64,000 nucleotides of DNA, from NCBI RefSeq assembly GCF_056712565.1, contig NZ_CM160072.1. One strand, 5' to 3'. Below are positions 1 through 64,000 of the stretch, piece by piece (position 1 is the first letter of the stretch; the number at the start of each line of letters is the position of its first letter). The position numbers were made by a program, and so were the translations under genes. The notes beneath the pieces were generated by a model. It did not search any database and was not told where the DNA came from. It saw only the letters and a list, made by a program, of their open reading frames with translations.

Positions 1-611
1 ATTGGCGGCAGCATTTCGACAATCACCAGACCGTTGTGTAGCCGATTAAGATTAATCTTATTCGAAGTTGTAGAGACGCACACGGGTATAATCGGGACGC
101 CCGCCGCAATTGCCGCGTGAAATGCCCCGGTCTTGAACGGCAGCAGGCCGCGACCACGGCTGCGGGTTCCTTCCGGGAACATCCAGATGGAAATACGGCG
201 TTTTTTGAAGTGATTCACTACTTCCGCAATAGTGCCGTGAGCTTTAGTGCGATTGTTTCTGTCGATCAATAAGTTGCCGGTTAACCAGTACAACTGCCCG
301 AAGAAGGGGATCCACAGCAAGCTCTTTTTACCTACCGTCACTGTCGGCGGCTGCACAATGTTCGATGCCGTCACCATGTCATAATTGTTCTGGTGGTTAG
401 CAATATAGATAGCATTGCCGTAGCTTTCAGCGTCTGCAGGTTTGCGGCACTCCACTTTCAGGCCGAAAAGCGGCGCAAGACGGCCAAACATATGCCCAAA
501 GGTGGCCACATGTTTCGGGTTACGCGGGCTGAAAAGGCAGTAAATGGAGCCGAATACACAGACTAAGATGCTGTAAATCACGGTAATAATAAGACGAAAG
601 ATATATAGCAT
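1..611 (-). CDS. plsC: 1-acyl-sn-glycerol-3-phosphate acyltransferase; N-terminal part only, 3' end lies beyond window start
   Basis: Minus-strand translation from ATG at 609-611 reads MLYIFRLIITVIYSILV..., the PlsC N-terminus; lies downstream of parC as in E. coli. Confidence 0.85.
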   Translation of the reverse strand, partial: MLYIFRLIITVIYSILVCVFGSIYCLFSPRNPKHVATFGHMFGRLAPLFGLKVECRKPADAESYGNAIYIANHQNNYDMVTASNIVQPPTVTVGKKSLLWIPFFGQLYWLTGNLLIDRNNRTKAHGTIAEVVNHFKKRRISIWMFPEGTRSRGRGLLPFKTGAFHAAIAAGVPIIPVCVSTTSNKINLNRLHNGLVIVEMLPP

Positions 612-845
612 AACACCCTCTGAAGGTCTGAGAGACTGGCATTGTACGTCACCTGAAAATCAGGTTAGGGCATTGTTAAAAGCCGCTCTCTGGAAAAGCG
701 TATTGTTAATCGCAACGCATGAATAAACAACGGTTTCAAGGGAATTTTTATCGTTTCCGGGGGTTGAATACGCTGCCGGATGACGACTTAACGTTTCATC
801 CGGCGTTCCTTGCAAGCGGGAGGAAACAGCGCCCTCCCCGGCATA

Positions 846-3104
846 TTACTCTTCGCTATCACCGCTGCTGGCACGGCGAGGAGAGTCGATCTCAACACGA
901 TCGATACGCTGCAAACCGCGCATCAACGTACCGCGGCGTCCACGTTCGCCAGCGACTTTCTGTAGCTCTTCCGGACGCAGTTTAATTTTGCGTTTCCCAA
1001 CATGAATGGTCAGCGTGCTTTGCGGCGGCAGAACGTACAGTTGCGCCAGGCCATCCTCGCCACGCGCGGCTTCTGCCGATGGAATGTTGATAATCTTGTT
1101 GCCTTTGCCCTTCGACAGCTGCGGCAGATCGCTTACCGGGAACATCAACATACGGCCTGCCTGAGTGATTGCCAGCAGCATATCGGAAGCATCTTCAATC
1201 ACCACCGGCGGCATAACATGGGCATTTTCCGGTAAGGTGATCAAAGCCTTACCTGCACGGTTACGCGCCACCAGATCGTTAAAGGTGCAGACGAAACCGT
1301 AACCCGCATCGGAAGCCATCAGCAGTTTCTGATCGTCGCTTTCCATCAGCATATGGTCAACGGTCGCTCCAGGCGGCAACGTTAATTTGCCGGTGAGCGG
1401 CTCGCCCTGACCACGCGCCGACGGCAGCGTAATCGGGTCGATGGCATAGCTACGACCGGTGGAATCAACAAACACTACCGGTTGGTTGCTCTTACCTTTC
1501 ACCGCCGCTTTGAAGCTATCGCCCGCTTTATAATTCAGGCCCGGCGCGTCGATATCATGGCCTTTAGCGCTGCGTACCCAGCCCATCTGCGACAGCACAA
1601 TGGTGACAGGTTCAGACGGCAGCATGTCGTGCTCGCTCATCGCTTTCGCTTCTTCGCGTTCCTGCAACGGCGAACGACGTTCGTCACCGTAGGCTTGCGC
1701 GTCTGCCTGCAGTTCTTTCTTCAGCAGGTTATTCATTTTACGCTCGGAAGCCAAAATGCCCTGCAACTGGTCGCGCTCTTTTTCCAGCTCACTCTGCTCA
1801 CCGCGAATCTTCATCTCTTCCAGTTTGGCAAGATGACGCAGTTTCAGTTCGAGGATCGCTTCCGCCTGGGTTTCCGTAAGGCCAAACCGCGACATCAGCG
1901 CCGGTTTCGGTTCATCTTCATTACGAATGATCTCAATCACTTCGTCGATATTGAGAAACGCCACCAGCAAACCTTCGAGGATATGCAGGCGCTTGAGGAC
2001 TTTCTCCAGACGATAGTTCAGTCGGCGGCGCACGGTATCGCGGCGGAACACCAGCCATTCGGAGAGGATTTCCAGCAGGTTTTTCACCGCCGGACGACCA
2101 TCCAGACCGATCATATTGAGGTTAATGCGATAGCTCTTTTCCAGATCGGTGGTAGCGAAGAGGTGGTTCATCACCTGATCCATATCCACGCGGTTGGAGC
2201 GCGGCACAATCACCAGACGGGTCGGGTTCTCGTGGTCAGATTCATCGCGCAGATCGTCAACCATCGGCAGCTTTTTGTTGCGCATTTGCGCAGCAATTTG
2301 CTCCAGTACGCGCGCACCTGAAACCTGATGCGGCAATGCGCTGATAACCACCGCGCCATCTTCTTTCTTCCAAACCGCGCGCATACGCACTGAACCACGT
2401 CCGTTCTCGTAGATTTTACGAATCTCGGCGCGCGAAGTGATAATTTCCGCTTCAGTCGGATAATCCGGCCCCTGCACGATATCCAGCAGCTGATCGAGCG
2501 TGGTTTTCGGCTGGTCGATTAATGCGATTGCCGCCTGAGCCACTTCACGCAGGTTATGCGGTGGAATATCGGTCGCCATGCCGACGGCAATACCGGTGGT
2601 GCCGTTAAGCAAAATGTTTGGCAGACGGGCAGGTAGCATTTTCGGCTCCTGCAAAGTGCCGTCGAAGTTTGGCACCCAGTCAGCCGTCCCCTGCCCCAGC
2701 TCGCTCAATAGCAGCTCGGAATATTTCGACAACCGGGATTCGGTGTAACGCATTGCCGCGAACGATTTCGGATCGTCCGGCGCCCCCCAGTTCCCCTGAC
2801 CATCAACCAGCGGATAACGGTAAGAGAACGGCTGCGCCATCAGGACCATCGCTTCATAACAGGCACTATCGCCGTGCGGATGGTATTTACCCAGTACGTC
2901 ACCGACGGTACGGGCCGATTTTTTAAATTTGGCGCTGGCATTCAGGCCCAGTTCAGACATCGCATACACAATGCGCCGCTGAACGGGTTTCAGACCATCA
3001 CCAATAAACGGCAACGCACGGTCCATGATCACGTACATGGAGTAGTTTAAGTAGGCGTTTTCCGTAAATTCATGTAGCGCAAGGCGCTCTGCCATATCGC
3101 TCAT
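846..3104 (-). CDS. parC: DNA topoisomerase IV subunit A
   Basis: 752-aa ORF beginning [32 protein letters not shown]..., recognised ParC. Confidence 0.95.
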
Positions 3105-3241
3105 TAATTCTGATTCCTCAACTTATTCGCCAGCCTTCAAAGGGGCAATATTGCCGGAGATACTACATTATCTGCCGCGTCGAGTCACAGGAGATCAGCG
3201 TGAATAGCGCCGCCGGACGTGCTCCGGCGGCGATAAAGGCA

Positions 3242-4849
3242 TCAATGTGCCTTGATATACAACTCTTTGCTGTAGACATAATCCTGGGGATTATGCAGCG
3301 GAAAACCGCCAACGTAGGGTTTAAGCAGTTTGATTAACGGCTGATAGTAGATGGGAATCAGCGGTGCCTGCTGGTTGATGATCACTTCTGCCTGCTGATA
3401 CAACGCATTACGCTTTGTCGCATCAGTGATCTGCGTGGCCTGGTTTAGTAAGGCGTCATACTGCGCATTTTTCCAGTGACCGACGTTTTCTTCACTATCG
3501 CTTTTGAGCGTGTTCAGGAAGCTGGAGGCATCATTGTACGTCGCATCCCACGACTGCCGAGACAGCATAAAATCACCGGCTCGTCGGGCATCAAGATAGG
3601 TTTTCCACTCCATTGTGCGCAGCGTCACCTGTGCACCCAGCCATTTTTTCCATTCGGAAGACAACGCTATCGCGGTCTTTTCATGCAGATCGTACTTGTT
3701 GTAGAACAGCTCAAAGCGTAGCGGATGAGAGGCGTCGTATCCCGCCTGTTTCAGCAAGACTTTTGCCATCGCGACGCGCTCACTCATTGGCTTTTGCAGT
3801 TCATCGAACGTCGTCGCGCTAAAGCCTTTTACCTCTGGCGGCGTCAGCGTGGTTGCGGGCGTTCTCAACCCCAGTACCTTTTGCGCAATAAGCTGTCGAT
3901 CAACCGTAAGATATAGCGCCCGACGCACCCGCACATCGTTAAATGGCGGTTTCTCAAGGTTAAAGTTGTAATATTCGCTGTTCAGACGCGGGATAATTCG
4001 TAGCTCGCCAGGCTGTGATTTTTCAATGGCGGGAATTTGCTGCGCCGGAACCCAGGTGAGATCGACCTCTCCCGCGCGATAGCGGTTATAGCCGGTGACC
4101 GAATTATCCAGCGCCAGATACTCAACCTGTTGCAATACTGTATGTTGCGCATCGCGGTACTTTGGATTTTTGCGTGCAGTAATCTTTTCGTTAACTACCC
4201 ATTTATCAAGCACAAAGGCACCGTTGTAAACCATGTTCTCTGGCTTACTCCAGCTATCGCCATGTTTAGCGATGACATGATGAGGAACCGGGAACAGCGT
4301 CGGCCAGGCGAGCATCGTCGTGAACCAAGGAACTGGCTGCTCAAGCGTAACTTCAAGAGTACGATCATCCGTCGCTTTGACACCCAGCGATGTAACATCT
4401 GCTTTACCCGCAACAATAGCCGCGGCATTGTTAATGTGCGCCTGTGCCAGATAGCCAGCAAAAGGGCTTGCCGTTTTCGGGTCAACCGCGCGCTGCCAGC
4501 CGAGGACAAAATCCTCTGCCGTCAGAGGCTGACCGTCTGACCACTGCAAACCGCTACGCAGATGGAAAATATAGCGCTTGCCGTCGTCAAGTATCTCCCA
4601 GCGTTCAGCCTGAGCGGGCTGCACCTGGCCTTCACCGTCCATCCATACCAGACCTTCAAACAGATCCAGCACAATCTGCGCGGCAGTATTCTCCTCTACC
4701 TTTTGCGGGTCGAGCGTGCCTGGGTCGCTATGATTGTTGTAACGAAAGACTTGTTGCGGGGCGAGCGGTGTGTTGGCGGGAACGTCAGCAGCGTAGAGAG
4801 GAGCCGCACTTACCAGGCTGACCAGCCATAATAAATTTCGCGTATACAT
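3242..4849 (-). CDS. ygiS: periplasmic solute-binding protein (family 5 SBP; YgiS)
   Basis: ORF 3242-4912; start placed at internal Met MYTRNLLWLVSLVSAAPLYA (signal peptide), giving 535 aa. Confidence 0.85.
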   Translation of the reverse strand: MYTRNLLWLVSLVSAAPLYAADVPANTPLAPQQVFRYNNHSDPGTLDPQKVEENTAAQIVLDLFEGLVWMDGEGQVQPAQAERWEILDDGKRYIFHLRSGLQWSDGQPLTAEDFVLGWQRAVDPKTASPFAGYLAQAHINNAAAIVAGKADVTSLGVKATDDRTLEVTLEQPVPWFTTMLAWPTLFPVPHHVIAKHGDSWSKPENMVYNGAFVLDKWVVNEKITARKNPKYRDAQHTVLQQVEYLALDNSVTGYNRYRAGEVDLTWVPAQQIPAIEKSQPGELRIIPRLNSEYYNFNLEKPPFNDVRVRRALYLTVDRQLIAQKVLGLRTPATTLTPPEVKGFSATTFDELQKPMSERVAMAKVLLKQAGYDASHPLRFELFYNKYDLHEKTAIALSSEWKKWLGAQVTLRTMEWKTYLDARRAGDFMLSRQSWDATYNDASSFLNTLKSDSEENVGHWKNAQYDALLNQATQITDATKRNALYQQAEVIINQQAPLIPIYYQPLIKLLKPYVGGFPLHNPQDYVYSKELYIKAH

Positions 4850-4957
4850 GGTATTCCTTACCGGAGAAATTATAAGCCCGACAACAATACGCCTGTGGCA
4901 TTGTTTGCTCAAACTTATCGCGAGTGATTTGGCTCACACTCCGGTAAAGATTCCCCA

Positions 4958-5440
4958 TCACGCCAACGGCACATAAATATCCGTTTCCAGTCGCCGCTCT
5001 GTCATCCCTTCGGCAAGATTGGTGTAGTGAAACAGGATCGGGGCTTTGCGCATTTTTTCGCCGCTTGCAGGTAGCCAGTGGCGAATGATGCCCCATATCG
5101 TGTGTGAAATATCGTCCAGCTCGCCAACATGGCGGGCAACAGCATAACGCCCACCGGTAAGTTCGCCATTACTCACGCCATAACGATTATCGGGGATCGG
5201 TTCGCTAACGCTGCCGCAGATATCAAAGCGAAACGCTTCCGGTGCGGTGGTGGCAGGGTCGTCCCAGGCGACGCCAAAAGTCTGGCTTTGGTTAACAGGA
5301 GAAAGCCCCGTCTCTTTACGCCACATGATAAATTTCGCCACGCTATAGTTGAGCAACTCAGGGCTACAGCGGTGCGGCAACATCGCCACAGGGATTGATG
5401 GGAAATCGATAATATTTACATCCAGTGTCAGGTTTGTCAT
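4958..5440 (-). CDS. ygiV: GyrI-like small-molecule-binding domain protein / transcriptional regulator YgiV
   Basis: 160-aa ORF in the expected position between ygiS and ygiW. Confidence 0.8.
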   Translation of the reverse strand: MTNLTLDVNIIDFPSIPVAMLPHRCSPELLNYSVAKFIMWRKETGLSPVNQSQTFGVAWDDPATTAPEAFRFDICGSVSEPIPDNRYGVSNGELTGGRYAVARHVGELDDISHTIWGIIRHWLPASGEKMRKAPILFHYTNLAEGMTERRLETDIYVPLA

Positions 5441-5492
5441 TTTGCCTCCCTGCGAAATTATTCCCGGGAACGCGTCCCGGGAGCGGTAACAA

Positions 5493-5885
5493 TTACGGAT
5501 TTACTTTGCGGATCTGTTTGACGTCAATTTCAACAGAATTCCAGTCTTTATCGACTTCCCCCTGAATCTCAACCGTATCTTTCGGCGTCACCGTCACGCC
5601 GTTCCAGCGTTTGTGGTCGATATCAACATTGATAGTACCGCTGGCATCTTTGAACACGTAGAGATCGTCAGAGATGCGTTCAACGATATTGCCGCGTAGG
5701 GTTACCCAGGTGTCGTCACGCAGGGATTTTGCGCTTTCTACGGTCGTTACGCTGCCGTTCGGCCCCTGGAATCCTCCGGCCTGACTTTGCGTTGCCGATG
5801 GGCCAGAAAAACCTCCCTGCTCTGCTGCCATAACCGGTGCACTGCACAGGGCCATTACTGCGATTACTGCTGCGAATTTTTTCAT
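5493..5885 (-). CDS. ygiW: BOF/YgiW-family periplasmic stress protein
   Basis: Start placed at MKKFAAVIAVMALCSAPVMA (signal peptide), 130 aa; divergent from qseBC. Confidence 0.85.
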   Translation of the reverse strand: MKKFAAVIAVMALCSAPVMAAEQGGFSGPSATQSQAGGFQGPNGSVTTVESAKSLRDDTWVTLRGNIVERISDDLYVFKDASGTINVDIDHKRWNGVTVTPKDTVEIQGEVDKDWNSVEIDVKQIRKVNP

Positions 5886-6036
5886 GTTTATTACTCCCTT
5901 TAATGTCTGTTTCCGAGCATTTAACAAGATAGTCCTTAACAACTTCTTAAGGGAAAAAAATAAAATTTAATGCTGTACAGAGCGCGTTACAACACGGTTT
6001 ACTGGCAGCAAATACGGTTATCGCAGGGATGAAAAA

Positions 6037-6696
6037 ATGCGAATTTTACTGATAGAAGATGACATGCTGATTGGCGACGGCATCAAAACGGGCCTTAGTA
6101 AAATGGGTTTTAGCGTCGACTGGTTTACACAAGGTCGTCAGGGAAAAGAGGCGCTATATAGCGCACCTTATGATGCGGTGATCCTGGATTTAACCTTACC
6201 GGGCATGGATGGTCGCGATATTTTGCGCGAATGGCGAGAAAAAGGTCAGCGTGAGCCGGTACTGATCCTGACCGCGCGCGATGCGCTGGCGGAACGTGTA
6301 GAAGGGCTGCGTCTGGGAGCTGACGATTATCTGTGTAAACCTTTTGCGTTGATAGAAGTCGCCGCCAGGCTGGAAGCTCTGATGCGCCGAACCAACGGCC
6401 AGGCCAGCAACGAGCTGCGCCACGGCAACGTCATGCTCGACCCCGGCAAACGTATCGCCACGCTGGCTGGCGAACCCTTAACGCTGAAACCAAAAGAATT
6501 TGCCCTGCTGGAATTACTGATGCGTAACGCTGGTCGGGTACTGCCGCGCAAACTGATTGAAGAGAAACTGTATACCTGGGACGAAGAGGTCACCAGTAAT
6601 GCCGTTGAAGTGCATGTGCATCATCTGCGACGCAAACTCGGCAGTGATTTTATTCGTACCGTGCATGGTATTGGCTACACATTAGGTGAGAAATGA
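6037..6696 (+). CDS. qseB: two-component response regulator QseB (OmpR family)
   Basis: 219-aa ORF with receiver domain (MRILLIEDD...) and winged-helix C-terminus; 4-bp overlap with following kinase gene. Confidence 0.92.
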
Positions 6697-8042
6697 AATT
6701 TACCCAACGTCTTAGTCTGCGAGTCAGGCTGACGCTAATCTTTTTAATTCTGGCCTCGGTGACCTGGCTGCTTTCCAGCTTTGTCGCCTGGAAACAAACA
6801 ACGGATAACGTCGATGAGTTGTTCGACACCCAACTGATGCTGTTTGCCAAACGGTTAAGTACGCTCGATCTCAACGAAATCAACGCGGCGGATCGCATGG
6901 CACAGACGCCAAATAAATTAAAACACGGTCATGTTGATGACGATGCGCTGACTTTTGCCATCTTTACCCACGACGGCAGAATGGTCCTTAACGATGGCGA
7001 TAACGGAGAAGATATTCCCTATAGCTATCAGCGGGAAGGTTTTGCTGACGGGCAACTGGTCGGTGAAGACGATCCCTGGCGTTTTGTCTGGATGACCTCA
7101 CCTGATGGCAAATATCGCATCGTTGTGGGTCAGGAATGGGAATACCGTGAAGACATGGCGCTGGCGATTGTTGCCGGACAATTGATCCCGTGGCTGGTCG
7201 CACTGCCGATTATGTTAATCATCATGATGGTACTACTGGGTCGTGAACTCGCGCCGCTGAACAAATTGGCGCTGGCACTACGTATGCGTGACCCAGACTC
7301 GGAAAAACCACTAAACGCGACGGGCGTACCCAGCGAAGTGCGCCCACTGGTTGAGTCGCTAAATCAACTGTTCGCCCGCACACATGCGATGATGGTTCGT
7401 GAACGACGCTTTACCTCCGACGCAGCTCACGAACTTCGTAGCCCGTTAACGGCGCTGAAAGTGCAAACCGAAGTTGCTCAGCTCTCTGACGATGATCCGC
7501 AGGCGCGGAAAAAAGCGCTGCTCCAATTACATTCCGGGATCGATCGCGCTACTCGTCTGGTTGATCAACTGCTCACGCTATCGCGGCTGGACTCACTGGA
7601 TAACCTTCAGGACGTCGCGGAGATCCCGCTTGAAGATCTCCTGCAATCGTCGGTGATGGATATTTACCACACGGCGCAGCAGGCGAACATTGACGTGCGA
7701 CTGACACTCAATGCCAACGGCATCAAACGCACCGGACAACCGCTATTGCTAAGTTTGTTGGTGCGAAATTTGCTGGATAACGCCGTGCGTTACAGTCCAC
7801 AAGGTAGCGTGGTAGACGTCACGCTGAATGCCGATAATTTCATCGTGAGGGATAACGGCCCCGGTGTGACGCCAGAGGCACTGGCGCGAATTGGCGAACG
7901 CTTCTATCGCCCACCCGGACAAACCGCTACCGGCAGTGGACTTGGGCTATCGATTGTCCAGCGAATCGCCAAGCTGCATGACATGAATGTTGAATTTGGG
8001 AATGCGGAACAAGGTGGATTTGAGGCGAAGGTAAGCTGGTAA
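6693..8042 (+). CDS. qseC: sensor histidine kinase QseC
   Basis: 449-aa ORF with two TM segments, H-box (AAHELRSPL) and ATPase motifs. Confidence 0.92.
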
Positions 8043-8049
8043 CTTCTCT

Positions 8050-8083
8050 GTCTATGAGAGCCGTTAAAACGACTCTCATAGAC
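8050..8083. terminator. bidirectional hairpin between convergent qseC and ygiZ
   Basis: Perfect 11-bp inverted repeat gtctatgagag ... ctctcatagac with 12-nt loop. Confidence 0.55.
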
Positions 8084-8087
8084 TTTA

Positions 8088-8420
8088 CTAATAGCAAAAT
8101 ATAAACCGTCCCCAAAAAAGCCACCAACCACAACCCAGACAAATAACGAGCGAGAATACATATAGCCAAAACTCGAACATTTCCCGCATAAAGAGTTTTC
8201 TTAAGATAAGAATAATAAGTGGTGTCAGAAGAAAAAATGCTGCAATCATTGCTTGCAATATACGATCTTCGCCTGAAACAGAAGGTATACTGCAAATATT
8301 GTCTCCCGACTCAAGCATCCAGTCATACTTATTGAAAGCAAAAAAAGAATCTATTAACCAATAAGTAAGCATTATATATAATAGTGCTTCAAATATTGAT
8401 AGTAGTTGTTTTTTTAACAT
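8088..8420 (-). CDS. ygiZ: small inner-membrane protein (about 3 TM helices); YgiZ-like; possible immunity protein of adjacent effector
   Basis: 110-aa ORF, hydrophobic segments, AT-rich; immediately downstream of the effector-like gene (6-bp gap). Confidence 0.6.
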   Translation of the reverse strand: MLKKQLLSIFEALLYIMLTYWLIDSFFAFNKYDWMLESGDNICSIPSVSGEDRILQAMIAAFFLLTPLIILILRKLFMREMFEFWLYVFSLVICLGCGWWLFWGRFIFCY

Positions 8421-8426
8421 ATCTGA

Positions 8427-9137
8427 TTACTCATTAATCAATTTTTTGATATGTTCTCTAATCTCTAACAACCTCATACCATAAGAGATGAATTTATAAT
8501 CATCTGTATCACGCGCAGGCAAATTATTAATTAAACAAATAAAAAAACCCAAATCTCGTTCAACACCACGATTATATCTAATACCAGCCATAATATACTG
8601 CTCATTCGTCATATACAGTGTTGCCGAAGAGGGATAATCAAAAAGAACAAGATCTCTTAAATAAGTAGCAGCAATTTGAAAGGTAAAATCATCCTCCATT
8701 AGGCATGTCGCTAACTCTAACTGATTTCTGGTAGTTAATTCTGAAGGGTCTAGACCTAGAGTAATCGCTGCGGTTCGTATTTGTATACCCATTGAGCCAA
8801 ATGATGTTTTATTTTCAGGCATATCTAACAATCCGATCATTCTTTTTGTTTCATATATCTGAAACTTATAATTTTCAGGCATACCTCCTGACTCAATCCA
8901 GGCCACGCCGCCCAGTAACTCTGGACGAATTCCAGCGGCGTATGCATGTTTAATTATTTTGTCTCTATTATATTGTACATATGCATCTTTATAAGCATTT
9001 AAATAATATACTCCTGAACGGCGACGCGAATCATTTTTTCCTAACTTCCAGAGTAAAACGTCCATTTCATCCCATTTACGGAACTTCGCTTGTGGAATTG
9101 TACAATATCTATTTTTTATAGTGAGATCGCTTTTCAT
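8427..9137 (-). CDS. hypothetical protein with lytic transglycosylase/lysozyme-like (SLT/GH23-type) motifs; candidate Hcp-associated T6SS effector
   Basis: ORF 8427-9164; start placed at ATG 9135-9137 (MKSDLTIKNRY...), 2 bp after hcp stop, with AAGGA RBS inside hcp 3' end. Motifs GGVAWIESGG, FGSMGIQ and AGIRYNRG in SLT-like order; no N-terminal signal peptide. Confidence 0.55.
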   Translation of the reverse strand: MKSDLTIKNRYCTIPQAKFRKWDEMDVLLWKLGKNDSRRRSGVYYLNAYKDAYVQYNRDKIIKHAYAAGIRPELLGGVAWIESGGMPENYKFQIYETKRMIGLLDMPENKTSFGSMGIQIRTAAITLGLDPSELTTRNQLELATCLMEDDFTFQIAATYLRDLVLFDYPSSATLYMTNEQYIMAGIRYNRGVERDLGFFICLINNLPARDTDDYKFISYGMRLLEIREHIKKLINE

Positions 9138-9139
9138 AT

Positions 9140-9619
9140 TTAAAAAATCCTTTCTTCCCAACAACTATATGATTCCGTACTCGCGATATGGTGCTTCCAT
9201 GTTATATTTTTATAATTAAGAACAATGACATCTTCCGGCTGATTACCCGCATGTGTAATTGAGTGTGGATAACATGTCAGAATATTCGATAAATGTGCTC
9301 CTTGCAATTCAATTGTGTAAAACCTTTCAATACAACCGCCAGAATTAATTCTATAAAAATTAAATACAGCTGATAACTCTTCATTTTCAGAAAGAGCGGC
9401 ATTTAATAAAGGGGAGGATTTATCTATTGGCTTGTAAAATTTTATGGGGTGATGCACTACATTATACTCTCGACTTAAAGAATGGTCGAACTGTAAAACA
9501 AAAATTTCATCCACATGATTTATTTGATATTTATTACCAATAGATGCATACGAACCACAACCCTCAGAGATCAAACCTTGTATTTTCCCTTTAATTGATA
9601 AGTATATCATATTTGACAT
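9140..9619 (-). CDS. hcp: Hcp family type VI secretion system tube protein (orphan hcp)
   Basis: 159-aa ORF MSNMIYLSIKGKIQG...; typical Hcp length and conserved blocks (N-terminal YL.IKG, central FYKPIDKSSPLL, C-terminal ITWKH) recognised from memory of Hcp1-family proteins. Confidence 0.75.
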   Translation of the reverse strand: MSNMIYLSIKGKIQGLISEGCGSYASIGNKYQINHVDEIFVLQFDHSLSREYNVVHHPIKFYKPIDKSSPLLNAALSENEELSAVFNFYRINSGGCIERFYTIELQGAHLSNILTCYPHSITHAGNQPEDVIVLNYKNITWKHHIASTESYSCWEERIF

Positions 9620-9868
9620 ATATATTCTCCATAATCATTTTTTCCGAAAAACTCCTGTATCATTTGCATAATACATCTCTCCTGTGGGAGCTTATGGGAA
9701 GTTGATTTAAGTATTGTCATTTTCAGAAAATATTTATCCCGCATCGGTGAATCAGAGAAAGATCAGACTTTTGCTAAATTCGCAAAAGACTTTGCACATT
9801 TTGCTAATTTCACCGTACCGCTCTGTGACGTACTATAGTCGGCAAACGTCTCACCTTGAGGTTAAAAA

Positions 9869-10450
9869 ATGAGCAACATCCTGATTATCAACGGCGCGAA
9901 AAAATTCGCCCACTCCAATGGTCAACTGAACGACACCCTGACCGAAGTCGCGGATGGCACACTGCGCGACCTCGGGCATGATGTCCGCATTGTTCGCGCC
10001 GACAGCGACTACGATGTCAAAGCGGAAGTACAAAACTTTCTCTGGGCTGATGTGGTGATCTGGCAGATGCCAGGCTGGTGGATGGGCGCGCCGTGGACAG
10101 TGAAAAAATATATTGATGATGTATTCACCGAAGGTCACGGGACTCTGTATGCCAGCGATGGTCGTACCCGCAAAGATCCATCAAAAAAATACGGTTCCGG
10201 CGGCCTGGTACAGGGCAAAAAATATATGCTTTCACTGACCTGGAACGCACCAATGGAAGCCTTCACCGAAAAAGATCAGTTCTTCCACGGCGTTGGTGTT
10301 GACGGTGTGTACCTGCCGTTCCATAAAGCAAACCAATTCCTTGGCATGGAACCGCTGCCGACATTTATCGCTAATGACGTGATAAAAATGCCTGATGTTC
10401 CCCGCTATACTGAAGAATATCGCAAGCATCTTGTGGAAATTTTTGGTTAA
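9869..10450 (+). CDS. mdaB: NADPH:quinone oxidoreductase MdaB
   Basis: 193-aa ORF MSNILIINGAKKFAHSNGQLNDTL..., recognised MdaB. Confidence 0.93.
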   Translation: MSNILIINGAKKFAHSNGQLNDTLTEVADGTLRDLGHDVRIVRADSDYDVKAEVQNFLWADVVIWQMPGWWMGAPWTVKKYIDDVFTEGHGTLYASDGRTRKDPSKKYGSGGLVQGKKYMLSLTWNAPMEAFTEKDQFFHGVGVDGVYLPFHKANQFLGMEPLPTFIANDVIKMPDVPRYTEEYRKHLVEIFG

Positions 10451-10480
10451 CTAGAGCTCTGGCTTTAGAAGGAGTTAACC

Positions 10481-10795
10481 ATGATTACAGTAATCGCAGA
10501 AATCCGTACTCGTCCTGGTCAACATCACCGTCAGGCAGTGTTGGATCAGTTTGCTAAAATCGTTCCAACCGTACTGAAAGAAGAAGGTTGCCACGGCTAT
10601 GCGCCAATGGTGGATTGCGCTGCTGGCGTGAGTTTCCAGTCTATGGCACCGGATTCTATCGTAATGATTGAGCAGTGGGAAAGCATCGCGCATCTTGAAG
10701 CGCATCTGCAAACCCCGCACATGAAAGCATATAGCGAAGCCGTAAAAGGTGACGTGCTGGAGATGAATATTCGTATCCTGCAGCCGGGGCTTTGA
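10481..10795 (+). CDS. ygiN: quinol monooxygenase YgiN
   Basis: 104-aa ORF with RBS ggagttaacc before ATG; follows mdaB as in E. coli. Confidence 0.92.
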   Translation: MITVIAEIRTRPGQHHRQAVLDQFAKIVPTVLKEEGCHGYAPMVDCAAGVSFQSMAPDSIVMIEQWESIAHLEAHLQTPHMKAYSEAVKGDVLEMNIRILQPGL

Positions 10796-10839
10796 CATTT
10801 CTAAAAAGAGGCCGGTGCTGCTACCGGTCTCAGCCCAGA

Positions 10840-11727
10840 TTAGCCATTCTTTCTTCCCGTTTTCAGTCCTCGATGGAAATCGTTAATTCGCTTAATGGTT
10901 TTAACCGCACGCTGCGGCACTGCGGAAGCTACCGACCAGACAATCATTTCCAGACACAACAATACCGTACCATGTAGCGGCGTTTTCCCTTTTTCATCCC
11001 CGCGCGGAACATGAATCACGATACTGGCGTCTTTGCTAAAACGTGAATCCAGCGCGTTTGTCAGCAAAATAACAGGGATCCCCAGCCGCCTCGCCTCACG
11101 AAGCGTTGTCAGCCCTTCCCGGTGCGCAGATTTTTGCGCCATCATGATCAGAACATCGCCACGTTGAAGCGCGATCAGTTGCTCGGCAAGGCCAATACCC
11201 GTACGGTTTAGTGCCGTGGCAGGCAAACCTATGCGGTTGAATAGTCGTGCGGTATAGTCCGCCAGAATACCCGAAGCGCCAATGCCAAAAATTGCGACTT
11301 GCCGTGCCTGCACCAACAACGCTACAGCTTGCGCAAGCGCGTGGCGGTTTTCAGGCTCTGACAGGACATTACAGGTATACAAATGCCCTTCAAGAACAAA
11401 GTCGATTGCGGTGTTAACATCGCTCGTCAAGTTACTCACCGTCGTAGACATCTTTTCGCTGGAACTAAGGGCTGGACCAAGCCACTGTTCCAGAGTGCGT
11501 TTCAGATCACGCAGCCCGGCAAACCCCAGGGCCTGTATAGCCCTGATAACTGTGGCATCGGAAGTGTTCAACGTGGCCGCAATTTCCATCGCCGTTTGCT
11601 CGAGTACCACTTCACGATGCTCATTAATGTAGCTGGCGACAGCTCTTAACCCAGGCGTTAACTGACTCGCGCGAGTGCGAAAACGCTCACCAAAAATATC
11701 AACCCGCGCTTTATCTTTCTGGATCAT
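10840..11727 (-). CDS. RpiR/MurR-family transcriptional regulator (N-terminal HTH, C-terminal SIS domain); last gene of Fit-like uptake operon
   Basis: 295-aa ORF; HTH region then SIS-like segment VAIFGIGASG...; start overlaps stop of upstream binding-protein gene. Confidence 0.8.
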   Translation of the reverse strand: MIQKDKARVDIFGERFRTRASQLTPGLRAVASYINEHREVVLEQTAMEIAATLNTSDATVIRAIQALGFAGLRDLKRTLEQWLGPALSSSEKMSTTVSNLTSDVNTAIDFVLEGHLYTCNVLSEPENRHALAQAVALLVQARQVAIFGIGASGILADYTARLFNRIGLPATALNRTGIGLAEQLIALQRGDVLIMMAQKSAHREGLTTLREARRLGIPVILLTNALDSRFSKDASIVIHVPRGDEKGKTPLHGTVLLCLEMIVWSVASAVPQRAVKTIKRINDFHRGLKTGRKNG

Positions 11728-12671
11728 TTAGCCTCCGGTAGAGGTCGCCCTGCAATTTGTGATTGTATCTGCGCAGCCATCAGCCCCAGAGATGCAAAGG
11801 AGTTAGAAATTGCCTCTTCACGAGAAATCAGCACATAACGCCCGGAACGACAGGCAGTCAGAAACTGACACCATCCCGGCATGACTTTTTCCATTGCTGC
11901 CAGCTCATCCTGAGGTTTACCACCGGTGTCACCGCGCCAGGTTGCAAAAACAAAATCGGCATCCAGTTCAGGTAAACGCTCCGCGCTCACATCCATTCGC
12001 CCACCTTCAGGAATGCTCTCAATCAGCGGCGGAAAACGAAAACCAGCATCGCGTAATACCCGCCCCAGCGAATGATAGCTATGCATCACATTAATTTTTC
12101 CCTGGTTTGCCTGAATCACCGATACCGTTATTTTTTGGCTGTCCAGCGTCGCCTTCAGCGCATTGATTTGTGCCTGATAGCGGCGTTCAAGTATCGCCAG
12201 CTGCGACTGCGTTCCTGTAAGTTCTGCCAGCTTGCGATAGATTTCTGGCGCACCCCCTTTGAGATGATCAATGCTCACCGTGGGCGCAATTTTTTCAAGT
12301 TGTTCAATGGGCGTATTACGGGTCGGTTCTGTGATGATCAGGTCAGGCTTTGCCGCCACAATCGCTTCAATATCAATATCAGCGGTACCAATAAAGGCGA
12401 TCGATGAATTATCAAAGTCGACACCTGTCAATAACGCGCCAGATCGAATGAAATGGCTACCGTCAGGCCGAGTTCGCCCGTGGCTGGCGACAGGAGGTAC
12501 ACCGAGCTCAATCAGAGGAATAGTGATATCAAGATCGTGTAAAGAGACAATTCTCTTTGGATGAGCAGGAACAGTGACTTTGCGCCCTAAATCATCAGTA
12601 AATACCTGAACAGGTTCTGTTGCACGGGAAAAAAATGACAACAGTATCAGCAGAGAAAAAAATAAACGCAT
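11724..12671 (-). CDS. periplasmic substrate-binding protein of iron-siderophore/B12-type ABC transporter (Fit-like)
   Basis: ORF 11724-12734; start placed at MRLFFSLLILLSFFSRA (signal peptide); cluster-9 type SBP. Confidence 0.8.
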   Translation of the reverse strand: MRLFFSLLILLSFFSRATEPVQVFTDDLGRKVTVPAHPKRIVSLHDLDITIPLIELGVPPVASHGRTRPDGSHFIRSGALLTGVDFDNSSIAFIGTADIDIEAIVAAKPDLIITEPTRNTPIEQLEKIAPTVSIDHLKGGAPEIYRKLAELTGTQSQLAILERRYQAQINALKATLDSQKITVSVIQANQGKINVMHSYHSLGRVLRDAGFRFPPLIESIPEGGRMDVSAERLPELDADFVFATWRGDTGGKPQDELAAMEKVMPGWCQFLTACRSGRYVLISREEAISNSFASLGLMAAQIQSQIAGRPLPEAK

Positions 12672-12681
12672 ATAACTCCCG

Positions 12682-13731
12682 TTAAAAACTGTTCCTGCGC
12701 TGCCAGAGCAGTAGCAAAAAAAATGGTCCACCAATCAGTGAGATAATGATTCCGGCAGGCAGTTGCAAAGGCAAAAAAGCCAAACGACCAATGCTATCCG
12801 CCAGAATAACTAACAACGCCCCCGATACCGCGCTCCCCAGCAGTAATGTCGTCTGCCCGCCACGTAGAATAAAACGTGATATATGGGGTGCTATCAATCC
12901 GACAAAACCGATGTTACCAACACACGAAACGCAGACGGCTGTCAGGATTATGGGTGCGGCGACACGTAACAACGCCAGACGAGAACTATTCACCCCTAAC
13001 CCGGTTGCAACCTGATGACCAAGCAGAGCGATATCCGCAGTCCTGGCGGTGAACAGCAATAAAAGAGCGGCTGGCAACATCCAACAGGCTGAAATACCGA
13101 CTAACATCCAGTTAGCTGCATGCAGGCTTCCCGATAACCACATCAATGCAGTTTGTACATCTCGAACATCTGCAGTGGTCATAAATACACCGATACCGGC
13201 GGCGAAAAACCAGGAAACACCAATACCAATCAGAACAAATCGCGGGCGGGAAATATCGCGCGCACAAAAAATCACGATTAAAGCCACCAACAGACCACCA
13301 GCAAGACCAGCCACTGGACGCCAGAACATTCCCAGCATTGGAAACTGGAAAATCAGCCACAGCACCGCCACGCTACATCCTTCTTTGACGCCGATTAAAC
13401 CAGGATCGGCAAGGCCGTTACGCGCAATGGATTGCATCGCGGCCCCCGCCATACCTAACATGGCCCCGCATAGCAATGCCATGATGACTCTCGGCAAGCG
13501 AATATCCTGCACAATATAACGTGCGTCTGTGCTTACGTTTTCTGGAGCAAACAACGCTCGTCCTACTTCCGATGCCGGAACAGAGAAAGAACCCTGCATC
13601 AGACCGAATATCAGTATTCCAACCGCAAGCAGGAACAGCCCACCAAGCAACAGCAGATTTTTAGGGCGCACCAGTGTCGAAAACTTACCAACACGTAGTG
13701 GGCGTAGCCCGACGTTCATTATCCGACTCAT
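12682..13731 (-). CDS. FecCD-family ABC transporter permease (Fit-like)
   Basis: 349-aa polytopic membrane ORF; 4-bp overlap with upstream permease gene. Confidence 0.82.
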   Translation of the reverse strand: MSRIMNVGLRPLRVGKFSTLVRPKNLLLLGGLFLLAVGILIFGLMQGSFSVPASEVGRALFAPENVSTDARYIVQDIRLPRVIMALLCGAMLGMAGAAMQSIARNGLADPGLIGVKEGCSVAVLWLIFQFPMLGMFWRPVAGLAGGLLVALIVIFCARDISRPRFVLIGIGVSWFFAAGIGVFMTTADVRDVQTALMWLSGSLHAANWMLVGISACWMLPAALLLLFTARTADIALLGHQVATGLGVNSSRLALLRVAAPIILTAVCVSCVGNIGFVGLIAPHISRFILRGGQTTLLLGSAVSGALLVILADSIGRLAFLPLQLPAGIIISLIGGPFFLLLLWQRRNSF

Positions 13732-14711
13732 TTGAACATCCTCGTCGCCATAATGACAAAAACAGGCGCACCAACTAACGCCGTCATGACACCGGTCGCT
13801 AACTCATGGGGCGTGAAAAGCGTCCGGGCAATAATATCTGCCAGTAATAACAAAAGCGCGCCGACACAAGCTGAAAGAGGGAGCAGAACGCGCAGATCCG
13901 CTGATACCAGACGCCGGACAATCTGCGGTACTAGCAGGCCGACAAAACCAATGGGGCCAGCAATCGATACGGCTGCGCCACAGAGCAACGCGATCGCAAG
14001 CAGGGTGAATGTTCGCGTGCGGAGTACAGAGACGCCCAGCCCCTGCGCCATGCGATCGCCCAGTGCCAACATGTTAAGGGAGGGTGCAAGGTAAAGGGCT
14101 AACACAAATCCCCCCAGAGAAAACCAGGCGGACGTACCCAGCGTCGCCCAATCCTGCCCCGCTAAATCACCTGCTAGCCATGTCCGCATCGCCAGCAGTG
14201 TTTGTTCGTCAAGAATCAGGATTGCAGCCGTTATTGAGGACACGAACGCCGATAGCGCCACGCCGCATAAAGTAACTTTCATTGGCGTTAACCCTGAACG
14301 CCCTGCGGAGGAAAGCAGCAATATCAACAGGAACAATAACGCGCCCCCCGTAGATGCCAGCAGTGGGCGTCCAACCGGAAAGGCCAGTCCAAGCGCACTA
14401 GCGGCAACGACAGCAAGAGCGGCTCCGGCATTTAAGCCTAAAATATGTGGCTCCCCCAATGGGTTACGAATGACAGCCTGCAACAAAGCACCAGCAACAC
14501 CAAGAGAAGCACCGGTAAGCAATGCTGCCGCTAAACGCGGCAAACGGAGTCTTACAATTACGTTGTGATCGAAGTTTTGCGGATCAAAATGAAGAAATGC
14601 CTGCAACACCGTTTGTGGTGCAATAAATCGGGCACCAATCCCTGGATATACCACGCATCCCACCAGCAGTAAGGCGAGGAAAATTACAGTAACCAGCCCT
14701 GTGCGCATCAT
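13728..14711 (-). CDS. FecCD-family ABC transporter permease (Fit-like)
   Basis: 327-aa polytopic membrane ORF; 4-bp overlap with ATPase gene. Confidence 0.82.
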   Translation of the reverse strand: MMRTGLVTVIFLALLLVGCVVYPGIGARFIAPQTVLQAFLHFDPQNFDHNVIVRLRLPRLAAALLTGASLGVAGALLQAVIRNPLGEPHILGLNAGAALAVVAASALGLAFPVGRPLLASTGGALLFLLILLLSSAGRSGLTPMKVTLCGVALSAFVSSITAAILILDEQTLLAMRTWLAGDLAGQDWATLGTSAWFSLGGFVLALYLAPSLNMLALGDRMAQGLGVSVLRTRTFTLLAIALLCGAAVSIAGPIGFVGLLVPQIVRRLVSADLRVLLPLSACVGALLLLLADIIARTLFTPHELATGVMTALVGAPVFVIMATRMFK

Positions 14712-15517
14712 ACTTTTTCTACACCACGAAACGGCATGAAGTACGGCTTTCCCGTCAGAGGATTTATTGATGCGTGAACATCAACGTCAAAGACCGCTTT
14801 TACCAGCTCAGGCGTGCAATGCTCCCCCTCATTCAACACACGCACCACTTTCCCCTGGCGTAAAAATATCAACGTATCACCATAATTGACGGCAAAATTC
14901 AGATCATGCAACACCACGACGACTGTACGCCCGTGATGACGCGTTAAATCATGTAATAACTCAAGAATTTCAACCTGATAACGTAAATCAAGCCAGGTTG
15001 TGGGTTCATCCAGCAGGATATAAGGCGTCTTTTGCGCCAACACCATCGCAATCCAGCAACGCTGGCGCTGCCCACCAGAGAGTTTTTCAACAGGTAAATG
15101 TGCAAACTCCTGCGTACCCGTTAATTTCAGGGCCTCTTCCACCGCCAGCTCATCGGCGTCGCTCCATTGACGTATGAAATTTTGCCAGGGAAAACGCCCA
15201 CGCGATACCAGTTCATAAACGGTTAAGCCCTCCGGCAATAATGGCGACTGCGGCAAGATCCCAAGTCTACGGGATAACGCTTTCGTTGGTTGCTCGTGAA
15301 TCGCTTTGCCATCAAGCAATATCGAACCGCCCATGGGTTGCAAGATACGTGCAATGGTGCTGAGCAACGTCGACTTTCCACAGCCGTTTGCCCCAACCAG
15401 AACGGTCATTTTTTCTGTGGGAACGGAGAAAGAAACACCATCAACAATGATCTTCTTGTGATACCCGGCAGAAACATTGTCGAGGATCAGCCCCTGCCCT
15501 TTTGCGTTATGTGCCAC
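14708..15517 (-). CDS. ABC transporter ATP-binding protein (Fit-like)
   Basis: 269-aa ORF with Walker A GANGCGKST, signature LSGGQRQR and Walker B ILLDEP. Confidence 0.88.
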   Translation of the reverse strand: MAHNAKGQGLILDNVSAGYHKKIIVDGVSFSVPTEKMTVLVGANGCGKSTLLSTIARILQPMGGSILLDGKAIHEQPTKALSRRLGILPQSPLLPEGLTVYELVSRGRFPWQNFIRQWSDADELAVEEALKLTGTQEFAHLPVEKLSGGQRQRCWIAMVLAQKTPYILLDEPTTWLDLRYQVEILELLHDLTRHHGRTVVVVLHDLNFAVNYGDTLIFLRQGKVVRVLNEGEHCTPELVKAVFDVDVHASINPLTGKPYFMPFRGVEKV

Positions 15518-15771
15518 GTGTACGCCAACTTAATCAAAGACAAACAAAAATAAAACTCATTCTCCTTTGAGAGTTTGACGCCACAAAATGTAGTAGTCAA
15601 GCAGTTAAAAGCCACACAAAAACAAGGTAAATAACAGGTAAACTATTTTTATACATAAAAATAAAAACATTAAATATCAATAAATTAAAAGCAATCAAAT
15701 TGTATAAACTTTTCATAAAAACACATGTAGCAATTTTTTGTTATTTCTCATTTACTACTACATTACTGCGT

Positions 15772-15790
15772 GATTGAATGATTCTCAATT
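15772..15790. promoter_or_regulatory. weak Fur-box-like sequence in divergent promoter region between ABC operon and receptor gene
   Basis: gattgaatgattctcaatt partially resembles the GATAATGATAATCATTATC consensus inside a 370-bp AT-rich intergenic region. Confidence 0.25.
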
Positions 15791-15890
15791 ACATATCCGA
15801 TGGCGAAATAACAAACGGATAGTGCTTAGTGAGCAATAAGAAACAATTTTCACTCGCGACAATCCGCGAGTTTTTGGGATAACAGACTAA

Positions 15891-18032
15891 ATGGCTATGT
15901 TCACACCTTCATTCTCAGGACTCAAAGGTCGGGCGCTCTTTTCACTGCTTTTTGCGGCACCGATGATTCATGCAACAGACTCTGTAACGACCAAAGATGG
16001 CGAAACAATCACTGTTACAGCAGATGCAAATACCGCAACTGAGGCAACCGATGGTTATCAACCTCTGAGCACCTCCACGGCGACATTAACCGATATGCCG
16101 ATGCTGGATATCCCGCAGGTGGTCAATACGGTTAGCGATCAGGTTCTGGAAAACCAGAATGCGACAACGCTGGATGAGGCGCTTTATAACGTCAGTAACG
16201 TGGTACAGACCAATACATTAGGCGGGACTCAGGATGCTTTTGTACGCCGTGGGTTTGGCGCAAACCGGGATGGCTCCATCATGACCAACGGTCTGCGAAC
16301 CGTACTTCCTCGTAGTTTCAACGCCGCAACAGAGCGTGTGGAAGTGCTAAAAGGCCCGGCCTCCACGCTGTATGGCATTCTCGATCCTGGCGGACTGATT
16401 AACGTCGTGACCAAGCGCCCGGAAAAAACATTCCATGGTTCGGTTTCAGCCACCTCCTCCAGTTTTGGTGGCGGCACTGGGCAACTTGATATCACAGGTC
16501 CCATTGAAGGCACTCAGCTGGCGTATCGCCTTACCGGGGAAGTGCAGGATGAAGATTACTGGCGAAACTTCGGTAAAGAGCGCAGTACATTTATTGCCCC
16601 GTCACTCACCTGGTTTGGTGATAATGCAACAGTAACCATGCTCTATTCCCATCGGGACTATAAAACTCCATTCGATCGTGGAACGATTTTCGACCTTACG
16701 ACGAAACAGCCCGTAAACGTTGATCGAAAAATACGTTTTGACGAACCGTTTAATATTACAGATGGTCAGTCCGATCTGGCGCAACTCAACGCAGAATATC
16801 ATCTCAATAGCCAGTGGACAGCGCGCTTTGATTACAGCTACAGCCAGGATAAATACAGCGATAATCAGGCGCGTGTTACCGCGTATGATGCAACGACAGG
16901 AACACTGACACGGCGTGTTGATGCAACTCAGGGATCTACCCAGCGTATGCATGCTACTCGTGCGGATCTGCAAGGGAATGTTGATATTGCCGGATTCTAT
17001 AATGAGATTCTGGGTGGGGTGTCATATGAATATTATGATCTTCTGCGTACAGATATGATTCGCTGTAAAAAAGCTAAAGATTTCAATATATACAACCCTG
17101 TTTATGGTAATACCAGCAAATGTACAACGGTTTCGGCGTCGGACAGCGATCAGACGATCAAACAGGAGAACTACTCAGCTTATGCACAGGACGCGCTCTA
17201 TCTGACCGATAACTGGATTGCCGTCGCCGGGATCCGCTATCAGTATTACACGCAATATGCGGGTAAAGGCCGTCCTTTTAATGTCAATACTGACAGCCGC
17301 GATGAACAATGGACGCCCAAACTGGGGTTAGTCTACAAACTGACGCCATCGGTATCCTTATTTGCCAATTATTCGCAAACATTTATGCCGCAGTCGTCAA
17401 TTGCCAGCTACATTGGCGATCTTCCACCAGAATCATCTAATGCTTACGAAGTCGGGGCAAAATTCGAGCTATTCGATGGTATCACCGCAGATATTGCGCT
17501 GTTTGATATCCATAAACGTAATGTGTTGTATACCGAAAGTATTGGTGATGAAACCATCGCCAAAACGGCAGGCCGCGTTCGTTCAAGAGGGGTAGAAGTC
17601 GACCTTGCGGGAGCATTAACTGAAAACATTAATATCATTGCCAGCTACGGCTATACCGATGCAAAGGTTCTGGAAGATCCTGATTATGCAGGGAAACCAT
17701 TGCCGAATGTTCCTCGTCATACCGGTTCGCTATTCCTGACCTATGATATTCATAACATGCCAGGCAATAACACACTGACGTTTGGCGGTGGCGGACATGG
17801 TGTAAGCCGTCGTTCGGCAACCAATGGGGCTGACTATTATCTGCCTGGCTATTTCGTTGCCGATGCCTTCGCCGCATACAAAATGAAATTGCAGTATCCG
17901 GTCACTCTGCAATTAAACGTCAAAAACCTGTTTGATAAAACGTATTACACCTCTTCCATCGCCACAAATAATCTGGGCAACCAGATTGGCGATCCGCGTG
18001 AAGTGCAATTCACGGTGAAAATGGAATTTTGA
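15891..18032 (+). CDS. TonB-dependent outer-membrane receptor (Fit-like iron-compound receptor)
   Basis: 713-aa ORF; signal peptide, TonB-box-like ETITVTA, plug then beta-barrel, C-terminal aromatic residue (…VKMEF). Confidence 0.88.
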   Translation: MAMFTPSFSGLKGRALFSLLFAAPMIHATDSVTTKDGETITVTADANTATEATDGYQPLSTSTATLTDMPMLDIPQVVNTVSDQVLENQNATTLDEALYNVSNVVQTNTLGGTQDAFVRRGFGANRDGSIMTNGLRTVLPRSFNAATERVEVLKGPASTLYGILDPGGLINVVTKRPEKTFHGSVSATSSSFGGGTGQLDITGPIEGTQLAYRLTGEVQDEDYWRNFGKERSTFIAPSLTWFGDNATVTMLYSHRDYKTPFDRGTIFDLTTKQPVNVDRKIRFDEPFNITDGQSDLAQLNAEYHLNSQWTARFDYSYSQDKYSDNQARVTAYDATTGTLTRRVDATQGSTQRMHATRADLQGNVDIAGFYNEILGGVSYEYYDLLRTDMIRCKKAKDFNIYNPVYGNTSKCTTVSASDSDQTIKQENYSAYAQDALYLTDNWIAVAGIRYQYYTQYAGKGRPFNVNTDSRDEQWTPKLGLVYKLTPSVSLFANYSQTFMPQSSIASYIGDLPPESSNAYEVGAKFELFDGITADIALFDIHKRNVLYTESIGDETIAKTAGRVRSRGVEVDLAGALTENINIIASYGYTDAKVLEDPDYAGKPLPNVPRHTGSLFLTYDIHNMPGNNTLTFGGGGHGVSRRSATNGADYYLPGYFVADAFAAYKMKLQYPVTLQLNVKNLFDKTYYTSSIATNNLGNQIGDPREVQFTVKMEF

Positions 18033-18039
18033 TCAAAAA

Positions 18040-18075
18040 AGCCCGGTATACACTTGTATACCGGGCTATGTTTTA
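18040..18075. terminator. bidirectional hairpin terminator between receptor gene and parE
   Basis: agcccggtataca / tgtataccgggct inverted repeat flanked by A-run and T-run. Confidence 0.6.
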
Positions 18076-18095
18076 TTCTTCTGGCGGGAGGATTA

Positions 18096-19991
<1,896 letters not shown>

Positions 19992-20016
19992 TTAAGTTAG
20001 CAATTCGAGTTGATCG

Positions 20017-20598
20017 TCAGAGATGGTGCAGACCAAGAAAATCGACGATCGGGTTGAAATAATCTTCGAAGCCCGTGAATGCGTGGTTGCCGCCTTCTAT
20101 GACAGTCTGGCGGCAGGAAGCGTAGTACGCCACCGCCTGGCGGTAATCCAGCACTTCATCTCCCGTCTGTTGCAGCAGCCAGATCAAATCCGGCGCTTCC
20201 AGCGGGTCAATCTGCATGACTTTGAGATCGTAAATATGGCGTGACTCTAGCACATATTGCTGCCCGGTGTAGGGGTTCTCGTTCTGACCGAGATAGTCCG
20301 TCAGCAGTTCAAACGGGCGCACCGCCGGGTTGACCACCACTGCGGGCAGCATAAAACATTGCGACAACCAGGTGGCGTAATATCCCCCCAGTGACGAACC
20401 GACAATACCCAGCGAATCGCCGCCATGTTCCAGGACAATAGATTCCAGCAGTTCTGCCGCGTCAGAAGGATACGGGGGCAACTGCGGAATGATCATCTCA
20501 ACGTCAGGGTGATGTTCCGCCAGCCAGTTTTTTAACAAGCTCGCTTTTGCAGAGCGCGGCGAGCTGTTGAAACCGTGTAAATAAAGAAGCGTAGACAT
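20017..20598 (-). CDS. yqiA: esterase YqiA
   Basis: 193-aa [22 protein letters not shown]..., alpha/beta hydrolase. Confidence 0.9.
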
Positions 20599-21425
20599 CA
20601 GTAGCCTTCTGAAGCGGTATCAGGTTGGAAGCGTGCGTCCGCCAGGCGATGCACCTCGGTGGTCAGCGTGCCATCAGCATGTAACTCGAGAGTACGCCAG
20701 CCGGGCGCGATGGTGTCCAGCGTAAAGTTAGAACAATGCGGCTTAAACTGCACACAGGTCGACGGCGTTGCCAGCAAGCGGCGACCGTTCCAGTCGAGAT
20801 CCAGCTCCTGATGAATGTGACCGCACAGCAAGTATTTGACGTGCGGAAACTTCGCCAGCACGGTATCCAGTTCGCCCGCGTTACGCAGGCTGTGTTGATC
20901 AAGCCAACTACAACCTGCAGGTAGCGGATGATGATGCAGCAGCAGCAACGTATGGCGTTCTGGCGCATCGGCCAGTTTACGTTCCAGCCACTCAAGCTGA
21001 AACTCGCTCAGCTCACCGTGCGGCACGCCAAACACCTGGCTATCCAGCAACAGGATTTGCCATTGCTCACCAATAAACACGCGCTTCGCCGGGGAGATAC
21101 CCGCATCCTGTAACGCACTGTACATCGCGGGCTGGAAATCGTGGTTGCCCGGCAGCCAGACGCAGGGCGCACGAAAACTTGCGATGCCTTCAGCGAAATG
21201 CTGATAGGCCGCAGAGGATTGATCCTGCGCTAAATCACCTGTCGCGACAATCAGGTCGAATTCGTGCTGGTGTGGCCGAATCGCCTCCAGCACCGCCTGG
21301 TAGCTTTCCCAGGTGTTTACCCCTAACAGGGCTTCGTGCTTTTGTGCAAACAGGTGAGTGTCGGTAATTTGTAAAATCCTGACTCTGGCCTCACCAGCCA
21401 GAGGAAGGGTTAACAGGCTTTCCAA
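20598..21425 (-). CDS. cpdA: 3',5'-cyclic AMP phosphodiesterase
   Basis: 275-aa ORF with metallophosphoesterase motifs (GDLAQD, GNHD). Confidence 0.92.
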
Positions 21426-21449
21426 ATGGTGTCCTTAGGTTTCACGACG

Positions 21450-21872
21450 CTAATAAACCGGAATCGCCATCGCTCCATGTGCTAAACAGTATCGCAACCA
21501 GTCCGCTAAAAACTGATTAATTTGATGCTTTTCGTCGCGTTGATGCAACTTTTTATTAGGATAATCATACCGCGCTTTGAAGCGAAAAATCTGCTGGCTT
21601 GAACACACTTCAGCCACCATCGCGTCATGATACAGACGCACCGTCATTGACGGAAGGCTCCAGTAACTGATCGCGGGCGCAGTCTGTTCTATTGTCACCA
21701 GGGTAGTGTATCGGGTCGATTCCACAATCGTCAGCCGATATTGTGCGTTTGCCACCTGATAGCTTACAGTTTCGCCGGGTGCGTCATTGCGCGGTAACAA
21801 ACGGCGCAATTGTGAAAAGTTCATCTCGCACAGGCGCATCATTTCAGGAAAGTCAGGTGTGTAACGCTTCAT
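21450..21872 (-). CDS. yqiB: DUF1249 protein YqiB
   Basis: 140-aa ORF between cpdA and nudF. Confidence 0.85.
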
Positions 21873-22502
21873 TTATGCCCACTCATTTTTTAACGCTTGA
21901 TGATGCAGCTGCAGCCATTGCAAAGCGATGACCGACGCTGCGTTGTCGATTTTCCCCTCTTCTACCCACTGGTATGCCTGTTCCCGGCTTACCACATGAA
22001 CGCGAATATCTTCGTTTTCATCAGCCAGACCGTGAATACCGCTTGCGGTCGTGGCGTCCACTTCGCCCACCATAATTGACGAACGCTCACTGGTGCCCCC
22101 CGGGCTTGCCAGGAAACTTAACACCGGTTTGGTCCGTTTGACTATCAGTCCCGCCTCTTCAATCGCTTCGCGACGGGCAACATCTTCCACACTTTCCCCC
22201 TCTTCAATCATCCCGGCAACCATCTCCAGTAGCCAGGGGGTTTCGCTGGTGTCGTACGCGGCAATCCGAATCTGCTCAATCAGCACAACTTCATCACGTA
22301 CTGGGTCAAAGGGTAGCAAGACTGCGGCGTGACCGCGCTCAAAAATTTCCCGCCGTACCTCATGACTCATTTGCCCGTTGAATAGACGATGACGAAATCT
22401 ATAAAGATCTAATGAAAAAAAGCCGCGATAAAGTGTTTCTCGTGCAATAATTTCTACATCGTTTTTGCCAAATGTAACGGGCAGGTTGTCTGGCTTAAGC
22501 AT
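21873..22502 (-). CDS. nudF: ADP-ribose pyrophosphatase
   Basis: 209-aa ORF with Nudix-box-like segment (…REAIEEAG…). Confidence 0.9.
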
Positions 22503-22602
22503 TGTTAATGTCCTGGCACTAATAGTGAATTAAATGTGAATTTCAGCGACGTTTGACTGCCGTTTGAGCAGTCATGTGTTAAATTGAGGCACATTAACGC
22601 CC

Positions 22603-22622
22603 TATGGCACGTAACGCCAACC
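22603..22622 (+). promoter_or_regulatory. mar/sox/rob box of tolC promoter
   Basis: tatggcacgtaacgccaacc upstream of a tagaat -10-like hexamer (22644-22649); matches remembered tolC marbox. Confidence 0.5.
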
Positions 22623-22706
22623 TTTTGCGGTAGCGGCTTCTGCTAGAATCCGCAATAATTTTACAGTTTGATCGCGCTAAATACTGCTTCACCACAAGGA
22701 ATGCAA

Positions 22707-24188
22707 ATGAAGAAATTGCTCCCCATTCTTATCGGCCTGAGCCTCTCTGGGTTCAGTTCGTTGAGCCAGGCCGAGAACCTGATGCAAGTTTATCAGCAAG
22801 CACGCCTTAGTAACCCGGAATTGCGTAAGTCTGCCGCCGATCGTGATGCTGCCTTTGAAAAAATTAATGAAGCGCGCAGTCCATTACTGCCACAACTAGG
22901 TTTAGGTGCAGATTACACCTATAGCAACGGCTACCGCGACGCGAACGGCATCAACTCTAACGCGACCAGTGCGTCCCTGCAGTTAACTCAATCCATTTTT
23001 GATATGTCGAAATGGCGTGCGTTAACGCTGCAGGAAAAAGCAGCTGGGATTCAGGACGTCACGTATCAGACCGATCAACAAACCTTGATCCTCAACACCG
23101 CGACCGCTTATTTCAACGTGTTGAATGCGATTGACGTTCTTTCCTATACACAGGCGCAAAAAGAAGCGATCTACCGTCAATTAGATCAAACCACCCAACG
23201 TTTTAACGTGGGCCTGGTAGCGATCACCGACGTGCAGAACGCCCGCGCACAGTACGATACCGTGCTGGCGAACGAAGTGACCGCACGTAATAACCTTGAT
23301 AACGCGGTAGAGCAGCTGCGCCAGATCACCGGTAACTACTATCCGGAACTGGCGGCGCTGAATGTCGAAAACTTTAAAACCGACAAACCACAGCCGGTTA
23401 ACACGCTGCTGAAAGAAGCCGAAAAACGTAACCTGTCGTTGTTACAGGCGCGCTTGAGCCAGGACCTGGCGCGCGAGCAAATTCGCCAGGCGCAGGACGG
23501 TCACTTACCGACTCTGGATTTGACGGCCTCTACCGGAATTTCTGACACCTCTTACAGCGGTTCAAAAACCCGTGGTGCCGCTGGTACCCAGTATGACGAT
23601 AGCAATATGGGCCAGAACAAAGTTGGCCTGAGCTTCTCGCTGCCGATTTATCAGGGCGGAATGGTTAACTCGCAGGTGAAACAGGCCCAGTACAACTTTG
23701 TTGGTGCCAGCGAGCAACTGGAAAGCGCGCATCGTAGCGTCGTGCAAACCGTACGTTCCTCCTTCAACAACATTAATGCTTCTATCAGTAGCATTAACGC
23801 CTACAAACAAGCCGTAGTTTCCGCTCAAAGCTCATTAGACGCGATGGAAGCGGGTTACTCGGTTGGTACGCGTACCATTGTTGATGTGTTGGATGCGACC
23901 ACCACGCTGTACAACGCTAAGCAAGAGCTGGCAAATGCGCGTTATAACTACCTGATTAACCAGTTGAATATTAAGTCAGCTCTGGGTACGTTGAACGAGC
24001 AGGATCTGCTGGCACTGAACAATGCGCTGAGCAAACCGGTTTCCACTAATCCGGAAAACGTTGCCCCGCAAACGCCGGAACAGAATGCTATTGCTGATGG
24101 TTATGCGCCTGATAGCCCGGCACCCGTCGTTCAGCAAACATCCGCACGCACTACCACCAGTAACGGTCATAACCCTTTCCGTAACTGA
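22707..24188 (+). CDS. tolC: outer membrane efflux channel TolC
   Basis: ORF 22668-24188; start placed at MKKLLPILIGLSLSGFSSLSQA, giving 493 aa. Confidence 0.95.
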   Translation: MKKLLPILIGLSLSGFSSLSQAENLMQVYQQARLSNPELRKSAADRDAAFEKINEARSPLLPQLGLGADYTYSNGYRDANGINSNATSASLQLTQSIFDMSKWRALTLQEKAAGIQDVTYQTDQQTLILNTATAYFNVLNAIDVLSYTQAQKEAIYRQLDQTTQRFNVGLVAITDVQNARAQYDTVLANEVTARNNLDNAVEQLRQITGNYYPELAALNVENFKTDKPQPVNTLLKEAEKRNLSLLQARLSQDLAREQIRQAQDGHLPTLDLTASTGISDTSYSGSKTRGAAGTQYDDSNMGQNKVGLSFSLPIYQGGMVNSQVKQAQYNFVGASEQLESAHRSVVQTVRSSFNNINASISSINAYKQAVVSAQSSLDAMEAGYSVGTRTIVDVLDATTTLYNAKQELANARYNYLINQLNIKSALGTLNEQDLLALNNALSKPVSTNPENVAPQTPEQNAIADGYAPDSPAPVVQQTSARTTTSNGHNPFRN

Positions 24189-24335
24189 CGACGACGACGG
24201 GGCTTCGGCCCCGTCTGAACGTAAGGCAACGTAAAGATACGGGTTATCTGCCGCATTCTTCCCCCTTCTCGCTTCAATTTCGACCAGCCATCCTCTATTC
24301 TGATGGGTATTTACCACTGGTCCCGGAAGACAAAA

Positions 24336-25007
24336 ATGAAACGGACAAAATCCATACGCCACGCATCGTTCCGCAAAAACTGGAGCGCACGCCATCTGAC
24401 ACCAGTCGCTCTCGCGGTTGCCACTGTTTTTATGCTGGCTGGCTGTGAAAAGAGTGATGAAACAGTGTCTCTCTATCAAAATGCTGACGACTGTTCAGCT
24501 GCAAACCCAGGCAAAAGCGCCGAATGTACCACCGCGTACAACAATGCGCTGAAAGAAGCCGAACGTACTGCGCCGAAATACGCCACCCGTGAAGACTGTG
24601 TTGCTGAATTTGGTGAAGGTCAGTGCCAGCAGGCACCAGCCCAGGCTGGCATGGCACCAGAAAACCAGGCGCAGGCCCAGCAATCCAGCGGGAGTTTCTG
24701 GATGCCGCTGATGGCCGGTTACATGATGGGACGTCTGATGGGCGGCGGCGCGGGATTTGCACAGCAGCCGCTGTTCTCCTCGAAAAACCCGGCCAGCCCG
24801 GCTTACGGTAAATATACCGACGCGACCGGTAAAAACTATGGCGCAGCCCAGCCAGGCCGCACCATGACCGTACCGAAGACGGCAATGGCACCAAAACCGG
24901 CGACCACTACTACTGTTACCCGTGGCGGTTTTGGTGAATCTGTTGCCAAACAAAGCACTATGCAGCGTAGCGCAACCGGCACCTCTTCTCGTTCAATGGG
25001 TGGCTGA
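24336..25007 (+). CDS. ygiB: DUF1190 lipoprotein-like protein YgiB
   Basis: ORF 24303-25007; start placed at MKRTKSI..., 223 aa; ...MLAGC lipobox-like. Confidence 0.85.
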
Positions 25008-25012
25008 TACCG

Positions 25013-26173
25013 ATGGAAAGAGTCAGTATTACCGAGCGCCCGGACTGGCGCGAAAAAGCCCACGAATACGGTTTCAATTTTCACACCATGTACGGCGAGC
25101 CGTACTGGTGTGAAGATGCTTACTACAAGTTGACCCTCGCCCAGGTTGAAAAGCTGGAAGAAGTCACCGCCGAACTGCACCAGATGTGCCTGAAAGTGGT
25201 GGAAAAAGTGATCGCCAGCGATGAGCTGATGACCAAATTCCGCATTCCAAAACACACCTGGAGTTTTGTGCGCCAGTCATGGCTGACGCACCAGCCATCG
25301 CTTTATTCGCGTCTTGATCTGGCGTGGGATGGCACTGGCGAACCTAAACTTCTGGAAAATAACGCCGATACGCCAACGTCACTATACGAGGCGGCGTTCT
25401 TTCAGTGGATCTGGCTGGAAGATCAGCTTAACGCCGGTAACTTGCCGGAGGGCAGCGACCAGTTTAACAGTTTGCAAGAAAAGCTGATCGATCGCTTCGT
25501 TGAGCTGCGTGAACAGTATGGCTTCCAGTTGCTGCATCTCACCTGCTGTCGCGACACGGTGGAAGATCGCGGAACCATTCAGTATTTGCAGGACTGCGCG
25601 ACGGAAGCTGAAATCGCTACCGAGTTCCTCTACATCGACGATATCGGGTTAGGTGAAAAAGGTCAGTTCACGGATTTACAGGATCAGGTGATTTCCAACC
25701 TGTTCAAGCTGTATCCGTGGGAATTTATGTTGCGTGAGATGTTCTCCACCAAGCTGGAGGATGCAGGCGTACGCTGGCTGGAACCGGCGTGGAAGAGCAT
25801 TATCTCCAACAAAGCGCTTCTACCGCTACTGTGGGAGATGTTCCCGAATCACCCGAACCTGCTGCCCGCTTATTTTGCGGAAGATGATCATCCGCAAATG
25901 GAAAAATATGTGGTTAAACCGATCTTCTCCCGTGAAGGCGCAAACGTGTCGATCATTGAGAACGGCAAAACCATTGCAGCAGCGGAAGGTCCGTATGGCG
26001 AAGAAGGGATGATTGTTCAGCAATTCCACCCGTTACCGAAATTCGGCGACAGCTATATGCTGATTGGTAGCTGGCTGGTGAACGATCAACCTGCCGGAAT
26101 TGGCATTCGTGAAGACCGTGCATTGATCACCCAGGATATGTCTCGGTTTTATCCGCATATTTTTGTTGAGTAA
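25013..26173 (+). CDS. ygiC: glutathionylspermidine synthase-like ATP-grasp protein YgiC
   Basis: 386-aa ORF immediately after ygiB. Confidence 0.88.
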
Positions 26174-26657
26174 TACAGCTTAATATTGCCCCGATAAGCG
26201 GGGCAATCTCTTATAATCCACCATTCATAACTCCCATCAATATATAAACACATACATATCCAACCTTTATTTAACATTAATACTCAATTTAATGTTAAAT
26301 CGTCATATGCAAGCGATATTGTAATTAAAGTAAGTGAATACATCACAACATAACTATTTGATATTATTTAAATACTTTACTTTTATCTCACCAGATTTAA
26401 ATTTAATAATTAAAAAACAATGTTGCAGGGATCACACTACACAGTATTGAACATTGTGATTGATATATTGCCCCCCTACTATCCATTAAACATAAATATT
26501 TGTTTCACCGAATAACAACATATTTAAAAGAAACACAAAAGCATTCTCACTCTTTATTGAATTAATATTTATATTCACGTAACGAATTTATTAGCACCCT
26601 CTCAACAGTCGATATTCATCATTATTATATATTTGCGTTATATAAGGAGATATATCC

Positions 26658-28454
26658 ATGTTTGATAAATATAGAAAAACACTCGTAGCCGGAACTGTGG
26701 CGATAACCCTGGGTTTGTCAGCATCGGGGGTGATGGCTGCGGGTTTTAAACCAGCGCCACCTGCCGGGCAACTGGGTGCGGTCATTGTCGATCCCTACGG
26801 CAATGCACCACTGACCGCTTTGGTTGACTTAGATAGCCATGTTATTTCTGACGTCAAAGTTACCGTCCATGGGAAGGGCGAAAAAGGCGTAGAAATCAGC
26901 TATCCCGTGGGTCAGGAATCACTAAAAACTTACGATGGTGTACCGATTTTTGGTCTTTATCAGAAATTTGCTAACAAAGTGACCGTTGAGTGGAAAGAAA
27001 ACGGCAAGGTCATGAAAGATGATTATGTGGTGCACACTTCGGCCATCGTCAATAATTACATGGATAACCGCTCTATCTCCGATTTACAACAGACCAAAGT
27101 TATTAAAGTCGCACCGGGTTTTGAAGATCGCCTCTATCTGGTTAATACCCACACCTTTACCGCCCAAGGTTCCGATCTCCACTGGCATGGTGAGAAAGAT
27201 AAAAATGCCGGTATCCTTGATGCGGGTCCGGCAACCGGCGCACTCCCTTTTGATATCGCGCCCTTTACTTTCATCGTCGATACCGAAGGTGAATACCGCT
27301 GGTGGCTGGATCAAGACACTTTCTACGATGGTCGTGACCGCGATATCAACAAGCGTGGTTATCTGATGGGTATCCGCGAAACGCCACGCGGCACCTTTAC
27401 CGCTGTACAAGGTCAGCACTGGTACGAGTTCGACATGATGGGGCAGGTGCTCGAAGATCACAAACTACCGCGCGGATTTGCTGACGCCACTCATGAGTCC
27501 ATTGAGACGCCAAATGGCACGGTACTGTTGCGCGTAGGTAAGAGTAACTATCGTCGCGATGACGGCGTACACGTCACCACCATTCGTGACCATATCCTCG
27601 AAGTCGATAAATCTGGTCGCGTTGTCGATGTATGGGATCTGACCAAGATCCTCGATCCGAAACGCGATGCACTGCTCGGCGCGCTGGATGCAGGTGCAGT
27701 TTGCGTTAACGTTGACCTTGCCCATGCAGGACAACAGGCAAAACTGGAACCAGATACACCGTTCGGCGACGCGCTGGGTGTAGGGCCAGGCCGCAACTGG
27801 GCGCACGTGAACTCTATCGCCTATGACGCAAAAGATGACTCTATCATCCTCTCCTCTCGCCACCAGGGTGTTGTGAAGATTGGTCGTGATAAGCAAGTGA
27901 AATGGATCCTTGCGCCCTCTAAAGGTTGGGAAAAACCGCTGGCCAGCAAGCTGCTGAAACCGGTTGATGCTAACGGTAAGCCAATTACCTGTAACGAAAA
28001 TGGCCTGTGCGAAAACTCAGACTTCGACTTTACCTACACCCAGCATACCGCCTGGATTTCCAGCAAAGGAACGCTCACCATTTTTGATAATGGCGATGGG
28101 CGTCATCTGGAACAACCTGCCTTACCAACCATGAAATACTCTCGCTTTGTGGAATATAAGATTGATGAGAAGAAAGGCACCGTTCAGCAAGTGTGGGAAT
28201 ACGGTAAAGAACGTGGCTACGATTTCTATAGCCCGATTACCTCCATCATTGAATATCAAGCCGACCGTAACACCATGTTTGGCTTCGGTGGTTCTATTCA
28301 TTTGTTCGATGTCGGGCAGCCAACCGTCGGTAAGTTGAACGAAATCGATTACAAAACCAAAGAAGTGAAAGTGGAAATCGACGTGCTGTCAGATAAACCC
28401 AATCAGACTCACTACCGTGCGCTGTTAGTCCGTCCACAACAGATGTTCAAATAA
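26658..28454 (+). CDS. assT: periplasmic arylsulfate sulfotransferase
   Basis: 598-aa ORF with signal peptide; followed by dsbL and dsbI as in uropathogenic E. coli. Confidence 0.88.
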   Translation: MFDKYRKTLVAGTVAITLGLSASGVMAAGFKPAPPAGQLGAVIVDPYGNAPLTALVDLDSHVISDVKVTVHGKGEKGVEISYPVGQESLKTYDGVPIFGLYQKFANKVTVEWKENGKVMKDDYVVHTSAIVNNYMDNRSISDLQQTKVIKVAPGFEDRLYLVNTHTFTAQGSDLHWHGEKDKNAGILDAGPATGALPFDIAPFTFIVDTEGEYRWWLDQDTFYDGRDRDINKRGYLMGIRETPRGTFTAVQGQHWYEFDMMGQVLEDHKLPRGFADATHESIETPNGTVLLRVGKSNYRRDDGVHVTTIRDHILEVDKSGRVVDVWDLTKILDPKRDALLGALDAGAVCVNVDLAHAGQQAKLEPDTPFGDALGVGPGRNWAHVNSIAYDAKDDSIILSSRHQGVVKIGRDKQVKWILAPSKGWEKPLASKLLKPVDANGKPITCNENGLCENSDFDFTYTQHTAWISSKGTLTIFDNGDGRHLEQPALPTMKYSRFVEYKIDEKKGTVQQVWEYGKERGYDFYSPITSIIEYQADRNTMFGFGGSIHLFDVGQPTVGKLNEIDYKTKEVKVEIDVLSDKPNQTHYRALLVRPQQMFK

Positions 28455-28471
28455 TTAAGAAGGGAATAAAA

Positions 28472-29140
28472 ATGTCGAAATTAGGGATCTCATCACTATT
28501 TAAAACCATACTGCTTACCGCAGCTCTGGCGGTTTCATTTACCGCTTCTGCATTTACCGAAGGCACGGATTACATGGTTCTGGAAAAACCAATTCCGAAT
28601 GCCGACAAAACGCTGATTAAGGTATTTAGCTACGCCTGCCCGTTCTGTTACAAGTACGACAAAGCGGTTACCGGTCCGGTATCGGAAAAAGTGAAAGATA
28701 TCGTTGCTTTCACGCCATTCCATCTGGAAACAAAAGGTGAATACGGCAAACAAGCAAGCGAAGTCTTTGCGGTCTTGATCAATAAAGATAAAGCAGCAGG
28801 CATTTCCTTATTTGATGCTAACTCTCAGTTTAAGAAAGCCAAGTTTGCCTACTACGCGGCTTATCACGACAAAAAAGAACGCTGGTCTGACGGTAAAGAT
28901 CCGGCTGCTTTTATCAAAACCGGTCTGGATGCCGCAGGTATGAGTCAGGCGGATTTTGAAGCGGCACTGAAAGAACCAGCGGTTCAAGAAACACTGAAAA
29001 AATGGAAAGCCTCTTATGATGTCGCCAAAATCCAGGGAGTTCCAGCCTATGTCGTTAATGGTAAGTACTTGATCTACACCAAGAGCATCAAATCCATCGA
29101 CGCGATGGCAGACCTTATCCGTGAGTTAGCAAGCAAATAA
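28472..29140 (+). CDS. dsbL: periplasmic thiol:disulfide oxidoreductase DsbL (DsbA paralogue)
   Basis: 222-aa ORF with signal peptide and CPFC active-site motif. Confidence 0.88.
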
Positions 29141-29154
29141 CAGGGAAACAGGCT

Positions 29155-29826
29155 ATGGGTATTAAGGGAATGTGGAAAGATCTTCGCACATCACCAGTTG
29201 ACACACTGGTCAGATGGCAGGAGCAACGCTTGTTGTGGTTGTTAATGGCCGTTGCGATGGGCGCGTTAATTATCCTGGCGCACTCTTTCTTCCAGATCTA
29301 TCTCTACATGGCACCCTGTGAGCAATGTGTATACATTCGCTACGCCATGTTTGTGATGGTTATTGGAGGATTGGTTGCAGCGATCAACCCAAAGAACATC
29401 ATCCTAAAGCTAATTGGCTGCGTGATGGCATTTTACGGCAGCATTTTGGGACTGAAGTTTTCGCTCAAACTGAACGATATCCACCATGCAGTACATAATC
29501 CGGATCCCGATTCACTGTTTGGCGTACAGGGTTGCTCTACCGATCCCACTTTTCCCTTTAACCTGCCGCTGGCACAGTGGGCACCAAATTGGTTCAAGCC
29601 TACCGGGGATTGTGGCTATGACGCACCAATCGTTCCTGATGGCGTCACACTGAGCAGCACGCAACAGTGGTTTGTGGAAATGTATCAGCAATCTGAAGGC
29701 TGGTATCTGCTACCACCATGGCATTTTATGAATATGGCTCAGGCTTGTATGCTGGCTTTTGGTATGTGTCTGGTGCTGCTGGTCATTATGAGTGGCGCAT
29801 GGGCGCTTAAAATCATCAGAGGCTAA
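29155..29826 (+). CDS. dsbI: membrane disulfide oxidoreductase DsbI (DsbB paralogue)
   Basis: 223-aa membrane ORF with CEQC motif. Confidence 0.88.
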
Positions 29827-29835
29827 CTCAGCAAC

Positions 29836-29870
29836 ACCCGAAGCCAGTCGTTCTGGCTTCGGGTTCTTTT
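29836..29870. terminator. bidirectional hairpin terminator between dsbI and ygiD
   Basis: acccgaagccag-tcgtt-ctggcttcgggt perfect stem followed by tctttt. Confidence 0.65.
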
Positions 29871-29871
29871 A

Positions 29872-30660
29872 TTAACCTATCTGCACCGACAGCATACTTA
29901 AACTGCCCATTTCTATACCATCGACCGGAATGGTAATTGGCTCCTGCCCATCCCACGCCCCTAAGACATACAACAACGGCAGATAGTGCTCTGGCGTTGG
30001 GTTCGATAACGCGCCACCTTCATGGTCGAGATAATTCACCAGAGGATGTTGTTCCACTGGCCCTTGCCACGTCAGATTCGCTTTCACATACTCATTAAAC
30101 GACGTCGCCCACGGATACGGTGAACTATCACCGTGCCACTTCACTGTACGCAGGTTATGCACCACGTTGCCACTGGCGACCAACATTATCCCTTCATCAC
30201 GCAGCGCCGCGAGTTTGCGCCCCATTTCGAAATGCCAGGCGGCAGGTTTGCTACTGTCGATACTCAACTGCACCATCGGGATATCGGCGTCAGGGTACAT
30301 CTTAATCAGCACTCCCCAGGAACCGTGGTCAAAGCCCCAGGCTTCTTTATCCAGCGCCACAGGAACCGGCGCTAACAGCTCAACCAGACGCTGTGCCAGC
30401 GCAGGCGAACCCGGAGCAGGATAATGCGTATCGTACAGTGCCTGCGGGAAGCCACCAAAATCATGAATCGTGGGCGGCGTCTCCATCGCGGTCACTCCTG
30501 TTCCCCGGGTAAACCAGTGAGCCGAAACCACCACAATCGCTTTCGGGCGTGGCAATGTCATTCCCAACGTCTGCCAGCTGCGGGTATACAAATTATCTTC
30601 CAGCACGTTCATCGGACTACCGTGACCTAAAAACAATGCTGGCATACGTGTTGAAGACAT
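29872..30660 (-). CDS. ygiD: 4,5-DOPA dioxygenase extradiol-like protein YgiD
   Basis: ORF 29872-30687; start placed at MSSTRMPALFLGHGSPMN (262 aa). Confidence 0.88.
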   Translation of the reverse strand: MSSTRMPALFLGHGSPMNVLEDNLYTRSWQTLGMTLPRPKAIVVVSAHWFTRGTGVTAMETPPTIHDFGGFPQALYDTHYPAPGSPALAQRLVELLAPVPVALDKEAWGFDHGSWGVLIKMYPDADIPMVQLSIDSSKPAAWHFEMGRKLAALRDEGIMLVASGNVVHNLRTVKWHGDSSPYPWATSFNEYVKANLTWQGPVEQHPLVNYLDHEGGALSNPTPEHYLPLLYVLGAWDGQEPITIPVDGIEMGSLSMLSVQIG

Positions 30661-30802
30661 GATGATATCCTTAACTAAAGGTGTCATTTTGATATCCTCA
30701 CAATACGCTTGTTCGGCGGAGTAAGAACCCGGATAACAATGATGATGATCATCAGTTATTTTGACGATCTGCCTGAAGGTGAAGATTTATAAGGAGTTGT
30801 CG

Positions 30803-31576
30803 ATGTCAGTACCTCTCATTCTGACCATACTGGCGGGGGCAGCCACGTTTATTGGCGCGTTTCTCGGCGTTCTCGGGCAAAAACCCTCGAACCGCTTACT
30901 GGCGTTTTCGCTAGGATTTGCGGCGGGGATCATGTTGCTCATCTCATTAATGGAAATGCTTCCTGCCGCATTAGCCGCCGAAGGAATGTCGCCTGTGTTG
31001 GGTTATGGAATGTTTATCTTCGGTCTGCTTGGCTATTTTGGCCTGGACCGCATGTTGCCACATGCGCATCCGCAGGATTTAATGCAAAAATCGGTGCAGC
31101 CGTTGCCAAAATCGATCAAGCGCACAGCCATTCTGCTCACTCTCGGCATCAGTCTGCATAACTTCCCGGAAGGGATTGCCACCTTTGTCACGGCGAGCAG
31201 CAACCTGGAGCTGGGATTTGGCATCGCCCTGGCCGTAGCGTTGCACAATATTCCTGAAGGTCTGGCGGTTGCAGGCCCGGTTTACGCTGCAACAGGATCG
31301 AAACGTACCGCGATTCTGTGGGCGGGCATTTCCGGACTGGCTGAAATTCTCGGTGGCGTTCTGGCGTGGTTAATTCTTGGCAGCATGATTTCTCCGGTGG
31401 TCATGGCGGCAATCATGGCGGCGGTTGCAGGAATTATGGTGGCGCTCTCCGTTGATGAATTAATGCCGCTCGCCAAAGAGATTGACCCCAATAATAACCC
31501 CAGCTATGGCGTGCTATGTGGAATGTCAGTGATGGGATTCAGTTTAGTGCTGCTACAAACGGCGGGAATTGGTTAA
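30803..31576 (+). CDS. zupT: zinc transporter ZupT (ZIP family)
   Basis: ORF 30761-31576; start placed at [22 protein letters not shown] (257 aa). Confidence 0.92.
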
Positions 31577-31587
31577 AGACGATAATG

Positions 31588-31621
31588 ACAGATGTTGCCC
31601 ATTGCTAAAGGCAACATCTGT
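31588..31621. terminator. hairpin terminator downstream of zupT
   Basis: acagatgttgcc - cattgctaaag - ggcaacatctgt inverted repeat. Confidence 0.6.
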
Positions 31622-31637
31622 ATCGTTATTAAAGGTA

Positions 31638-31823
31638 TTATTGATGCTTTTCAAACACTTCTTTATCGGAGCGTTTATCTAATTTACTTCGGGCAGCTAA
31701 CAGCGCATCTCTGTCATGGCGAAAAGCTTTACAGTAACGTTTAAGATGAAGAAAATAGCCACCAGCCAGTAGAACAATTAATACAATCCAGTACCAGGCA
31801 ATAAACATCCTTTTCACCTTCAA
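31638..31823 (-). CDS. small single-TM membrane protein (61 aa), hypothetical
   Basis: ORF MKVKRMFIAWYWIVLIVLLAGGYFLHLKRY... with one hydrophobic helix and basic tail; flanked by terminator hairpin and AT-rich upstream region. Confidence 0.4.
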   Translation of the reverse strand: MKVKRMFIAWYWIVLIVLLAGGYFLHLKRYCKAFRHDRDALLAARSKLDKRSDKEVFEKHQ

Positions 31824-32378
31824 AATTTAACATTACTAAACATTTAGCGTTAAAATTTCACATATCCATCGTTGAATACATTCATATACTCGCATAATTC
31901 TGGATCAAGTATATGATTTCGATCATAGTAAGTGTTGTATTATATACCATATCTGGTCAAAAAAAGAACAACCAAGGCTATTAATATATATTATCCCCCG
32001 ATAAAACATTACTAATTAATAATAAAACTTAATAAGCATCGCTAGATATATATTATATCTTCACGATTATTAAGCCCCTACTCGTTATAATAAGTATACA
32101 CTCCCCCCTTTACAACATTAGGCGTAAACCTTTGTCAACAAACGGTTGTTTTTTCGCCGCAATTCATACAAAAAAATTATCACAAATAACGATAAACAAC
32201 AAACATCTAGATATATACACCTCAATATATAACGGGGAATTATATTTTAAGTTTTACTTAATCAGCATTTAATATAAATAACGAGTCAAATTATCTCAGG
32301 TTATGGTAATGTCCATAGCTGAATTAATATTAAATTCAAACCTGTATTTTCCTCATCCATTTATAAAGGATTATAGTC

Positions 32379-32942
32379 ATGTTAAAAAAAACATTGTTAT
32401 CTATGTTCGCAACCGCATTGTTATCAGGCGTTGCTTTTAACGCTCTTGCTGACGATGCTAATCAGGGTTCAGGTAAAATTACTTTTAAAGGTGAAGTTAT
32501 CGATGCACCTTGTTCTATTGCTCCTGGTGATGAAGATCAGACAATAAACCTCGGTGAAGTTGCTGATACCGTATTAAAAAGCGGTCAGAAATCACTGCCT
32601 GTAGATGTCACCATTCATTTGCAGGATTGTATTTTATCTGACGGCACTAACACTGTTGATAAAGTCAAAATCACCTTTAGTTCTGCCAGTGTTGACGCTA
32701 CCGACTCCAACCTGCTTAAAAACACTCTGGAAGGTAACATCGGCGGCGCAACTGATGTAGGCGTACGTCTGGTGAAATCAGACAACACCAACGTGACTCT
32801 TGGCACTCCAATCACTATCAACTTCCCGACGACTAACTCTTACCAGGAGTTGAACTTTAAAGCCCGTATGGAGTCTCTGGGACGCACCGCGACCCCGGGT
32901 AACGTGCAGGCACAGGCTAATTACGTACTCGACTACAAGTAA
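32379..32942 (+). CDS. fimbrial major subunit (chaperone-usher pilin)
   Basis: 187-aa ORF with signal peptide, pilin Cys pair and C-terminal beta-strand (…ANYVLDYK). Confidence 0.85.
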   Translation: MLKKTLLSMFATALLSGVAFNALADDANQGSGKITFKGEVIDAPCSIAPGDEDQTINLGEVADTVLKSGQKSLPVDVTIHLQDCILSDGTNTVDKVKITFSSASVDATDSNLLKNTLEGNIGGATDVGVRLVKSDNTNVTLGTPITINFPTTNSYQELNFKARMESLGRTATPGNVQAQANYVLDYK

Positions 32943-33028
32943 TCGGTAGTCAATACCTACACAACGCCAGGCGGTAAAGCCGATGAAATTTCATCGGCAA
33001 CTTTGGGCCTTTTTAGAAATGGATTTTT

Positions 33029-35551
33029 ATGAACAATAAAAACACGTTTTCCCGGGATAAGTTATCCCATGCAATTAAAAATGCCCTGTCTGGCGTTGTG
33101 TGTTCCCTACTCTTCGTTTTGCCAGTCCACGCCGTAGAATTCAACGTCGATATGATTGACGCAGAAGACCGTGAGAATATCGACATCTCTCGTTTTGAGA
33201 AAAAAGGCTATATCCCCCCTGGTAGATACCTCGTTCGTGTGCAAATAAATAAAAATATGTTGCCACAAACGTTAATACTGGAATGGGTAAAAGCCGATAA
33301 TGAAAGTGGTTCGTTACTCTGCTTAACCAAAGAAAATTTGACTAATTTCGGTCTTAATACGGAATTTATTGAATCATTGCAAAACATAGCTGGCAGCGAA
33401 TGTCTCGATTTAAGCCAACGTCAGGAGTTAACGACACGACTTGATAAAGCTACGATGATATTATCGCTAAGTGTTCCCCAGGCATGGTTAAAATACCAGG
33501 CAACAAACTGGACGCCACCAGAGTTTTGGGATACCGGTATCGCCGGGTTTATCCTTGATTACAACGTGTACGCCAGCCAGTATGCCCCACATCACGGAGA
33601 CAGCACCCAAAACGTCAGCTCCTATGGTACGTTAGGCTTTAACCTCGGCGCATGGCGCTTACGTAGCGATTACCAATATAATCAGAATTTTGCTGATGGA
33701 CGCTCGGTAAACCGCGACAGCGAATTTGCGCGAACTTATCTGTTTCGCCCTATCCCCTCCTGGTCGTCAAAATTCACTATGGGCCAGTACGACCTGAGCT
33801 CCAATCTTTACGATACCTTCCACTTTACTGGCGCATCGCTGGAAAGTGATGAAAGCATGCTGCCGCCAGATTTACAGGGTTATGCGCCACAAATTACCGG
33901 CATCGCGCAGACCAACGCGAAAGTAACTGTGGCACAAAATGGTCGTGTACTTTATCAAACCACTGTCGCGCCAGGCCCTTTTACTATTTCTGATTTGGGG
34001 CAATCGTTTCAGGGGCTGCTGGATGTCACAGTGGAAGAAGAAGATGGCCGCACCAGCACCTTCCAGGTTGGCTCCGCATCCATTCCCTATTTAACCCGTA
34101 AAGGGCAAGTGCGCTATAAAACGTCACTGGGAAAACCGACATCCGTCGGGCATAACGATATCAATAATCCCTTTTTCTGGACGGCGGAAGCCTCCTGGGG
34201 CTGGCTGAACAATGTGTCGTTGTATGGTGGTGGCATGTTCACCGCTGATGATTATCAGGCTATCACTACCGGTATTGGCTTTAACCTTAACCAATTCGGT
34301 TCGCTTTCTTTTGATGTCACTGGAGCAGACGCGTCTTTACAGCAACAAAATAGCGGCAATCTGCGTGGTTACAGCTATCGCTTCAACTATGCAAAGCATT
34401 TCGAATCGACAGGCAGTCAGATTACCTTCGCGGGTTATCGCTTCTCAGATAAAGATTACGTGTCGATGAGTGAGTACCTCAGCTCGCGTAATGGCGATGA
34501 GTCAATCGATAATGAAAAAGAGAGTTATGTCATTTCCTTGAACCAGTACTTTGAAACGCTGGAATTAAACTCTTATCTCAACGTTACACGCAATACTTAT
34601 TGGGACAGCGCCAGCAATACCAACTACTCCGTATCTGTAAGCAAAAACTTTGATATTGGCGATTTCAAAGGTATATCTGCATCGCTGGCAGTAAGTCGAA
34701 TCCGCTGGGATGACGACGAAGAGAATCAATATTACTTCTCTTTCTCTCTACCTTTACAACAAAACCGCAACATCTCCTACAGTATGCAGCGAACGGGAAG
34801 CAGTAATACTTCGCAGATGATTTCCTGGTACGATTCATCAGATCGCAACAATATCTGGAATATTTCAGCGTCGGCAACGGACGACAATATACGTGATGGC
34901 GAACCAACACTGCGCGGCAGCTACCAGCACTATTCGCCGTGGGGACGTCTGAACATTAATGGCAGTGTACAGCCGAATCAGTACAATTCTGTTACCGCAG
35001 GCTGGTACGGTTCACTTACCGCTACACGTCATGGTATCGCCCTTCACGATTATAGCTATGGCGATAACGCCCGCATGATGGTCGATACCGATGGCATCTC
35101 CGGCATTGAAATCAACTCTAACCGTACCGTTACCAACGGGCTGGGCATCGCCGTGATACCTTCGTTATCGAACTACACCACCTCCATGTTGCGGGTGAAC
35201 AATAACGATCTGCCAGAAGGTGTCGATGTCGAAAACTCGGTTATTCGCACCACGCTCACCCAGGGTGCCATCGGCTACGCAAAACTGAATGCCACCACCG
35301 GTTACCAAATCGTCGGCGTTATTCGTCAGGAAAATGGGCGCTTCCCTCCACTAGGTGTGAATGTCACGGATAAAGCGACAGGTAAAGATGTGGGCCTGGT
35401 CGCGGAAGACGGCTTCGTTTATCTCAGCGGTATTCAGGAAAATAGTACTCTGCATTTAACCTGGGGTGATAATACCTGTGAAGTCACGCCGCCAAACCAA
35501 AGTAACATTAGCGAAAGCGCAATAATTTTACCTTGTAAAACAGTCAAATAA
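33029..35551 (+). CDS. fimbrial outer-membrane usher
   Basis: 840-aa ORF with signal peptide, in usher position. Confidence 0.88.
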   Translation: MNNKNTFSRDKLSHAIKNALSGVVCSLLFVLPVHAVEFNVDMIDAEDRENIDISRFEKKGYIPPGRYLVRVQINKNMLPQTLILEWVKADNESGSLLCLTKENLTNFGLNTEFIESLQNIAGSECLDLSQRQELTTRLDKATMILSLSVPQAWLKYQATNWTPPEFWDTGIAGFILDYNVYASQYAPHHGDSTQNVSSYGTLGFNLGAWRLRSDYQYNQNFADGRSVNRDSEFARTYLFRPIPSWSSKFTMGQYDLSSNLYDTFHFTGASLESDESMLPPDLQGYAPQITGIAQTNAKVTVAQNGRVLYQTTVAPGPFTISDLGQSFQGLLDVTVEEEDGRTSTFQVGSASIPYLTRKGQVRYKTSLGKPTSVGHNDINNPFFWTAEASWGWLNNVSLYGGGMFTADDYQAITTGIGFNLNQFGSLSFDVTGADASLQQQNSGNLRGYSYRFNYAKHFESTGSQITFAGYRFSDKDYVSMSEYLSSRNGDESIDNEKESYVISLNQYFETLELNSYLNVTRNTYWDSASNTNYSVSVSKNFDIGDFKGISASLAVSRIRWDDDEENQYYFSFSLPLQQNRNISYSMQRTGSSNTSQMISWYDSSDRNNIWNISASATDDNIRDGEPTLRGSYQHYSPWGRLNINGSVQPNQYNSVTAGWYGSLTATRHGIALHDYSYGDNARMMVDTDGISGIEINSNRTVTNGLGIAVIPSLSNYTTSMLRVNNNDLPEGVDVENSVIRTTLTQGAIGYAKLNATTGYQIVGVIRQENGRFPPLGVNVTDKATGKDVGLVAEDGFVYLSGIQENSTLHLTWGDNTCEVTPPNQSNISESAIILPCKTVK

Positions 35552-35557
35552 TTCAGG

Positions 35558-36307
35558 ATGAATATAATGAAATCACCATTAATCACAACAGGAATGATTT
35601 GTTTACTGGGGATCTGCAACTTTGCCCAGGCGACTGTCTCTCCCGACAGAACACGCATCATTTTTAATGCTTCGAATAAAAGCGCAACGGTTCGCCTGAC
35701 CAACCAAAGTAAAATCGATCCCTATCTGGCTCAGTCGTGGATTGAAGATGCCAGCGGTAAAAAAACGCGTGATTACATCTCGACATTGCCGCCGATGGAA
35801 CGTATTGAGCCTGATGAACAGATACAAATTCGCCTGATGGCACTGGCCTCGTTAAACGACTTACCACAGGACCGAGAAACGTTGTTCTACTATAACGTGC
35901 GAGAAATTCCGCCGCGCGCCAAAGAACAGAATGTAATGCAAATCGCCATGCAAAGCCGCCTGAAGCTATTCTGGCGGCCAAAAGCGATTGAGTTAAAAGA
36001 GGGGGAGATGATTCCTCTGCAAAAAGTAACGATTACCCGCACCGCCGCCGGTCTGACCCTGAATAACCCGACGCCTTATCATATTACCGTCGGTTATATC
36101 GGCACTAATGGCAAGACACTGATGCCCGGTGCGGACAGTATTATGGTGGTACCATTTACTTCTGCAACTCAACACCTAAGCAGCCTGCCCTCTACCTTCC
36201 AGTTAGGCTTTGTGGCGGACTACGGCGGGCTGGAGATGTTTAAAGTCGAATGTAATTCCATCCAATCCCTCTGCCAAACCTCTCCTGCTAAGAAGGGGAA
36301 AATATGA
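35558..36307 (+). CDS. fimbrial periplasmic chaperone (PapD-like)
   Basis: 249-aa ORF with signal peptide; 4-bp overlap with adhesin gene. Confidence 0.85.
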   Translation: MNIMKSPLITTGMICLLGICNFAQATVSPDRTRIIFNASNKSATVRLTNQSKIDPYLAQSWIEDASGKKTRDYISTLPPMERIEPDEQIQIRLMALASLNDLPQDRETLFYYNVREIPPRAKEQNVMQIAMQSRLKLFWRPKAIELKEGEMIPLQKVTITRTAAGLTLNNPTPYHITVGYIGTNGKTLMPGADSIMVVPFTSATQHLSSLPSTFQLGFVADYGGLEMFKVECNSIQSLCQTSPAKKGKI

Positions 36308-37353
36308 TTACGCTTTTTCGTTTACTGGCGATTCTTTGCCTGTTTTTTAACGTTTCAGCTTTTGCTGTTGATTGCTATCAGGATGGGTACAGAGGAACAA
36401 CCCTCATAAATGGAGATTTACCAGCGTTCAAAATTCCAGAGAACGCGCAACCTGGGCAAAAAATTTGGGAGAGTGGAGATATTAATATCACGGTTTATTG
36501 TGACAATGCACCAGGATGGACAACAGACAATCCATCAGAAAATATCTATGCCTGGATCAAATTACCCCAAATAAATAGTGCCGACATGTTGAATAATCCA
36601 TATTTAACCTTTGGCGTGACTTATAATGGTGTAGATTATGAAGGGATAAATGAAAGAATTGATACTCATGCATGCCTGGATAAATATGAGCAATACTATA
36701 ATGGGTATTATTATGACCCTGTATGCAATGGCAGTACCCTTCAAAAAAATGTAACATTTAATGCCCATTTTCGCGTCTATGTAAAATTCAAAAGCCGCCC
36801 AGCAGGAGATCAGACGGTGAACTTTGGCATAGTCAACGTGTTACAATTCGATGGCGAAGGAGGGGCAAACATGTCCTCTAACGCGAAGAATTTACGCTAT
36901 GTGATTACGGGATTAGATAATATTTCATTCCTTGACTGTAGTGTCGACGTCCGGATTTTTCCAGAAAGCCAGATAGTTAATTTCGGGCAAATTGCTGCAA
37001 ACTCTATTGCTACTTATCGACCAAAAGCTGCATTTAGCGTATCTACTATAAAAGATGTTGCTGCCGATTGTACCGAGCAATTTGATGTTGCCACCAGCTT
37101 TTATACGACAGATACGTTACATGATGATACGCATCTGGAAATGGGTAATGGTTTGTTGATGCGTATTACTGATCAAAAAACACAAGAAGACATTAAGTTT
37201 AATCAGTACAAACGCTTCACCACATATATTCCAGGTCAGACTGGAGCGATGGTTACCCGTGATTACCAGGCTGAACTTTCACAAAAACCGGGGGAGACTC
37301 TCGTTTATGGGCCTTTCAAAAAAGATCTCATCGTAAAAATAAACTATAACTGA
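36304..37353 (+). CDS. fimbrial tip adhesin (two-domain: lectin + pilin domain)
   Basis: 349-aa ORF with signal peptide, Cys-rich N-terminal domain; last gene of operon. Confidence 0.75.
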   Translation: MITLFRLLAILCLFFNVSAFAVDCYQDGYRGTTLINGDLPAFKIPENAQPGQKIWESGDINITVYCDNAPGWTTDNPSENIYAWIKLPQINSADMLNNPYLTFGVTYNGVDYEGINERIDTHACLDKYEQYYNGYYYDPVCNGSTLQKNVTFNAHFRVYVKFKSRPAGDQTVNFGIVNVLQFDGEGGANMSSNAKNLRYVITGLDNISFLDCSVDVRIFPESQIVNFGQIAANSIATYRPKAAFSVSTIKDVAADCTEQFDVATSFYTTDTLHDDTHLEMGNGLLMRITDQKTQEDIKFNQYKRFTTYIPGQTGAMVTRDYQAELSQKPGETLVYGPFKKDLIVKINYN

Positions 37354-37406
37354 ACAGCAAAATGCCGGGAACACCCCGGCATTTTCATATTTAGTATTTC
37401 ACGTCA

Positions 37407-38060
37407 TTAGCTGGCTTTACGCTCATGTGCCTGACGGTATGCCACCAGGTCTTCAATAGTCACGAGCGCCATATTGTGTTTATTGGCAAACTCAATGCAC
37501 TCTGGTGCACGCGCCATCGTGCCATCGTCATTAGTCAGCTCACACAGCACACCAGCTGGTTTAAAGCCTGCCAGCGTCATCAGATCGATAGTCGCTTCAG
37601 TATGACCGCCACGCGTCAGTACACCACCTGCCTGCGCGCGAAGTGGGAAAACGTGGCCCGGACGATTCAGATCTGAAGGTTTTGCGCCATCGGCAATCGC
37701 TGCGCGAACGGTCGTAATACGGTCAGCGGCAGAAACACCGGTAGTCACACCTTCAGCCGCTTCAATGGTCACGGTAAAACCGGTGCCATAGGCGCTGGTG
37801 TTATTTTCTACCATCATTGGCAGATCGAGTTGTTTACGGCGATCGTCAGTAATGCACAGGCAAACAATACCACTCCCGTGGCGAATGGTCAGCGCCATCT
37901 GCTCAACGGTCATGGTTTCTGCCGGGAAGATCATATCGCCTTCGTTTTCACGGTCTTCATCATCAAGCACCATCACACCGCGTCCTTCACGCAGCGCAGC
38001 CAGTGCATTTTCAACACGTTCGAAAGGCGTACCAAAAGAGGAAAGTAGCGTCTGATTCAT
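37407..38060 (-). CDS. ribB: 3,4-dihydroxy-2-butanone 4-phosphate synthase
   Basis: 217-aa [45 protein letters not shown]..., recognised RibB. Confidence 0.95.
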
Positions 38061-38119
38061 GGTAAAAAAACCTCACTAAAATTATGGTTACCAGAATCAG
38101 GGCAGTCTTAGGAGTGGCG

Positions 38120-38315
38120 GCATATAGCCAAAATAACGTGAGCGGGTCCATGCCCGACAGAATCGTTACTCTCTCCCATCCGGACTCTAACCGTCGGCCC
38201 CGGAATTACACCGGATCTGCTGTCCTTTGAGTTCGCACCCAAAGCGCTCGCGGGCTTTCAACTGAGTTGATTTACCGCCGGTGGGGAATTTCGCCCCGCC
38301 CTGAGAATAAGCGGA
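38120..38315 (-). promoter_or_regulatory. FMN riboswitch (RFN element) in ribB 5' leader
   Basis: Minus-strand sequence contains ...GGGCGGGGCGAAATTCCCCACCGGCGGTAAA...CCGACGGTTAGAGTCCGGATGGGAGAG..., conserved FMN-aptamer blocks. Confidence 0.8.
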
Positions 38316-38433
38316 TTCACTATAACGCTAATGATTAGCGCCAGCAACGCATAGCTTCACATAATTCTGGTTTATGACTTACCCTTATCGCACTACAATG
38401 GCACTCAACACCTATCAGTACAGGGAAACTACA

Positions 38434-38733
38434 ATGATTGACCCGAAAAAAATTGAGCAAATCGCTCGCCAGGTTCACGAATCAATGCCTAAAGGAATCA
38501 GGGAGTTCGGGGAAGATGTGGAGAAAAAAATCCGCCAAACCCTACAAGCGCAGCTGACGCGTCTCGATCTGGTAAGCCGCGAAGAATTCGACGTTCAGAC
38601 GCAAGTCCTGTTACGGACTCGTGAAAAACTGGCGTTACTGGAGCAGCGCATCAGCGAACTGGAAGCGCGCAATAATCCGATAGCAGAACTTCAATCTCCT
38701 CCGGCTATCCCGCCAGTTGATAAAGCAGAATAA
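38434..38733 (+). CDS. ubiK: ubiquinone biosynthesis accessory factor UbiK (YqiC)
   Basis: ORF 38374-38733; start placed at [13 protein letters not shown]... preceded by agggaaa RBS. Confidence 0.8.
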
Positions 38734-38767
38734 AGCACCACAAAAACGGGCCAGACGGCCCGTAATA

Positions 38768-38968
38768 TCAGTGTTCTAATTCAAGTTCTCTGGTTTGCAT
38801 CATCTGTTGGCAATACCAGGCATAACGCGCGCAAAACCAGGTTCTATGTTCTTCATCCATGTTACCAGTAACGGCCAGAATATCGACCGGGCGACCTTCT
38901 GCGTGCATTCTGGCAAAACTACGCGCGAGAAAATCGAAATTATTTAAAGAATTAAGACTATGATCCAT
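38768..38968 (-). CDS. glgS: surface composition regulator GlgS
   Basis: [66 protein letters not shown] (66 aa). Confidence 0.9.
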
Positions 38969-39237
38969 AAGCACATCCTCCGGTTATTGCATACCTTTTA
39001 AGGCCATATGCTTTTTCTGATTTCAGTATTCCCCAATCAGTGTAGTGCCTTTAAACATAACGTGCGTAAATATATTGTCCCCGATCACACTTTTTAGTGA
39101 AAAATAAAAAAACCATATTAAAAGACTTTCTCTTCCAGAACCTCTCTAACATGTGTTATTATTAACAAAGACAAATGTAAGCAAGGAAACTATTCCAAAG
39201 TAAATATTGCGTCACTAAATGGACATTGGAGTGACAT

Positions 39238-39867
39238 ATGATTTTATTCGCCGACTATAACACCCCTTATCTTTTCGCTATTTCCTTTGTACTCTTGATC
39301 GGCCTTTTAGAAATTTTTGCACTTATCTGCGGTCACATGCTCTCCGGTGCTCTTGATGCACATCTTGACCATTATGATTCCATAACCACAGGTCATATTA
39401 GCCAGGCACTTCATTATCTCAATATTGGAAGATTACCAGCTCTCGTCGTCCTCTGCTTACTCGCTGGTTTTTTTGGTCTTATTGGCATCCTGTTGCAACA
39501 TGCCTGCGTTACGCTCTGGCAATCACCACTCCCCAACCTGTTCGTGGTTCCTGTCAGTTTACTGTTTACAATTATTGCAGTGCATTATACCGGTAAAGTC
39601 GTTGCACCCTGGATTCCACGCGACCATAGTTCAGCTATTACAGAAGAAGAATATGTTGGTAGCATGGCATTAATTACCGGCCATCAAGCCACTTCAGGTA
39701 ACCCTTGCGAAGGAAAACTCACCGATCAATTTGGCCAAATACATTATTTGCTACTGGAGCCTGAAGAAGGAAAAACTTTCACTAAAGGAGACAAAGTGTT
39801 AATTATTTGCCGACTTTCTGCAACGCGATATTTGGCGGAAAATAATCCCTGGCCCCAGATATTGTGA
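39238..39867 (+). CDS. yqiJ: NfeD-like inner membrane protein YqiJ
   Basis: 209-aa membrane ORF upstream of flotillin-like yqiK. Confidence 0.85.
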
Positions 39868-39893
39868 TTTATTAATCAAAAGGAAATTTAATA

Positions 39894-41555
39894 ATGGATG
39901 ATATCGTTAATTCTGTGCCCTCCTGGATGTTTACCGCGATTATCGCCGTATGCATTCTGTTTATTATTGGAATTATTTTCGCCAGGCTCTATCGTCGCGC
40001 TTCGGCAGAGCAAGCATTTGTTCGTACTGGTTTAAGTGGGCAAAAAGTGGTGATGAGCGGTGGCGCAATCGTGATGCCGATCTTTCATGAAATAATTCCC
40101 ATCAATATGAATACCCTGAAGCTGGAAGTCAGCCGCTCAACCATTGATAGCCTGATTACGAAAGATCGTATGCGTGTTGATGTTGTAGTGGCTTTCTTTG
40201 TACGGGTAAAACCGTCAGTAGAAGGCATCGCCACTGCGGCCCAGACGCTGGGGCAACGCACCCTGTCGCCTGAAGACTTACGTATGCTGGTGGAAGATAA
40301 ATTTGTCGATGCCCTCCGTGCAACAGCGGCACAAATGACCATGCATGAGTTACAGGATACCCGCGAGAACTTCGTGCAGGGAGTACAAAATACCGTAGCT
40401 GAAGATCTGTCGAAAAATGGCCTGGAACTGGAAAGCGTTTCACTTACCAACTTTAACCAGACCTCGAAAGAACATTTCAATCCGAACAATGCCTTTGACG
40501 CCGAAGGTTTAACCAAACTGACTCAGGAGACGGAGCGCCGTCGTCGCGAACGTAACGAAGTTGAACAGGATGTGGAAGTCGCAGTGCGTGAGAAAAACCG
40601 TGATGCACTTTCGCGCAAGTTGGAGATTGAACAACAAGAAGCGTTTATGACGCTTGAGCAGGAGCAGCAGGTTAAAACCCGTACCGCTGAGCAGAATGCG
40701 AAAATTGCGGCTTTTGAAGCTGAACGTCGTCGTGAAGCAGAGCAGACGCGAATTCTGGCTGAACGACAGATTCAGGAAACGGAAATCGACCGCGAACAGG
40801 CCGTCCGCTCAAGAAAGGTTGAGGCCGAACGTGAAGTTCGCATTAAAGAGATCGAACAGCAGCAGGTCACCGAAATCGCTAACCAGACGAAATCGATCGC
40901 TATTGCCGCCAAATCGGAACAACAGTCCCAGGCAGAAGCGCGTGCTAACCTTGCACTCGCAGAAGCAGTAAGCGCCCAACAAAACGTAGAAACCACTCGC
41001 CAGACTGCCGAAGCCGATCGTGCTAAACAAGTGGCGTTGATCGCCGCAGCGCAGGATGCAGAAACCAAAGCGGTTGAACTGACCGTGCGGGCGAAAGCAG
41101 AAAAAGAAGCCGCAGAGATGCAGGCGGCGGCTATCGTTGAGTTAGCCGAAGCTACACGTAAAAAGGGTCTGGCGGAAGCAGAAGCACAACGTGCGCTGAA
41201 CGATGCTATCAACGTACTTTCTGATGAACAAACCAGCCTTAAATTCAAACTGGCATTATTGCAGGCGCTGCCTGCGGTAATTGAGAAATCCGTTGAGCCT
41301 ATGAAGGCTATCGACGGCATCAAAATTATTCAGGTCGATGGGCTGAATCGTGGTGGCGCTACGGGTGATGCAAACACGGGGAATGTGGGGGGCGGAAACC
41401 TGGCAGAACAAGCGTTATCAGCCGCACTCTCTTACCGCACACAGGCACCGCTGATTGACTCCTTGCTCAATGAAATTGGCGTTTCAGGCGGCTCACTGGC
41501 GGCATTGACTTCATCCTTAAGCTCAACAACTCCCGTCGAAGAAAAAGCAGAGTAA
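39894..41555 (+). CDS. yqiK: flotillin-like SPFH/band-7 protein YqiK
   Basis: 553-aa ORF with N-terminal TM, SPFH domain and long Ala/Glu-rich coiled coil. Confidence 0.88.
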   Translation: MDDIVNSVPSWMFTAIIAVCILFIIGIIFARLYRRASAEQAFVRTGLSGQKVVMSGGAIVMPIFHEIIPINMNTLKLEVSRSTIDSLITKDRMRVDVVVAFFVRVKPSVEGIATAAQTLGQRTLSPEDLRMLVEDKFVDALRATAAQMTMHELQDTRENFVQGVQNTVAEDLSKNGLELESVSLTNFNQTSKEHFNPNNAFDAEGLTKLTQETERRRRERNEVEQDVEVAVREKNRDALSRKLEIEQQEAFMTLEQEQQVKTRTAEQNAKIAAFEAERRREAEQTRILAERQIQETEIDREQAVRSRKVEAEREVRIKEIEQQQVTEIANQTKSIAIAAKSEQQSQAEARANLALAEAVSAQQNVETTRQTAEADRAKQVALIAAAQDAETKAVELTVRAKAEKEAAEMQAAAIVELAEATRKKGLAEAEAQRALNDAINVLSDEQTSLKFKLALLQALPAVIEKSVEPMKAIDGIKIIQVDGLNRGGATGDANTGNVGGGNLAEQALSAALSYRTQAPLIDSLLNEIGVSGGSLAALTSSLSSTTPVEEKAE

Positions 41556-41571
41556 ACCCTCTTCTATGAAT

Positions 41572-41603
41572 AATCCCTGGCCCAAAAAGCCGGGGATTTT
41601 TTA
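41572..41603 (+). terminator. rho-independent terminator of yqiJK
   Basis: aatccctgg - loop - ccggggatt stem followed by tttttat. Confidence 0.65.
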
Positions 41604-41749
41604 TATCTGCGTTCCGCTAAAAGGTGCAAATGATCAGGCTGTTGCAGCATTTTGCGTGACTGCTCGGGGAAGGTAAAACTGCCTCTGGGAAAGCGTTGCG
41701 CGGGGTCCGGCGCTCATCAACAATCGGGGAGTCAGCAAGGGGCTGAAAC

Positions 41750-41895
41750 GGGAAAGCCCCTCCCGAGGAAGGGGCCTTATAGAAGGAAAGGGTTATGATG
41801 AAGTTCGTCATCATACTGGTTGTGTTGTTACTGTTAAGTTTCCCGACTTACTAACAACTCATCAGAGGGGGGAGAAATCCTCCCTTACCCTTGTT
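41750..41895 (-). ncRNA. sib: Sib antitoxin sRNA antisense to ibs (approximate ends)
   Basis: Minus strand opposite ibs begins near ...aagggtaagggaggatttctcccccctctgat..., a Sib-like 5' block; boundaries not determined. Confidence 0.5.
41795..41854 (+). CDS. ibs: Ibs-family type I toxin (19-aa hydrophobic peptide)
   Basis: atgatgaagttcgtcatcatactggttgtgttgttactgttaagtttcccgacttactaa encodes MMKFVIILVVLLLLSFPTY; yqiK-hldE intergenic, the remembered sibD/sibE locus. Confidence 0.7.
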   Translation: MMKFVIILVVLLLLSFPTY

Positions 41896-41973
41896 CCTTT
41901 ACTTTAGGTTGAAAAAACAACAGCGTCAATAGATCTGCCTGCTACGAAGCGAGATCTGTGAACCGCTTTCCAG

Positions 41974-43407
41974 TTAGCCTTTTTTATCCAGTTGGATCTT
42001 CTTGATGATATTGGTCGTCGAGCAACCGTCTTCAAAGTTGAGCACCAGCACTTCGCCACCGTTGGCCCAGACTTCTTTACTCCCGGCAATCTCTTCTGGT
42101 TTATAGTCGCCGCCTTTCACCAGCAGATCTGGCAAGATCCCGGCGATCAAGCGCTGCGGCGTGTCCTCTTCAAACGACACCACCCAGTCGACCGCTTCCA
42201 GTGCGCCCAGCACAATCATACGCTGTTCGAGCGGGTTAACGGGGCGGGAATCCCCTTTCAGCCGTTTGGTGGAGGCATCGCTGTTCACAGCGACAATCAA
42301 ACGGTCACCCAGTTTACGGGCATTTGCCAGATAAGAGACGTGCCCAGCGTGCAGGATGTCAAAGACACCGTTGGTCATCACCACTTTTTCACCGCGTTTA
42401 CGCGCTGCCGCTACAGCAAGCTTCAGTTCCTCTTCGGTCATCACACCAAAGCCGGTATCTGCACGTCCACGTACTGCGTTTTCCAGCTCGATCGGCGAAA
42501 CCGTGGATGTCCCCAGTTTGCCGACCACCACACCAGCCGCCGCATTGGCAAAGAAGCAGGCTTCTTCCAGCGAATTACCCGCTGCCAGCGTTGCCGCCAG
42601 GACGCCAATCACCGTGTCGCCCGCACCGGTAACGTCATACACTTCCTGCGCCTGGGTTGGCATATGCAGCGGCGCTTTACCCGGTTGCAGCAGCGACATA
42701 CCCTGTTCGGAACGGGTCACTAACAGAGCCGAGAGTTCGTAATCGGCAATCAGTTTCATGCCGCGCTCAACAATCTCTTCTTCGGTCTTACATTTACCGA
42801 CAACAGCTTCAAATTCCGAGAGATTCGGCGTTAACAGCGTAGCGCCGCGGTAGCGCTCAAAATCGGTACCTTTTGGATCAATCAGCACCGGAACACCCGC
42901 TTTACGCGCCAGTTGGATCATCTGCTGTACGCTTGCCAGCGCACCTTTGGCGTAGTCAGAAAGCACCAGCGCGCCAATCGAACTCAGTGCCTGATTAATC
43001 CGCTCGTGCAGCGGCTGCGGATCAACCCCTTCGAAACCTTCTTCGAAATCCAGACGGATCAGCTGTTGGTTGCGGGAAAGTACCCGTAATTTGGTGATGG
43101 TCGGATGCGTCGGTACAGAAACAAAGTCGCATTTGACGTTGACGTCGGCCAGAGATTTACTGAGCGCGCGCGCCGCATCGTCAATGCCCGTCAACCCGAC
43201 CAGGCGTGCATTAGCACCGAGAGAAGCGATATTCATCGCCACGTTAGCCGCGCCGCCCGGACGTTCTTCGATGGTATTCACTTTAACCACGGGCACCGGC
43301 GCTTCCGGCGAGATACGGCTGGTGGGACCATACCAGTAACGATCCAGCATCACATCACCAACCACCATCACTCCTGCACGTTCAAACTCTGGCAGCGTTA
43401 CTTTCAT
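41974..43407 (-). CDS. hldE: bifunctional D-beta-D-heptose 7-phosphate kinase / heptose 1-phosphate adenylyltransferase
   Basis: 477-aa [30 protein letters not shown]..., recognised HldE (RfaE). Confidence 0.95.
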
Positions 43408-43454
43408 TCCTGTCTCCTGAGAGATTCAAAATTTGCGCGCGATAATACCATACT

Positions 43455-46295
43455 TCATTCTTCCACCAGCCACTTCTGCCAGCTTGCCCGCACCAGTTCA
43501 CGCTCTGCGGTGAAGCAATCCTCCGACACATGGCCCGGCAATTCCTGTAATGCCAGATGATGAAGTTCATCGCGCAGCGTTGTGTAAGCACGGGTCAGCG
43601 CCATCGCTTCCTGCTCTTCCATAATGTCGTTTTGCGCCAGTAGTTCCAGAATGCGCACGTTGTCTGACCAGCGCGTTAACTTCGGTTTTTCATGAGCGTA
43701 GCGCAACACCAGATATTGAGTAATAAATTCGATATCGGTAATTCCGCCTTCATCGGCTTTGATATCAAAGCGATCGCGATGTTTATTGCCGAGATGGGCA
43801 CGCATTTTCTCGCGCATTTCCCGCACTTCTGTTTGCAGGGTTTTGCCTTCGCGCGGCAGCGTCATAATCTCCCGGCGTACTGCGTCAAAGTGCGCGGTGA
43901 GCTGCGGATCGCCGTACACTACACGCGCACGCACCAGCGCCTGATGCTCCCACGTCCAGGCCTCGTTTTTCTGATAATCAGCAAATGCTTCTGCGGATGT
44001 CACCAGCATTCCCGCCGCCCCGGACGGACGCAGTCGTGCATCCACTTCATACAAAATGCCGGAAGAGGTTCGCGTACTGAACAGATGCATGATGCGTTGC
44101 GCCAGACGCAGATAAAACTGTCGCCCGTCGATTTCCCGCTCGCCGTCAGTCATCGCATCCATTGGGCAATCATGGAGGAAGATCAGGTCAAGATCGGAAC
44201 TGTAGCCTAACTCCCAGCCACCCAGCTTGCCGTAGCCGACCACCGCAAAACCACGCCCTTCGCGTTCGTTCAGGTGATTTGGCTTACCGTAGCGGGCAAC
44301 CATTTGAACCCACGCCTGCTGAACGACGGCATCAATCATGGCTTCTGCCAGCCAGGTTAAGTGATCGCTCACTTTCATTACCGGTAGCGTACCGGCGATA
44401 TCCGCTGCCGCAATGCGTAACAGCTGCGCCTGTTTGAACTGACGCAGCGCCTCAAGCTGTTGTTCTTCGTCATCTTCCGGCACGCGCAGCAAATACTGGC
44501 GCAGTTCATCACGGTAGGCATCCGTCGCCGTTGGTTGGTAGAGGGTATTTGGATCGAGCAATTCATCCAGCAATAATGGATAACGCGCTAGCTGGCTGGC
44601 AATCATCGGCGATGCAGCACACAGAGAAATCAAATGTTTAAGCGCCGCAGGGAATTCACTAAGCAGCTCAAGATAAGTGGTGCGAGTAACAATCCCCACC
44701 AGCAAGGCGGTAATGCGCGACAGCGTGACAGCAGCGTCTTCACGCGCACAGACATCACTTAGCAGATGTGGCATCAGATGGTCGAGCACCTGACGTCCTC
44801 GCGGCCCGATGGTGCGCTTATCCAGCTCTTTGCGAAAATCAGCAATCAGCATTAGCACCTGTTTGCGCTCATCCTCGCTAAGATGCGCCAGCACTGGCGT
44901 GGTGTCATCTTCCTGCAACGCATCCTGCCACAGCTCACGCCACTGTTCCGACAGCGACTCTTCCTGAGTTTCACTTTCGTCGTCGCCAATCAATTCATTA
45001 AACACCCGGCGCACATTGGCCATATGTGCGGTCAGCACCCCGGTCAATTGCGGCCAGTCAGCAAAGTCCATCGCCCACGCCAGCCGCGCACGGGTAAGCT
45101 CATCAGAAGGAAGCGTCTGGGTTTGTTCGTCGTTAATGCTTTGCAGCAGGTTTTCCAGACGCCGCAGGAACAGATACGCCACTCGCAATTGTTCAGCATC
45201 GTTTTCAGAAAGCAGATGCAGCGCGGCAATGGCGCTGAGCGTTGGCAGTAAAGCGCGCGATTGCAGCGACGGTTCGCGCCCGCCGCGAATGAGCTGGAAC
45301 ACCTGGACGATAAATTCAATTTCGCGAATGCCGCCTGCGCCAAGTTTGATGTTGTCGGTCAAACCGCGTCGACGCACTTCACGGGCAATCATTCCTTTCA
45401 TGTTGCGCAGCGACTGAATCACGCTGAAATCGATGTAACGACGGAAAACAAACGGACGCAGCATCGCACGCAACTCGTTAGCATAGACGCCGTCGCTATC
45501 CCCCATAATCCGCGCCTTGACCATCGCGTAACGCTCCCAGTCGCGCCCCTGCTCCTGGTAATAATCTTCCAGCGCCGCAAAACTCAGCACCAGCGGGCCA
45601 CTTTCACCAAACGGACGCAGCCGCATATCCACGCGATAGACGAAGCCATCCTGCGTTGGTTGATCCAGCACTTTAATCAGCCGCTGCCCCATGCGGGTAA
45701 AAAACTGCGCGTTATCCAGTTCCCGGCGTCCACCCTGGGTACAACCATGTTCCGGCCAGGCAAAAATCAGATCGATATCAGAGGAGAAATTCAGTTCCCC
45801 GCCGCCCAGCTTACCCATGCCTAAAATCAGCAGCGGTTGCGCTTCGCCCTGCGCATTGCACGGCGTTCCCCATTCGCGGCAGCAGGCGTCATACAGCCAG
45901 TCACGCGCCGCAACAATCAGCGTCTCCGCCAGATGGCTGAGCTGCTGCAATATGCTCTCTTCAGTAACCAGAGCCAGCGTTTGCGCCCAGGCGATGCGCA
46001 CCATAATGCGCCGCCGGAATAGCCGCAGCTCGCGCATTAACCCGGCTTCGTCACTCACATTACTGAGCGCCTCCTGCAACCATGCAGCGTAATGCTGCCA
46101 TTCGTCGGCCTGCGGCGGTTGGCTTTCCAGTTCCGTCAGCCACTCTGGATGCGCAATCACGCTGTCCTGCACAAAATCACTGAAAGTAAGTACTGACTTC
46201 GCCTGTGCGCTAAGTGATTCCTCGGCTAAAGGCTCTGGCAGCCGCTCAACAACGGTCTGCCAGTACTGCTGTAACGGTGAAGAGAGCGGCTTCAT
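43455..46295 (-). CDS. glnE: glutamine synthetase adenylyltransferase/adenylyl-removing enzyme
   Basis: ORF 43455-46499; start placed at [21 protein letters not shown], giving 946 aa. Confidence 0.93.
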
Positions 46296-46317
46296 AAGCG
46301 ATTTTATCCTTGCCTGA

Positions 46318-47619
46318 TTAACGTTTTCCGCTGTGCAACCAGAACGGTTCCTGATTGTTTGCCTCATTACGGAAATGTTCAATTTCAATGCGTTGCCCGG
46401 TCGCAATAGCGTGACGCAGCCCCTGCCAGTTCTCCAGCCAGTCTTGCGCGACGACAGGATCGTAGTAACCCGCCAGCAACAGTATTGAGTCAATATCACG
46501 CGTCAGGCGTGGCAATTGGTCACGGTAGCGATCGCCTAACGGCTGGCAGAAAACGCTTTTAAGTTCAGCAGCATGGCGGGAAAGATGGATATCGGCAAAG
46601 CGTTTGAAGGAATCGCTCATTTTACTCTGCGCTTTGGCATCTAAAAACGGCTGCCAGGCTTTGCTTACCAGCCATTCGGTCAACGCCAGCTTCGCCATTG
46701 CCGTTTCGGTAGAGTAGACCGCCGTTACGGCAGAAACCGCAGAAGCAATGGTCGCCTCGCATTGAGTCAGCAGATCACGTAAGTGAGTGCTCGCTTTACG
46801 CGGCACGATACCGCCGAACAGCATCAGTGTATGACGGACCAGGCCAATGGCTGCCAGCACCTGCTCTTTCGCCGCATCGTTGCCGCGTACCCACAGTTCT
46901 TCATGATACTGCCATTGCGCTAACGCCAGCTCGAGCGCCGCTTCCAGCCCCTGTTCCACATCAGCTTTTGCCGCAACATGCAAAATGGTGGTCGGTTTGA
47001 TTTCACGCGCCGGATTGCCCTGCGCCAGATGATAGCCACGCGCTGCTTTGCTCAGGCTGCCCTGGCGTAATCCGGTTTGCGATACCAGTTGGTTCGCCAG
47101 TTTCAGCACCGCACGCATGTCGCCGCTAAGCAGTTCCAGTTCCAGCTCACAGATAGGTTCAGCAAATTCACCCGCTTTCACTTCCCCCTGGTCGAGGGCG
47201 ATTTCAATTTGGCTACCATCAACCTCTACCAGCCACTTTTCGCGATAAAAATCGGTGCTGAACAGCGGTTGTACGCGGGAAGCGAGATCGGCAGGCAATT
47301 CGCCGTTCGGCCAGACTTCCGTCGGTAACTGCGCCAGGTCGAGCGTCGGTGCGCTCAACGCCACGTTATATTCCGGGCGCTGGTGTAAGCCGCCTGTCAC
47401 TCTTCCTGCAACTTTCATGGTCATCTCATAGCGACCGTTTTCGCCACGAATACGCAAGCCCATATCGTGCCCACGCAGCCAGTTATCCGGCGTTTCGTAG
47501 TAAATATTCAGCAACTGCACGGGGTCATGGTGCTCGCCGTCCAGCGTATTGAGATGGTCACGCAGCGCCTCAACGGCACTGTGATTAACAATAAACTTTA
47601 ATTCGATTTCCTGAGCCAT
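46318..47619 (-). CDS. ygiF: inorganic triphosphatase (CYTH domain) YgiF
   Basis: 433-aa [14 protein letters not shown]... (CYTH EXEXK-type N-terminus). Confidence 0.9.
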
Positions 47620-47860
47620 AGCCTTTACTTATCGGTTATGTCACATAAGTGACGATGAACGGCGAACTTAATGCGATCTTTTTTGTCAGTAGATAGTATT
47701 TTGCGCCAAATTGCCATGCAACGGGCAATTTGACGGGCGTAAAAGTTTGAAGCAGTGGCAAGACCTGACACAGAGGATTCCGATTGATGTCGAATGCTTT
47801 GCGTAGCGACACTGATGCCACTACTATCGTTCCACTTTCCATGACAATAACGACAGCCTG

Positions 47861-48481
47861 ATGCCAAAATTACGCCTGATCGGATTAACTTTACTCGCAC
47901 TTAGCGCCACTGCCGTCTCACACGCTGAAGAAACGCGCTATGTTTCTGATGAACTGAATACCTGGGTCCGTAGCGGTCCGGGAGATCATTATCGCCTCGT
48001 GGGCACGGTTAACGCCGGCGAGGAAGTGACCTTATTACAAACTGACGCCAACACCAATTATGCCCAGGTGAAAGACAGCTCTGGCCGTACCGCCTGGATC
48101 CCGTTGAAACAACTTAGCACTGAGCCAAGCCTGCGCTCCCGTGTGCCAGATCTGGAAAATCAGGTCAAAACCCTGACCGATAAACTCACCAATATCGATA
48201 ACACCTGGAATCAGCGCACCGCAGAAATGCAGCAAAAAGTGGCGCAGAGCGACAGCGTGATCAACGGGTTAAAAGAAGAAAATCAGAAACTGAAAAACGA
48301 GCTGATTGTCGCGCAGAAAAAGGTCGATGCCGCCAGCGTACAGCTGGATGACAAACAGCGCACCATCATCATGCAGTGGTTTATGTATGGCGGTGGCGTG
48401 CTGGGGCTTGGCTTGCTGCTCGGTCTGGTACTGCCGCACCTGATCCCAAGCCGCAAACGCAAAGATCGCTGGATGAACTAA
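47861..48481 (+). CDS. ygiM: SH3-domain membrane-anchored protein YgiM
   Basis: 206-aa ORF with signal peptide, SH3b-like region, coiled coil and C-terminal TM. Confidence 0.88.
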   Translation: MPKLRLIGLTLLALSATAVSHAEETRYVSDELNTWVRSGPGDHYRLVGTVNAGEEVTLLQTDANTNYAQVKDSSGRTAWIPLKQLSTEPSLRSRVPDLENQVKTLTDKLTNIDNTWNQRTAEMQQKVAQSDSVINGLKEENQKLKNELIVAQKKVDAASVQLDDKQRTIIMQWFMYGGGVLGLGLLLGLVLPHLIPSRKRKDRWMN

Positions 48482-48544
48482 ATCGCCTTCTTCGTTGCAC
48501 TGTCTTATTATTAGGAATTGTGTATTTGACGAAGGGATGATGGC

Positions 48545-49783
48545 GTGAAGATTTATCTGGTCGGTGGTGCTGTTCGGGATGCATTGTTAGGGCTACCGGT
48601 CAAAGACAGAGATTGGGTGGTGGTCGGCAGTACGCCACAGGAGATGCTCGACGCGGGCTACCAGCAGGTAGGCCGCGATTTTCCTGTGTTTCTGCATCCG
48701 CAAACGCATGAAGAGTATGCACTGGCACGTACCGAACGGAAATCCGGTTCCGGTTACACCGGTTTTACCTGCTATGCCGCACCGGATGTCACGCTGGAAG
48801 ATGATCTTAAGCGTCGCGATCTGACCATTAATGCGCTGGCCCAGGACGATAACGGCGAGATTATCGACCCGTACAACGGTCTGGGCGATCTGCAAAATCG
48901 TCTGTTGCGCCATGTTTCCCCCGCTTTTGGCGAAGATCCGTTACGCGTGTTGCGCGTAGCGCGTTTTGCTGCGCGTTATGCCCACCTCTGTTTCCGTATT
49001 GCCGATGAAACTCTGGCGCTGATGCGCGAGATGACCCATGCGGGTGAACTGGAACACCTGACGCCTGAACGGGTATGGAAAGAGACGGAAAACGCCCTCA
49101 CCACCCGCAATCCCCAGGTGTTCTTCCAGGTACTGCGCGATTGCGGCGCACTGCGCGTTTTATTCCCGGAAATTGACGCCCTGTTTGGCGTTCCGGCCCC
49201 TGCCAGGTGGCATCCGGAAATCGACACCGGTATTCATACCTTAATGACGCTCTCAATGGCGGCGATGCTGAGTCCGCAGGTCGATGTCCGTTTCGCAACG
49301 TTATGCCACGATCTCGGTAAAGGACTGACGCCACCAGAACTTTGGCCGCGTCATCATGGTCATGGCCCGGCGGGTGTGAAGTTAGTGGAACAACTATGCC
49401 AGCGTCTGCGCGTGCCAAATGAAATTCGCGATTTAGCCAGACTGGTGGCTGAGTTTCACGATCTCATCCACACCTTCCCAATGCTGAACCCAAAAACCAT
49501 CGTCAAACTATTTGATTCCATCGACGCCTGGCGTAAACCGCAGCGTGTCGAGCAACTGGCGCTGACCAGCGAGGCTGATGTGCGCGGCAGAACCGGTTTT
49601 GAATCAGCCGACTACCCGCAAGGCCGCTGGTTGCGCGAAGCCTGGGAAGTGGCACAGTCAGTGCCGACAAAAGCCGTCGTTGAAGCGGGATTTAAAGGTG
49701 TGGAGATTCGCGAGGAGCTGACCCGACGGCGGATTGCGGCGGTGGCTGGCTGGAAGGAACAGCGTTGCCCAAAACCTGAGTGA
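48545..49783 (+). CDS. cca: tRNA nucleotidyltransferase (CCA-adding enzyme)
   Basis: 412-aa ORF with GTG start, [16 protein letters not shown]..., HD domain. Confidence 0.93.
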
Positions 49784-49797
49784 GTGTTGGATATTTT

Positions 49798-49955
49798 GCC
49801 GGATGCGACGTAAGCGTCTTATCCGGCTACATGTCAACGACAGTTGTAGGCCTGATAAGACGCGCGAGCGTCGCATCAGGCGTTGATTGCCGGATGCGGC
49901 GTGAACGCCTTATCCGGCCTACGCAATCTGATAAGACGCGTCAGCATCATATCCG
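49798..49955. repeat. BIME: cluster of 3-4 REP palindromic units
   Basis: Alternating-orientation units gccggatgcgacgtaagcgtcttatccggc / gcctgataagacgcgcgagcgtcgcatcaggc / gccggatgcggcgtgaacgccttatccggcc. Confidence 0.85.
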
Positions 49956-49970
49956 ACACTGTTCTTCACA

Positions 49971-50792
49971 TCAAAAGAACACAACGTACACCGCAGCCGC
50001 CACAATAAAGCGATAAATGGCGAACGGGATAAACGAAATGCGCTTAATCAATTGCAGGAAGGTTTTAATCGCTATCAGCGCCACCACAAAAGCGGTGATA
50101 AACCCAACGGCAAACATCGGGATATCGCCGGTAGTCAGGAAGCCCCAGCTTTTGTAGAGATCGAGCGCCGTTGCGCCCATCATCATCGGCACCGCCAGCA
50201 GGAACGAGAACTCGGAAGCAGCGTAACGGCTCACCCCCATCAGCATCCCACCTGAAATGGTCGCCCCGGAACGGGAGAAACCCGGCCACAGCGCCAGACA
50301 CTGGAAACAGCCAATCATAAACGCCTGACGATAGGTCATATCATCAAGACCCGGCGCACGCGGCTCTTTCGGCTTCAGGCATTCGGCGGCAATCAGCAAC
50401 AGACCGCCAACGACCAGTGCATACATGACATTTATCGGGTTAAACAATGATTTAATCGTGTCGTGGAACAACAGCCCCAGTACCACCGCCGGAATCATCC
50501 CCAGCAAGATGTGGATCAGCGTTAAACGACCTTTGCTTTCTCCTTCGTGCTGCAACGGGCGACCAAAGTGGATGCCAATCAGGCCAAACAGACGCCGCCA
50601 GAACATCACTACTACCGCCAGAATTGATCCTAACTGGATCACGACTTCAAAGGTTTTCGCCGTGTCGCCCTCAAACCCCAACAAGTGACCGACAATAATC
50701 ATATGGCCCGTGCTGGATACCGGCAGAAATTCTGTCAATCCTTCGACCACACCCAATATTGCCGCTATCAGCAGCGAGTGCATATCGCTCAT
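49971..50792 (-). CDS. uppP: undecaprenyl-diphosphate phosphatase
   Basis: ORF 49971-50795; [30 protein letters not shown]..., recognised UppP/BacA. Confidence 0.92.
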
Positions 50793-50882
50793 CAATAAAC
50801 CCCTAAATTATAAAAATGTAACGCTTGTCCGAACTACTGCAGTATGACCAGGTTATAATCGTTTGGTTTAACAGCTGTAAAA

Positions 50883-51251
50883 TTAATTATTTTCTTTCAG
50901 ATTATTGCCACGCTCAATGATTACGCCAACATTCGCCGCCCGCGCCACTGCGCCTGGCTTGCTGAGTTTGATACGCACCCACGGCGAGTTGAAGCGTGCT
51001 AACAGCAGCTCCGCCACCTCTTCAGCCACGCGTTCCACCAGCGCAAAACGCGCTCCCTCGACGTGGCTGACCACCGTTTCTGCAATGTCAGCGTAACTGA
51101 GGCAATCCGCCACATCATCACTTTTCGCCGCTTTACGGTTATCCCACGCCATTTCGATATCGAACACTAACTTCTGTTCGATGGTCTGTTCCCAGTCGTA
51201 AACACCAATAGTGGTGATTACCGAAAGTTGCTCTATAAATACAATATCCAT
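50883..51251 (-). CDS. folB: dihydroneopterin aldolase
   Basis: MDIVFIEQLSVITTIGVYDWEQTIEQKLVFDIEMAWD... (122 aa). Confidence 0.9.
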   Translation of the reverse strand: MDIVFIEQLSVITTIGVYDWEQTIEQKLVFDIEMAWDNRKAAKSDDVADCLSYADIAETVVSHVEGARFALVERVAEEVAELLLARFNSPWVRIKLSKPGAVARAANVGVIIERGNNLKENN

Positions 51252-51355
51252 CACGTCCTGCCTGCTTTTTGGCTAACCGGATACCACTTCCGGCGAAATG
51301 TGCGTATTATCCACAGATTCATCGTTGAACACGAATTTTCAAAACGGAACAGCTT

Positions 51356-51973
51356 ATGAGTGCAATCGCGCCTGGAATGATCCTCATCGCGTACCTCTGC
51401 GGCTCCATTTCCAGTGCCATTCTGGTTTGCCGCTTGTGTGGGTTGCCCGATCCGCGAACCAGCGGCTCCGGCAATCCAGGCGCAACCAATGTGTTACGTA
51501 TCGGTGGCAAGGGAGCAGCCGTAGCAGTACTGATTTTCGACGTTCTGAAAGGAATGTTGCCCGTCTGGGGCGCGTATGAATTAGGTGTCAGCCCCTTCTG
51601 GCTAGGCTTAATTGCCATCGCCGCCTGTCTTGGACACATCTGGCCCGTTTTCTTCGGTTTTAAAGGAGGAAAAGGCGTTGCTACCGCTTTTGGTGCCATC
51701 GCACCCATTGGCTGGGATCTCACTGGAGTAATGGCGGGAACCTGGTTACTGACCGTGCTATTGAGTGGTTACTCGTCGCTGGGAGCGATTGTCAGTGCAC
51801 TGATTGCTCCGTTTTATGTCTGGTGGTTTAAGCCACAATTCACCTTCCCGGTTTCGATGCTCTCTTGCCTGATCCTGCTGCGTCATCATGACAACATCCA
51901 GCGTCTGTGGCGTCGTCAGGAGACAAAAATCTGGACGAAATTCAAAAGAAAGCGCGAAAAGGATCCCGAGTGA
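51356..51973 (+). CDS. plsY: glycerol-3-phosphate acyltransferase PlsY
   Basis: 205-aa membrane [29 protein letters not shown]... Confidence 0.92.
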
Positions 51974-51985
51974 TTTCTGGTGGAT

Positions 51986-52918
51986 CTACATGACCTGATA
52001 GCCTTCGTCGGGCTTGCCCAGCCGTTGCTGGCACCATGCCGCCAGAAATTCCACACAGACACGTAATTTCATGCTGCGATAGAGCGGCTCCCGGTAAACA
52101 GCCCAGATATTGGCGCTTTGTGCATACTCCGGCAATACTCGCACCAGTTTGCCACTCTCCAGAAACGGCAACACATCCCACTCGGAACGCAGCATAATCC
52201 CTTTGCCCTCCAGCGCCCATTGCAGCACAATCTCGCCGCTATTGGAGGAAAGATGTCCGCTTACCTTCACCGATTTTTTCTCCTGACCGTTCCCCAACTC
52301 CCATATTCCGTGGGTCATATCGCGCTCTTTGGTCACCAGGCAGTCATGACGACTTAATTCCTGTAAGGATTGTGGCTGCGGATATTTTTGCAGATACTCA
52401 GGTGCTGCGCATAATATTCTTTTATTTTTTGTCAAAAGATGCGCAATATAATAATCAGGAATTGCGTCATTAATACGAATATCCAGATCAATATTATCCT
52501 GCACTAAATCAATTTGTCGATCGAACAATTCAAAATGCACCTGTAACTCAGGATAATTGCGCATCAGTTCGGTAATAGCTGGCGCAATATGGCTGCGCCC
52601 AAAACCAAAACTGCAACCAATGCGGATCATCCCCTCCGGGCGCGTTTTGATTTGCGTGACGTCATCGACCAGTCGCTGATATTGGGTGAGGATTTCCAGC
52701 GCATGTTCGTAACAACGCTGGCCACTTTCAGTCAGCGCCACGCCGCGAGCGGAGCGGTTCAGCAGAGTTGTTGCCAGCGTATTTTCAAGGATTTGGATCC
52801 GCTTGGTGACAAATGCAGGCGTTTGCCCAAGCGTCGCCGCTGCAGCACTAAAACTCCCGCTATGGACGATTTCCACCAGTACCTGCAAGTCTTTGGCTAA
52901 AGGCCAGCTATTTAGCAT
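51986..52918 (-). CDS. ttdR: LysR-family transcriptional activator of tartrate utilisation
   Basis: ORF 51986-52972; start placed at [27 protein letters not shown] (310 aa); divergent from ttdAB. Confidence 0.85.
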
Positions 52919-53124
52919 TGTTAAATATCCGCAGTTTTGATAAACGCAGTGTATTTCGCAAAACATTACCATTCCCTGCTCTGGCGCAATATTCGTTCTT
53001 ATTTTCGCGTTGATTCACGAACTGTTAATTACATATTCACGGTGGCAAAAAATATAAAACCACATTTTTAGTGGTAGTTTGTGGCGGTGAATTTTTCCAG
53101 ACAAATACATAAACTGGAGTTGCC

Positions 53125-54036
53125 ATGATGAGCGAAAGTAATAAGCAACAGGCAGTGAATAAGTTGACGGAGATTGTCGCTAACTTTACCGCCATGATTT
53201 CTACCCGAATGCCTGATGACGTGGTGGATAAACTAAAACAGCTAAAGGATGCCGAAACATCGTCGATGGGAAAAATCATCTACCACACGATGTTCGATAA
53301 CATGCAAAAAGCGATCGACCTGAATCGTCCTGCCTGTCAGGACACCGGCGAAATCATGTTTTTTGTTAAGGTCGGTTCCCGTTTCCCACTGCTTGGCGAG
53401 CTGCAAAGCATACTCAAACAAGCCGTGGAAGAGGCAACCGTCAAAGCGCCACTGCGTCACAATGCGGTAGAAATTTTTGACGAAGTAAACACCGGCAAAA
53501 ATACCGGCAGTGGCGTACCGTGGGTCACCTGGGATATCGTCCCCGACGGTGACGATGCGGAAATCGAAGTTTACATGGCAGGCGGCGGCTGCACGCTACC
53601 TGGCCGATCGAAAGTGTTAATGCCGTCAGAAGGCTACGAAGGCGTAGTGAAATTCGTCTTCGAAAATATCTCCACCCTCGCCGTAAACGCCTGTCCGCCG
53701 GTACTTGTGGGCGTTGGCATCGCTACCTCGGTGGAAACCGCCGCAGTGCTCTCGCGTAAAGCCATTTTGCGCCCGATTGGCAGCCGCCATCCCAATCCAA
53801 AAGCGGCAGAGCTGGAGCTACGCCTGGAAGAAGGACTCAACCGTCTGGGGATTGGTCCACAAGGGCTGACTGGCAACAGTTCAGTGATGGGCGTGCATAT
53901 CGAATCTGCCGCTCGCCATCCGTCAACCATCGGCGTTGCTGTTTCTACCGGCTGCTGGGCGCATCGTCGCGGCACACTGCGAGTTCATGCCGATCTCACC
54001 TTTGAAAATCTGTCTCATACCCGGAGCGCGTTATGA
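53125..54036 (+). CDS. ttdA: L(+)-tartrate dehydratase alpha subunit
   Basis: 303-aa [21 protein letters not shown]... Confidence 0.92.
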
Positions 54037-54638
54037 AAAAGATCCTGACAACCCCGATCAAAGCTGAAGATCTGCAAGATATTCGCGTCGGCGATGTGAT
54101 CTACCTGACCGGTACGCTGGTGACCTGCCGTGACGTTTGTCACCGCCGATTGATCGAACTGAAACGTCCGATCCCTTACGATCTCAACGGCAAAGCGATT
54201 TTCCACGCTGGCCCCATCGTGCGCAAAAACGGCGACAAATGGGAGATGGTGTCCGTCGGCCCGACAACCAGTATGCGTATGGAAAGTTTTGAACGTGAAT
54301 TTATCGAGCAGACCGGCGTGAAACTGGTGGTCGGCAAAGGCGGAATGGGGCCGCTGACCGAAGAAGGCTGCCAGAAATTCAAGGCGCTGCATGTGATTTT
54401 CCCGGCTGGCTGTGCGGTACTGGCGGCAACTCAAGTGGAAGAGATTGAAGAGGTACACTGGACAGAACTCGGGATGCCAGAGTCGCTGTGGGTCTGCCGG
54501 GTCAAAGAGTTTGGCCCGCTGATTGTCTCTATAGATACCCACGGCAACAACCTGATAGCCGAAAACAAAAAGCTGTTCGCCGAACGCCGCGATCCCATCG
54601 TGGAAGAGATCTGCGAGCACGTCCACTACATCAAATAA
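54033..54638 (+). CDS. ttdB: L(+)-tartrate dehydratase beta subunit
   Basis: 201-aa ORF, 4-bp overlap with ttdA. Confidence 0.92.
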
Positions 54639-54685
54639 CCCTCCCGGAGAGGCTCGCCCCTCTCCTTTTTCTCAGGCATAACACG

Positions 54686-56149
54686 ATGAAACCTTCCACT
54701 GAATGGTGGCGATACCTTGCGCCGCTGGCGGTCATCGCCATTATTGCTCTACTTCCGCTTCCCGCAGGGCTGGAGAGTCATACCTGGCTCTACTTTGCCG
54801 TTTTTACTGGCGTGATCGTTGGACTGATCCTCGAACCCGTGCCGGGTGCCGTGGTGGCGATGGTGGGTATATCCATCATCGCCATTCTTTCGCCGTGGCT
54901 GCTGTTTAGCCCGGAGCAGCTCGCCCAGCCAGGTTTTAAGTTCACCGCCAAATCCCTCTCCTGGGCGGTTTCTGGTTTTTCTAATTCAGTTATCTGGCTT
55001 ATTTTCGCCGCCTTTATGTTTGGTACGGGCTATGAAAAAACCGGGCTTGGACGTCGCATCGCTCTGATTCTGGTGAAAAAAATGGGGCATCGCACGCTGT
55101 TTCTCGGCTATGCAGTGATGTTCTCCGAGCTGATACTCGCGCCTGTAACACCGTCCAACTCGGCGCGTGGTGCGGGGATTATCTATCCCATCATCCGTAA
55201 CCTGCCACCGCTCTATCAATCACAACCAAACGACAGCAGTTCGCGCAGCATTGGCTCGTACATCATGTGGATGGGGATTGTTGCCGATTGCGTGACCAGC
55301 GCCATTTTCCTGACGGCGATGGCTCCAAATTTGCTGTTAATTGGACTGATGAAAAGCGCATCTAACGCCACGCTGAGCTGGGGCGACTGGTTCCTCGGGA
55401 TGTTGCCGCTCAGTATTTTACTGGTTCTGCTGGTTCCCTGGCTGGCTTACGTGCTGTACCCGCCGATACTGAAGTCTGGCGATCAGGTGCCGCGCTGGGC
55501 AGAGACGGAACTGCAGGCAATGGGCCCGCTCTGTTCGCGTGAAAAACGGATGCTGGGGCTGATGGTAGGCGCACTGGTGCTGTGGATTTTTGGCGGTGAT
55601 TATATCGATGCCGCGATGGTCGGTTACAGCGTGGTGGCGCTGATGCTGCTTCTGCGCATTATCTGCTGGGACGACATTGTCAGTAATAAAGCGGCGTGGA
55701 ACGTTTTCTTCTGGCTGGCCTCGCTTATCACCCTCGCTACCGGACTCAACAACACCGGTTTTATTAGCTGGTTTGGCAAACTGTTAGCAGGCAGCTTAAG
55801 CGGTTATTCGCCAACGATAGTGATGGTGGCGTTGATTGTGGTCTTTTATCTGCTGCGCTACTTTTTTGCCAGCGCCACAGCGTATACCTCCGCTCTCGCA
55901 CCGATGATGATTGCCGCCGCGCTGGCGATGCCGGAAATCCCGCTGCCGGTGTTCTGCCTGATGGTTGGTGCGGCAATTGGTCTGGGGAGCATTCTTACAC
56001 CATACGCCACCGGACCCAGTCCGATTTACTACGGTAGTGGTTATCTGCCAACGGTGGATTACTGGCGACTGGGGGCAATTTTTGGGCTGATATTCCTCGT
56101 GTTGCTGGTGATTACCGGCTTACTGTGGATGCCCATGGTGTTGCTTTAA
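54686..56149 (+). CDS. ttdT: tartrate/succinate antiporter
   Basis: ORF 54488-56149; start placed at MKPSTEWWRYLAPLAVIAIIALL (487 aa), polytopic. Confidence 0.9.
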   Translation: MKPSTEWWRYLAPLAVIAIIALLPLPAGLESHTWLYFAVFTGVIVGLILEPVPGAVVAMVGISIIAILSPWLLFSPEQLAQPGFKFTAKSLSWAVSGFSNSVIWLIFAAFMFGTGYEKTGLGRRIALILVKKMGHRTLFLGYAVMFSELILAPVTPSNSARGAGIIYPIIRNLPPLYQSQPNDSSSRSIGSYIMWMGIVADCVTSAIFLTAMAPNLLLIGLMKSASNATLSWGDWFLGMLPLSILLVLLVPWLAYVLYPPILKSGDQVPRWAETELQAMGPLCSREKRMLGLMVGALVLWIFGGDYIDAAMVGYSVVALMLLLRIICWDDIVSNKAAWNVFFWLASLITLATGLNNTGFISWFGKLLAGSLSGYSPTIVMVALIVVFYLLRYFFASATAYTSALAPMMIAAALAMPEIPLPVFCLMVGAAIGLGSILTPYATGPSPIYYGSGYLPTVDYWRLGAIFGLIFLVLLVITGLLWMPMVLL

Positions 56150-56191
56150 GTGAGGACGGTGCCGGAAATTGCTCTCCGGCACCTAATAGTT

Positions 56192-57205
56192 TTACGCGGC
56201 CGGTAACTCTGCCAGCGGCCAGCGCGGACGCACGCTAACGCCGAGATCCGCCGTCGCGCCTGCTTTAAACCGCACCATTCCGGCATAGGCGATCATCGCA
56301 CCGTTATCAGTGCAAAATTCCGGACGCGCGTAGAACACTTCGCCACGACGCTTTTTCATCATTTCAGCCAGCTTCGCCCGCAGTGTGCGGTTAGCACTCA
56401 CGCCGCCTGCCATGACCAGTCGCTTAAAGCCCGTCTGATCCAGTGCTCGCTTACACTTAATCATCAACGTATCGACCACTGCATCTTCAAAGGCGCGGGC
56501 GATATCGGCACGCGTCTGATCGTCAGTGCCGTTGTCACGTATGGTATTTGCCGCGAAGGTTTTCAGACCAGAAAAGCTGAAATCCAGCCCCGGACGGTCG
56601 GTCATCGGGCGCGGGAAGACAAAGCGCCCGGCAGTACCCTGAGCCGCCATTTTCGACAGTAATGGCCCGCCAGGATAATCCAGCCCCAGCAGCTTCGCGG
56701 TTTTATCAAACGCTTCACCAGCCGCATCATCGATAGACTCTCCGAGCAGCTCGTACTGACCAATGCCAGTCACGCTGATTAACTGCGTATGACCGCCGGA
56801 AACCAGCAGCGCGACAAACGGAAATTCCGGTGGGTTATCTTCCAGCATCGGCGCTAACAGATGTCCTTCCATATGATGTACCGGGATTGCCGGAACGTCC
56901 CAGGCAAACGCCAGAGAACGCCCCACGGTCGCGCCAACCAGCAGTGCGCCGACTAATCCTGGGCCTGCGGTATAGGCCACAGCATCAATGTCTTTTGCCG
57001 TTAAACCAGACTCCTTTAGCGCCTCCTGGATCAACGGTACGGTTTTACGCACGTGATCGCGGGAGGCCAGTTCAGGCACGACGCCGCCGTAGTCAGCGTG
57101 CAATTTCACCTGACTATACAATTGGTTGGCTAACAAACCTTTTTCATCGTCGTAAATGGCGATGCCGGTTTCATCGCAGGAAGTTTCAATACCCAGTACA
57201 CGCAT
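56192..57205 (-). CDS. tsaD: tRNA N6-adenosine threonylcarbamoyltransferase
   Basis: 337-aa [23 protein letters not shown]... Confidence 0.95.
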
Positions 57206-57403
57206 GACTTGTTTTACCTCGCTTTATTACCGCGCAGTGTAGGACCAATGCGGGTTGATGTAAAACTTTGTTCGCCCCTGGAGAAAGCCTCGTGTATACT
57301 CCTCACCCTTATAAAAGTCCCTTTCAAAAAAGGCCGCGGTGCTTTACAAAGCAGCAGCAATTGCAGTAAAATTCCGCACCATTTTGAAATAAGCTGGCGT
57401 TGA

Positions 57404-57658
<255 letters not shown>

Positions 57659-57664
57659 TTCCCC

Positions 57665-57745
57665 GAGAGCGTTGCTCTCCGATCAGACCGAGTTGTAGTT
57701 GTAAGGCCGTGCTTCCGAAAGGAATGCGCGGCTTATTTTCGTTTA
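57665..57745 (+). terminator. rpsU-dnaG intercistronic hairpins (partial terminator T1 region)
   Basis: gagagc-gtt-gctctc hairpin, then imperfect GC-rich stem followed by cttattttcgttt. Confidence 0.5.
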
Positions 57746-57768
57746 TGAATTGCTAAAAATCGGGGCCT

Positions 57769-59514
57769 ATGGCTGGACGAATCCCACGCGTATTCATTAA
57801 TGATCTGCTGGCACGCACTGACATCGTCGATCTGATCGATGCCCGTGTGAAGCTGAAAAAGCAGGGCAAGAATTTCCACGCGTGTTGTCCATTCCACAAC
57901 GAGAAAACCCCGTCATTCACCGTTAACGGTGAGAAACAGTTTTACCACTGCTTTGGATGTGGCGCGCATGGCAACGCGATCGACTTCCTGATGAACTACG
58001 ACAAGCTCGAGTTCGTCGAAACGGTCGAAGAGCTGGCAGCAATGCACAATCTTGAAGTGCCATTTGAAGCAGGCAGCGGCCCCAGCCAGCTCGAACGCCA
58101 TCAGCGGCAAACGCTTTATCAGTTGATGGACGGTCTGAATACGTTTTACCAACAATCTTTACAACAACCTGTTGCCACGTCTGCACGCCAGTATCTGGAA
58201 AAACGCGGATTAAGCCACGAGGTTATCGCCCGCTTTGCGATTGGTTTTGCGCCCCCCGGCTGGGACAACGTCCTGAAGCGGTTTGGCGGCAATCCAGAAA
58301 ATCGCCAGTCATTGGTTGATGCGGGCATGTTGGTCACTAACGATCAGGGTCGCAGTTACGATCGTTTCCGCGAGCGGGTGATGTTCCCCATTCGTGATAA
58401 ACGCGGTCGGGTGATTGGTTTTGGCGGACGCGTGCTGGGCAACGATACCCCCAAATACCTGAACTCGCCGGAAACGGACATTTTCCATAAAGGCCGCCAG
58501 CTTTACGGTCTTTATGAAGCGCAGCAGGATAACGCTGAACCCAATCGTCTGCTTGTGGTCGAAGGCTATATGGACGTGGTGGCGCTGGCGCAATACGGCA
58601 TTAATTACGCCGTTGCGTCGTTAGGTACGTCAACCACCGCCGATCACATACAACTGTTGTTCCGCGCGACCAACAATGTCATTTGCTGTTATGACGGCGA
58701 CCGTGCAGGCCGCGATGCCGCCTGGCGAGCGCTGGAAACGGCGCTGCCTTACATGACAGACGGTCGTCAGCTACGCTTTATGTTTTTGCCTGATGGCGAA
58801 GACCCTGACACGCTGGTACGAAAAGAAGGTAAAGAAGCGTTTGAAGCGCGGATGGAGCAGGCGATGCCACTCTCCGCATTTCTGTTTAACAGTCTGATGC
58901 CGCAAGTTGATCTGAGTACCCCTGACGGGCGCGCACGTTTGAGTACGCTGGCACTGCCACTGATATCGCAAGTGCCGGGCGAAACGCTGCGAATATATCT
59001 ACGTCAGGAATTAGGCAACAAATTAGGCATACTTGATGACAGCCAGCTTGAACGATTAATGCCAAAAGCGGCAGAGAGCGGCGTTTCTCGCCCTGTTCCG
59101 CAGCTAAAACGCACGACCATGCGTATACTTATAGGGTTGCTGGTGCAAAATCCAGAATTAGCGACGCTGGTCCCGCCGCTTGAGAATCTGGATGAAAATA
59201 AGCTCCCTGGACTTGGCTTATTCAGAGAACTAGTCAACACTTGTCTCTCCCAGCCAGGTCTGACCACCGGGCAACTTTTAGAGCACTATCGTGGTACAAA
59301 TAATGCTGCCACCCTTGAAAAACTGTCGATGTGGGACGATATAGCAGATAAGAATATTGCTGAGCAAACCTTCACCGACTCACTCAACCATATGTTTGAT
59401 TCGCTGCTTGAACTACGCCAGGAAGAGTTAATCGCTCGTGAGCGCACGCATGGTTTAAGCAACGAAGAACGCCTGGAGCTCTGGACATTAAACCAGGAGC
59501 TGGCGAAAAAGTGA
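57769..59514 (+). CDS. dnaG: DNA primase
   Basis: 581-aa ORF MAGRIPRVFINDLLARTDIVDLIDARVKLKKQGKNFHACCPFHNEKTPSF... Confidence 0.97.
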   Translation: MAGRIPRVFINDLLARTDIVDLIDARVKLKKQGKNFHACCPFHNEKTPSFTVNGEKQFYHCFGCGAHGNAIDFLMNYDKLEFVETVEELAAMHNLEVPFEAGSGPSQLERHQRQTLYQLMDGLNTFYQQSLQQPVATSARQYLEKRGLSHEVIARFAIGFAPPGWDNVLKRFGGNPENRQSLVDAGMLVTNDQGRSYDRFRERVMFPIRDKRGRVIGFGGRVLGNDTPKYLNSPETDIFHKGRQLYGLYEAQQDNAEPNRLLVVEGYMDVVALAQYGINYAVASLGTSTTADHIQLLFRATNNVICCYDGDRAGRDAAWRALETALPYMTDGRQLRFMFLPDGEDPDTLVRKEGKEAFEARMEQAMPLSAFLFNSLMPQVDLSTPDGRARLSTLALPLISQVPGETLRIYLRQELGNKLGILDDSQLERLMPKAAESGVSRPVPQLKRTTMRILIGLLVQNPELATLVPPLENLDENKLPGLGLFRELVNTCLSQPGLTTGQLLEHYRGTNNAATLEKLSMWDDIADKNIAEQTFTDSLNHMFDSLLELRQEELIARERTHGLSNEERLELWTLNQELAKK

Positions 59515-59708
59515 TTTAACGGCTTAAGTGCCGAAGAGCGATCGGGAAGCCCCCGACAGCCGCACTGAGAGGCAGCGGCAAATATATAAGTACGCCCTCG
59601 TAATTATCGTTGGCGGTAAACAACCGTTGGATTTCAGCGTTAACGGCTGAAGGACATCGGGTCAATCGCCCAACACCAACCTCATGAAATAAGTGTGGAT
59701 ACCGTCTT

Positions 59709-61550
59709 ATGGAGCAAAACCCGCAGTCACAGCTGAAACTTCTTGTCACCCGTGGTAAGGAGCAAGGCTATCTGACCTATGCCGAGGTCAATGACCATCT
59801 GCCGGAAGATATCGTCGATTCAGATCAGATCGAAGACATCATCCAAATGATCAACGACATGGGCATTCAGGTGATGGAAGAAGCACCGGATGCCGATGAT
59901 CTGATGCTGGCTGAAAACACCGCGGACGAAGATGCTGCCGAAGCCGCCGCGCAGGTGCTTTCCAGCGTGGAATCTGAAATCGGGCGCACGACTGACCCGG
60001 TACGCATGTACATGCGTGAAATGGGCACCGTTGAACTGTTGACCCGCGAAGGCGAAATTGACATCGCTAAGCGTATTGAAGACGGGATCAACCAGGTTCA
60101 ATGCTCCGTTGCTGAATATCCGGAAGCGATCACCTATCTGCTGGAACAGTACGATCGTGTTGAAGCAGAAGAAGCGCGTCTGTCCGATCTGATCACCGGC
60201 TTTGTTGACCCGAACGCAGAAGAAGATTTGGCACCTACCGCCACTCACGTCGGTTCTGAGCTTTCCCAGGAAGATCTGGACGATGACGAAGATGAAGACG
60301 AAGAAGATGGTGACGACGATACCGCCGATGATGACAACAGCATCGACCCGGAACTGGCTCGCGAAAAATTTGCGGAACTGCGCGCTCAGTACATTGTAAC
60401 GCGTGACACCATCAAAGCGAAAGGCCGCAGTCACGCTGCCGCTCAGGAAGAGATCCTGAAACTGTCTGAAGTATTCAAACAGTTCCGCCTGGTGCCGAAG
60501 CAGTTTGACTACCTGGTCAACAGCATGCGCGTCATGATGGACCGCGTTCGTACGCAAGAACGTCTGATCATGAAGCTCTGCGTTGAGCAGTGCAAAATGC
60601 CGAAGAAAAACTTCATTACCCTGTTTACCGGCAACGAAACCAGCGATACCTGGTTCAACGCGGCAATTGCGATGAACAAGCCGTGGTCGGAAAAACTGCA
60701 CGATGTCTCTGAAGAAGTGCATCGCGCCCTGCAGAAACTGCAGCAGATTGAAGAAGAAACCGGCCTGACCATCGAGCAGGTTAAAGATATCAACCGTCGT
60801 ATGTCCATCGGTGAAGCGAAAGCCCGCCGTGCGAAGAAAGAGATGGTTGAAGCGAACTTGCGTCTGGTTATTTCTATCGCTAAGAAATACACCAACCGTG
60901 GCTTGCAGTTCCTTGACCTGATTCAGGAAGGTAACATCGGTCTGATGAAAGCGGTTGATAAATTCGAATACCGCCGTGGTTACAAGTTCTCCACCTACGC
61001 AACCTGGTGGATCCGTCAGGCGATCACCCGTTCTATCGCGGATCAGGCGCGCACCATCCGTATTCCGGTGCATATGATTGAGACTATCAACAAGCTCAAC
61101 CGTATTTCTCGCCAGATGCTGCAAGAGATGGGCCGTGAACCAACGCCGGAAGAACTGGCTGAACGCATGCTGATGCCGGAAGACAAGATCCGCAAAGTGC
61201 TGAAGATCGCCAAAGAGCCAATCTCCATGGAAACGCCGATCGGTGATGATGAAGATTCGCATCTGGGGGATTTCATCGAGGATACCACCCTCGAGCTGCC
61301 GCTGGATTCTGCGACCACCGAAAGCCTGCGTGCGGCAACGCACGACGTGCTGGCTGGCCTGACCGCGCGTGAAGCGAAAGTTCTGCGTATGCGTTTCGGT
61401 ATCGATATGAACACCGACCACACGCTGGAAGAAGTGGGTAAACAGTTCGACGTTACCCGCGAACGTATCCGTCAGATCGAAGCGAAGGCGCTGCGCAAAC
61501 TGCGTCACCCGAGCCGTTCTGAAGTGCTGCGTAGCTTCCTGGACGATTAA
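59709..61550 (+). CDS. rpoD: RNA polymerase sigma factor sigma-70
   Basis: 613-aa [58 protein letters not shown]... Confidence 0.98.
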
Positions 61551-61603
61551 TCGGTAGGCCGGATCAGGTGTTACGCCGCACCCGGCACTAGTCCCTCCGC
61601 ACA

Positions 61604-61630
61604 AACGCCACCTTTTCGGTGGCGTTTTTT
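61604..61630. terminator. rho-independent terminator after rpoD (bidirectional with mug)
   Basis: acgccacc-ttttc-ggtggcgt followed by ttttta; preceded by REP-like palindrome at about 61568-61600. Confidence 0.7.
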
Positions 61631-62135
61631 ATCGCCCACGCACTACCAGCGCCTGGTCCAGCTCGCGATACGCTTCAACCAGTTTCTCCAGTGAAACGCG
61701 ACTTAAACCGCTGGGATTTGGCAGCACCCAAATCTGCGTCGAACCAATGGTGAGAGTTTGTTTCCCCCACTGTGCACCGCGCTGGCTGAATCCCTGTTCA
61801 TATGCTTGTTTGCCCAGAATCGCCAACGCCTGCGGCTGATAATCTTCAATTTTTTCAATCAGCTTACGCCCGCCTGCGTGTAGTTCTTGCTTTGAAACTT
61901 CATTGGCTTGCACCGTTGGACGGTCTACCAGTTTGGTGACGCCACAACGATAATCCAGCAGATGCTGTGCCTCCTGCGGCTTCAACTGACGGTCGGTAAA
62001 CCCGGCCTGATATATCACCTTCCAGAAGCGATTTGCCGGATGAGCAAAGGGAAAACCAGTCCCGGCGGATGAAAGCCCAGGGTTGATACCGCAAAACACG
62101 ACCCGTAACCCTGGAGCCAAAATATCCTCAACCAT
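61629..62135 (-). CDS. mug: G/U mismatch-specific DNA glycosylase
   Basis: 168-aa [54 protein letters not shown]... Confidence 0.93.
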
Positions 62136-62259
62136 ATTTACTCCTTTCTAACATCACCAGGAAAAGTATAACGGATTGAAAATACATTGTTTATAAAAAC
62201 AGCAGGCGCGCGGTAATGGCTGGATTGCGACACGGAGTTACTTTATAATCCGCTACCAT

Positions 62260-62335
62260 GGCCCCTTAGCTCAGTGGTTAGAGCAGGCGACTCATAATCG
62301 CTTGGTCGCTGGTTCAAGTCCAGCAGGGGCCACCA
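62260..62335 (+). tRNA. ileX: tRNA-Ile (anticodon CAU, lysidine-type minor isoleucine tRNA)
   Basis: 76-nt ggccccttagctcagtggttagagcaggcgactcataatcgcttggtcgctggttcaagtccagcaggggccacca with encoded CCA; upstream ttgcga-17bp-tataat promoter. Confidence 0.9.
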
Positions 62336-62343
62336 GATATAGC

Positions 62344-62379
62344 AAAGGCTGACGAGAAATCGTCAGCCTTTTTCTTTTT
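62344..62379. terminator. bidirectional terminator between ileX and yqjH
   Basis: aaaggctgacga-gaaa-tcgtcagccttt followed by ttcttttt. Confidence 0.7.
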
Positions 62380-62388
62380 ATATATCAG

Positions 62389-63153
62389 TTACTTTGCGTG
62401 CCAGTAAGCCGCTGCACGTACCCGCTGTGGGTCATACTGTTCCGCTTCAAAGCGGCGGCTTAAATTCTTAACGACTTTGCCTTCGCCGGTTATCCAGATG
62501 AAGTAATCATCGGCAGGGATTTGCATCTGCGCCAGACGCTCATCTACCGCCTGCTCATCATGTGCCAGCCATTCGATATTAAAACCATCAAGGTGCGCGA
62601 GATAATCCTGACAGGCGTTATCCCGCACGCTAACCAGCGCGCTAACTTGCGGTTTAACGGCAAGTTTGCTCAACGTTTCCAGGCGGCGGCGCAGTGCGGG
62701 CATTCCGGATTCATCGCAGACATACAGCTGATACGCGTAATCCTCTGGCACCACCAGCGAACCGCGCGGACCTGCCACCGTGAGTTTATCGCCCGGTTGC
62801 GCCTGCATCGCCCAGCCGCTGGCGACGCCACCGTCGTGAATAAAGAAATCAATCGCCAGTTCATGGCGTAGTTCGTCATACAGCGGCGTATAGTCACGCG
62901 ACGGTGGGCGTGGTCCTTCCGGCCAGACGATGCCCTCTTCCGTTACCGTTGGCGGCACAAAGTGAGCATCAGATTGAGGAAAGAAGAGTTTGCTGTGATC
63001 GTCAAAGCCGCGCGATGTAAAACCGTCCAGCGCCTCGCCGCCAAGGACAATGCGCTGAAAACCGGCGCTAATACGCTCAGCGCGTAGCACAGTCAATTCA
63101 CGGAAGCGCAGATCATTGCGAACGCGCTGCGGGTAGCGGGGGGAGTTATTCAT
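62389..63153 (-). CDS. yqjH: siderophore-interacting NADPH-dependent ferric reductase
   Basis: 254-aa ORF MNNSPRYPQRVRNDLRFRELTVLRAERIS... Confidence 0.92.
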   Translation of the reverse strand: MNNSPRYPQRVRNDLRFRELTVLRAERISAGFQRIVLGGEALDGFTSRGFDDHSKLFFPQSDAHFVPPTVTEEGIVWPEGPRPPSRDYTPLYDELRHELAIDFFIHDGGVASGWAMQAQPGDKLTVAGPRGSLVVPEDYAYQLYVCDESGMPALRRRLETLSKLAVKPQVSALVSVRDNACQDYLAHLDGFNIEWLAHDEQAVDERLAQMQIPADDYFIWITGEGKVVKNLSRRFEAEQYDPQRVRAAAYWHAK

Positions 63154-63202
63154 TGTTATCGCCTTCGTGATAGTAATCAGATATATCTAAATAAATTTCG
63201 CA

Positions 63203-63230
63203 AATGATAATGATTGTTAATCATGATAAA
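63203..63230. promoter_or_regulatory. Fur box in yqjH-yqjI divergent promoter region
   Basis: aatgataatgattgttaatcatgataaa closely matches GATAATGATAATCATTATC. Confidence 0.65.
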
Positions 63231-63429
63231 TGCAAGCGATTTGTAGAACTGATATATCTGAAGTATGAGAAGACATTCAGCGTCGTAGCAAGGCTGCTGG
63301 ATGCGGCGTGAACGAATTATCCGGCCTGGATGTGAGGTGTATTCACGTTTAAAAATCATTTTTATACTTGCAAAAGCGCTCATATCAGATATAAATTAGA
63401 TATATCTAATTAAGCAAAAGGAGGCTGAT

Positions 63430-64000
63430 ATGAGCTATCATCACGAAGGGTGTTGTAAACATGAAGGCCAGCCACGCCATGAAGGCTGCTGCAAAGGTGA
63501 GAAGTCAGAACATGAGCACTGCGGACACGGTCACCAGCATGAACACGGTCAATGCTGCGGTGGTCGCCACGGTCGCGGCGGCGGTCGTCGGCAGCGTTTC
63601 TTTGGTCACGGTGAATTGCGTCTGGTGATTCTGGATATTCTCTCGCGCGATGACAGCCACGGTTACGAGTTGATTAAAGCGATTGAAAATCTGACCCAGG
63701 GGAATTACACCCCAAGCCCGGGCGTCATCTACCCGACGCTGGATTTTCTGCAGGAGCAGTCGCTGATTACCATCCGCGAAGAGGAAGGTGGTAAGAAGCA
63801 GATTGCGCTGACCGAACAGGGCGCGCAGTGGCTGGAAGAAAACCGCGAACAGGTGGAGATGATTGAAGAACGCATCAAAGCGCGTTGCGTTGGCGCGGCG
63901 CTACGCCAGAACCCGCAAATGAAGCGGGCGCTGGATAATTTTAAAGCGGTGCTGGATTTACGCGTCAACCAGAGCGATATCACTGATGCACAAATAAAAA
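63430..64000 (+). CDS. yqjI: PadR-family metal-responsive repressor YqjI (C-terminus beyond window)
   Basis: ATG at 63430 preceded by aaggagg RBS; MSYHHEGCCKHEGQPRHEGCCKGEKSEHEHCGHGHQHEH... His/Cys-rich N-terminus then PadR winged helix; no stop in window. Confidence 0.85.
   Translation, partial: MSYHHEGCCKHEGQPRHEGCCKGEKSEHEHCGHGHQHEHGQCCGGRHGRGGGRRQRFFGHGELRLVILDILSRDDSHGYELIKAIENLTQGNYTPSPGVIYPTLDFLQEQSLITIREEEGGKKQIALTEQGAQWLEENREQVEMIEERIKARCVGAALRQNPQMKRALDNFKAVLDLRVNQSDITDAQIK

Follow-up and report, generated by a model that had tools for sequence, protein, structure and literature searches.

Introduction

The immunity proteins known for Tge effectors are soluble periplasmic proteins or lipoproteins, and polytopic membrane immunity is more typical of membrane-targeting toxins. 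Tse3 (Tge1) of the P. aeruginosa H1-T6SS is a Ca2+-dependent protein of 408 aa whose gene does not lie beside an hcp of its own, and its partner Tsi3 is a soluble periplasmic lipoprotein. Tge2-Tgi2 and Tge3 were described together, with periplasmic immunity proteins (Whitney et al. 2013). Cai/Cei, Tsi4, Sip6 and TsiV2, which protect against pore-forming colicins or membrane-targeting T6SS effectors, are small proteins of three or four TM segments that stop the toxin at the inner membrane, and orphan copies of them are common. The family-1 lytic transglycosylases (Slt70, MltE, MltC, MltF) have housekeeping roles, carry signal peptides or lipoboxes and lack an immunity partner. With regard to Hcp-linked cargo, islands and Hcp-ET fusions have been described in Enterobacteriaceae in which a non-core hcp comes with its own toxin and immunity genes while the T6SS is encoded elsewhere (Ma et al. 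2017, 2018; PMC5874247).

Here we report on a locus of three genes between qseC and mdaB, found in the window, the whole stretch of 64,000 nucleotides of contig NZ_CM160072.1 (RefSeq assembly GCF_056712565.1) that was analysed. We regard it, with moderate confidence, as a self-contained T6SS cargo cassette made of an Hcp-borne effector that would cleave peptidoglycan and of a polytopic membrane immunity protein.

Results

Organization of the locus

The features of the locus are the following, with positions given along the window.

8050-8083, no strand: perfect inverted repeat with 11-bp stems and a 12-nt loop, from direct sequence reading
8088-8420, minus strand: ygiZ (DUF2645), ORF of 110 aa
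8427-9137, minus strand: candidate effector gene, ORF of 236 aa
9140-9619, minus strand: hcp (tssD), ORF of 159 aa
9620-9691, minus strand: module-specific leader 5' of hcp with GGAGA, from alignment with K-12 and O157 and blastn breakpoints
8421-9691, no strand: stretch present in triad-carrying E. coli, with an unrelated 141 bp instead in K-12-type genomes, from alignment and blastn

The three minus-strand ORFs of the preliminary description were all present at these coordinates, with qseB, qseC, mdaB and ygiN as flanking genes, as it had claimed. Their tight coupling could be read directly in the sequence: the hcp stop codon TAA (9140-9142) is followed after 2 bp by the ATG of the 236-aa gene at 9137, and the TAA of the latter (8427-8429) is followed after 6 bp by the ATG of ygiZ at 8420. 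An alternative TTG start of the middle gene gives a longer ORF, up to 9164. Shine-Dalgarno sequences precede hcp (GGAGA) and the 236-aa gene (GAAAGGA). The module is indeed an AT-rich block, with a GC content of 0.29-0.39 over 8000-9800 compared to 0.50-0.59 in qseC and mdaB, and with a GC3 of 26-31% compared to 55% in mdaB. The hairpin at 8050-8083 lies where ygiZ and qseC converge. Because a consensus scan did not call it, its role as the terminator probably shared by both genes is one that we infer, and a consensus promoter scan of the stretch 5' of hcp (9620-9691) gave nothing convincing. The 2-bp and 6-bp gaps, the ribosome-binding sites and the terminal hairpin suggest that the three genes form one operon, a claim that we hold with the same moderate confidence as the reading of the module of which it is a part.

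The orphan Hcp belongs to a separate subfamily

The 159-aa protein, previously assigned to the Hcp family, is clearly a true Hcp/TssD. It matched the full PF05638 model at 3.8e-19 in the HMM check that had been proposed, and TIGR03344 over residues 1-157 at 2e-58 with 197 bits (cutoff 58.9). Among solved structures, Pa Hcp3 (3he1) and Vc Hcp come closest to it. In seven other contexts the Hcps adjacent to the toxin share 53-75% identity with the orphan Hcp, and the TssD proteins of the Sci-1 type and of Rahnella share 29-30%, which places it by sequence in an effector-linked Hcp subfamily of its own, 159 aa in length. In E. coli, a paralogue search at the DNA level detected 14 divergent orphan-hcp copies and otherwise none. 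We also considered whether the gene could be the hcp2B of APEC and rejected this, hcp2B being part of the hcp2B-vgrG2-xmtU/xmtV operon of the T6SS2 island (PMC5874247).

Compared to the resident Sci-1-type Hcp, to which it is 29% identical, the orphan Hcp lacks 9 residues in the loop past residue 55. This gap would lie roughly at the position of the Vs2 loop, whose deletion abolished the secretion of other E. coli Hcps (Ma et al., PMC5874247). Because of the low identity and of this deletion near Vs2, co-assembly of the orphan Hcp with the resident Sci-1-type tube appears uncertain. Delivery by the host T6SS is likewise put forward as a proposal, since the orphan Hcp and the resident tube Hcp share just 29% of their residues.

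The 236-aa protein is predicted to be a GH23-like toxin

The lysozyme- or SLT-like nature first guessed for the 236-aa protein was borne out by its predicted structure, which exhibits a lysozyme-like alpha-helical fold of the GH23 type (pLDDT 72, medium confidence). On this model the protein is a GH23 (lysozyme/lytic-transglycosylase-like) candidate toxin. Searches of Pfam, NCBIfam and PDB sequences with the 236-aa protein returned no matches, and the SLT profile that had been suggested as a check, PF01464, did not match the E. coli protein even at E <= 10. When the same profile was compared with relatives of the toxin, a Streptomyces relative had an E of 1.1, and five of 74 relatives reached E <= 0.1, the best at 8e-3. 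Since hhalign detected nothing between the alignment of the toxin family and E. coli MltD, the link to GH23 is drawn from the predicted structure and the motifs. These are E82 (WIE-S), TSxG...Q119 and RYNxG, invariant from E. coli through Streptomyces and Nostoc in 18 sequences of three phyla, with E82 also invariant in the 74 further relatives. In sequence they resemble SLT motifs I-III, and from the order of the motifs E82 would be the counterpart of the catalytic Glu of Slt70 and MltE.

Hydropathy analysis of the 236-aa protein showed no Sec signal, no hydrophobic N-terminus and no TM segment, and this lack of an export signal therefore fits a T6SS substrate. A profile search for the toxin domain found 508 representatives, in which it is mostly C-terminal within longer proteins. 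The architectures of the 74 relatives comprised eCIS_core (13), OmpA (5), PG_binding_1 (3-5), PAAR (2), RHS (1) and WXG100 (1), the fusions to T6SS elements being those with PAAR (P0122) and Rhs (P0233). The domain is therefore marked as an exported toxin by its fusion to PAAR, Rhs, WXG100 and eCIS-core carriers. Ntox3 matches in some of the relatives correspond, on comparison with Zhang et al. 2012, to an unrelated domain of all-beta structure that occurs in eCIS proteins.

The preliminary description did not recognise the pair of hcp and toxin as a described effector family. In the literature searched, with thin coverage of subscription journals, we found neither a description of it nor secretion or toxicity data for the effector, and no paper that dealt with DUF2645, with an immunity role of ygiZ or with the effector itself. 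Within that coverage, the best reading is that of a toxin family undescribed so far.

YgiZ is a probable immunity protein

Hydropathy predicted TM helices in YgiZ at about residues 5-23, 54-72 and 81-99. The protein bears the RefSeq name DUF2645, and PF10840 is recorded on its close homologs and, in other genera, on the genes next to the toxin. In the enterobacterial contexts examined, the DUF2645 gene is located directly 3' of the toxin, often with a 4-bp overlap, and a DUF2645 gene also comes directly after a PAAR-toxin fusion. The toxin homologs of Cronobacter and Streptomyces are followed by unrelated polytopic membrane proteins of ~100 aa, and a gene for a small polytopic membrane protein follows the toxin in almost all relatives examined. 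In E. coli, we found no case of the toxin without ygiZ. The pairwise identities of the toxin and of DUF2645 were correlated (rho 0.75, phylogeny not corrected for), and conservation ranked Hcp above the toxin and the toxin above the immunity protein, with dN/dS below 0.35 for all three genes and at 0.23-0.35 for ygiZ. Because DUF2645 accompanies the toxin in the enterobacterial contexts and also in its PAAR-fused version, YgiZ is probably the immunity protein against the 236-aa toxin. The earlier reading, in which hcp and the effector gene were a two-gene insertion, does not hold in this respect: the unit is one of three genes, in which DUF2645/YgiZ travels with the toxin.

Distribution of the module and its states in E. 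coli

The hcp-toxin-DUF2645 triad was found in eight unrelated contexts, namely E. coli, Citrobacter, Chania, Serratia plasmids, two Pectobacterium sites, Erwinia and a Rahnella megaplasmid, the toxin domain adjoining hcp in all eight. Conjugative plasmids are among these contexts, and the Citrobacter copy occupies the same qseC/mdaB site as in E. coli. Among 5,426 complete E. coli genomes, the triad was present in 23%, ygiZ only in ~61% and nothing in ~15%, ygiZ alone being far commoner than the toxin. All of the toxin-bearing genomes (1,261/1,261) had at least 80% coverage of the entire 2-kb module.

The ygiZ-mdaB gap of K-12, given as short in the preliminary description, is a spacer of 318 bp in K-12-type genomes, with neither hcp nor the 236-aa gene. 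In these genomes the interval 8421-9691 is replaced by the unrelated 141 bp and homology is found again at ~9692; in O157:H7 the entire interval 8043-9765 is missing. No remnants of hcp or of the toxin were detected in the K-12-specific 141 bp 5' of ygiZ by blastn, short or relaxed, or by blastx against all triad proteins. The direction supposed earlier, an insertion of hcp and effector, is probably wrong. Because the triad also lies between qseC and mdaB in Citrobacter, the K-12 state more likely reflects a loss of hcp and toxin in which the immunity gene was kept, as judged from these sequence comparisons.

T6SS genes in the window and in carrier genomes

The absence of any other T6SS gene from the window, claimed from the start, was supported by proxy. 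Positions 4900-62268 are collinear with E. coli ATCC 25922 at 98.5-99.8% identity and RefSeq annotates no T6SS gene there, hence the window is taken to have none. The view of an orphan Hcp-cargo unit whose T6SS is encoded elsewhere agrees with the carrier genomes, two of which encode a Sci-1-type T6SS ~350 kb from the module. In ATCC 25922, where the module is 99.8% identical, this system is complete, with tssA,B,C,E,F,G,H,J,K,L, an ImcF-related (tssM-type) gene, hcp, vgrG and PAAR at metV; no second T6SS was found at aspV in the first 45 kb of the island. In SF-166, where the module is 100% identical, the portion of the metV cluster examined contains tssB,C,K,L, hcp, tssH and a DUF2345 (VgrG-like) gene, and a TagL-like gene is frameshifted.

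Discussion

Proposed mechanism and alternatives

In the mechanism that we favour, hexameric rings of the orphan Hcp would bind the 236-aa protein in the cytoplasm of the producer and would join the tube of a T6SS whose genes lie outside the module, which in ATCC 25922 would be the Sci-1-type cluster at metV. Firing of the T6SS would bring the 236-aa protein into the periplasm of a neighbouring Gram-negative cell, where its GH23 domain, with E82 as the general acid, would cut the glycan strands of peptidoglycan. YgiZ would be a three-helix inner-membrane protein with a conserved periplasmic loop, probably disulfide-stapled, and may shield producer and kin cells, either by binding the toxin or by keeping it out at the surface of the membrane. 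The ~61% of complete E. coli genomes with ygiZ alone, K-12 included, would then carry an orphan immunity gene, and O157:H7-type genomes neither toxin nor immunity. Hcp binding, secretion via the resident T6SS, peptidoglycan as the substrate and the mechanism of immunity are the steps that we infer.

A bolder extension can be offered only tentatively. YgiZ/DUF2645 might be the first of a new class of polytopic membrane immunity proteins against a glycan-cleaving toxin, which would act at the face of the membrane, with lipid II or nascent strands and not the bulk sacculus as its target; the three E. coli locus states might form a rock-paper-scissors axis along which strains compete in the gut, and the short-loop Hcp might be a cargo ring that rides heterologous Hcp tubes.

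An unlikely alternative accepts the toxin-immunity pair and supposes that its offence is not used in E. coli, with the orphan Hcp excluded from the Sci-1-type tube or the T6SS silent or broken, so that selection would act mainly for ygiZ as a defence against Citrobacter or other Enterobacterales attackers. The low identity between the orphan and the resident Hcp is consistent with this, as are the T6SS lesions in carrier lineages, that is the frameshifted TagL-like gene of SF-166 and the tssM gene interrupted in ST131 clade C (PMC10711316); both also count against the favoured mechanism. So is the retention of ygiZ alone, with a dN/dS of about 0.26 and, in K-12, a promoter of its own that is activated by BglJ-RcsB (PMC3950696), and decayed copies of hcp or of the toxin occur in Citrobacter and Erwinia. 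In E. coli, however, both genes are intact and under strong purifying selection, with dN/dS values of 0.06-0.15 for hcp and toxin; among the 1,261 toxin copies, gene coverage is at least 80% in 1,260 and identity at least 95% in 1,260. Moreover, carriers of ST73 and ST95 consistently retain their tss genes (PMC10711316).

More doubtful still is a toxin that is delivered and acts on lipid-linked glycans at the outer face of the inner membrane (lipid II, nascent strands or another undecaprenyl-linked polymer) and not on the mature sacculus. Such a substrate would explain why the partner is always a small polytopic membrane protein. Under our preferred reading, a cargo cassette with a peptidoglycan-cleaving effector, the substrate is suggested indirectly by the OmpA-like and PG_binding_1 fusions of the relatives.

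A T6SS-independent lysis cassette (a 236-aa endolysin with a three-TM holin-like partner), or a dedicated transglycosylase with which the producer makes room in its own wall for a T6SS to be assembled, is highly improbable: a signal-less lysozyme-like enzyme beside a three-TM protein of ~110 aa looks superficially like a holin-endolysin pair and GH23 enzymes are often recruited by secretion systems (EtgA, VirB1, MltE with Sci-1), but YgiZ ends in ...WGRFIFCY without the charged C-terminal tail typical of holins and no phage genes adjoin the module in any context inspected, on which grounds the phage holin-endolysin class was rejected, most E. coli keep ygiZ alone, the toxin domain is fused to the export carriers named above, and a cytoplasmic enzyme without export would be unable to reach its own wall.

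If the cargo-cassette reading is true, ygiZ, a conserved K-12 gene of unknown function, would be an orphan T6SS immunity gene, and the module would bring to light a widespread new toxin domain, which counts ~500 representative clusters and has Hcp, PAAR, Rhs, eCIS and T7SS-type proteins as its vehicles, along with a new immunity family. The polymorphism of armed, immune and naive genomes (23%/61%/15% of the complete genomes) concerns lineages of clinical importance and could bear on colonisation resistance. The armed side would be formed by B2/F strains (Nissle 1917, ST73, ST95, ST131), with ATCC 25922, APEC and neonatal-meningitis strains on the same side; K-12 would be immune only, and O157:H7-type strains naive. 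As a minimal cassette of 1.5 kb that occurs both on conjugative plasmids and in many chromosomal locations, the module would show that T6SS ammunition can spread apart from the gun.

Comparison with known systems

The locus differs from each of the described systems. Among the Hcp-linked cargo islands and Hcp-ET fusions, it shares the non-core hcp with its own toxin and immunity genes, but its toxin is a separate protein that is not fused to Hcp, and no VgrG, PAAR or adaptor gene is associated with it; its Hcp belongs to the separate 159-aa subfamily, and the locus is distinct from hcp2B. The family-1 lytic transglycosylases are set apart by the SLT model, which misses the 236-aa protein, and by the distance of ~28 residues between motifs I and II. 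A search with phmmer against all PDB chains detected no sequence similarity between Tse3 and the 236-aa protein, whose gene, unlike that of Tse3, adjoins hcp, and YgiZ is a predicted three-TM inner-membrane protein whereas Tsi3 is a lipoprotein. Tge2 and Tge3 are weaker structural matches with no sequence relationship. Membership of Tge1-Tge3 was rejected, as phmmer finds neither Tse3 nor Tge2 and the partner is a three-TM protein. In its size and topology, YgiZ resembles Cai/Cei, Tsi4, Sip6 and TsiV2, but the toxins countered by these attack membranes, whereas the 236-aa toxin has the predicted fold of a glycan-cleaving enzyme. The combination of a cell-wall glycosidase fold with a polytopic antidote is unlike the Tge pattern, which weighs against the preferred reading, and could point to a membrane-proximal target.

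Organisation of the hcp locus

The three minus-strand genes of the triad are present between qseC and mdaB exactly where the preliminary description had placed them.

Features of the hcp locus (window positions).
9140-9619, minus strand: hcp, open reading frame, 159 aa
8427-9137, minus strand: candidate toxin gene, open reading frame, 236 aa
8088-8420, minus strand: ygiZ, open reading frame, 110 aa
8050-8083: perfect hairpin with 11-bp stems between ygiZ and the convergent qseC, read directly from the sequence

The sequence, read directly, showed a 2 bp gap between the hcp stop and the ATG of the 236-aa gene and a 6 bp gap between the stop of the latter and the ygiZ ATG, with ribosome-binding sites 5' of hcp (GGAGA) and 5' of the 236-aa gene (GAAAGGA). 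The block is AT-rich, as had been noticed, with a GC content of 0.29-0.39 over about 8000-9800 compared to 0.50-0.59 in the flanks, and a GC3 of 26-31% for the triad genes compared to 55% for mdaB. The triad is an operon of three co-selected genes.

Window positions 4900-62268 are collinear with E. coli ATCC 25922 at 98.5-99.8% identity, and the RefSeq annotation of this collinear stretch contains no further T6SS gene, in agreement with the orphan status first proposed. The sole large collinearity break over 57 kb, at about 47620, is an IS200/IS605 element neighbouring ygiM in ATCC 25922 (ISEc41 tnpA and a TnpB RNA-guided endonuclease, record 695027-696697) and absent from the window. Genes for a TonB-dependent receptor, for ABC-type iron-siderophore transport and for a regulator of the MurR/RpiR family occupy the ygiN-parE interval (window 10840-14000 and onwards; record 726354-733546 of ATCC 25922). 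This siderophore island is missing from K-12, where parE directly follows ygiN, and is independent of the hcp module, since in strain PN43, which carries the module, parE adjoins ygiN. The 353 kb E. coli PN43 sequence NZ_MG591698.1 (locus L020), a PLSDB "plasmid", holds parE, mdaB, qseBC, ygiW and mqsRA and looks like a mislabelled chromosomal fragment.

The orphan Hcp and the T6SS of carrier genomes

The 159-aa protein belongs to the Hcp family, as expected, with a full-length match to TIGR03344 (TssD) of 197 bits, against a cutoff of 58.9, and a PF05638 match at 3.8e-19. Among solved structures, it comes closest to Hcp3 of P. aeruginosa and Hcp of V. cholerae (E about 1e-20), and EAEC Sci-1 Hcp1 (4hkh) matched at 1.5e-5 only. 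The supposition of a T6SS encoded elsewhere holds for two carrier genomes. ATCC 25922 (module 99.8% identical) has a complete T6SS, located at metV some 350 kb from the module and comprising tssA, B, C, E, F, G, H, J, K and L, ImcF-related tssM-type and TagL-like genes, hcp, vgrG, PAAR and VasL; in SF-166 (module 100% identical), the part of this cluster that was examined is present as well. The metV-encoded Hcp, of the EAEC Sci-1 type (4hkh, 5e-89), shares only 29% identity with the orphan Hcp.

Effector-linked Hcps of all genera examined form a separate 159-aa subfamily. Compared to Sci-1-type Hcp and Rahnella TssD, they exhibit a 9-residue insertion near residues 29-37 (alignment A5, columns 29-37) and a 9-residue loop deletion after residue 55 (columns 56-64). 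The shortened loop would lie at about the position of the L2,3 loop (Vs2), whose deletion led to a loss of secretion of E. coli Hcp1 and Hcp2B (Ma et al., PMC5874247). Because this Hcp is naturally short-looped and deletion of Vs2 blocks secretion, entry into a heterologous tube is the weakest link of our model. Divergent orphan-hcp copies were found in 14 complete E. coli genomes, 12 at 80-90% and two at 60-80% identity, one of the latter being a 96-bp fragment on plasmid C439.

In ATCC 25922, the variable region of the metV cluster contains a frameshifted ISEc52 copy (locus L013, 35896-37065), and the TagL-like OmpA-family gene of SF-166 is frameshifted (locus L021, 4503-6066). With the clusters of both carriers damaged, T6SS activity in the carriers cannot be assumed. 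In ST131 clade C, tssM is interrupted (PMC10711316); an O25b:H4 genome, with no clade assigned, carries the module. The reading in which E. coli no longer uses the offensive half and retains the module for defence appears unlikely to us.

Fold and family of the 236-aa protein

The 236-aa protein had no match in Pfam, NCBIfam or PDB sequences, and neither a hydrophobic N-terminus nor a TM segment was seen. Of the lysozyme-type identity considered for it in the preliminary description, an SLT or other Pfam match was not found and the GH23-like toxin domain was retained as a prediction. The AlphaFold2 model, built with 26 homologs, is all-alpha (pLDDT 72, pTM 0.71). In an alignment that extends from the E. 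coli protein to relatives in Streptomyces and Nostoc, the invariant residues are E82 (W-I-E-S), S112/G114/Q119 and R187-Y-N-x-G191. We read these motifs as probable counterparts of SLT motifs I-III, with E82 the presumed equivalent of the catalytic Glu. Motifs I and II are about 28 residues apart, a spacing that might explain the lack of a match between the toxin and the Pfam SLT model. An hhalign comparison of the toxin family with MltD gave no signal. A few relatives already carry an SLT-domain label in the UniProt auto-annotation.

A profile search of 1.84 billion representatives led to 508 relatives (195 at E <=1e-30), most with the domain C-terminal in a longer protein. The Pfam domains in the 74 relatives scanned were eCIS-core/DUF4157 (13), OmpA-like (5), PG_binding_1 (3-5), PAAR (2), RHS (1), WXG100 (1) and Mu-F (1-2), with only weak sub-threshold matches to SLT. 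PAAR-toxin, Rhs-toxin and DUF4157-toxin fusions were confirmed on individual sequences, and Foldseek against AFDB50 agreed with the polymorphic-toxin picture from the domain scans. The domain is a polymorphic-toxin module of many delivery systems. It corresponds neither to Ntox3 nor to any of the carbohydrate-acting toxins in the list of Zhang et al. 2012.

The peptidoglycan-binding fusions argue for the cell wall as substrate. A membrane-proximal lipid-linked glycan as substrate would account for a membrane immunity protein and appears rather improbable to us. A holin-endolysin-like cassette, or a transglycosylase for assembly, is highly improbable given the PAAR, Rhs and eCIS fusions of the domain and the lack of a holin tail and of a phage context.

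YgiZ as candidate immunity protein

The triad (hcp 159 aa, toxin about 238 aa, DUF2645 about 110 aa) was also found in several unrelated settings.

Triads in other genera.
Chania: genomic island
Serratia: F-like conjugative plasmids, one also with colicin and microcin genes
Serratia: plasmid, hcp on the opposite strand
Pectobacterium: two different housekeeping sites
Erwinia: hcp N-terminus degraded
Rahnella: megaplasmid, toxin only 40% identical

We found also a DUF2645 gene directly 3' of a PAAR-fused toxin, so that the toxin-DUF2645 pairing outlasts a change of delivery vehicle. As this is a classical toxin-immunity signature, YgiZ/DUF2645 is the probable immunity protein of the 236-aa toxin. 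The distant homologs of Cronobacter and Streptomyces are followed by unrelated proteins of about 100 aa with 2 or 3 TM helices. One exception was the Rhs-fused relative P0233, with no small gene called 3' and the next gene (748 aa) 137 bp on. Pairwise identity was highest for Hcp, then toxin, then immunity, and toxin and immunity identities correlate (rho 0.75, pairwise values not corrected for phylogeny).

The hydropathy of YgiZ indicates three TM helices. By the positive-inside rule, MLKK at the N-terminus and RKLFMRE between TM2 and TM3 suggest an N-in/C-out topology, which would expose to the periplasm both the conserved loop YDWMxExGDxxCS and a conserved Cys at the C-terminus; a disulfide could form there between the loop and C-terminal cysteines.

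Several loci showed particular features. Erwinia sorbitola (L011, 7242-8001) has an hcp lacking the N-terminal 40 codons, and in Citrobacter one hcp is cut to 112 aa (L022, 3943-4281) and another toxin is split into 150 and 90 aa (L023, 4297-4994); DUF2645 is intact in each. On the Serratia sp. JSRIV002 plasmid, the gene directly 5' of the toxin (L017, 3534-3989) is not hcp but encodes a 151-aa protein that bears a clear signal peptide, the subfamily hcp being 3' of the toxin on the opposite strand. The triad plasmid of Serratia sp. JSRIV006 contains a pore-forming colicin (ColA_N/Colicin), an adjoining gene with a Pfam Microcin match and a MazEF pair (L007, 17638-19132); this conjugative plasmid is loaded with several interbacterial weapons. 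Rahnella aceris pPlas2 has, 5 kb from the triad, a second Hcp-cargo module (L034, 135-1452). It consists of a tssD whose product shares 30% identity with the triad Hcp, a gene for a DUF2778 protein, putatively a Tlde1-type effector resembling L,D-transpeptidases, and a small hypothetical gene. This megaplasmid seems to be a collecting place for Hcp-linked ammunition.

Distribution in E. coli and origin

Among 5,426 complete E. coli genomes, 1,261 have the whole module, 1,261 the toxin, 1,263 hcp and 4,598 ygiZ. The toxin thus appears never to occur without ygiZ, its count equalling that of the whole module. Subtracting these counts leaves about 3,337 genomes of the K-12 type, with ygiZ alone, and about 828 of the O157:H7 type, with neither. 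The E. coli type strain is among the carriers, as are Nissle 1917, ATCC 25922, O25b:H4 ST131, APEC O2:K1 and the meningitis strain CE10. The dN/dS values are 0.06-0.15 for hcp, 0.06-0.10 for the toxin and 0.23-0.35 for ygiZ, the ygiZ values including the comparison of the K-12 and module-linked genes (92% identity, loop change D40G).

In K-12, window 8421-9691 is replaced by a 141-bp segment unrelated to the module, with no remnant of hcp or toxin. The K-12 ygiZ promoter, cloned from the ygiZ-mdaB spacer, is activated by BglJ-RcsB, an activator described in the same study as relieving repression by H-NS at some target promoters (PMC3950696). The hcp and effector genes had been taken for an insertion. 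In Citrobacter, too, the triad sits between qseC and mdaB, with some copies decaying. This shared site favours, but does not prove, a scenario in which the triad is ancestral and K-12-type genomes later lost the offensive genes.

Proposed mechanism and comparison with known systems

The triad is a well-delimited candidate orphan Hcp-effector-immunity cassette. In our model, the orphan Hcp ring would chaperone the toxin and be loaded with it into the resident T6SS tube. The toxin, via E82, would cleave peptidoglycan glycan strands in the prey periplasm, and YgiZ would block it at the membrane surface. Strains with ygiZ only would be immune bystanders, and empty-site strains susceptible.

The literature search revealed no paper dealing with DUF2645, with an immunity role of ygiZ or with the triad effector. 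The view that the effector is not of a described family is borne out by the absence of a profile match and of a paper in the literature searched; effector and immunity protein are both of undescribed families. In proposed mode of action, Tse3-Tsi3, an Hcp-dependent GH23-type muramidase, would be closest to the triad. The 236-aa protein is not a member of Tge1-3, to which a PDB-sequence search detected no sequence relationship, and the Tge1-3 immunity proteins are of a different kind from YgiZ. In organisation, the triad is similar to Hcp-linked islands and to the Hcp-ET toxins known from Enterobacteriaceae; unlike these, the triad, with no VgrG, PAAR or adaptor gene, has a separate toxin and a dedicated Hcp subfamily.

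Follow-up and report, generated by a model that had tools for sequence, protein, structure and literature searches.

The ygiZ locus of Escherichia coli raises the question of what a small membrane protein encoded directly behind an hcp-linked, effector-like gene does, and of why the same gene stands in K-12 with neither companion. In the window, by which we mean the whole stretch of 64,000 nucleotides analyzed here (NCBI RefSeq assembly GCF_056712565.1, contig NZ_CM160072.1), three co-directional genes, an orphan hcp, a gene for a 236-aa protein (RefSeq accession WP_000834021) and ygiZ, make up a 1.7-kb islet flanked by qseC and mdaB. An earlier note on this DNA had suggested that ygiZ may be an immunity gene that K-12 retains as an orphan. 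We find support for that suggestion, all of it from comparative genomics, and put at roughly 0.7 the probability that hcp, the 236-aa gene and ygiZ form an Hcp-linked T6SS effector-immunity cargo module and that ygiZ is an orphan immunity gene in K-12.

Layout of the islet and its haplotypes in E. coli

The genes of the islet are tightly packed (Table 1). Two nucleotides separate the hcp stop codon from the start of the 236-aa ORF, and six separate the stop of that ORF from the start of ygiZ. No promoter-like site was found in the window sequence between the 236-aa gene and ygiZ, and the membrane protein gene does lie directly 3′ of the effector-like gene, as had been claimed. The AT-rich composition attributed to both genes is likewise evident in the GC profile, which runs at 29–40% over 8050–9850 against 50–57% in the flanks. 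The product of ygiZ matches Pfam DUF2645 (PF10840) over residues 13–109 (E 7.8e-11), and RefSeq gives the name ygiZ to the same gene in thousands of E. coli genomes. The hairpin beyond the ygiZ stop codon likely marks the end of the operon, and because it is missing from the empty O157 site we count it as part of the islet. At the other end, a strong sigma-70 consensus was not found in the hcp-mdaB spacer, of which the ~177 nt nearest mdaB are common to the ygiZ-mdaB spacer of K-12.

Table 1. Features of the ygiZ islet, in coordinates of the window
Feature	Position	Strand	Description
ygiZ	8088..8420	-	110-aa ORF with ATG start; Pfam DUF2645; RefSeq annotation; proposed immunity gene
236-aa gene	8427..9137	-	No signal peptide; predicted lytic-transglycosylase (lysozyme-like) fold; proposed Hcp-carried T6SS cargo effector
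Orphan hcp (tssD), first gene of the cassette	9140..9619	-	159 aa; TIGR03344, E 2e-58, full length; Hcp family annotation
Perfect 15-bp hairpin	8050..8083	-	Between the convergent ygiZ and qseC stop codons; -24.9 kcal/mol, z -7.6
hcp-mdaB spacer	9620..9868	-	Presumed cassette promoter region
AT-rich islet	~8043..9760		Three-way alignment against the empty qseC-mdaB site of O157:H7, and GC profile

We searched 5,426 complete E. coli genomes for the 236-aa gene, for ygiZ and for the junction between them. The membrane protein gene was present in 4,598 genomes and the 236-aa gene in 1,261, and all but one of the latter (1,260 of 1,261) have the junction intact. Co-occurrence of the two genes, which the earlier note had proposed as a check, is therefore one-sided in the direction expected for an effector-immunity pair. 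Three haplotypes account for this distribution: the full trio (~23%), ygiZ alone (~3,340 genomes, or ~61%) and neither gene (~830, or ~15%). Carriers of the full trio include ST131, the type strain ATCC 11775, and UPEC and APEC isolates. In O157:H7 the qseC-mdaB spacer is empty, with neither ygiZ nor the toxin gene. The statement in the earlier note that K-12 has a 110-aa ygiZ at this locus without hcp proved accurate: a K-12-lineage genome reads qseC-ygiZ-mdaB, with a ygiZ product of 110 aa and without hcp or the 236-aa gene. Alignment identifies the window ORF as the orthologue of K-12-type YgiZ, at 92% protein identity and in the same qseC-mdaB locus. What the effector-less genomes carry is an intact orthologue of the effector-linked gene at the same locus, which is how we would recognize an orphan immunity gene.

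The two forms of ygiZ differ at their 5′ ends. In a three-way alignment, the K-12-type gene departs from the window copy over its first ~8 codons, and 141 nt unrelated to the islet stand 5′ of it; no remnants of hcp or of the toxin gene were found within these 141 nt. Escherichia whittamii shares the K-12-type orphan arrangement, the 141 nt included, in collinear form (91% identity over 730 nt). The haplotype is therefore old, not a recent accident of the laboratory or of one lineage. In K-12, ygiZ has its own promoter, which is activated by BglJ-RcsB and silenced by H-NS (PMC3950696). The sole reported phenotype of the gene is tolerance to sabinene on overexpression, with better growth and cell shape under sabinene stress (PMC7181518). 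Many orphan alleles, that of K-12 among them, carry the substitution D40G at a nearly invariant residue of the periplasmic loop.

Predicted fold and relatives of the 236-aa protein

The earlier note had treated the product of the upstream gene as a peptidoglycan hydrolase, an assignment that sequence searches do not reach. Single-sequence and profile searches of Pfam, NCBIfam, PADLOC and the PDB with the 236-aa protein gave no significant match; the Pfam SLT (GH23) model did not match it even at E 10, and the PDB sequence search returned neither a lytic transglycosylase nor a Tge protein. Its own family is small, with 34 clusters, all of uncharacterized proteins. AF2, run with 24 homologues, gives an all-alpha model with moderate confidence (pLDDT 74, pTM 0.73). 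A structure search with this predicted fold retrieved lytic transglycosylases and the T6SS muramidase Tse3, with MltE as the top match (4hjy is the MltE E64Q mutant). The toxin family has an invariant W80-I81-E82 followed by S/T/A/V-G-G, and hhalign places E82 on the catalytic E64 of EmtA/MltE (AIE64SGGNP) in a local match with P 7.5e-4. The model has what distinguishes a lysozyme-like or lytic-transglycosylase fold, namely an all-alpha architecture with the predicted catalytic Glu at the end of the pre-groove helix. The predicted fold and the aligned glutamate both speak for the peptidoglycan hydrolase assignment.

Hydropathy analysis of the 236-aa protein revealed no hydrophobic N-terminus, no signal peptide and no lipobox. 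We read the protein as a divergent enzyme that, to judge from the model, would cleave glycan strands and that has no route of its own to the periplasm. The lack of its own export route, combined with a constant hcp partner, is characteristic of a T6SS cargo effector carried by Hcp. The three genes present the arrangement seen in T6SS cargo modules: hcp is adjacent and co-directional, the effector has no signal and a predicted toxic domain, and a small gene always comes next.

The same domain is found in larger proteins outside the Enterobacterales. It makes up the C-terminal ~175 residues of 445–460-aa proteins from two Streptomyces plasmids (hhalign 98.5%, E 2e-15) and the C-terminal end of a ~1,490-aa Nostoc protein, and in these proteins it behaves like a polymorphic-toxin module. 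Each Streptomyces gene is followed by an overlapping gene for a protein of 103–116 aa, in which two to three hydrophobic segments were detected and three are probably present; no small membrane gene follows in Nostoc. The N-terminal regions of the Streptomyces proteins and the genes upstream of them have no Pfam match, and a type VII link is therefore not established. A phage origin of the toxin gene was also considered. The 236-aa protein matches the uncharacterized PHROG family phrog_11932 (E 4e-28), but a search of 50,697 phage records gave no homologue despite that match, and we rejected this origin.

The cassette in other genera and the DUF2645 family

The order hcp-toxin-DUF2645 recurs in E. 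coli, Citrobacter, Pseudocitrobacter, Serratia, Pectobacterium, Chania, Erwinia, Rahnella and a Buttiauxella-like contig. Homologues retrieved with the 236-aa protein as query come from Pectobacterium, Chania, Serratia (on a plasmid) and Erwinia; hcp lies upstream of every one of them and a DUF2645 gene downstream, in genomic neighborhoods unrelated to one another. Searching with DUF2645 added the full trio in Citrobacter werkmanii, two Pseudocitrobacter, another Serratia, another Pectobacterium and the Buttiauxella-like contig; a DUF2645 peptide-pattern scan of genome contigs, run with strict patterns, gave 7 loci only. On plasmids of Rahnella and Serratia sp. JSRIV002 the toxin is down to ~40% identity, and the DUF2645 gene is still next to it and hcp still adjacent. 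Cronobacter plasmids carry a 36%-identical toxin homologue followed by the gene for a 98-aa protein with three TM segments. Cronobacter excepted, hcp is adjacent in every Enterobacterales cassette examined, and every Enterobacterales toxin homologue found is directly followed by a DUF2645 gene or, in Cronobacter, by the unclassified small three-TM gene. The distance from toxin stop to DUF2645 start ranges from -14 to +7 nt over 11 loci, the window included, a spacing that implies translational coupling.

In Citrobacter and Pseudocitrobacter the trio lies between mdaB and qseC, as it does in E. coli, and the divergence of the cassette there scales with that of the flanking genes. Identities between E. 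coli and Citrobacter are 92% for MdaB, 78% for QseC, 75% for Hcp, 74% for the toxin and 64% for YgiZ. Across genera, Hcp diverges in step with the effector. Because the divergence of the cassette tracks that of its mdaB and qseC flanks, the full cassette is probably the ancestral form here, and successive losses would have given rise to the states seen in K-12 and O157. Outside qseC-mdaB, cassettes occupy unrelated chromosomal contexts and plasmids.

The third gene of the cassette is also the fastest to change. Protein identity across genera is 35–64% for YgiZ versus 55–74% for the toxin, and dN/dS between E. coli and Citrobacter is 0.23 for ygiZ, 0.058 for the toxin gene and 0.064 for hcp. 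Faster evolution of a third gene than of its partners, with gene order kept, is a pattern typical of immunity genes. Between the orphan ygiZ genes of K-12 and E. whittamii, dN/dS is 0.40 on ~26 substitutions only, a value below 1 that indicates selection that is relaxed and still purifying.

Hydropathy and the positive-inside rule predict that YgiZ is N-in, with TM1 at ~6–29, TM2 at ~54–73 and TM3 at ~82–104; the helices of an AF2 model (residues 1–27, 50–77 and 81–107) agree. The predicted periplasmic parts are an acidic 24-residue loop (residues 30–53) and a five-residue C-terminal tail, and the turn between TM2 and TM3 is predicted to be short, basic and cytoplasmic (RKLFMRE). The short periplasmic loop that the earlier note had entered as a caveat is therefore real by hydropathy, and the predicted periplasmic exposure of YgiZ amounts to ~24 + ~5 residues only. 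Conservation is concentrated in these parts of the protein and around its C-terminal end. Among 16 sequences with identity down to 34%, Y32, W34, M35 and C43 of the loop are invariant and N30, D40, I45, P46, S49 and R53 nearly so; at the C-terminal tip, W100, F102, G104 and C109 are invariant. C43 and C109 are both on the predicted periplasmic side, where a disulfide between them is possible. An AF2 model of the toxin fused to YgiZ through (GGGGS)6 reached pLDDT 54 and pTM 0.32, below the toxin alone, with 13 paired sequences only.

A DUF2645 profile search of 1.84 billion representative proteins returned 30 clusters at 50% identity, many of them fragments, and some members of the family stand alone. 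YjeO of K-12 is a paralogue of YgiZ (PF10840; hhalign 86%) that has the loop and C-terminal cysteines in common with it. Its gene is alone at the yjeM-mscM site in E. coli and Salmonella alike, and yjeO was accordingly set aside as a toxin-linked gene; being solitary, it gives no independent support for a toxin linkage of DUF2645. YjeN has no similarity to the toxin. More E. coli genomes by far lack yjeO than lack ygiZ. Further solitary DUF2645 copies occur in Xenorhabdus, on two metagenomic contigs and, on an ICE-like element, in Serratia oryzae. Long-lived solitary genes such as yjeO make an effector-independent role possible. Two candidate members were rejected, since they resemble DUF2645 in topology alone: the 98-aa Cronobacter protein (hhalign 9.7%) and a 103-aa Streptomyces membrane protein (hhalign 0.4%).

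Alternative readings, proposed mechanism and known systems

The DUF2645 proteins YgiZ and YjeO might instead be envelope or membrane-stress proteins whose linkage to a toxin is secondary, for instance as a recruited membrane partner, with K-12 ygiZ kept for a housekeeping-type role. Such a role would accommodate the long-term stability of solitary DUF2645 genes (yjeO in E. coli and Salmonella, the Xenorhabdus copy and others elsewhere), the BglJ-RcsB-activated promoter that K-12 ygiZ has to itself (PMC3950696), the benefit of ygiZ overexpression to growth and cell shape under sabinene (PMC7181518) and the purifying selection on the orphan (dN/dS 0.40). We nevertheless consider it unlikely. DUF2645 is tiny and patchy, at 30 clusters, and the absence of ygiZ from ~15% of E. 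coli, and of yjeO from many more, is unlike a housekeeping gene. Moreover, a DUF2645 or small three-TM gene stands next to every Enterobacterales toxin homologue found, the solitary copy of S. oryzae rides on an ICE-like element, and ygiZ evolves faster than its neighbors.

Less probable still is that the 236-aa enzyme remodels the producer's own peptidoglycan for passage of the T6SS/Hcp tube, with YgiZ anchoring the enzyme in the membrane, exporting it or regulating it. Enzymes that cut the wall are known to be recruited for T6SS assembly; the example in EAEC is MltE, the top structural match of the 236-aa model. TagX is a wall-cutting enzyme recruited in the same way in Acinetobacter (PMC5061870). 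Against a remodeling function, neither a signal peptide nor a lipobox is present to bring the 236-aa protein to the producer's periplasm, the cassettes lie apart from T6SS core genes, at scattered sites and on small plasmids, and in Streptomyces and Nostoc the domain forms the C-terminal module of large multi-domain proteins. Moreover, ygiZ is kept alone in ~61% of E. coli, in strains that lack the enzyme. We give the lowest probability, hardly more than a few parts in a hundred, to a holin-endolysin-like lysis or release pair in the style of type 10 secretion, in which a lesion made by YgiZ would let the enzyme reach the wall. A ~110-aa three-TM protein beside a signal-less enzyme of lytic-transglycosylase fold does recall the anatomy of lambda S and R, and the enzyme has its match to phrog_11932 (E 4e-28). 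However, the membrane gene is downstream of the enzyme gene and not upstream, YgiZ is predicted to be N-in and C-out and stops right behind TM3, lacking a charged cytoplasmic tail, and cells tolerate T7-driven ygiZ overexpression and even benefit from it (PMC7181518). In addition, YgiZ has no PHROG match and the enzyme no homologue in the 50,697 phage records, the constant partner of the pair is hcp, and it would go unexplained why most E. coli keep a holin by itself.

These comparisons are best read as pointing to a new effector-immunity family that is linked to Hcp and has an orphan immunity allele across the species. We propose that the 236-aa protein would be made in the cytoplasm and loaded into its cognate Hcp ring, and that the T6SS of the strain would fire it into the periplasm of neighboring cells, where it would cut the glycan strands of peptidoglycan or a membrane-proximal glycan substrate. 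YgiZ, N-in and with three helices, would be the cognate inner-membrane immunity protein; on the periplasmic face of that membrane, its loop and C-terminal tip, possibly joined by a disulfide, would bind and block the incoming toxin. The older state in Escherichia would be the full qseC-mdaB cassette. A single old deletion of hcp and the toxin gene may have spared ygiZ, which would thereby have acquired a new 5′ end and a promoter of its own, silenced by H-NS and activated by BglJ-RcsB, and the K-12-type orphan may have been kept as protection against B2-type strains that are still armed. In a third haplotype, exemplified by O157:H7, everything would have been lost. The islet-carrying B2 lineages ST131, ST73 and ST95 have T6SS loci, with tssM interrupted in ST131 clade C (PMC10711316). 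Several features of the orphan were counted against an immunity function: its D40G substitution, the absence of ygiZ from ~15% of E. coli, and its own regulated promoter.

The form of the proposed antidote deserves comment. The Tsi3/Tgi proteins, the characterized immunity partners of T6SS glycoside-hydrolase effectors, are either lipoproteins or soluble in the periplasm, and a three-helix YgiZ with a 24-residue loop is therefore an odd antidote. A membrane-embedded antidote to a cell-wall glycosidase would be unusual and could point to a membrane-proximal target; conversely, toxin action close to the membrane would explain why the antidote is embedded there. We can extend this line to a speculation that we regard as possible and would sooner bet against than for. 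DUF2645 might be a polytopic inner-membrane immunity family dedicated to a single undescribed toxin domain of lytic-transglycosylase fold, one that acts membrane-proximally on nascent or lipid-linked glycan rather than on the mature sacculus. The same logic would then be shared by Enterobacterales T6SS effectors and Streptomyces multi-domain toxins, and ygiZ and yjeO of K-12 would be two relic immunity genes that shape which lineages the B2 ExPEC clones ST131, ST73 and ST95 can kill.

If the effector-immunity assignment is correct, it would supply a function for K-12 ygiZ and for Pfam DUF2645, and it would define a new T6SS effector family present in about one-quarter of complete E. coli genomes, major ExPEC lineages included. 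Islet-positive B2 strains should then kill ygiZ-null strains, such as O157:H7, and spare strains that express ygiZ. In the full-text literature, with subscription journals mostly outside its scope, we found no link of ygiZ, DUF2645 or WP_000834021 to T6SS. One survey of T6SS pairs by structural bioinformatics was confined to effectors that are fused to PAAR, VgrG or Hcp (PMC11148199).

Among known systems, the closest in function are the T6SS glycoside-hydrolase effector-immunity pairs Tse3/Tsi3 (Tge1/Tgi1) of Pseudomonas aeruginosa and Tge2/Tgi2 of P. protegens. Pfam and PDB sequence searches detect no sequence relationship to these pairs. The module described here also differs in being an orphan hcp trio outside any T6SS cluster, and its proposed immunity protein is polytopic in the inner membrane, in contrast to the soluble or lipid-anchored Tsi3/Tgi. 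Compared with the family 1 (GH23) enzymes MltE/EmtA and Slt70, the 236-aa protein lacks an export signal, has an extra conserved N-terminal region of ~60 residues and falls outside Pfam SLT by sequence, its likeness to them being predicted from the fold. For YgiZ itself, a parallel may be drawn with the immunity proteins of pore-forming colicins, which have 3–4 TM helices and ~110–180 aa and neutralize membrane-inserting pore domains. Like them, YgiZ is small and polytopic and is proposed to act at the periplasmic face of the membrane; unlike theirs, its partner has an enzyme fold, and no sequence similarity was found.

The nearest precedent for the genetic arrangement comes from the hcp islands of Pantoea and Erwinia, in which effector-immunity modules lie directly 3′ of hcp and orphan immunity genes occur (PMC9796082). 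There, immunity genes outlast the loss or replacement of their effectors, which has been read as protection against effector-bearing kin (PMC9796082); orphan immunity arrays of Vibrio cholerae are cited in the same paper. The E. coli module resembles these islands in that the pair is directly downstream of hcp and the proposed immunity gene is kept after loss of the effector. It differs in that it is a free-standing three-gene islet in a housekeeping spacer with no T6SS cluster, and in that the E. coli orphan is a single gene that is now the majority allele of the species.

Variation in ygiZ and in a DUF2645 paralogue

Many orphan-type ygiZ alleles, which lack the adjoining toxin gene and include that of K-12, carry Gly in place of the nearly invariant Asp40 of the periplasmic loop; Asp40 is kept in other orphan alleles and in every linked allele examined. 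The substitution may mark a relaxation of constraint or a shift in specificity. Outside the window, K-12 encodes a distant DUF2645 paralogue of YgiZ, the 104-aa YjeO, in which both the loop cysteine and the C-terminal cysteine of YgiZ are kept. The gene overlaps by 4 nt with yjeN, whose 104-aa product matched no family. The yjeM-mscM spacer that holds them is polymorphic in E. coli, containing yjeN and yjeO (about 2,147 genomes), yjeO alone or neither, and the same site in Salmonella has yjeO without yjeN.

A second presence/absence polymorphism lies about 1 kb from the islet, where the window has a MurR/RpiR regulator gene and iron-siderophore ABC transporter genes (a substrate-binding protein and FecCD permeases) that are present in uropathogenic E. 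coli (UPEC) and O157:H7 and absent in K-12, in which parE directly follows ygiN.

Coordinates of the features discussed (L, loci in other genomes or plasmids; P, clusters)
Feature	Position	Source or setting
ygiZ codon 40	window 8301-8303	also clusters P0036, P0044 and P0046
MurR/RpiR regulator and iron-siderophore ABC transporter	window 10840-12734 and beyond	ygiN-parE interval
yjeN-yjeO	L022:13602-14227	E. coli K-12 HMS174, outside window
Toxin-domain loci	L029:1282-3438; L031:693-2848	Streptomyces plasmids
Toxin-domain locus	L030:1-2648	Nostoc plasmid
Toxin gene and ygiZ	NZ_MG591698.1:59875-60921	E. coli, plasmid collection
Variant cassette	L026:2034-4055	Serratia sp. JSRIV002 plasmid
Solitary DUF2645 gene and surroundings	L016:3285-7559	Serratia oryzae, within ICE-like region

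Wider occurrence of the toxin domain

The 236-aa protein (window 8427-9137) matched the uncharacterised PHROG family phrog_11932 (E 4e-28), and tblastn against 50,697 phage records returned no homologue. One possibility is that the family originated from prophage-adjacent sequence. Proteins of 445-460 aa in Streptomyces, and one of about 1,490 aa in Nostoc, likewise carry the toxin domain at their C-terminus; their N-terminal regions had no match in Pfam. Each Streptomyces toxin-domain gene has a conserved upstream neighbour encoding about 150 aa and overlaps a downstream gene for a small protein with roughly three hydrophobic segments.

The cassette and DUF2645 in plasmid records and an ICE-like region

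Among E. coli records catalogued as plasmids, the toxin gene and ygiZ occur together in one, the 354 kb NZ_MG591698.1 (protein identity 97.5% for the toxin and 93.6% for YgiZ); two more such records bearing ygiZ are evidently chromosomes, because they are 4.8-4.9 Mb long. In the variant cassette of the Serratia sp. JSRIV002 plasmid, the hcp gene is found downstream and in opposite orientation, and an unannotated 151-aa protein with a signal-peptide-like N-terminus is encoded upstream of the toxin gene. The lone DUF2645 gene of Serratia oryzae adjoins a ParE/RelE-like toxin-antitoxin pair and lies near a gene for a 698-aa TraD-like coupling protein, an ICE-like setting which suggests that solitary copies can spread via mobile elements.

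Follow-up and report, generated by a model that had tools for sequence, protein, structure and literature searches.

[quoted passage not shown] The gene is located in a 64,000-nt stretch of an E. coli chromosome (contig NZ_CM160072.1; hereafter "the window"), between an hcp gene and ygiZ (Table 1), and its product is referred to as the toxin below. A first-pass annotation of this DNA had read the protein as a peptidoglycan-degrading T6SS toxin, and our sequence comparisons and structural model support that reading. According to the mechanism we propose, the 27-kDa toxin, made without a signal peptide, would be loaded into the dedicated Hcp of its cassette and fired by the T6SS of the strain into the periplasm of a neighbouring cell. 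There, Glu82, acting as the single acid/base, would cleave MurNAc-beta-1,4-GlcNAc bonds of the peptidoglycan and thereby weaken the wall of the prey. YgiZ would protect the producer and its kin, with its periplasm-facing loop and its C-terminal Cys binding or blocking the toxin at the inner-membrane surface.

Table 1. Features of the hcp-toxin-ygiZ cassette (window coordinates).
Feature	Position	Strand	Remarks
ygiZ (DUF2645), 110 aa	8088..8420	-	three predicted membrane helices; directly downstream of the toxin gene
YgiZ residues 28-53 (NKYDWMLESGDNICSIPSVSGEDRIL)	8262..8339	-	predicted periplasmic loop; Y-D/E-W-M motif and conserved Cys
Candidate toxin gene, 236 aa	8427..9137	-	GH23/lysozyme-like fold in the model; no signal peptide
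R187-Y188-N189-R190-G191	8565..8579	-	counterpart of SLT motif III (A-Y-N-x-G)
T111-S112-F-G114-S-M-G-I-Q119	8781..8807	-	counterpart of SLT motif II (S...G-L-M-Q)
Glu82 codon	8892..8894	-	predicted catalytic acid/base; ends helix 72-82 in the model
W22...D26...W30	9048..9074	-	conserved start of the toxin domain; homology in fused relatives begins about here
hcp (tssD), 159 aa	9140..9619	-	T6SS tube protein; presumed toxin carrier
mdaB-hcp intergenic region	9620..9868	.	presumed cassette promoter

The translation of the toxin gene matches the protein sequence quoted in the first-pass annotation exactly, and a Shine-Dalgarno-like AAGGA is found upstream of the ATG at position 9137. The annotation had likened three segments, by eye, to the signature motifs of SLT-type lytic transglycosylases. 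The first of these, GGVAWIESGG, corresponds to residues 76-85, with the GAG codon of Glu82 exactly where it had been placed, and the second, FGSMGIQI, to residues 113-120, starting 31 residues past Glu82 (the estimate had been about 30). The third, MAGIRYNRG, is present as residues 183-191; its placement near the C-terminus needs correction, however, since it stops 45 residues short of the end of the protein. The N-terminus is as hydrophilic as had been described: residues 1-26 include K, D, K, R, K, R, K, D, E and D and contain no hydrophobic stretch, and neither a Sec-type nor a lipoprotein signal was apparent upon inspection by eye, the means by which signal-peptide absence was judged throughout.

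An exhaustive phmmer search of 1.84 billion representative sequences retrieved 298 relatives of the toxin at E ≤ 1e-3. Many of these carry the domain as the C-terminal part of longer proteins; the close homologues, at 54-74% identity, come from Enterobacterales and are without exception annotated as 'hypothetical'. We assessed conservation in an alignment of 109 sequences that are 23-74% identical to the query. Four residues, E82, G85, S112 and G191, never vary (109/109), and at least 93% conservation was observed for K50, T111, G114, Q119, R187, Y188, N189, Y219 and G220. This includes both motif II (T111, 94%; S112, 100%; G114, 99%; Q119, 99%) and motif III (R187, 93%; Y188, 93%; N189, 94%; G191, 100%). 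E82 is the sole invariant acidic residue, the runner-up, D167, being Asp in 85% of the sequences, and a single invariant carboxylate fits the mechanism of lytic transglycosylases. Because the residues of E82, motif II and motif III are conserved across the 109 relatives, the motif series spotted by eye is no chance likeness. What did not stand is the serine of the proposed 'E-S' pair: even close relatives have S, T, V or A at position 83, which falls below the 75% conservation cut-off. At the N-terminal module, W22 is conserved in 88% of the alignment and the position of D26 is acidic in 81%; in a PAAR-fused relative (P0040), the alignment starts at toxin residue 17.

Taken by itself, the toxin query had no match in Pfam, PF01464 (SLT) included, even at E ≤ 10, nor in NCBIfam or PADLOC, and a phmmer search of the PDB with the single sequence returned only noise (LHCI, CpoB). 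A PHROG family with no assigned function, phrog_11932, matches toxin residues 9-196 (window 8550-9113) at E 4e-28. A phage origin was considered on account of this match and was not retained, as tblastn against 50,697 GenBank phage records found nothing. Two metagenome proteins, each a single observation, show unusual arrangements: in P0002, the first ~100 residues of Hcp are fused in frame to the toxin, and P0004 joins a signal-peptide-like N-terminus to toxin residues 44-236. Both may be assembly chimeras and, being single metagenome sequences, they were kept out of the evidence. Besides, the closer subfamily retains Cys12 (9102-9104) and Cys145 (8703-8705) in at least 90% of its members, which the wider family does not; once in the target periplasm, the two residues might be joined by a disulfide.

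Three independent approaches, namely structure prediction, a profile-sequence and a profile-profile comparison, recovered the similarity to lysozyme-like and SLT domains that the first-pass annotation had proposed from the motifs. The AF2 model obtained with the 109-sequence alignment (pLDDT 93.8, pTM 0.90) superseded a first, poor model made with 25 close homologues (pLDDT 65.7) and predicts an all-alpha, lysozyme-like fold that can be superposed on solved structures of GH23 enzymes. The closest structural relative of the model is Tse3, at 14% identity. It is followed in the structure comparison by Slt (score 11.7), MltE (11.5), MltC (10.8), MltF (10.6) and Slt70 (10.4) and, with lower scores, by g-type lysozyme (9.6), phiKZ gp144 (9.2) and Tge2 (7.1); a Foldseek search gave a consistent picture at modest E-values of about 1e-2. 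Likewise, an HMM of the toxin family searched against the PDB had Tse3 as its top match (E 0.03, 16.5 bits) and MltE as the next. On Tse3, this HMM aligned E82 with the Glu of the 'ILAEQRD' segment, which we take to be the catalytic Glu250, and TSFG with TSIG. When compared by hhalign with a five-sequence alignment of E. coli SLT domains (MltE, Slt70, MltC, MltD, MltF), the family scored a probability of 89% (P 2.7e-7), with E82 falling on Glu64 of MltE and RYNRG on the AYNxG consensus (SYANG in MltE itself); the probability against MltE alone was 19%. Direct Pfam SLT matches occur among the relatives as well, namely in the long proteins (one of 66 at 4.6e-5 and eight at E ≤ 0.1) and in one of 36 short ones (8e-3), and several relatives have been named 'Transglycosylase SLT domain-containing protein' automatically by UniProt. 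Judged by its modelled fold and active-site alignment, the toxin is a member of the GH23 lysozyme-like superfamily, one that stays below the family threshold of PF01464 and by score lies outside Pfam SLT. The products of such an enzyme could be either 1,6-anhydro (lytic transglycosylase) or reducing (muramidase, as described for Tse3).

The company kept by the domain is that of a toxin. Among 66 long relatives, Pfam identified eCIS_core (DUF4157) in nine, PAAR in three to four, and RHS, WXG100 and Phage_Mu_F in one each; OmpA-like domains were found in four and PG_binding_1 in one to three. The fusions in AFDB span the same range. The domain is thus a C-terminal module on differing delivery proteins, with a conserved immunity-type gene adjoining it, and fusion to such delivery modules is the pattern characteristic of a polymorphic-toxin warhead. 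The peptidoglycan-binding partners, in turn, suggest that murein is what the domain acts on. An SPP1 portal-like protein is the fusion partner in one distant relative. An assignment of the domain to Ntox3 was rejected: three of the 66 long relatives gave weak matches (best E 2e-3), and the 36 short, essentially domain-only proteins did not confirm them.

In the window, the genes are arranged in the order parC, ygiS, ygiV, ygiW, qseB, qseC, the minus-strand cassette of ygiZ, toxin gene and hcp, mdaB and ygiN. The island is 100% identical to those of Nissle 1917 (presumably an ST73 strain), ATCC 25922, NU14 and APEC O18. Its hcp gene, called 'Hcp family type VI secretion system effector' by RefSeq, matches NCBIfam TIGR03344 at E 2e-58 (197 bits; cut-off 58.9) and is without a close paralogue, at the DNA level, in the genomes that carry it. 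The hcp stop codon precedes the ATG of the toxin gene by 2 nt, and ygiZ starts 7 nt past the toxin stop. As to the region upstream of hcp, a consensus scan detected no convincing promoter, and the alignment revealed that the mdaB-proximal ~170 bp are common to K-12-type strains. GC content drops to 30-37% over the cassette (window 8000-9800) versus about 50% in its flanks, a composition typical of horizontally acquired, H-NS-silenced DNA. The same triad of hcp, toxin gene and ygiZ recurs on a Pectobacterium chromosome, on Serratia conjugative plasmids and in a relative at 44% identity, and it constitutes a mobile, AT-rich cassette. In all four settings, E. coli included, the stand-alone toxin directly follows a 159-aa Hcp. 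The features expected of an Hcp cargo, i.e. an adjoining hcp, lack of a signal peptide, small size (236 aa) and a subsequent immunity-type gene, are all found in the toxin. As for the secretion machinery, a complete tss region is consistently present in ST73 and ST95, both B2 lineages (PMC10711316).

Two further differences were noted in the neighbourhood. First, ygiS and ygiV adjoin each other in the window (4912-4958), whereas K-12 has mqsR beside ygiV. Given that the K-12 map has the mqsR-mqsA toxin-antitoxin pair between ygiS and ygiV, mqsRA appears to be absent at this site of the present strain. Second, positions 10840-18032, past ygiN, hold genes that strain D72 lacks at the same place, parE coming straight after ygiN there (presumably the 630-aa minus-strand ORF at 18096-19988 in the window). 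This segment comprises an RpiR-family regulator, an iron-siderophore ABC transporter (binding protein, two permeases and ATPase) and a 713-aa TonB-dependent receptor-like ORF.

From its gene context and protein features, YgiZ is predicted to be the cognate immunity protein of the toxin. In 10 of the 11 loci read, the gene directly after the toxin encodes a DUF2645 protein or a look-alike of about 100-120 aa with three helices. In E. coli, Pectobacterium, Serratia and the locus at 44% identity, this gene specifies 109-112 aa, and its product is named DUF2645 in three genera. Behind a PAAR-fused relative (38% identity) lies a gene for a DUF2645 protein of 100 aa, and behind relatives at 34-35% identity lie genes for DUF2645 proteins of 105 and 120 aa. 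P0053 (38% identity) and a WXG100-fused relative precede proteins of 106 and 111 aa without a Pfam match, and a second PAAR toxin precedes two uncalled tandem ORFs of DUF2645 type. Fused toxins followed by a DUF2645-like gene were found in loci L008 and L011 (PAAR) and L014 (WXG100). The exception among the 11 is the eCIS-core/OmpA fusion locus (L013), which has no look-alike gene downstream; in the Rhs fusion locus (L012), the next gene is a 748-aa ORF that reaches the contig end. Supernumerary DUF2645-type genes exist, too: they were seen in L019/L020 (1574-1831 and 3711-4028), with a truncated copy upstream of the toxin gene in one locus, and the tandem ORFs behind the PAAR toxin of L011 occupy 4268-4967. 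By analogy with other toxin loci, we regard these extra genes as arrays of immunity genes.

YgiZ-type proteins follow a common plan, consisting of three hydrophobic helices, the second and third of which are connected by a basic turn, a Y-(D/E)-W-(M/F) motif just after helix 1, a Cys within the ensuing loop and another Cys at the extreme C-terminus. Among nine aligned immunity-type proteins, the motif and the loop Cys are present in seven to eight and the C-terminal Cys in seven. The positive-inside rule suggests that the loop and the C-terminal Cys face the periplasm. Such a topology would allow a disulfide and would bring the surface for recognition to the side on which an injected wall-degrading enzyme would arrive. 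Compared with the E. coli proteins across four triads, identity ranges from 26 to 39% for the immunity protein, from 41 to 62% for the toxin and from 55 to 59% for Hcp. This order of divergence fits an immunity role, because immunity proteins often diverge faster than their toxins. In the papers searched, ygiZ features only as a gene whose K-12 promoter is activated by BglJ-RcsB in an H-NS context (PMC3950696), and it is mentioned in a study on sabinene tolerance (PMC7181518); a link of ygiZ or DUF2645 to the T6SS was not found in the literature searched.

Consideration of the YgiZ architecture leads to the most serious rival of the preferred reading. The immunity proteins of T6SS glycoside-hydrolase effectors that we know of are soluble periplasmic proteins or lipoproteins, and polytopic membrane immunity is more typical of membrane-targeting toxins. 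The GH23-fold toxin could then have its substrate at the inner-membrane surface, in the form of lipid II or undecaprenyl-pyrophosphate-linked, nascent and uncross-linked strands rather than the mature sacculus, and be neutralised in or at the membrane by YgiZ. In favour of this speaks that the immunity family is integral to the membrane and exposes only a loop of ~25 residues and a short tail, and that the pairing with membrane immunity has been kept across the toxin family, PAAR- and WXG100-fused forms included. Moreover, a calcium-dependent mechanism of membrane binding has reportedly been published for the closest structural relative, Tse3. Yet, toxin relatives are fused to sacculus-binding OmpA-like and PG_binding_1 domains, as fits mature peptidoglycan, the close structural neighbours all act on polymeric glycan, and the toxin sequence bears no sign of lipid binding. 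We hence consider a membrane-surface substrate unlikely and favour cleavage of the mature wall.

The distribution of the cassette within the species bears on whether it still functions. The toxin is encoded in 1261 of 5426 complete E. coli genomes (23%) at 95-100% identity, and the cassette hcp in 1263, essentially the same set. In contrast, ygiZ was detected in 4598 of the 5426 (about 85%), so that most strains carry it as an apparent orphan immunity gene. About 3300 genomes have ygiZ without the toxin; they include K-12, where ygiZ lies alone between qseC and mdaB (locus L023, 3380-3712). In ygiZ-only strains, the first 22 nt of ygiZ lie outside the stretch homologous to the B2 allele, and the sequence 5' of the gene is different. 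The K-12 protein is 92% identical to its B2 counterpart and carries a D40G exchange in the conserved loop motif.

These figures could be taken to mean that the cassette is an inactive or decaying remnant, horizontally acquired, silenced by H-NS and no longer expressed or delivered in E. coli. Its low GC content, the lack of a clear promoter in the consensus scan and the loss of the toxin from most E. coli, which retain ygiZ only, would agree with this, as would the broken T6SS of some carrier lineages, e.g. ST131 clade C, where the system is inactivated (PMC10711316). However, the ORF is intact in about 1260 genomes, with every catalytic motif residue kept, which makes silent decay very unlikely. 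In addition, toxin gene and hcp co-occur almost 1:1, and their start and stop codons are tightly coupled in an operon-like manner.

Secretion systems also employ enzymes that open the wall of the producing cell, such as MltE for the T6SS of EAEC and EtgA for a T3SS, and the toxin could in principle be a 'specialised' lytic transglycosylase of that sort, serving T6SS assembly. With neither a signal peptide nor a lipobox, however, the Sec route into its own periplasm is closed to the protein. Its gene resides beside an orphan hcp, outside any tss cluster, and is paired with one for a small membrane protein that evolves fast; the toxin gene is missing from 77% of E. coli genomes; and the same domain sits at the C-terminus of PAAR, Rhs, WXG100, eCIS-core and MuF polymorphic toxins. 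Owing to the missing export signal, the attached immunity gene and the toxin fusions, remodelling of the producer's own wall is highly improbable. A GH23-type glycosidase directed at a polymer other than peptidoglycan, e.g. fungal or host chitin, is barely plausible, given the bacterial membrane immunity gene attached to the toxin loci, the fusions to peptidoglycan-binding domains and the fact that the better structural matches are all murein enzymes.

If a peptidoglycan-degrading T6SS effector with YgiZ as its immunity protein is indeed what the cassette encodes, this would assign a function to a hypothetical protein of Nissle 1917, ATCC 25922 and ExPEC as well as to the K-12 y-gene ygiZ (DUF2645). 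A widespread toxin domain that lies outside Pfam and NCBIfam and is used by T6SS, T7SS, eCIS and phage MuF proteins would also be defined, and the glycoside-hydrolase effectors would gain a family whose immunity protein is, unusually, integral to the membrane. The literature searched contained no enzymatic, secretion, toxicity or immunity experiment on the toxin or YgiZ and no description of the toxin family or of an immunity role for YgiZ, the sole prior hint being the automatic 'SLT domain-containing' names. In practical terms, laboratory K-12 strains possess a 92%-identical ygiZ, and toxicity or killing may be masked in standard assays. The uneven distribution of toxin and immunity genes may also affect competition between strains and colonisation by probiotics. 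A more far-reaching scenario, which we put forward tentatively and deem rather unlikely as a whole, is that toxin and YgiZ embody a new mode of cell-wall toxin, in which a GH23 enzyme attacks lipid-linked or nascent glycan on the periplasmic side of the cytoplasmic membrane and is stopped there by a tiny polytopic membrane protein, and that ygiZ would be a species-wide orphan immunity gene deciding who survives T6SS attack by B2 strains (Nissle 1917, ExPEC) in the gut.

How does the predicted effector relate to known systems? Family 1 lytic transglycosylases (PF01464, GH23: MltE/EmtA, Slt70, MltC, MltF) differ from it in several respects. In the toxin family, the Ser that follows the predicted catalytic Glu is variable, the loop from Glu82 to motif II exceeds that of SLT domains by about 20 residues, and two elements are added, a W...D...W module at the N-terminus and an S-Y-G helix pair at the C-terminus. 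Unlike these housekeeping enzymes, the toxin has no signal peptide or lipobox and comes with an immunity gene and polymorphic-toxin fusions. In gene organisation, the cassette is akin to Hcp-linked pairs of small cargo effector and immunity protein in Enterobacteriaceae, e.g. Tae4-Tai4 and Tlde1-Tldi1 of Salmonella, which likewise combine hcp, a small effector without a signal peptide and an immunity gene and target the cell wall. Tae4 and Tlde1 are an amidase and an L,D-transpeptidase, respectively, whereas the toxin is modelled with a glycosidase fold, and their immunity proteins are periplasmic whereas YgiZ is a polytopic membrane protein. With the C-terminal domains of polymorphic toxins (framework of Zhang, Aravind et al. 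2012; eCIS DUF4157, MuF), the toxin shares an exchangeable warhead and an adjoining immunity gene, yet no existing Pfam toxin model covers it. Three other candidates were set aside as counterparts: APEC Hcp2B is encoded at a different locus together with the XmtU/XmtV pair, T6EC3 is a SleB homologue (Geller et al. 2024), and PseM of P. aeruginosa has a homodimeric active site and is paired with PA0990.

The nearest relative is Tse3/Tge1 of Pseudomonas aeruginosa (PDB 4luq, 3wa5, 4m5e), a peptidoglycan muramidase effector of the T6SS. With 14% identity and a profile E-value of 0.03, the toxin probably does not belong to the Tse3 family. Tse3 spans about 400 aa, including an extra N-terminal domain, and is encoded away from hcp, whereas the toxin has 236 aa and its gene directly follows hcp. 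Tsi3, the immunity protein of Tse3, is soluble and periplasmic; the immunity-type partner here is the three-helix membrane protein YgiZ. By analogy, we predict that the toxin works like a Tge-class T6SS effector, while probably standing outside Tge1 by sequence and differing from it in type of immunity.

Follow-up and report, generated by a model that had tools for sequence, protein, structure and literature searches.

In the window, the 64-kb stretch of DNA analyzed as a whole, the genes hcp and mdaB diverge from an intergenic region (9620-9868) that carries an inverted repeat and a direct repeat. ORFs, Hcp profile matches and RefSeq annotation support these two genes as the flanks, as an earlier note on this DNA had named them, and reading of the sequence together with a repeat search finds both repeats where that note had placed them. 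Downstream, mdaB and ygiN encode a quinone redox-cycle pair that is linked to tolerance of drugs and of oxidants, and RT-PCR in Salmonella has shown the two genes to be co-transcribed (PMC2653508). A pairing of mdaB with an ABM-family gene is also seen in Acinetobacter and other lineages. The features, by coordinate, are as follows:

8088-9764, minus strand: accessory block that abuts the promoter and lies outside it (ygiZ, a 245-aa ORF, hcp and the hcp upstream region)
8088-8420, minus strand: ygiZ, in the accessory block
8427-9164, minus strand: 245-aa ORF, in the accessory block
9619-9140, minus strand: hcp (Pfam T6SS_HCP, E = 1.6e-19; TIGR03344, 2e-58)
9765-9868, plus strand: core (ancestral) mdaB-ygiN promoter segment, from alignment with K-12, CFSAN061762 and O157:H7
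9768-9788, unstranded: palindromic operator CTTTTGC-TAAATTC-GCAAAAG, LTTR box 1 (predicted recognition site)
9791-9810, plus strand: forward marbox with 15-mer core GCACATTTTGCTAAT (9794-9808), in class II position, centered at 9800.5 (about -43)
9800-9812, plus strand: LTTR box 2 (predicted activation site) TTTGCTAATTTCA, T-N11-A, centered at 9806 (about -37)
9809-9814, plus strand: weak -35-like hexamer TTCACC, with a 16-bp spacer to the -10, proposed from reading of the sequence
9831-9836, plus strand: -10 hexamer TACTAT, overlapped by an alternative, TATAGT (9834-9839)
9843-9844, plus strand: predicted transcription start, the CA of a conserved CAAAC, placed from the -10 position
9856-9859, plus strand: Shine-Dalgarno sequence GAGG of mdaB, read from the sequence and conserved
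9869-10450, plus strand: mdaB (NADPH:quinone oxidoreductase), the regulated gene, from the ORF and RefSeq annotation
10481-10795, plus strand: ygiN (quinol monooxygenase, ABM family), from the ORF and RefSeq annotation

The intergenic region is of two origins. The 104-bp segment 9765-9868 is present at 95% identity or more in 5424 of 5426 complete E. coli genomes, and the DNA to the left of 9765 is lineage-variable. In alignment, the match to K-12 begins only at about 9692 and runs rightwards, and that to O157:H7 begins only at 9765, where the O157:H7 qseC stop codon joins directly; most Enterobacteriaceae have the qseC stop 5-10 nt before the palindrome module. Relative to K-12, the hcp-specific DNA stops near 9692-9710; relative to the ancestral arrangement, it stops at 9764. 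The genes of the block are likewise patchily distributed, with hcp in 1260 of 5425 E. coli genomes and ygiZ missing from O157:H7 and most other genera; the 245-aa ORF returned no match in Pfam, NCBIfam or the PDB. Judged from these alignments, the block of hcp, the 245-aa ORF and ygiZ is later-acquired DNA that was inserted exactly at the upstream edge of the module, left the module undisturbed and has no part in the mdaB promoter. The edge of the insertion settles which part of the hcp-mdaB intergenic region is backbone.

The inverted repeat reads cttttgc (9768-9774), taaattc (9775-9781) and gcaaaag (9782-9788), and in the repeat search it lengthens to 13-nt arms at 85%. The direct repeat recovered by the same search consists of TTTTGCTAAATTC (9769-9781) and TTTTGCTAATTTC (9799-9811), which are identical at 12 of 13 positions and lie 30 bp apart. 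When the 249-bp region was shuffled 1000 times with its dinucleotides preserved, 15.6% of the shuffles contained a perfect 7-bp inverted repeat with a loop of 3-12 nt, which is therefore unremarkable by itself, and 0.4% contained a 13-nt direct repeat with at most one mismatch within 60 bp. Conservation reverses this ranking, the palindrome being widely kept and the long direct repeat rare. Specifically, in a comparison of 80 Enterobacteriaceae species and the window (81 sequences), the direct repeat was found in its long form (at least 11 of 13 positions) in only five, its copies sharing a median of 7 of 13 positions elsewhere, and the module ATTATTGC-N7-GCAAAAGACTTTGCACATTTTGCTnATTT was near-invariant throughout. 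The half-sites TTGC and GCAA and their 7-nt spacing are retained in 81 of 81 sequences, and the spacer, constant in length, takes 64 distinct sequences. Near-invariant half-sites around a free spacer of fixed length form a pattern typical of a dimeric DNA-binding protein, and the suggestion that these repeats, some 60-100 bp upstream of mdaB, are regulator-binding sites is very probably correct on this comparison.

At mdaB in Shimwellia, Pectobacterium, Acinetobacter, the lineages L091/L095 and L094, and Neisseria, this palindrome recurs with its distance from the -10 unchanged. In Shimwellia, the parC-adjacent L091/L095, Pectobacterium, Acinetobacter and L094 it is retained with the marbox lost and with another upstream neighbor. 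By this distribution, the palindrome is independent of both the marbox and qseC, and the site pre-dates the hcp insertion by the depth of the Proteobacteria. In Pectobacterium the half-sites have become TTGA-N7-TCAA, a concerted change of C..G to A..T on both sides of the dyad.

The spacing between the palindrome and the promoter is constrained as well. Counted from the G of GCAC, a TAnnnT hexamer begins 37 nt further on in 77 of 81 species. Counted from the right half-site, a -10-like hexamer begins exactly 50 nt further on in each of the 12 promoters compared, where the background is 3.4% per position. The T-N11-A core of box 1 (TGC-TAAATTC-GCA, 9772-9784) has its dyad center at 9778, 53 nt before the -10 at 9831, which places it at about -65 of the predicted start, the classical position of an LTTR recognition site. 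The RBS/ABS scheme of LTTR promoters is also given in PMC2724274. Box 2 follows box 1 after 15 bp and coincides with the second copy of the direct repeat, and its positions are conserved in the 81-sequence comparison. At the position of TTCACC the promoter scan called no consensus promoter, as is expected of an activator-dependent promoter. In the Salmonella study, mapping of the mdaB start failed (PMC2653508), and the list of start sites used in PMC12052159 gives other K-12 starts, at about 9769 and about 9817. These two positions are approximate only, since many rows of the table, whose coordinates refer to U00096.2, give distances that disagree with one another by 10 nt, and the conversion onto the window is uncertain by 3-4 nt; a start at about 9817 would place the palindrome at about -39.

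The closest parallel to this arrangement lies in Neisseria, where the LysR gene crgA is divergent from mdaB and where, according to PMC2724274, CrgA leaves footprints on two T-N11-A sites separated by 15 bp and activates mdaB. The Neisseria loci were taken from a metagenome scan with the CrgA sequence, and the CrgA boxes were assigned by their match to the verbal description of the footprint in that paper. The Neisseria crgA-mdaB intergenic region reads ATTATTTC-N7-GCAAAAG, 15 bp, TTTTGCACTTTTA, with the second box at positions 19-31 and CA(C/T)AAT at offset 50; its E. coli counterpart reads ACTTTTGC-N7-GCAAAAG, 15 bp, TTTGCTAATTTCA, with the same -10 offset. A -10 hexamer at offset 50 is present in 9 of 11 Neisseria loci, and the Neisseria left half-site is degenerate (TTTC or TTCT versus TTGC). 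The Neisseriaceae MdaB P0048 was discarded as a representative of Neisseria, being enteric-like with no crgA nearby.

YafC of E. coli matches CrgA (3HHG) over its full length (E = 4e-113), with a nearly identical recognition helix, and scores 520.8 bits against the NCBIfam YafC equivalog model (cut-off 470); the identity of the two proteins is given as 59% in PMC2724274. On these matches, YafC is the E. coli orthologue of CrgA. Carried by 5325 of 5426 E. coli genomes, the yafC-dkgB pair is core to the species; between genera, YafC keeps 84-90% identity. A divergently adjacent regulator gene is found in Neisseria and not in E. coli, where the neighbors of mdaB are hcp, ygiZ or qseC and where yafC lies beside dkgB at 229,967-230,881 of MG1655, some 2.9 Mb away. 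In LTTR systems, divergent adjacency of regulator and target is frequent and not obligatory. Pectobacterium carries a YafC-like LTTR gene directly adjacent to mdaB and convergent with it, whose product has CrgA as its best PDB match (6e-81) and YafC as its best NCBIfam match.

The operator recurs at the yafC locus itself. In K-12, ATTATTGC-CAGAATC-GCAAAAA lies upstream of dkgB, and TTTTGC-N7-GCAAAA abuts the ATG of yafC. Both operators are kept in Dickeya, and that of yafC is also kept in Enterobacter 638; the dkgB -10 lies at offset 50 in K-12 and Dickeya alike. In the Salmonella locus examined, no operator was seen at the yafC start. Elsewhere in 427 kb of enterobacterial DNA, the extended operator pattern occurs at only three other places. 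Moreover, the operator and the regulator appear to have changed together: the helix ANSAVSR of YafC and CrgA goes with a right half-site of ...GCAA, and the helix TTSGISR of the Pectobacterium protein goes with TTGA-N7-TCAA, so that half-site and recognition helix co-vary in these alignments.

Collectively, these comparisons favor, with a probability of roughly 0.6, a reading in which the two repeats are the boxes bound by a LysR-type activator, most likely YafC, with a marbox overlapping box 2 and hcp uninvolved. Box 1 (TTGC-N7-GCAA, 9772-9784), about 65 bp upstream of the predicted start, would serve as the high-affinity recognition site, and box 2 (9800-9812), 15 bp beyond it and beside the weak -35, as the activation site. 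YafC bound to both boxes would help RNA polymerase to use a promoter with a poor -35, in response to a signal that is presumably quinone- or electrophile-related. The class II marbox at 9791-9810 may offer MarA/SoxS/Rob (RamA in other genera) a second entry to the mdaB promoter, and YafC and the MarA-family proteins probably compete or alternate at box 2. A wider picture can be put forward tentatively, at slightly less than even odds: YafC may be the dedicated activator of a small quinone/electrophile-detoxification regulon comprising mdaB-ygiN, dkgB and itself, and the mdaB promoter may be an ancient cassette, its geometry kept from Neisseria through Acinetobacter to E. coli despite the unlinking of the regulator, over whose activation site the marbox was later laid in the Enterobacteriaceae, with two stress systems converging, and perhaps competing, on 20 bp.

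In the searchable literature, control of E. coli mdaB is ascribed to MarA/SoxS/Rob, and an effect of QseB/PreA is reported in Salmonella; the comparative evidence assigns the gene a second, older input and names YafC as the candidate. YafC is among the remaining uncharacterized E. coli transcription factors. The main text of its ChIP-exo study (Gao 2018) gives sites, with no motif or function derived and no mention of mdaB or dkgB. The motif T(A/T)TTGC-N7-GCAAAA, which can be tested, emerges from the present comparison together with three predicted targets and a precise model of the promoter.

The alternative that survives best, although it is unlikely, is that the palindrome is the operator of another quinone-sensing dimer of LysR, MarR, TetR or HxlR type, in which case the sites at yafC and dkgB would reflect co-regulation by that factor. 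Conserved half-sites around a free spacer show only that some dimer binds, and in E. coli, where YafC binding is a prediction, yafC and mdaB are unlinked. However, a gene of the CrgA/YafC family adjoins mdaB in two lineages as distant as Neisseria and Pectobacterium, and at the start codon of yafC itself the motif is present in three genera, a placement that autoregulation would predict. CrgA has, moreover, been bound experimentally to the homologous Neisseria region, as described in PMC2724274. Of the named candidates, YhaJ has a different box (TCA-N7-TGA), and QseB/PmrA-type CTTAA repeats, present between ygiW and qseB, are absent here.

A more doubtful alternative holds that both copies of the repeat are marboxes and that MarA/SoxS/Rob, acting alone, would bind the proximal site and also the palindrome (as GCTAAATTCGCAAAA, 9773-9787). 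S2 Table of PMC12052159 has both 15-mers among its predicted marboxes, with GCACATTTTGCTAAT predicted for mdaB, and mdaB is reported as a member of the mar/sox/rob/RamA regulon; its expression falls 3.2-fold in a Salmonella ramA mutant. The PtrR/YneJ paper merely cites mdaB as a MarA target, and in the MarA ChIP-seq papers mdaB is absent from the main text and the one supplementary file of each that were available. The proximal marbox is forward in orientation, is centered within -36 to -55 and overlaps the -35, as class II sites do, its placement depending on the predicted start. It has one mismatch to gcannwwntgnnaaa and two to the 20-mer consensus. Such matches occur at chance frequency (27 observed versus 24 expected in the 64-kb window), and a consensus match alone was therefore not used as evidence. 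Its positions are invariant in 75-81 of 81 species each, and it is absent outside the core Enterobacteriaceae. The distal match has two mismatches, and chance alone supplies a match of that quality every 500 bp or so (17,730 sites per genome); its RE1 and A/T positions fall within the freely varying 7-nt spacer, so that the palindrome is not a conserved marbox. The palindrome is also retained where the proximal marbox has been lost, and in Acinetobacter and Neisseria, and a monomeric, asymmetric binder would leave both the dyad symmetry and the concerted C..G to A..T change unexplained. Thus, of the earlier note's suggestion of MarA/SoxS/Rob, what stands is a marbox overlapping the second copy of the repeat; the palindrome itself falls outside it and matches the operator of the CrgA/YafC family of LysR regulators, which that note had left out of account.

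It is very improbable that the hairpin terminates or insulates the qseBC operon that lies upstream, or that it insulates neighboring operons from each other. The qseC stop lies 5-10 nt upstream in most genera, preB and mdaB are not co-transcribed in Salmonella (PMC2653508), and a pattern scan flags a terminator-like hairpin, though on the minus strand. Against this, the stem has little stability as RNA (-6.8 kcal/mol in E. coli, with a median of -3.5 across species and two to three G-C pairs), and the plus-strand tail that follows it, ACTTTGCAC, contains no U-tract. The stem is conserved as sequence, with no compensatory changes; the element persists beside divergent genes (parC, crgA) or an unrelated upstream gene, and it keeps a fixed distance to the mdaB -10 and not to the upstream stop codon. 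An intrinsic terminator was accordingly rejected.

Equally improbable is the version given in the earlier note, a control site shared by, or insulating, the divergent hcp operon and mdaB. The site does lie between hcp and mdaB, at 150-170 bp from the start of hcp, but it belongs to the backbone (9765-9868), occurs whether or not the hcp block is there (in 5424 genomes, versus 1260 of 5425 with hcp) and is kept where the upstream neighbor is qseC, parC, an ADH gene or crgA. The hcp-specific DNA ends before the site, which is older than the insertion, and a search of 9620-9764 gave no convincing sigma-70 promoter for hcp, the best candidate matching 8 of 12 positions. A functionless chance repeat in AT-rich intergenic DNA is effectively refuted, for even with 7-bp inverted repeats in 15.6% of shuffles the near-invariance in 80 species, the geometry shared across families and classes, and the recurrence at dkgB and yafC stand against it.

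Among known systems, the arrangement most resembles Neisseria meningitidis CrgA-mdaB, with which it shares the regulated gene, the right half-site GCAAAAG, two T-N11-A boxes 15 bp apart, a -10 50 nt after the right half-site, an orthologous regulator and an operator that touches the regulator's own start codon. It differs in that the E. coli regulator gene is unlinked, the left half-site makes a better palindrome (TTGC versus TTTC/TTCT), a marbox lies over box 2 and there is no REP2-type insertion; binding and activation have been demonstrated in Neisseria only, and the E. coli likeness is read from sequence. Like generic LTTR promoters (CbnR, BenM, OxyR), it combines a T-N11-A dyad at about -65, a weaker box at about -37 and a poor -35 with an operator at the regulator gene in an autoregulatory placement; unlike their usual layout, the regulator is not divergent from mdaB in E. 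coli. CrgA, in the same comparison, is octameric. Like the class II MarA/SoxS/Rob promoters lpxC P2, lpxL P1 and rfaY P1 (PMC12052159), mdaB has a forward marbox, GCACATTTTGCTAAT, at about -43 that overlaps the -35, and as at lpxC this marbox also overlaps the core of an upstream minor start; unlike at those promoters, binding is predicted and an older LTTR activation site lies beneath the marbox. The YhaJ box (yqjF, yhaK, ybiJ) is likewise a T-N11-A palindrome before redox/quinone-related genes, but its half-sites are TCA-N7-TGA versus TGC-N7-GCA at mdaB.

Three other binders were considered and rejected. YhaJ was set aside on the sequence of its box, and mdaB is not among its listed targets. 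YgiV/STM3175 was considered as a local Rob-like factor; the E. coli protein has only 160 aa and, judging by this length, we take it to be a GyrI-like domain alone, with no HTH. For QseB/PreA, no PmrA/QseB-type box (YTTAAK-N5-YTTAAK) is present in 9620-9868. Over-expression of PreA raises mdaB 32-fold in Salmonella (PMC2653508), an effect that seems more likely to be read-through or indirect. A good box of this type, CTTAAC-AACTT-CTTAAG, lies elsewhere in the window, at 5935-5951 between ygiW and qseB.

The 249-bp region between the divergent hcp and mdaB genes (9620–9868), in which the earlier note had seen a possible regulator site shared by, or insulating, the two operons, belongs to an E. 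coli that is phylogroup-B2-like; ATCC 11775 is 100% identical across the 451 bp queried. The relevant features are as follows.

6037–6696, plus strand, qseB
6693–8042, plus strand, qseC
8088–8420, minus strand, ygiZ, a DUF2645 membrane protein
8427–9164, minus strand, a 245-aa ORF
9140–9619, minus strand, hcp, an Hcp gene
9768–9788, inverted repeat: cttttgc (9768–9774), taaattc (9775–9781), gcaaaag (9782–9788)
9769–9781 and 9799–9811, direct repeat: TTTTGCTAAATTC and TTTTGCTAATTTC
9869–10450, plus strand, mdaB
10481–10795, plus strand, ygiN

Sequence reading and a repeat search placed both repeats exactly where the earlier note had them. When the 249-bp region was shuffled 1000 times with dinucleotides preserved, 15.6% of the shuffles contained a perfect 7-bp inverted repeat, and only 0.4% a 13-nt direct repeat with no more than one mismatch. 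Alignment of the region with O157:H7, K-12, and another K-12-like strain placed the start of K-12 similarity at ~9692–9710, while in O157:H7, which is without ygiZ, the qseC stop codon is fused straight to 9765, where the palindrome has its left edge. Of 5426 complete E. coli genomes, 5424 carry the 104-bp stretch 9765–9868 at ≥95% identity, but only 1260 have hcp adjoining mdaB. The repeats are thus part of the core mdaB promoter rather than of the hcp insert, and a role for them in controlling hcp was not borne out.

A genome scan with MdaB yielded 80 loci from 80 Enterobacteriaceae species, and these, together with the window, share the module ATTATTGC-N7-GCAAAAGACTTTGCACATTTTGCTnATTT, with the end of qseC 5–10 nt upstream in most of the 80. 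The left block is conserved, column by column, in 69–81 of the 81 sequences and the right block, at its specified positions, in 64–81, while the spacer between them is unconstrained in sequence, with 64 versions, and always 7 nt in length. The perfect palindrome of Escherichia and some Salmonella results from two left-arm substitutions, and only 5 of 81 sequences have the direct repeat in its long form, matching at 11 or more of 13 positions. In 77 of 81, the G of GCAC is followed at a distance of 37 nt by a TAnnnT hexamer; the E. coli version of this hexamer, TACTAT (9831–9836), predicts an mdaB transcription start at ~9843–9844, with TTCACC (9809–9814) as a candidate weak −35 and a putative 25-nt leader bearing GAGG at 9856–9859. 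Mapping of the mdaB start was attempted, unsuccessfully, in a Salmonella PreA study (PMC2653508). K-12 has TAAGAT at window positions 9758–9763, a plausible −10 for a published start at ~9769, where the window has AAAGAT; the minor promoter behind that start may be specific to the K-12 lineage.

More distant mdaB loci retain the palindrome in the following forms.

Shimwellia: ATTATTGC-CGTGATC-GCAAAAG
A lineage with divergent parC adjoining mdaB: CTATTGC-GCCAGAA-GCAAAAG
Pectobacterium: TGTTGA-TATTCAG-TCAACA
Acinetobacter: TGTTGA-N7-TCAATA
A further, unassigned lineage: TTATTGA-N7-TCAATAG

In all 12 promoters compared, a −10-like hexamer starts exactly 50 nt past the first base of the right half-site (background, 3.4% per position), which puts the dyad 53 nt upstream of the −10 and at about −65 from the predicted start. 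With TGC-N7-GCA as its core, the palindrome contains a T-N11-A motif, and LysR-type regulators classically have their recognition site at a motif of this kind and at about −65. From one lineage to another, the two half-sites switch their inner base pair together (C..G to A..T), as expected of a site for a symmetric dimer. A qseBC terminator is ruled out by the distant contexts of the palindrome, such as divergent parC, and the RNA hairpin is also weak (−6.8 kcal/mol in the window; median −3.5 across species). An operator-like TATTGCGGTATTCGCAAAA recurs ~2 kb downstream of the mdaB start in Escherichia albertii (L008, ~4470) and Salmonella diarizonae (L018, ~4548), probably in or near parE, and may be a coding-sequence coincidence.

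The closest parallel to such a LysR-type site is in Neisseria meningitidis, where mdaB is activated by CrgA, a LysR protein encoded divergently, whose footprint covers two T-N11-A boxes 15 bp apart (PMC2724274). Neisseria loci with divergent crgA and mdaB were collected from a metagenome scan using the CrgA sequence. Toward mdaB, the meningococcal type reads ATTATTTC-ATTTGAC-GCAAAAGTG, 15 bp, TTTTGCACTTTTA, with CACAAT at offset 50, and the commensal type reads ATTATTCT-GTTTAAC-GCAAAAGAG, then TTTTGCACTTTTT, with CATAAT at offset 50. The 15-bp gap agrees with the published description (PMC2724274), and offset 50 is kept in 9 of 11 loci, the other two having small indels. E. coli has the second box too: TTTGCTAATTTCA (9800–9812), a T-N11-A motif 15 bp past the palindrome (box 1), is the second copy of the direct repeat. 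Thus, a single LysR-type site accounts for both repeats, as its recognition box and its activation box, and the E. coli mdaB promoter carries a putative CrgA-type operator. In strain EC05 (L004, ~1749–2932), whose mdaB is also frameshifted, the IS5-like ISKpn26 interrupts both box 2 and the overlapping marbox at the position corresponding to 9804, a natural mdaB promoter knockout. The crgA–mdaB intergenic region is ~130 bp longer in the meningococcal type (L103, 1260–1500) than in the commensal type (L108, 1388–1500); the additional stretch, located between the operator and the crgA start, is palindromic in part and may represent the REP2-type repeat known from published work.

The candidate regulator in E. 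coli is YafC, a close CrgA homologue with 59% identity (PMC2724274); the two align over their full length (E=4e-113) and their recognition helices are almost identical. YafC is core in E. coli and 84–90% identical across genera. The K-12 yafC locus contains two copies of the operator: ATTATTGC-CAGAATC-GCAAAAA upstream of dkgB, the convergent neighbour of yafC, with a −10 (CATAAT) at offset 50, and TTTTGC-N7-GCAAAA directly against the yafC start codon. Both are kept in Dickeya, where yafC–dkgB has other neighbours; the yafC operator is kept in Enterobacter 638 and was not seen in the one Salmonella locus examined. Across 427 kb of enterobacterial DNA, the extended pattern was found just three times outside mdaB promoters, so two matches within the ~0.4 kb of regulatory sequence around yafC are far beyond chance. 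In Pectobacterium, a LysR gene directly downstream of mdaB has CrgA as its best PDB match (E=6e-81) and YafC as its best NCBIfam model; the operator half-sites there are TTGA/TCAA versus TTGC/GCAA and the recognition helix of the LysR protein is TTSGISR versus ANSAVSR, an apparent joint change of regulator and operator. There (L097, 3001–4519) mdaB is followed not by ygiN but by this convergent gene, its product 42% identical to E. coli YafC. The text of the YafC ChIP-exo paper gives no motif and names neither mdaB nor dkgB as a target, and a literature search returned no paper tying YafC to mdaB in E. coli; a database may already list such a site.

A probable second input to this promoter is a putative marbox, GCACATTTTGCTAAT (9794–9808, forward), with one mismatch to gcannwwntgnnaaa; centred near −43 of the predicted start, it would be in a class II position. 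Trigg et al. 2025 list it and the palindrome-internal GCTAAATTCGCAAAA (S2 Table) as purely computational predictions and pair them with the closest entries in a set of 28,107 start sites, which correspond to window positions of ~9769 and ~9817 (PMC12052159). The distal GCTAAATTCGCAAAA is not credible, its diagnostic positions sitting in the variable spacer. Marbox-like matches occur in the window at chance frequency (27 observed versus 24 expected), so the proximal site is supported by its position, its conservation, and published expression data, in which mdaB is a mar regulon member and RamA-dependent in Salmonella, rather than by the match itself. The marbox is the younger element, and the palindrome does not depend on it: distant mdaB loci keep the palindrome and have lost the marbox. 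The earlier note's reading is partly right, in proposing a regulator site for mdaB and in considering MarA, SoxS, or Rob; it is wrong on hcp and incomplete as to the main factor.

We infer that YafC, bound at box 1 (about −65) and at box 2 (about −37), would activate the weak-(−35) mdaB–ygiN promoter. Its signal is probably derived from a quinone or an electrophile: in the analogous case of CrgA, α-methylene-γ-butyrolactone induces the activation of mdaB (PMC2724274), and such a signal would be in keeping with the reductase functions of MdaB and DkgB. MarA, SoxS, or Rob would activate the promoter alternatively through the class II marbox, and since this overlaps box 2, the two inputs may compete or alternate there. 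If this is true, then an uncharacterised transcription factor gains a motif and a regulon, both directly testable.

The DNA on either side is variable. On the minus strand, hcp (9619–9140), the 245-aa ORF (9164–8427), and ygiZ (8420–8088) are packed head to tail, only 6 nt separating the ORF stop from the ygiZ start. The ORF had no match in Pfam, NCBIfam, or PDB, and the three genes look like an orphan Hcp/effector/immunity module, in which case the ygiZ that K-12 keeps without hcp would be an orphan immunity gene; even ygiZ is missing from O157:H7, E. albertii, and most other genera. The ygiW–qseB intergenic region has a PmrA/QseB-type direct repeat, CTTAAC-AACTT-CTTAAG (5935–5951), and no such box was found upstream of mdaB, so the Salmonella PreA/QseB effect on mdaB is probably indirect or due to read-through. 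A second variable segment (10840–13731 and beyond) lies on the other flank of mdaB–ygiN, between ygiN and the position of parE in K-12, as it does in O157:H7, and encodes a MurR/RpiR-family regulator and an iron-siderophore ABC transporter (substrate-binding protein and FecCD permease).

Follow-up and report, generated by a model that had tools for sequence, protein, structure and literature searches.

Gene content and identity of the locus

The window, the whole 64,000-nucleotide stretch analyzed here (NCBI RefSeq assembly GCF_056712565.1, contig NZ_CM160072.1), is 100% identical to E. coli ATCC 11775. It carries a gene for a TonB-dependent receptor that is divergent from an operon for an ABC importer and a regulator, with a hairpin beyond each end:

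10812-10827, minus strand: terminator-like hairpin, then a T-run, directly past the fitR stop
10840-11727, minus strand: fitR, repressor of the RpiR/MurR family with HTH_6 and SIS domains, 295 aa; its start codon shares an ATGA with the fitE stop
11724-12671, minus strand: fitE (RefSeq start, MRLFFSLL), periplasmic siderophore-type binding protein of the Peripla_BP_2 class; the longest ORF extends to 12734
12682-13719, minus strand: fitD (RefSeq start), FecCD-family permease; the longest ORF runs from 13731 and overlaps the fitC stop
13728-14711, minus strand: fitC, FecCD-family permease, 327 aa; ATGA overlap with fitB
14708-15517, minus strand: fitB, ABC ATPase with Walker A and LSGG motifs, 269 aa, GTG start
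15891-18032, plus strand: fitA, TonB-dependent outer-membrane receptor with a signal peptide, 713 aa
18040-18067, unstranded: bidirectional terminator hairpin between the convergent fitA and parE, homologous to the hairpin of the K-12-type ygiN-parE spacer

This layout agrees with an earlier sequence-only reading, which had described a receptor divergent from a translationally coupled ATPase-permease-permease-binding protein-regulator operon. The ORFs lie where it placed them, and ATGA stop/start overlaps join the ATPase to the first permease, the two permeases (with the longest ORF), and the binding protein to fitR. With the RefSeq start, fitD and fitE are separated by 10 nt. The fitBCDER transcript likely ends at the hairpin at 10812-10827.

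The cluster is not new. As the sequence-only reading had suggested, it is the fit locus described earlier from pathogenic E. coli, whose repressor, FitR, is known as well. Four published fit primers map in the window with 0 to 1 mismatch, at 15511-15534, 15848-15869, 11705-11727 (fitR2), and 16635-16654 (fitA qPCR), and residues 19 to 315 of FitE match PDB 3BE5/3BE6 with an E value of 2.2e-195, an entry called Ec-FitE in PMC10553834. The gene names and order, with fitA divergent from fitB, fitC, fitD, fitE, and fitR, are those of PMC2593036. The system described by Ouyang and Isaacson (Infect Immun 2006; Open Microbiol J 2008) is thus the same locus, with identical gene order and with FitR as an HTH+SIS repressor alongside Fur; their strain was i484 and ours is ATCC 11775, with no difference at the locus level.

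Genomic position and ancestry

In K-12-like genomes, ygiN and parE are 47 bp apart and the fit cluster is absent at that position, in line with the sequence-only reading. At least 80% of the fit block is found in 1,870 of 5,426 complete E. coli genomes (34%). This patchy distribution, the association of fit with pathogenic and B2 strains in the literature, and a separate low-G+C Hcp islet 1.2 kb away could all suggest a horizontally acquired island placed between ygiN and parE in pathogenic lineages. We consider such an origin improbable. The G+C content of the block (0.45 to 0.57) resembles that of its flanks except in the intergenic region, and inspection of the sequences at both junctions revealed no repeats, tRNA genes, or mobility genes. 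Both Enterobacter and cryptic Escherichia clades carry the cluster at the same parE/ygiN site, and the per-gene identities (97 to 98% to O157, 92 to 96% to the cryptic clades, and about 70 to 79% to Enterobacter) follow those of the flanking core genes. Because of this shared position and of divergence that tracks the flanks, the cluster is most likely ancestral at this site in Escherichia and Enterobacter and was most likely lost from K-12-type lineages. The polarity of the "inserted" block, as it had been read from the sequence, should therefore probably be reversed.

Transport proteins and substrate class

The NCBIfam families of the non-regulator proteins agree with a siderophore/heme/B12-type transporter. 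FitA matches TIGR01783 with 373.5 bits (cutoff, 223.5) and has a TonB-box-like ETITVTA near its N terminus, where inspection of the sequence revealed no signaling extension. It falls below all the equivalog cutoffs, with 230 versus 803 for FhuA, 166 versus 1300 for FoxA, 160 versus 666 for FhuE, and 102 versus 1100 for FecA. Its nearest solved structures are FoxA/CntO, FetA, and FhuA, at E values of about 1e-48 to 1e-44. The best NCBIfam model for FitB is FecE-like (282 bits, under the equivalog cutoff), and the next-best solved relatives of FitE after 3BE5/3BE6 are YfiY, FhuD, SirA, and FepB.

Fit thus resembles the Fhu and Fox systems (FhuA/FhuCDB and FoxA), which also combine a TonB-dependent receptor with a Peripla_BP_2 protein, FecCD permeases, an ATPase, and repression by Fur, and FhuA, FoxA, and FhuD are among the best-scoring characterized relatives of the fit proteins. 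Their substrates cannot be transferred to fit, since the scores are far under the equivalog cutoffs. The systems also differ in control: Fhu does not have a dedicated regulator and FoxA of Salmonella and Yersinia is under an AraC-type activator, whereas fit has FitR.

The fit substrate was given as unknown in 2018 (PMC5907654), and our literature searches found no identification, so this part of the sequence-only reading still holds. By similarity, FitA and the type II ABC importer would take up a ferric siderophore made by other organisms, most likely a hydroxamate or carboxylate siderophore. A metallophore or cofactor other than an iron chelate would be compatible with the lack of any satisfied equivalog model, with the best solved match of FitA being common to the ferrioxamine receptor FoxA and the pseudopaline receptor CntO, and with the fact that no known siderophore has been assigned and enterobactin has been excluded (PMC5907654). 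Yet Klebsiella fitA is induced by iron limitation (PMC5907654), and Fur and iron regulate fit in E. coli. The closest relatives of FitE are all ferric-siderophore binders, and some relatives of the locus carry a PepSY_TM gene. The PepSY_TM family includes ferric-siderophore reductases. A non-iron substrate is therefore very unlikely in our view.

Promoters, Fur, and a candidate FitR operator

Repression by FitR and its binding in electrophoretic mobility shift assays (EMSA) to an intergenic fragment, which corresponds to 15511-15869 in the window, have been reported (PMC2593036). In the same study, fur, fitR, and double mutants showed effects of 23-fold, 2.2-fold, and 52-fold, and Fur control was independent of FitR. 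Effects that multiply in this way are in keeping with two distinct sites at each promoter. The literature also describes fit as repressed by iron and as a promoter of iron uptake. The sequence-only reading had FitR control in place of Fur, which does not stand, given the published Fur control and two Fur-box-like blocks that are invariant across genera. The intergenic features are as follows:

15543-15566, unstranded: fitB-side block resembling a Fur box (13/19 to GATAATGATAATCATTATC at 15546-15564); it lies downstream of the putative fitB -10
15587-15600, unstranded: candidate half-site O_B, AATGTAGTAGTCAA, with core TGTAGTAGT at 15589-15597; on the fitB strand TTGACTACTACA, an inferred -35 TTGACT and then ACTACA
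15751-15764, unstranded: candidate half-site O_A, TTTACTACTACATT, with core ACTACTACA at 15754-15762; an inferred fitA -35 TTTACT and then ACTACA
15771-15795, unstranded: invariant block TGnTTGAATGATTCTCAATTACA on the fitA side, Fur-box-like (12/19) at 15774-15792, a score that alone is not significant
15794-15821, plus strand: stem-loop at the 5' end of the fitA leader, arms TATCCG (15794-15799) and CGGATA (15816-15821)
15852-15875, plus strand: second leader hairpin, ACTCGCG/CGCGAGT, with a T-run after it; the fitA start codon follows about 15 nt downstream

The consensus score of the fitB-side Fur box alone is not significant either (P of about 0.24, shuffled intergenic region); the box is supported by its invariance across genera and by the published Fur dependence. 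On the fitA side, 15771-15779 (TG-n-TTGAAT) may be read as an extended -10 that overlaps the Fur-box-like sequence. The -35 and -10 assignments at both promoters are guesses, and a simple promoter scan of the locus did not call these elements.

O_A and O_B were found as an inverted repeat, with O_A inverted relative to O_B and 167 bp away. In a 10-genus alignment the TTkACTACTACA blocks are invariant, while the intergenic region is otherwise 57% identical. Of 65 loci, which cover both gene arrangements, nearly all have the TGTAGTAGT/ACTACTACA motif. Fit intergenic DNA (27 kb) contains the 9-mer 110 times, versus about 11 genuine occurrences in 1.48 Mb of background, which is the chance expectation. 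The pair is kept next to TonB-dependent receptor genes even where the regulator is only 35 to 45% identical to FitR and the G+C content is 59 to 70%; in a 70% G+C locus, L089, TTGACAATCATTCTCAAT, which is related to TGnTTGAATGATTCTCAATTACA, adjoins the operator.

A precedent for such a site is found in RccR, which like HexR is an RpiR-family regulator of central carbon metabolism in Pseudomonas (PDB 8K3B and 8JU9) and shares the HTH_6+SIS architecture of FitR. The relation is distant, with a profile E value of about 3e-11. The experimentally defined half-sites of RccR are TGTAGT/ACTACA with variable linkers (PMC5489143), and an inverted pair of this type is present at 15589-15597 and 15754-15762 with a linker of about 157 bp. 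The DNA-contacting R53 of RccR aligns with R62 of FitR, which is invariant. The arrangement differs: the half-sites of RccR have 3 or 16 nt between them, and those at fit loci are extended to 9 nt and separated by about 115 to 180 bp. The targets differ as well, being carbon-metabolism genes for RccR and an outer-membrane uptake system for FitR. Judged from the sequences, the TGTAGTAGT/ACTACTACA pair is likely the FitR binding site, although part of what is conserved in the motif could belong to the promoter instead.

Neither half-site is symmetric or has a partner close by, an unusual situation for a dimeric HTH protein. The spacings fall into about four independent modes of 125, 166 to 167, 179, and 188 to 189 bp, equivalent to 11.9, 15.9, 17.05, and 17.9 to 18.0 helical turns; off-phase spacings of 155 and 181 to 186 bp are seen in some loci. 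Halves separated by about 12 to 18 helical turns suggest DNA looping. RccR is a tetramer.

Structure in the fitA leader

The first leader stem-loop (15794-15821) has 6 pairs, all with compensatory changes (RNAalifold). In the alignment, 92.5% of cells are paired, compared with 33 to 38% in slid controls, and the covariation score was reached by 0 of 500 shuffles. At the place of the second hairpin, hairpins of differing sequence are found in 20 genera or species; its folding energies are no better than those of shuffled sequences, and the element is not established. It could be an attenuator or a stabilizer.

The SIS pocket of FitR

Pfam finds HTH_6 (PF01418, E 1.1e-9, residues 15 to 81) and SIS (PF01380, E 1.3e-13, residues 138 to 247) domains in FitR, so the RpiR/MurR-type HTH+SIS class proposed from the sequence is correct, with the SIS domain present on profile search. 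The regulator had been put forward as unusual, and as an observation this is not new: the 2008 paper (PMC2593036) already described FitR as an HTH+SIS auto-repressor, with its repression and promoter binding.

A further proposal of the sequence-only reading was that FitR senses a phosphorylated or sugar-containing compound and replaces Fur-type control. In such a model, carbon status or a siderophore that is glycosylated or phosphorylated would induce fit. FitR does have a SIS domain, and it keeps S152, the first serine of the phosphate loop (equivalent to S139 of RccR), together with R161 and R165, which are equivalents of sugar contacts in RccR. Two homologs of PstS-like phosphate-binding proteins in the operon of some relatives hint at a phosphate-bearing substrate there, but the E. 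coli locus does not carry them. RccR binds KDPG via four serines (S139, S183, S185, and S188), of which FitR keeps only the first; the other three align with A197, K199, and H202, which are invariant among FitR orthologs, so FitR does not have the canonical set. The S-x-S-G motif is missing throughout the FitR-near subfamily, and the replacement of all four serines of RccR by alanine largely or completely abolished its response to KDPG. With Fur control documented as well (PMC2593036), we regard a phosphosugar signal acting in place of Fur as unlikely. Any FitR ligand is probably not an ordinary sugar phosphate, judging from these residues, although the basic residues of the altered loop (K199, H202, and R203) could still bind phosphate.

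It is also conceivable that FitR has no small-molecule inducer and is a constitutive auto-repressor that damps or balances the two divergent promoters, with all signal passing through Fur. No inducer is known, FitR acts independently of iron, its repression was only 2- to 5-fold in 2008 (PMC2593036), and FitR represses the operon that ends with its own gene, a simple negative feedback. Against this, the residues of the SIS pocket are invariant from Escherichia to Erwinia/Pantoea at 66 to 80% overall FitR identity, which is hard to explain without ligand binding, and the characterized relatives RccR, HexR, NanR, and MurR are all ligand controlled. We give the inducer-free model even less weight than the phosphosugar signal and favor a ligand-responsive FitR.

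Proposed regulation and a wider regulator family

Together with the identity, substrate class, and ancestry of the locus given above, we put the probability of the following model for fit at roughly 70%. Two independent repressors would hold down both divergent promoters. Fur-Fe2+ would act at the conserved Fur-box-like sequences, which would cover the -10 regions or lie immediately downstream of them, and FitR would act at the inverted RccR-type half-sites, which would overlap both -35 hexamers. An oligomeric FitR may bridge the half-sites in a repression loop, as the half-site distances near 12, 16, 17, or 18 helical turns across lineages (167 bp here) suggest. A cytoplasmic ligand, presumably other than a canonical sugar phosphate, would relieve FitR repression by binding to the SIS domain.

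Locus-specific regulators acting on top of Fur are familiar from other receptor systems, as AraC-type proteins (PchR, YbtA, AlcR, and FoxR), ECF sigma/anti-sigma pairs (FecIR and FpvIR), and two-component systems (PfeRS). Those systems make the receptor only when its ligand is available, and by analogy the same logic may apply to FitR. FitR differs from them in belonging to another protein family, in being a repressor rather than an activator, and in having only a hypothetical ligand; FitA, moreover, does not have the N-terminal signaling domain that sigma/anti-sigma coupling (FecIR and FpvIR) needs.

Beyond the content of the fit papers, this analysis contributes a candidate operator, a proposed promoter layout, structure in the leader RNA, and a broader regulator family. 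Links between FitR-like regulators and TonB-dependent receptors extend far outside E. coli. We tentatively propose, at somewhat less than even odds, that FitR founds an unrecognized but widespread class of RpiR-like one-component regulators of TonB-dependent uptake in Enterobacterales and high-G+C bacteria. The class would use RccR-type half-sites (TGTAGT/ACTACA), which in the FitR clade would be split by about 12 to 18 turns so that a DNA loop represses both divergent promoters. The remodeled SIS pocket of these regulators would sense a non-phosphosugar ligand, possibly the imported siderophore or its product, and the structured fitA leader would provide a posttranscriptional layer of control.

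Identity of the locus

The sequence-only reading had taken the block at 10840-18032 for the fit locus, and this is correct; the block is the published fit locus and was already known. Ouyang and Isaacson described in 2008 a receptor gene (fitA), an ATPase gene (fitB), two permease genes (fitC and fitD), a binding protein gene (fitE), and fitR (PMC2593036). The fit promoter primers of that study map exactly to 15511-15534 (forward) and 15848-15869 (reverse), its fitR expression primer maps to 11705-11727 with the same start codon and one mismatch, and its fitA qPCR primer maps to 16635-16654. FitE matches PDB 3BE5/3BE6 with an E value of 2.2e-195, and this entry is labelled Ec-FitE in PMC10553834. 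The positions of the open reading frames (ORFs) agree exactly with those first read from the sequence, and RefSeq has the same six genes annotated between ygiN and parE:

15891-18032, plus strand, fitA, TonB-dependent receptor gene, 713 aa (ORF)
14708-15517, minus strand, fitB, ABC ATPase (ORF)
13728-14711, minus strand, fitC, FecCD-type permease (ORF)
12682-13719/13731, minus strand, fitD, FecCD-type permease (ORF)
11724-12671, minus strand, fitE, Peripla_BP_2-type binding protein (RefSeq start)
10840-11727, minus strand, fitR, regulator, 295 aa (ORF)

Gene fitA is divergent from the five minus-strand genes, fitBCDE and fitR, which share ATGA stop/start overlaps at the ATPase/permease, permease/permease (longest ORF), and binding protein/regulator junctions. 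FitA belongs to TIGR01783 (score of 373.5 bits; cutoff, 223.5) and scores far under all NCBIfam equivalog cutoffs, including those of FhuA, FoxA, FhuE, and FecA. In Pfam, FitR matches both HTH_6 (E value of 1.1e-9) and SIS (E value of 1.3e-13), as the sequence-only reading had proposed. It had also called this regulator unusual and placed it in the role of Fur. The HTH+SIS protein is real but is already in the literature: FitR represses both fit promoters 2- to 5-fold and shifts the intergenic fragment when assayed by electrophoretic mobility shift (EMSA) (PMC2593036). The exclusion of Fur was wrong, since the same study reported Fur dependence of fit together with independent, multiplicative repression. 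PMC5907654 reports the Fit substrate as unknown as late as 2018, with enterobactin excluded, and our literature search found no later identification of it.

The comparative results below do not alter the fact that the locus and its unusual regulator have been described. What comparison alone adds is a candidate operator pair with a possible loop, a predicted remodelled SIS pocket, a putative family of receptor-linked regulators, and a predicted leader hairpin.

The cluster as a probable ancestral part of the ygiN-parE region

The block had been thought to be inserted between ygiN and parE. It is indeed absent from the K-12-type site, where the two genes lie 47 bp apart. The window matches E. 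coli ATCC 11775 at 100% identity, and at least 80% of the block is carried by 1,870 of 5,426 complete E. coli genomes. However, several lines of evidence contradict insertion. The G+C content of the block is 0.45 to 0.57, as in its flanks, with a drop to 0.35 in the intergenic region only, and no repeats or mobility genes were seen at the block junctions. The K-12 ygiN-parE spacer has a hairpin, whose homologue lies between fitA and parE in the window (18040-18067). When a FitR alignment was used to scan a single genome of each species, 80 loci were obtained. Cryptic Escherichia lineages have the complete cluster, with parE on one side and ygiN-mdaB on the other, and in Enterobacter, Silvania, and Huaxiibacter it adjoins parE, with four extra genes between fitR and ygiN. 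The per-gene nucleotide identity of the fit genes follows that of the flanking core genes: 97 to 98% against 97 to 99% in the flanks for O157:H7, 92 to 96% against about 88 to 98% for cryptic Escherichia clades, and 69 to 79% against about 69 to 85% for Enterobacter. The most economical reading of these sequence comparisons is that the cluster is ancestral at ygiN-parE and was deleted in K-12-type lineages. Fit-positive and K-12-type sequences are wholly different right past the ygiN stop codon, which would place the left deletion boundary at that codon. The last ygiN codon itself encodes Leu in fit-positive genomes and Ile in K-12-type genomes (10793-10795 in the window, 3394-3396 in the K-12-type locus L002).

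Two other features of the region were observed. Between ygiZ and mdaB, a low-G+C islet (8427-9619; 0.34 to 0.36) holds two genes, one for a 159-aa type VI secretion protein of the Hcp family and one for a hypothetical protein of 245 aa. The islet is missing from L002 and from the O157:H7 locus L083 and is a better candidate than fit for a true insertion. The four extra genes between fitR and ygiN, seen in Enterobacter soli (locus L006, 10963-16317) and 10 to 12 related loci and absent from Escherichia, encode an AraC-type regulator, a 629-aa protein, an oligosaccharide/galactoside MFS permease, and a 395-aa protein. The 629-aa and 395-aa proteins have no NCBIfam match. Together, the four genes look like a sugar-utilisation unit.

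A candidate FitR operator

The mean identity of the 373-bp fitA-fitB spacer is only 57% across ten genera, yet it contains two invariant blocks, AAATAAAAATAAAnCTCATTCTC ... ATGTAGTAGTCAA near fitB and CATTTACTACTACA-N6-CrTGnTTGAATGATTCTCAATTACA near fitA. They include an inverted pair of cores, TGTAGTAGT at 15589-15597 and ACTACTACA at 15754-15762, which was found in nearly all of 65 loci. Counts of the core 9-mer are 110 in the 27 kb of fit spacers and 31 in 1.48 Mb outside; about 20 of those 31 sit in fit spacers missed by the gene-based definition, and after their removal the outside count equals the chance expectation. Both cores lie within the probe used for the 2008 EMSA (15511-15869).

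In the direction of each gene the motif runs TT(G/T)ACT+ACTACA: ACTACA is preceded by TT(G/T)ACT, a plausible -35 hexamer. On the fitA side, TG-n-TTGAAT, 17 bp downstream, may serve as an extended -10 element. A simple sigma-70 scan of the spacer did not call these proposed promoters. Part of the conserved motif could be promoter, but two observations indicate a regulator site and not a promoter only. First, the same half-site is used by RccR (PDB 8K3B), a solved RpiR-family relative matched by the FitR profile: RccR binds inverted TGTAGT/ACTACA half-sites separated by 3- or 16-nt linkers, as determined by ChIP-seq, surface plasmon resonance (SPR), and footprinting (PMC5489143). Its DNA-contacting R53 aligns with R62 of FitR, which is invariant. 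Second, the motif is kept in distant loci. A regulator 45% identical to FitR is encoded in a genome of 70% G+C, and there both half-sites occur 125 bp apart upstream of a receptor operon that is co-directional, so the distal one cannot be a divergent promoter at this locus. A 42%-identical relative has both half-sites between the regulator gene and a divergent receptor gene, and a 35%-identical relative has TGTAGT-N17-ACTACA, the "long" class of RccR, ahead of a receptor gene. The recognition helix, TSDATVIR, is kept even in relatives without the motif when helix and operator are compared for covariation.

Spacings between the half-sites fall into classes of 125, 166 to 167, 179, and 188 to 189 bp, which correspond to 11.9, 15.9, 17.05, and 17.9 to 18.0 helical turns. 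This phasing is what a protein-bridged loop would require, and such a loop is possible, although the independent classes number only about four and a few loci fall off phase.

In two distant FitR relatives, L092 (about 340 to 390) and L093 (about 530 to 590), compact palindromes of the GTAGCGATCGCTAC or GTAGCATATACTAC type lie upstream of their own genes. For this reason, the GTAG/CTAC core is suggested as the half-site common to the whole subfamily.

Fur-like blocks and a model of repression

Invariant sequence next to the operator cores holds the spacer's two best Fur-consensus matches, of 13/19 (15546-15564) and 12/19 (15774-15792). By itself the consensus score is not significant in this AT-rich spacer (P of about 0.24); the case for these blocks rests on their conservation and on the Fur dependence reported in PMC2593036. 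In the model that we propose, FitR would sit over each -35 element and Fur over or after each -10 element at both promoters. Such an arrangement would account for the independent, multiplicative repression of 2008.

The fitA leader

The leader, which lies downstream of the Fur-like block, opens with a stem-loop in which 15794-15799 pairs with 15816-15821. In 20 sequences from many genera, compensatory changes were found in all six pairs, and 92.5% of cells were paired, compared with 33 to 38% in slid controls. None of 500 shuffles reached its covariation score. Every Rfam match to the intergenic region or leader was below the gathering score. The stem-loop is followed by a conserved single-stranded motif, GGGCAAUGA in most genera and GUGAGCAAU in E. 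coli (15829-15837), which is complementary to the RyhB core CAUUGCUCAC; the RyhB sequence was checked against Rfam. However, the energy of the RyhB-leader duplex was no better than that of shuffled leaders (z of -1.5 to +0.4), which leaves regulation of fitA by RyhB as no more than a lead. A second hairpin with a U-run (15852-15875), some 15 nt upstream of the start codon of fitA, keeps its relative position across genera with unrelated sequence, and its folding z-score is not significant. This putative element could be an attenuator or a stabiliser.

The SIS pocket

From the SIS domain, the sequence-only reading had proposed a sugar-containing or phosphorylated compound as substrate or inducing signal. 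RccR grips the phosphate of its ligand, KDPG, with S139, S183, S185, and S188, and with alanine in place of the four serines the response to the ligand is largely or completely lost (PMC11014249). In the profile alignment, only S139 has a serine counterpart in FitR (S152), and the other three positions are A197, K199, and H202, which weakens the proposal. These three residues lie in a loop, MMAQKSAHREG, that does not vary among orthologs from eleven genera. R161 and R165, which correspond to H148 and R152 of RccR, are likewise invariant. The S-x-S-G motif is also missing in the nearest ~90 cluster representatives (28 to 52% identity). Since the serine positions are altered and yet invariant, the predicted pocket is conserved but remodelled, and a canonical sugar phosphate is an unlikely ligand. 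An anionic ligand is plausible.

FitR relatives linked to receptors

At least 15 genera of Enterobacterales have FitR orthologs (66 to 99% identity), and two gene arrangements are seen. Escherichia, Enterobacter, Kosakonia, Citrobacter, Klebsiella, Raoultella, Kluyvera, and some Erwinia have the full fit cluster. In Serratia, Pantoea, Rahnella, Tatumella, and other Erwinia, a minimal module consists of fitR divergent from another receptor gene (product 35 to 39% identical to FitA), followed by the gene for a 386-aa Peripla_BP_2 protein; no permease genes were seen nearby. It was observed at L058 (6298-10882) and 15 other loci (e.g., L047, L076, and L079), with the same operator ahead of the receptor gene. 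Among seven more distant FitR relatives, the motif and an adjacent TonB-dependent receptor gene are both present in four and both absent from two, and one relative lies on a contig too short for either to be judged. Our literature search found no description of a family-level link between RpiR regulators and TonB-dependent receptors.

In some fit-like operons, fitE and fitR are separated by genes for a membrane protein of the PepSY_TM family and for two PstS-like proteins, and the 45%-identical relative likewise has two PstS-like genes. Some PepSY_TM proteins are ferric-siderophore reductases. Extra genes between the binding-protein and regulator genes were seen in some Erwinia and Pantoea-type genomes (L039 and L043, 6926-9992; L090, 6007-9004) and in the 70% G+C genome (L089, 8010-9946). 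For the PstS-like (PBP_like_2) proteins, the best solved match is a phosphate-binding protein, and at least one of them, as called, has no obvious signal peptide. Two accessory proteins of related loci, of 379 and 386 aa, are not one family, one being PepSY_TM and the other Peripla_BP_2.

The fit locus serves as a marker of extra-intestinal and adherent-invasive E. coli. The comparative results give experimental handles on it, namely, a precise candidate operator and a conserved leader RNA. The predicted remodelling of the SIS pocket is a structural reason to look beyond sugar phosphates for the FitR ligand, and the related operons, some with PepSY_TM and PstS-like proteins, may hint at the chemistry of the substrate.
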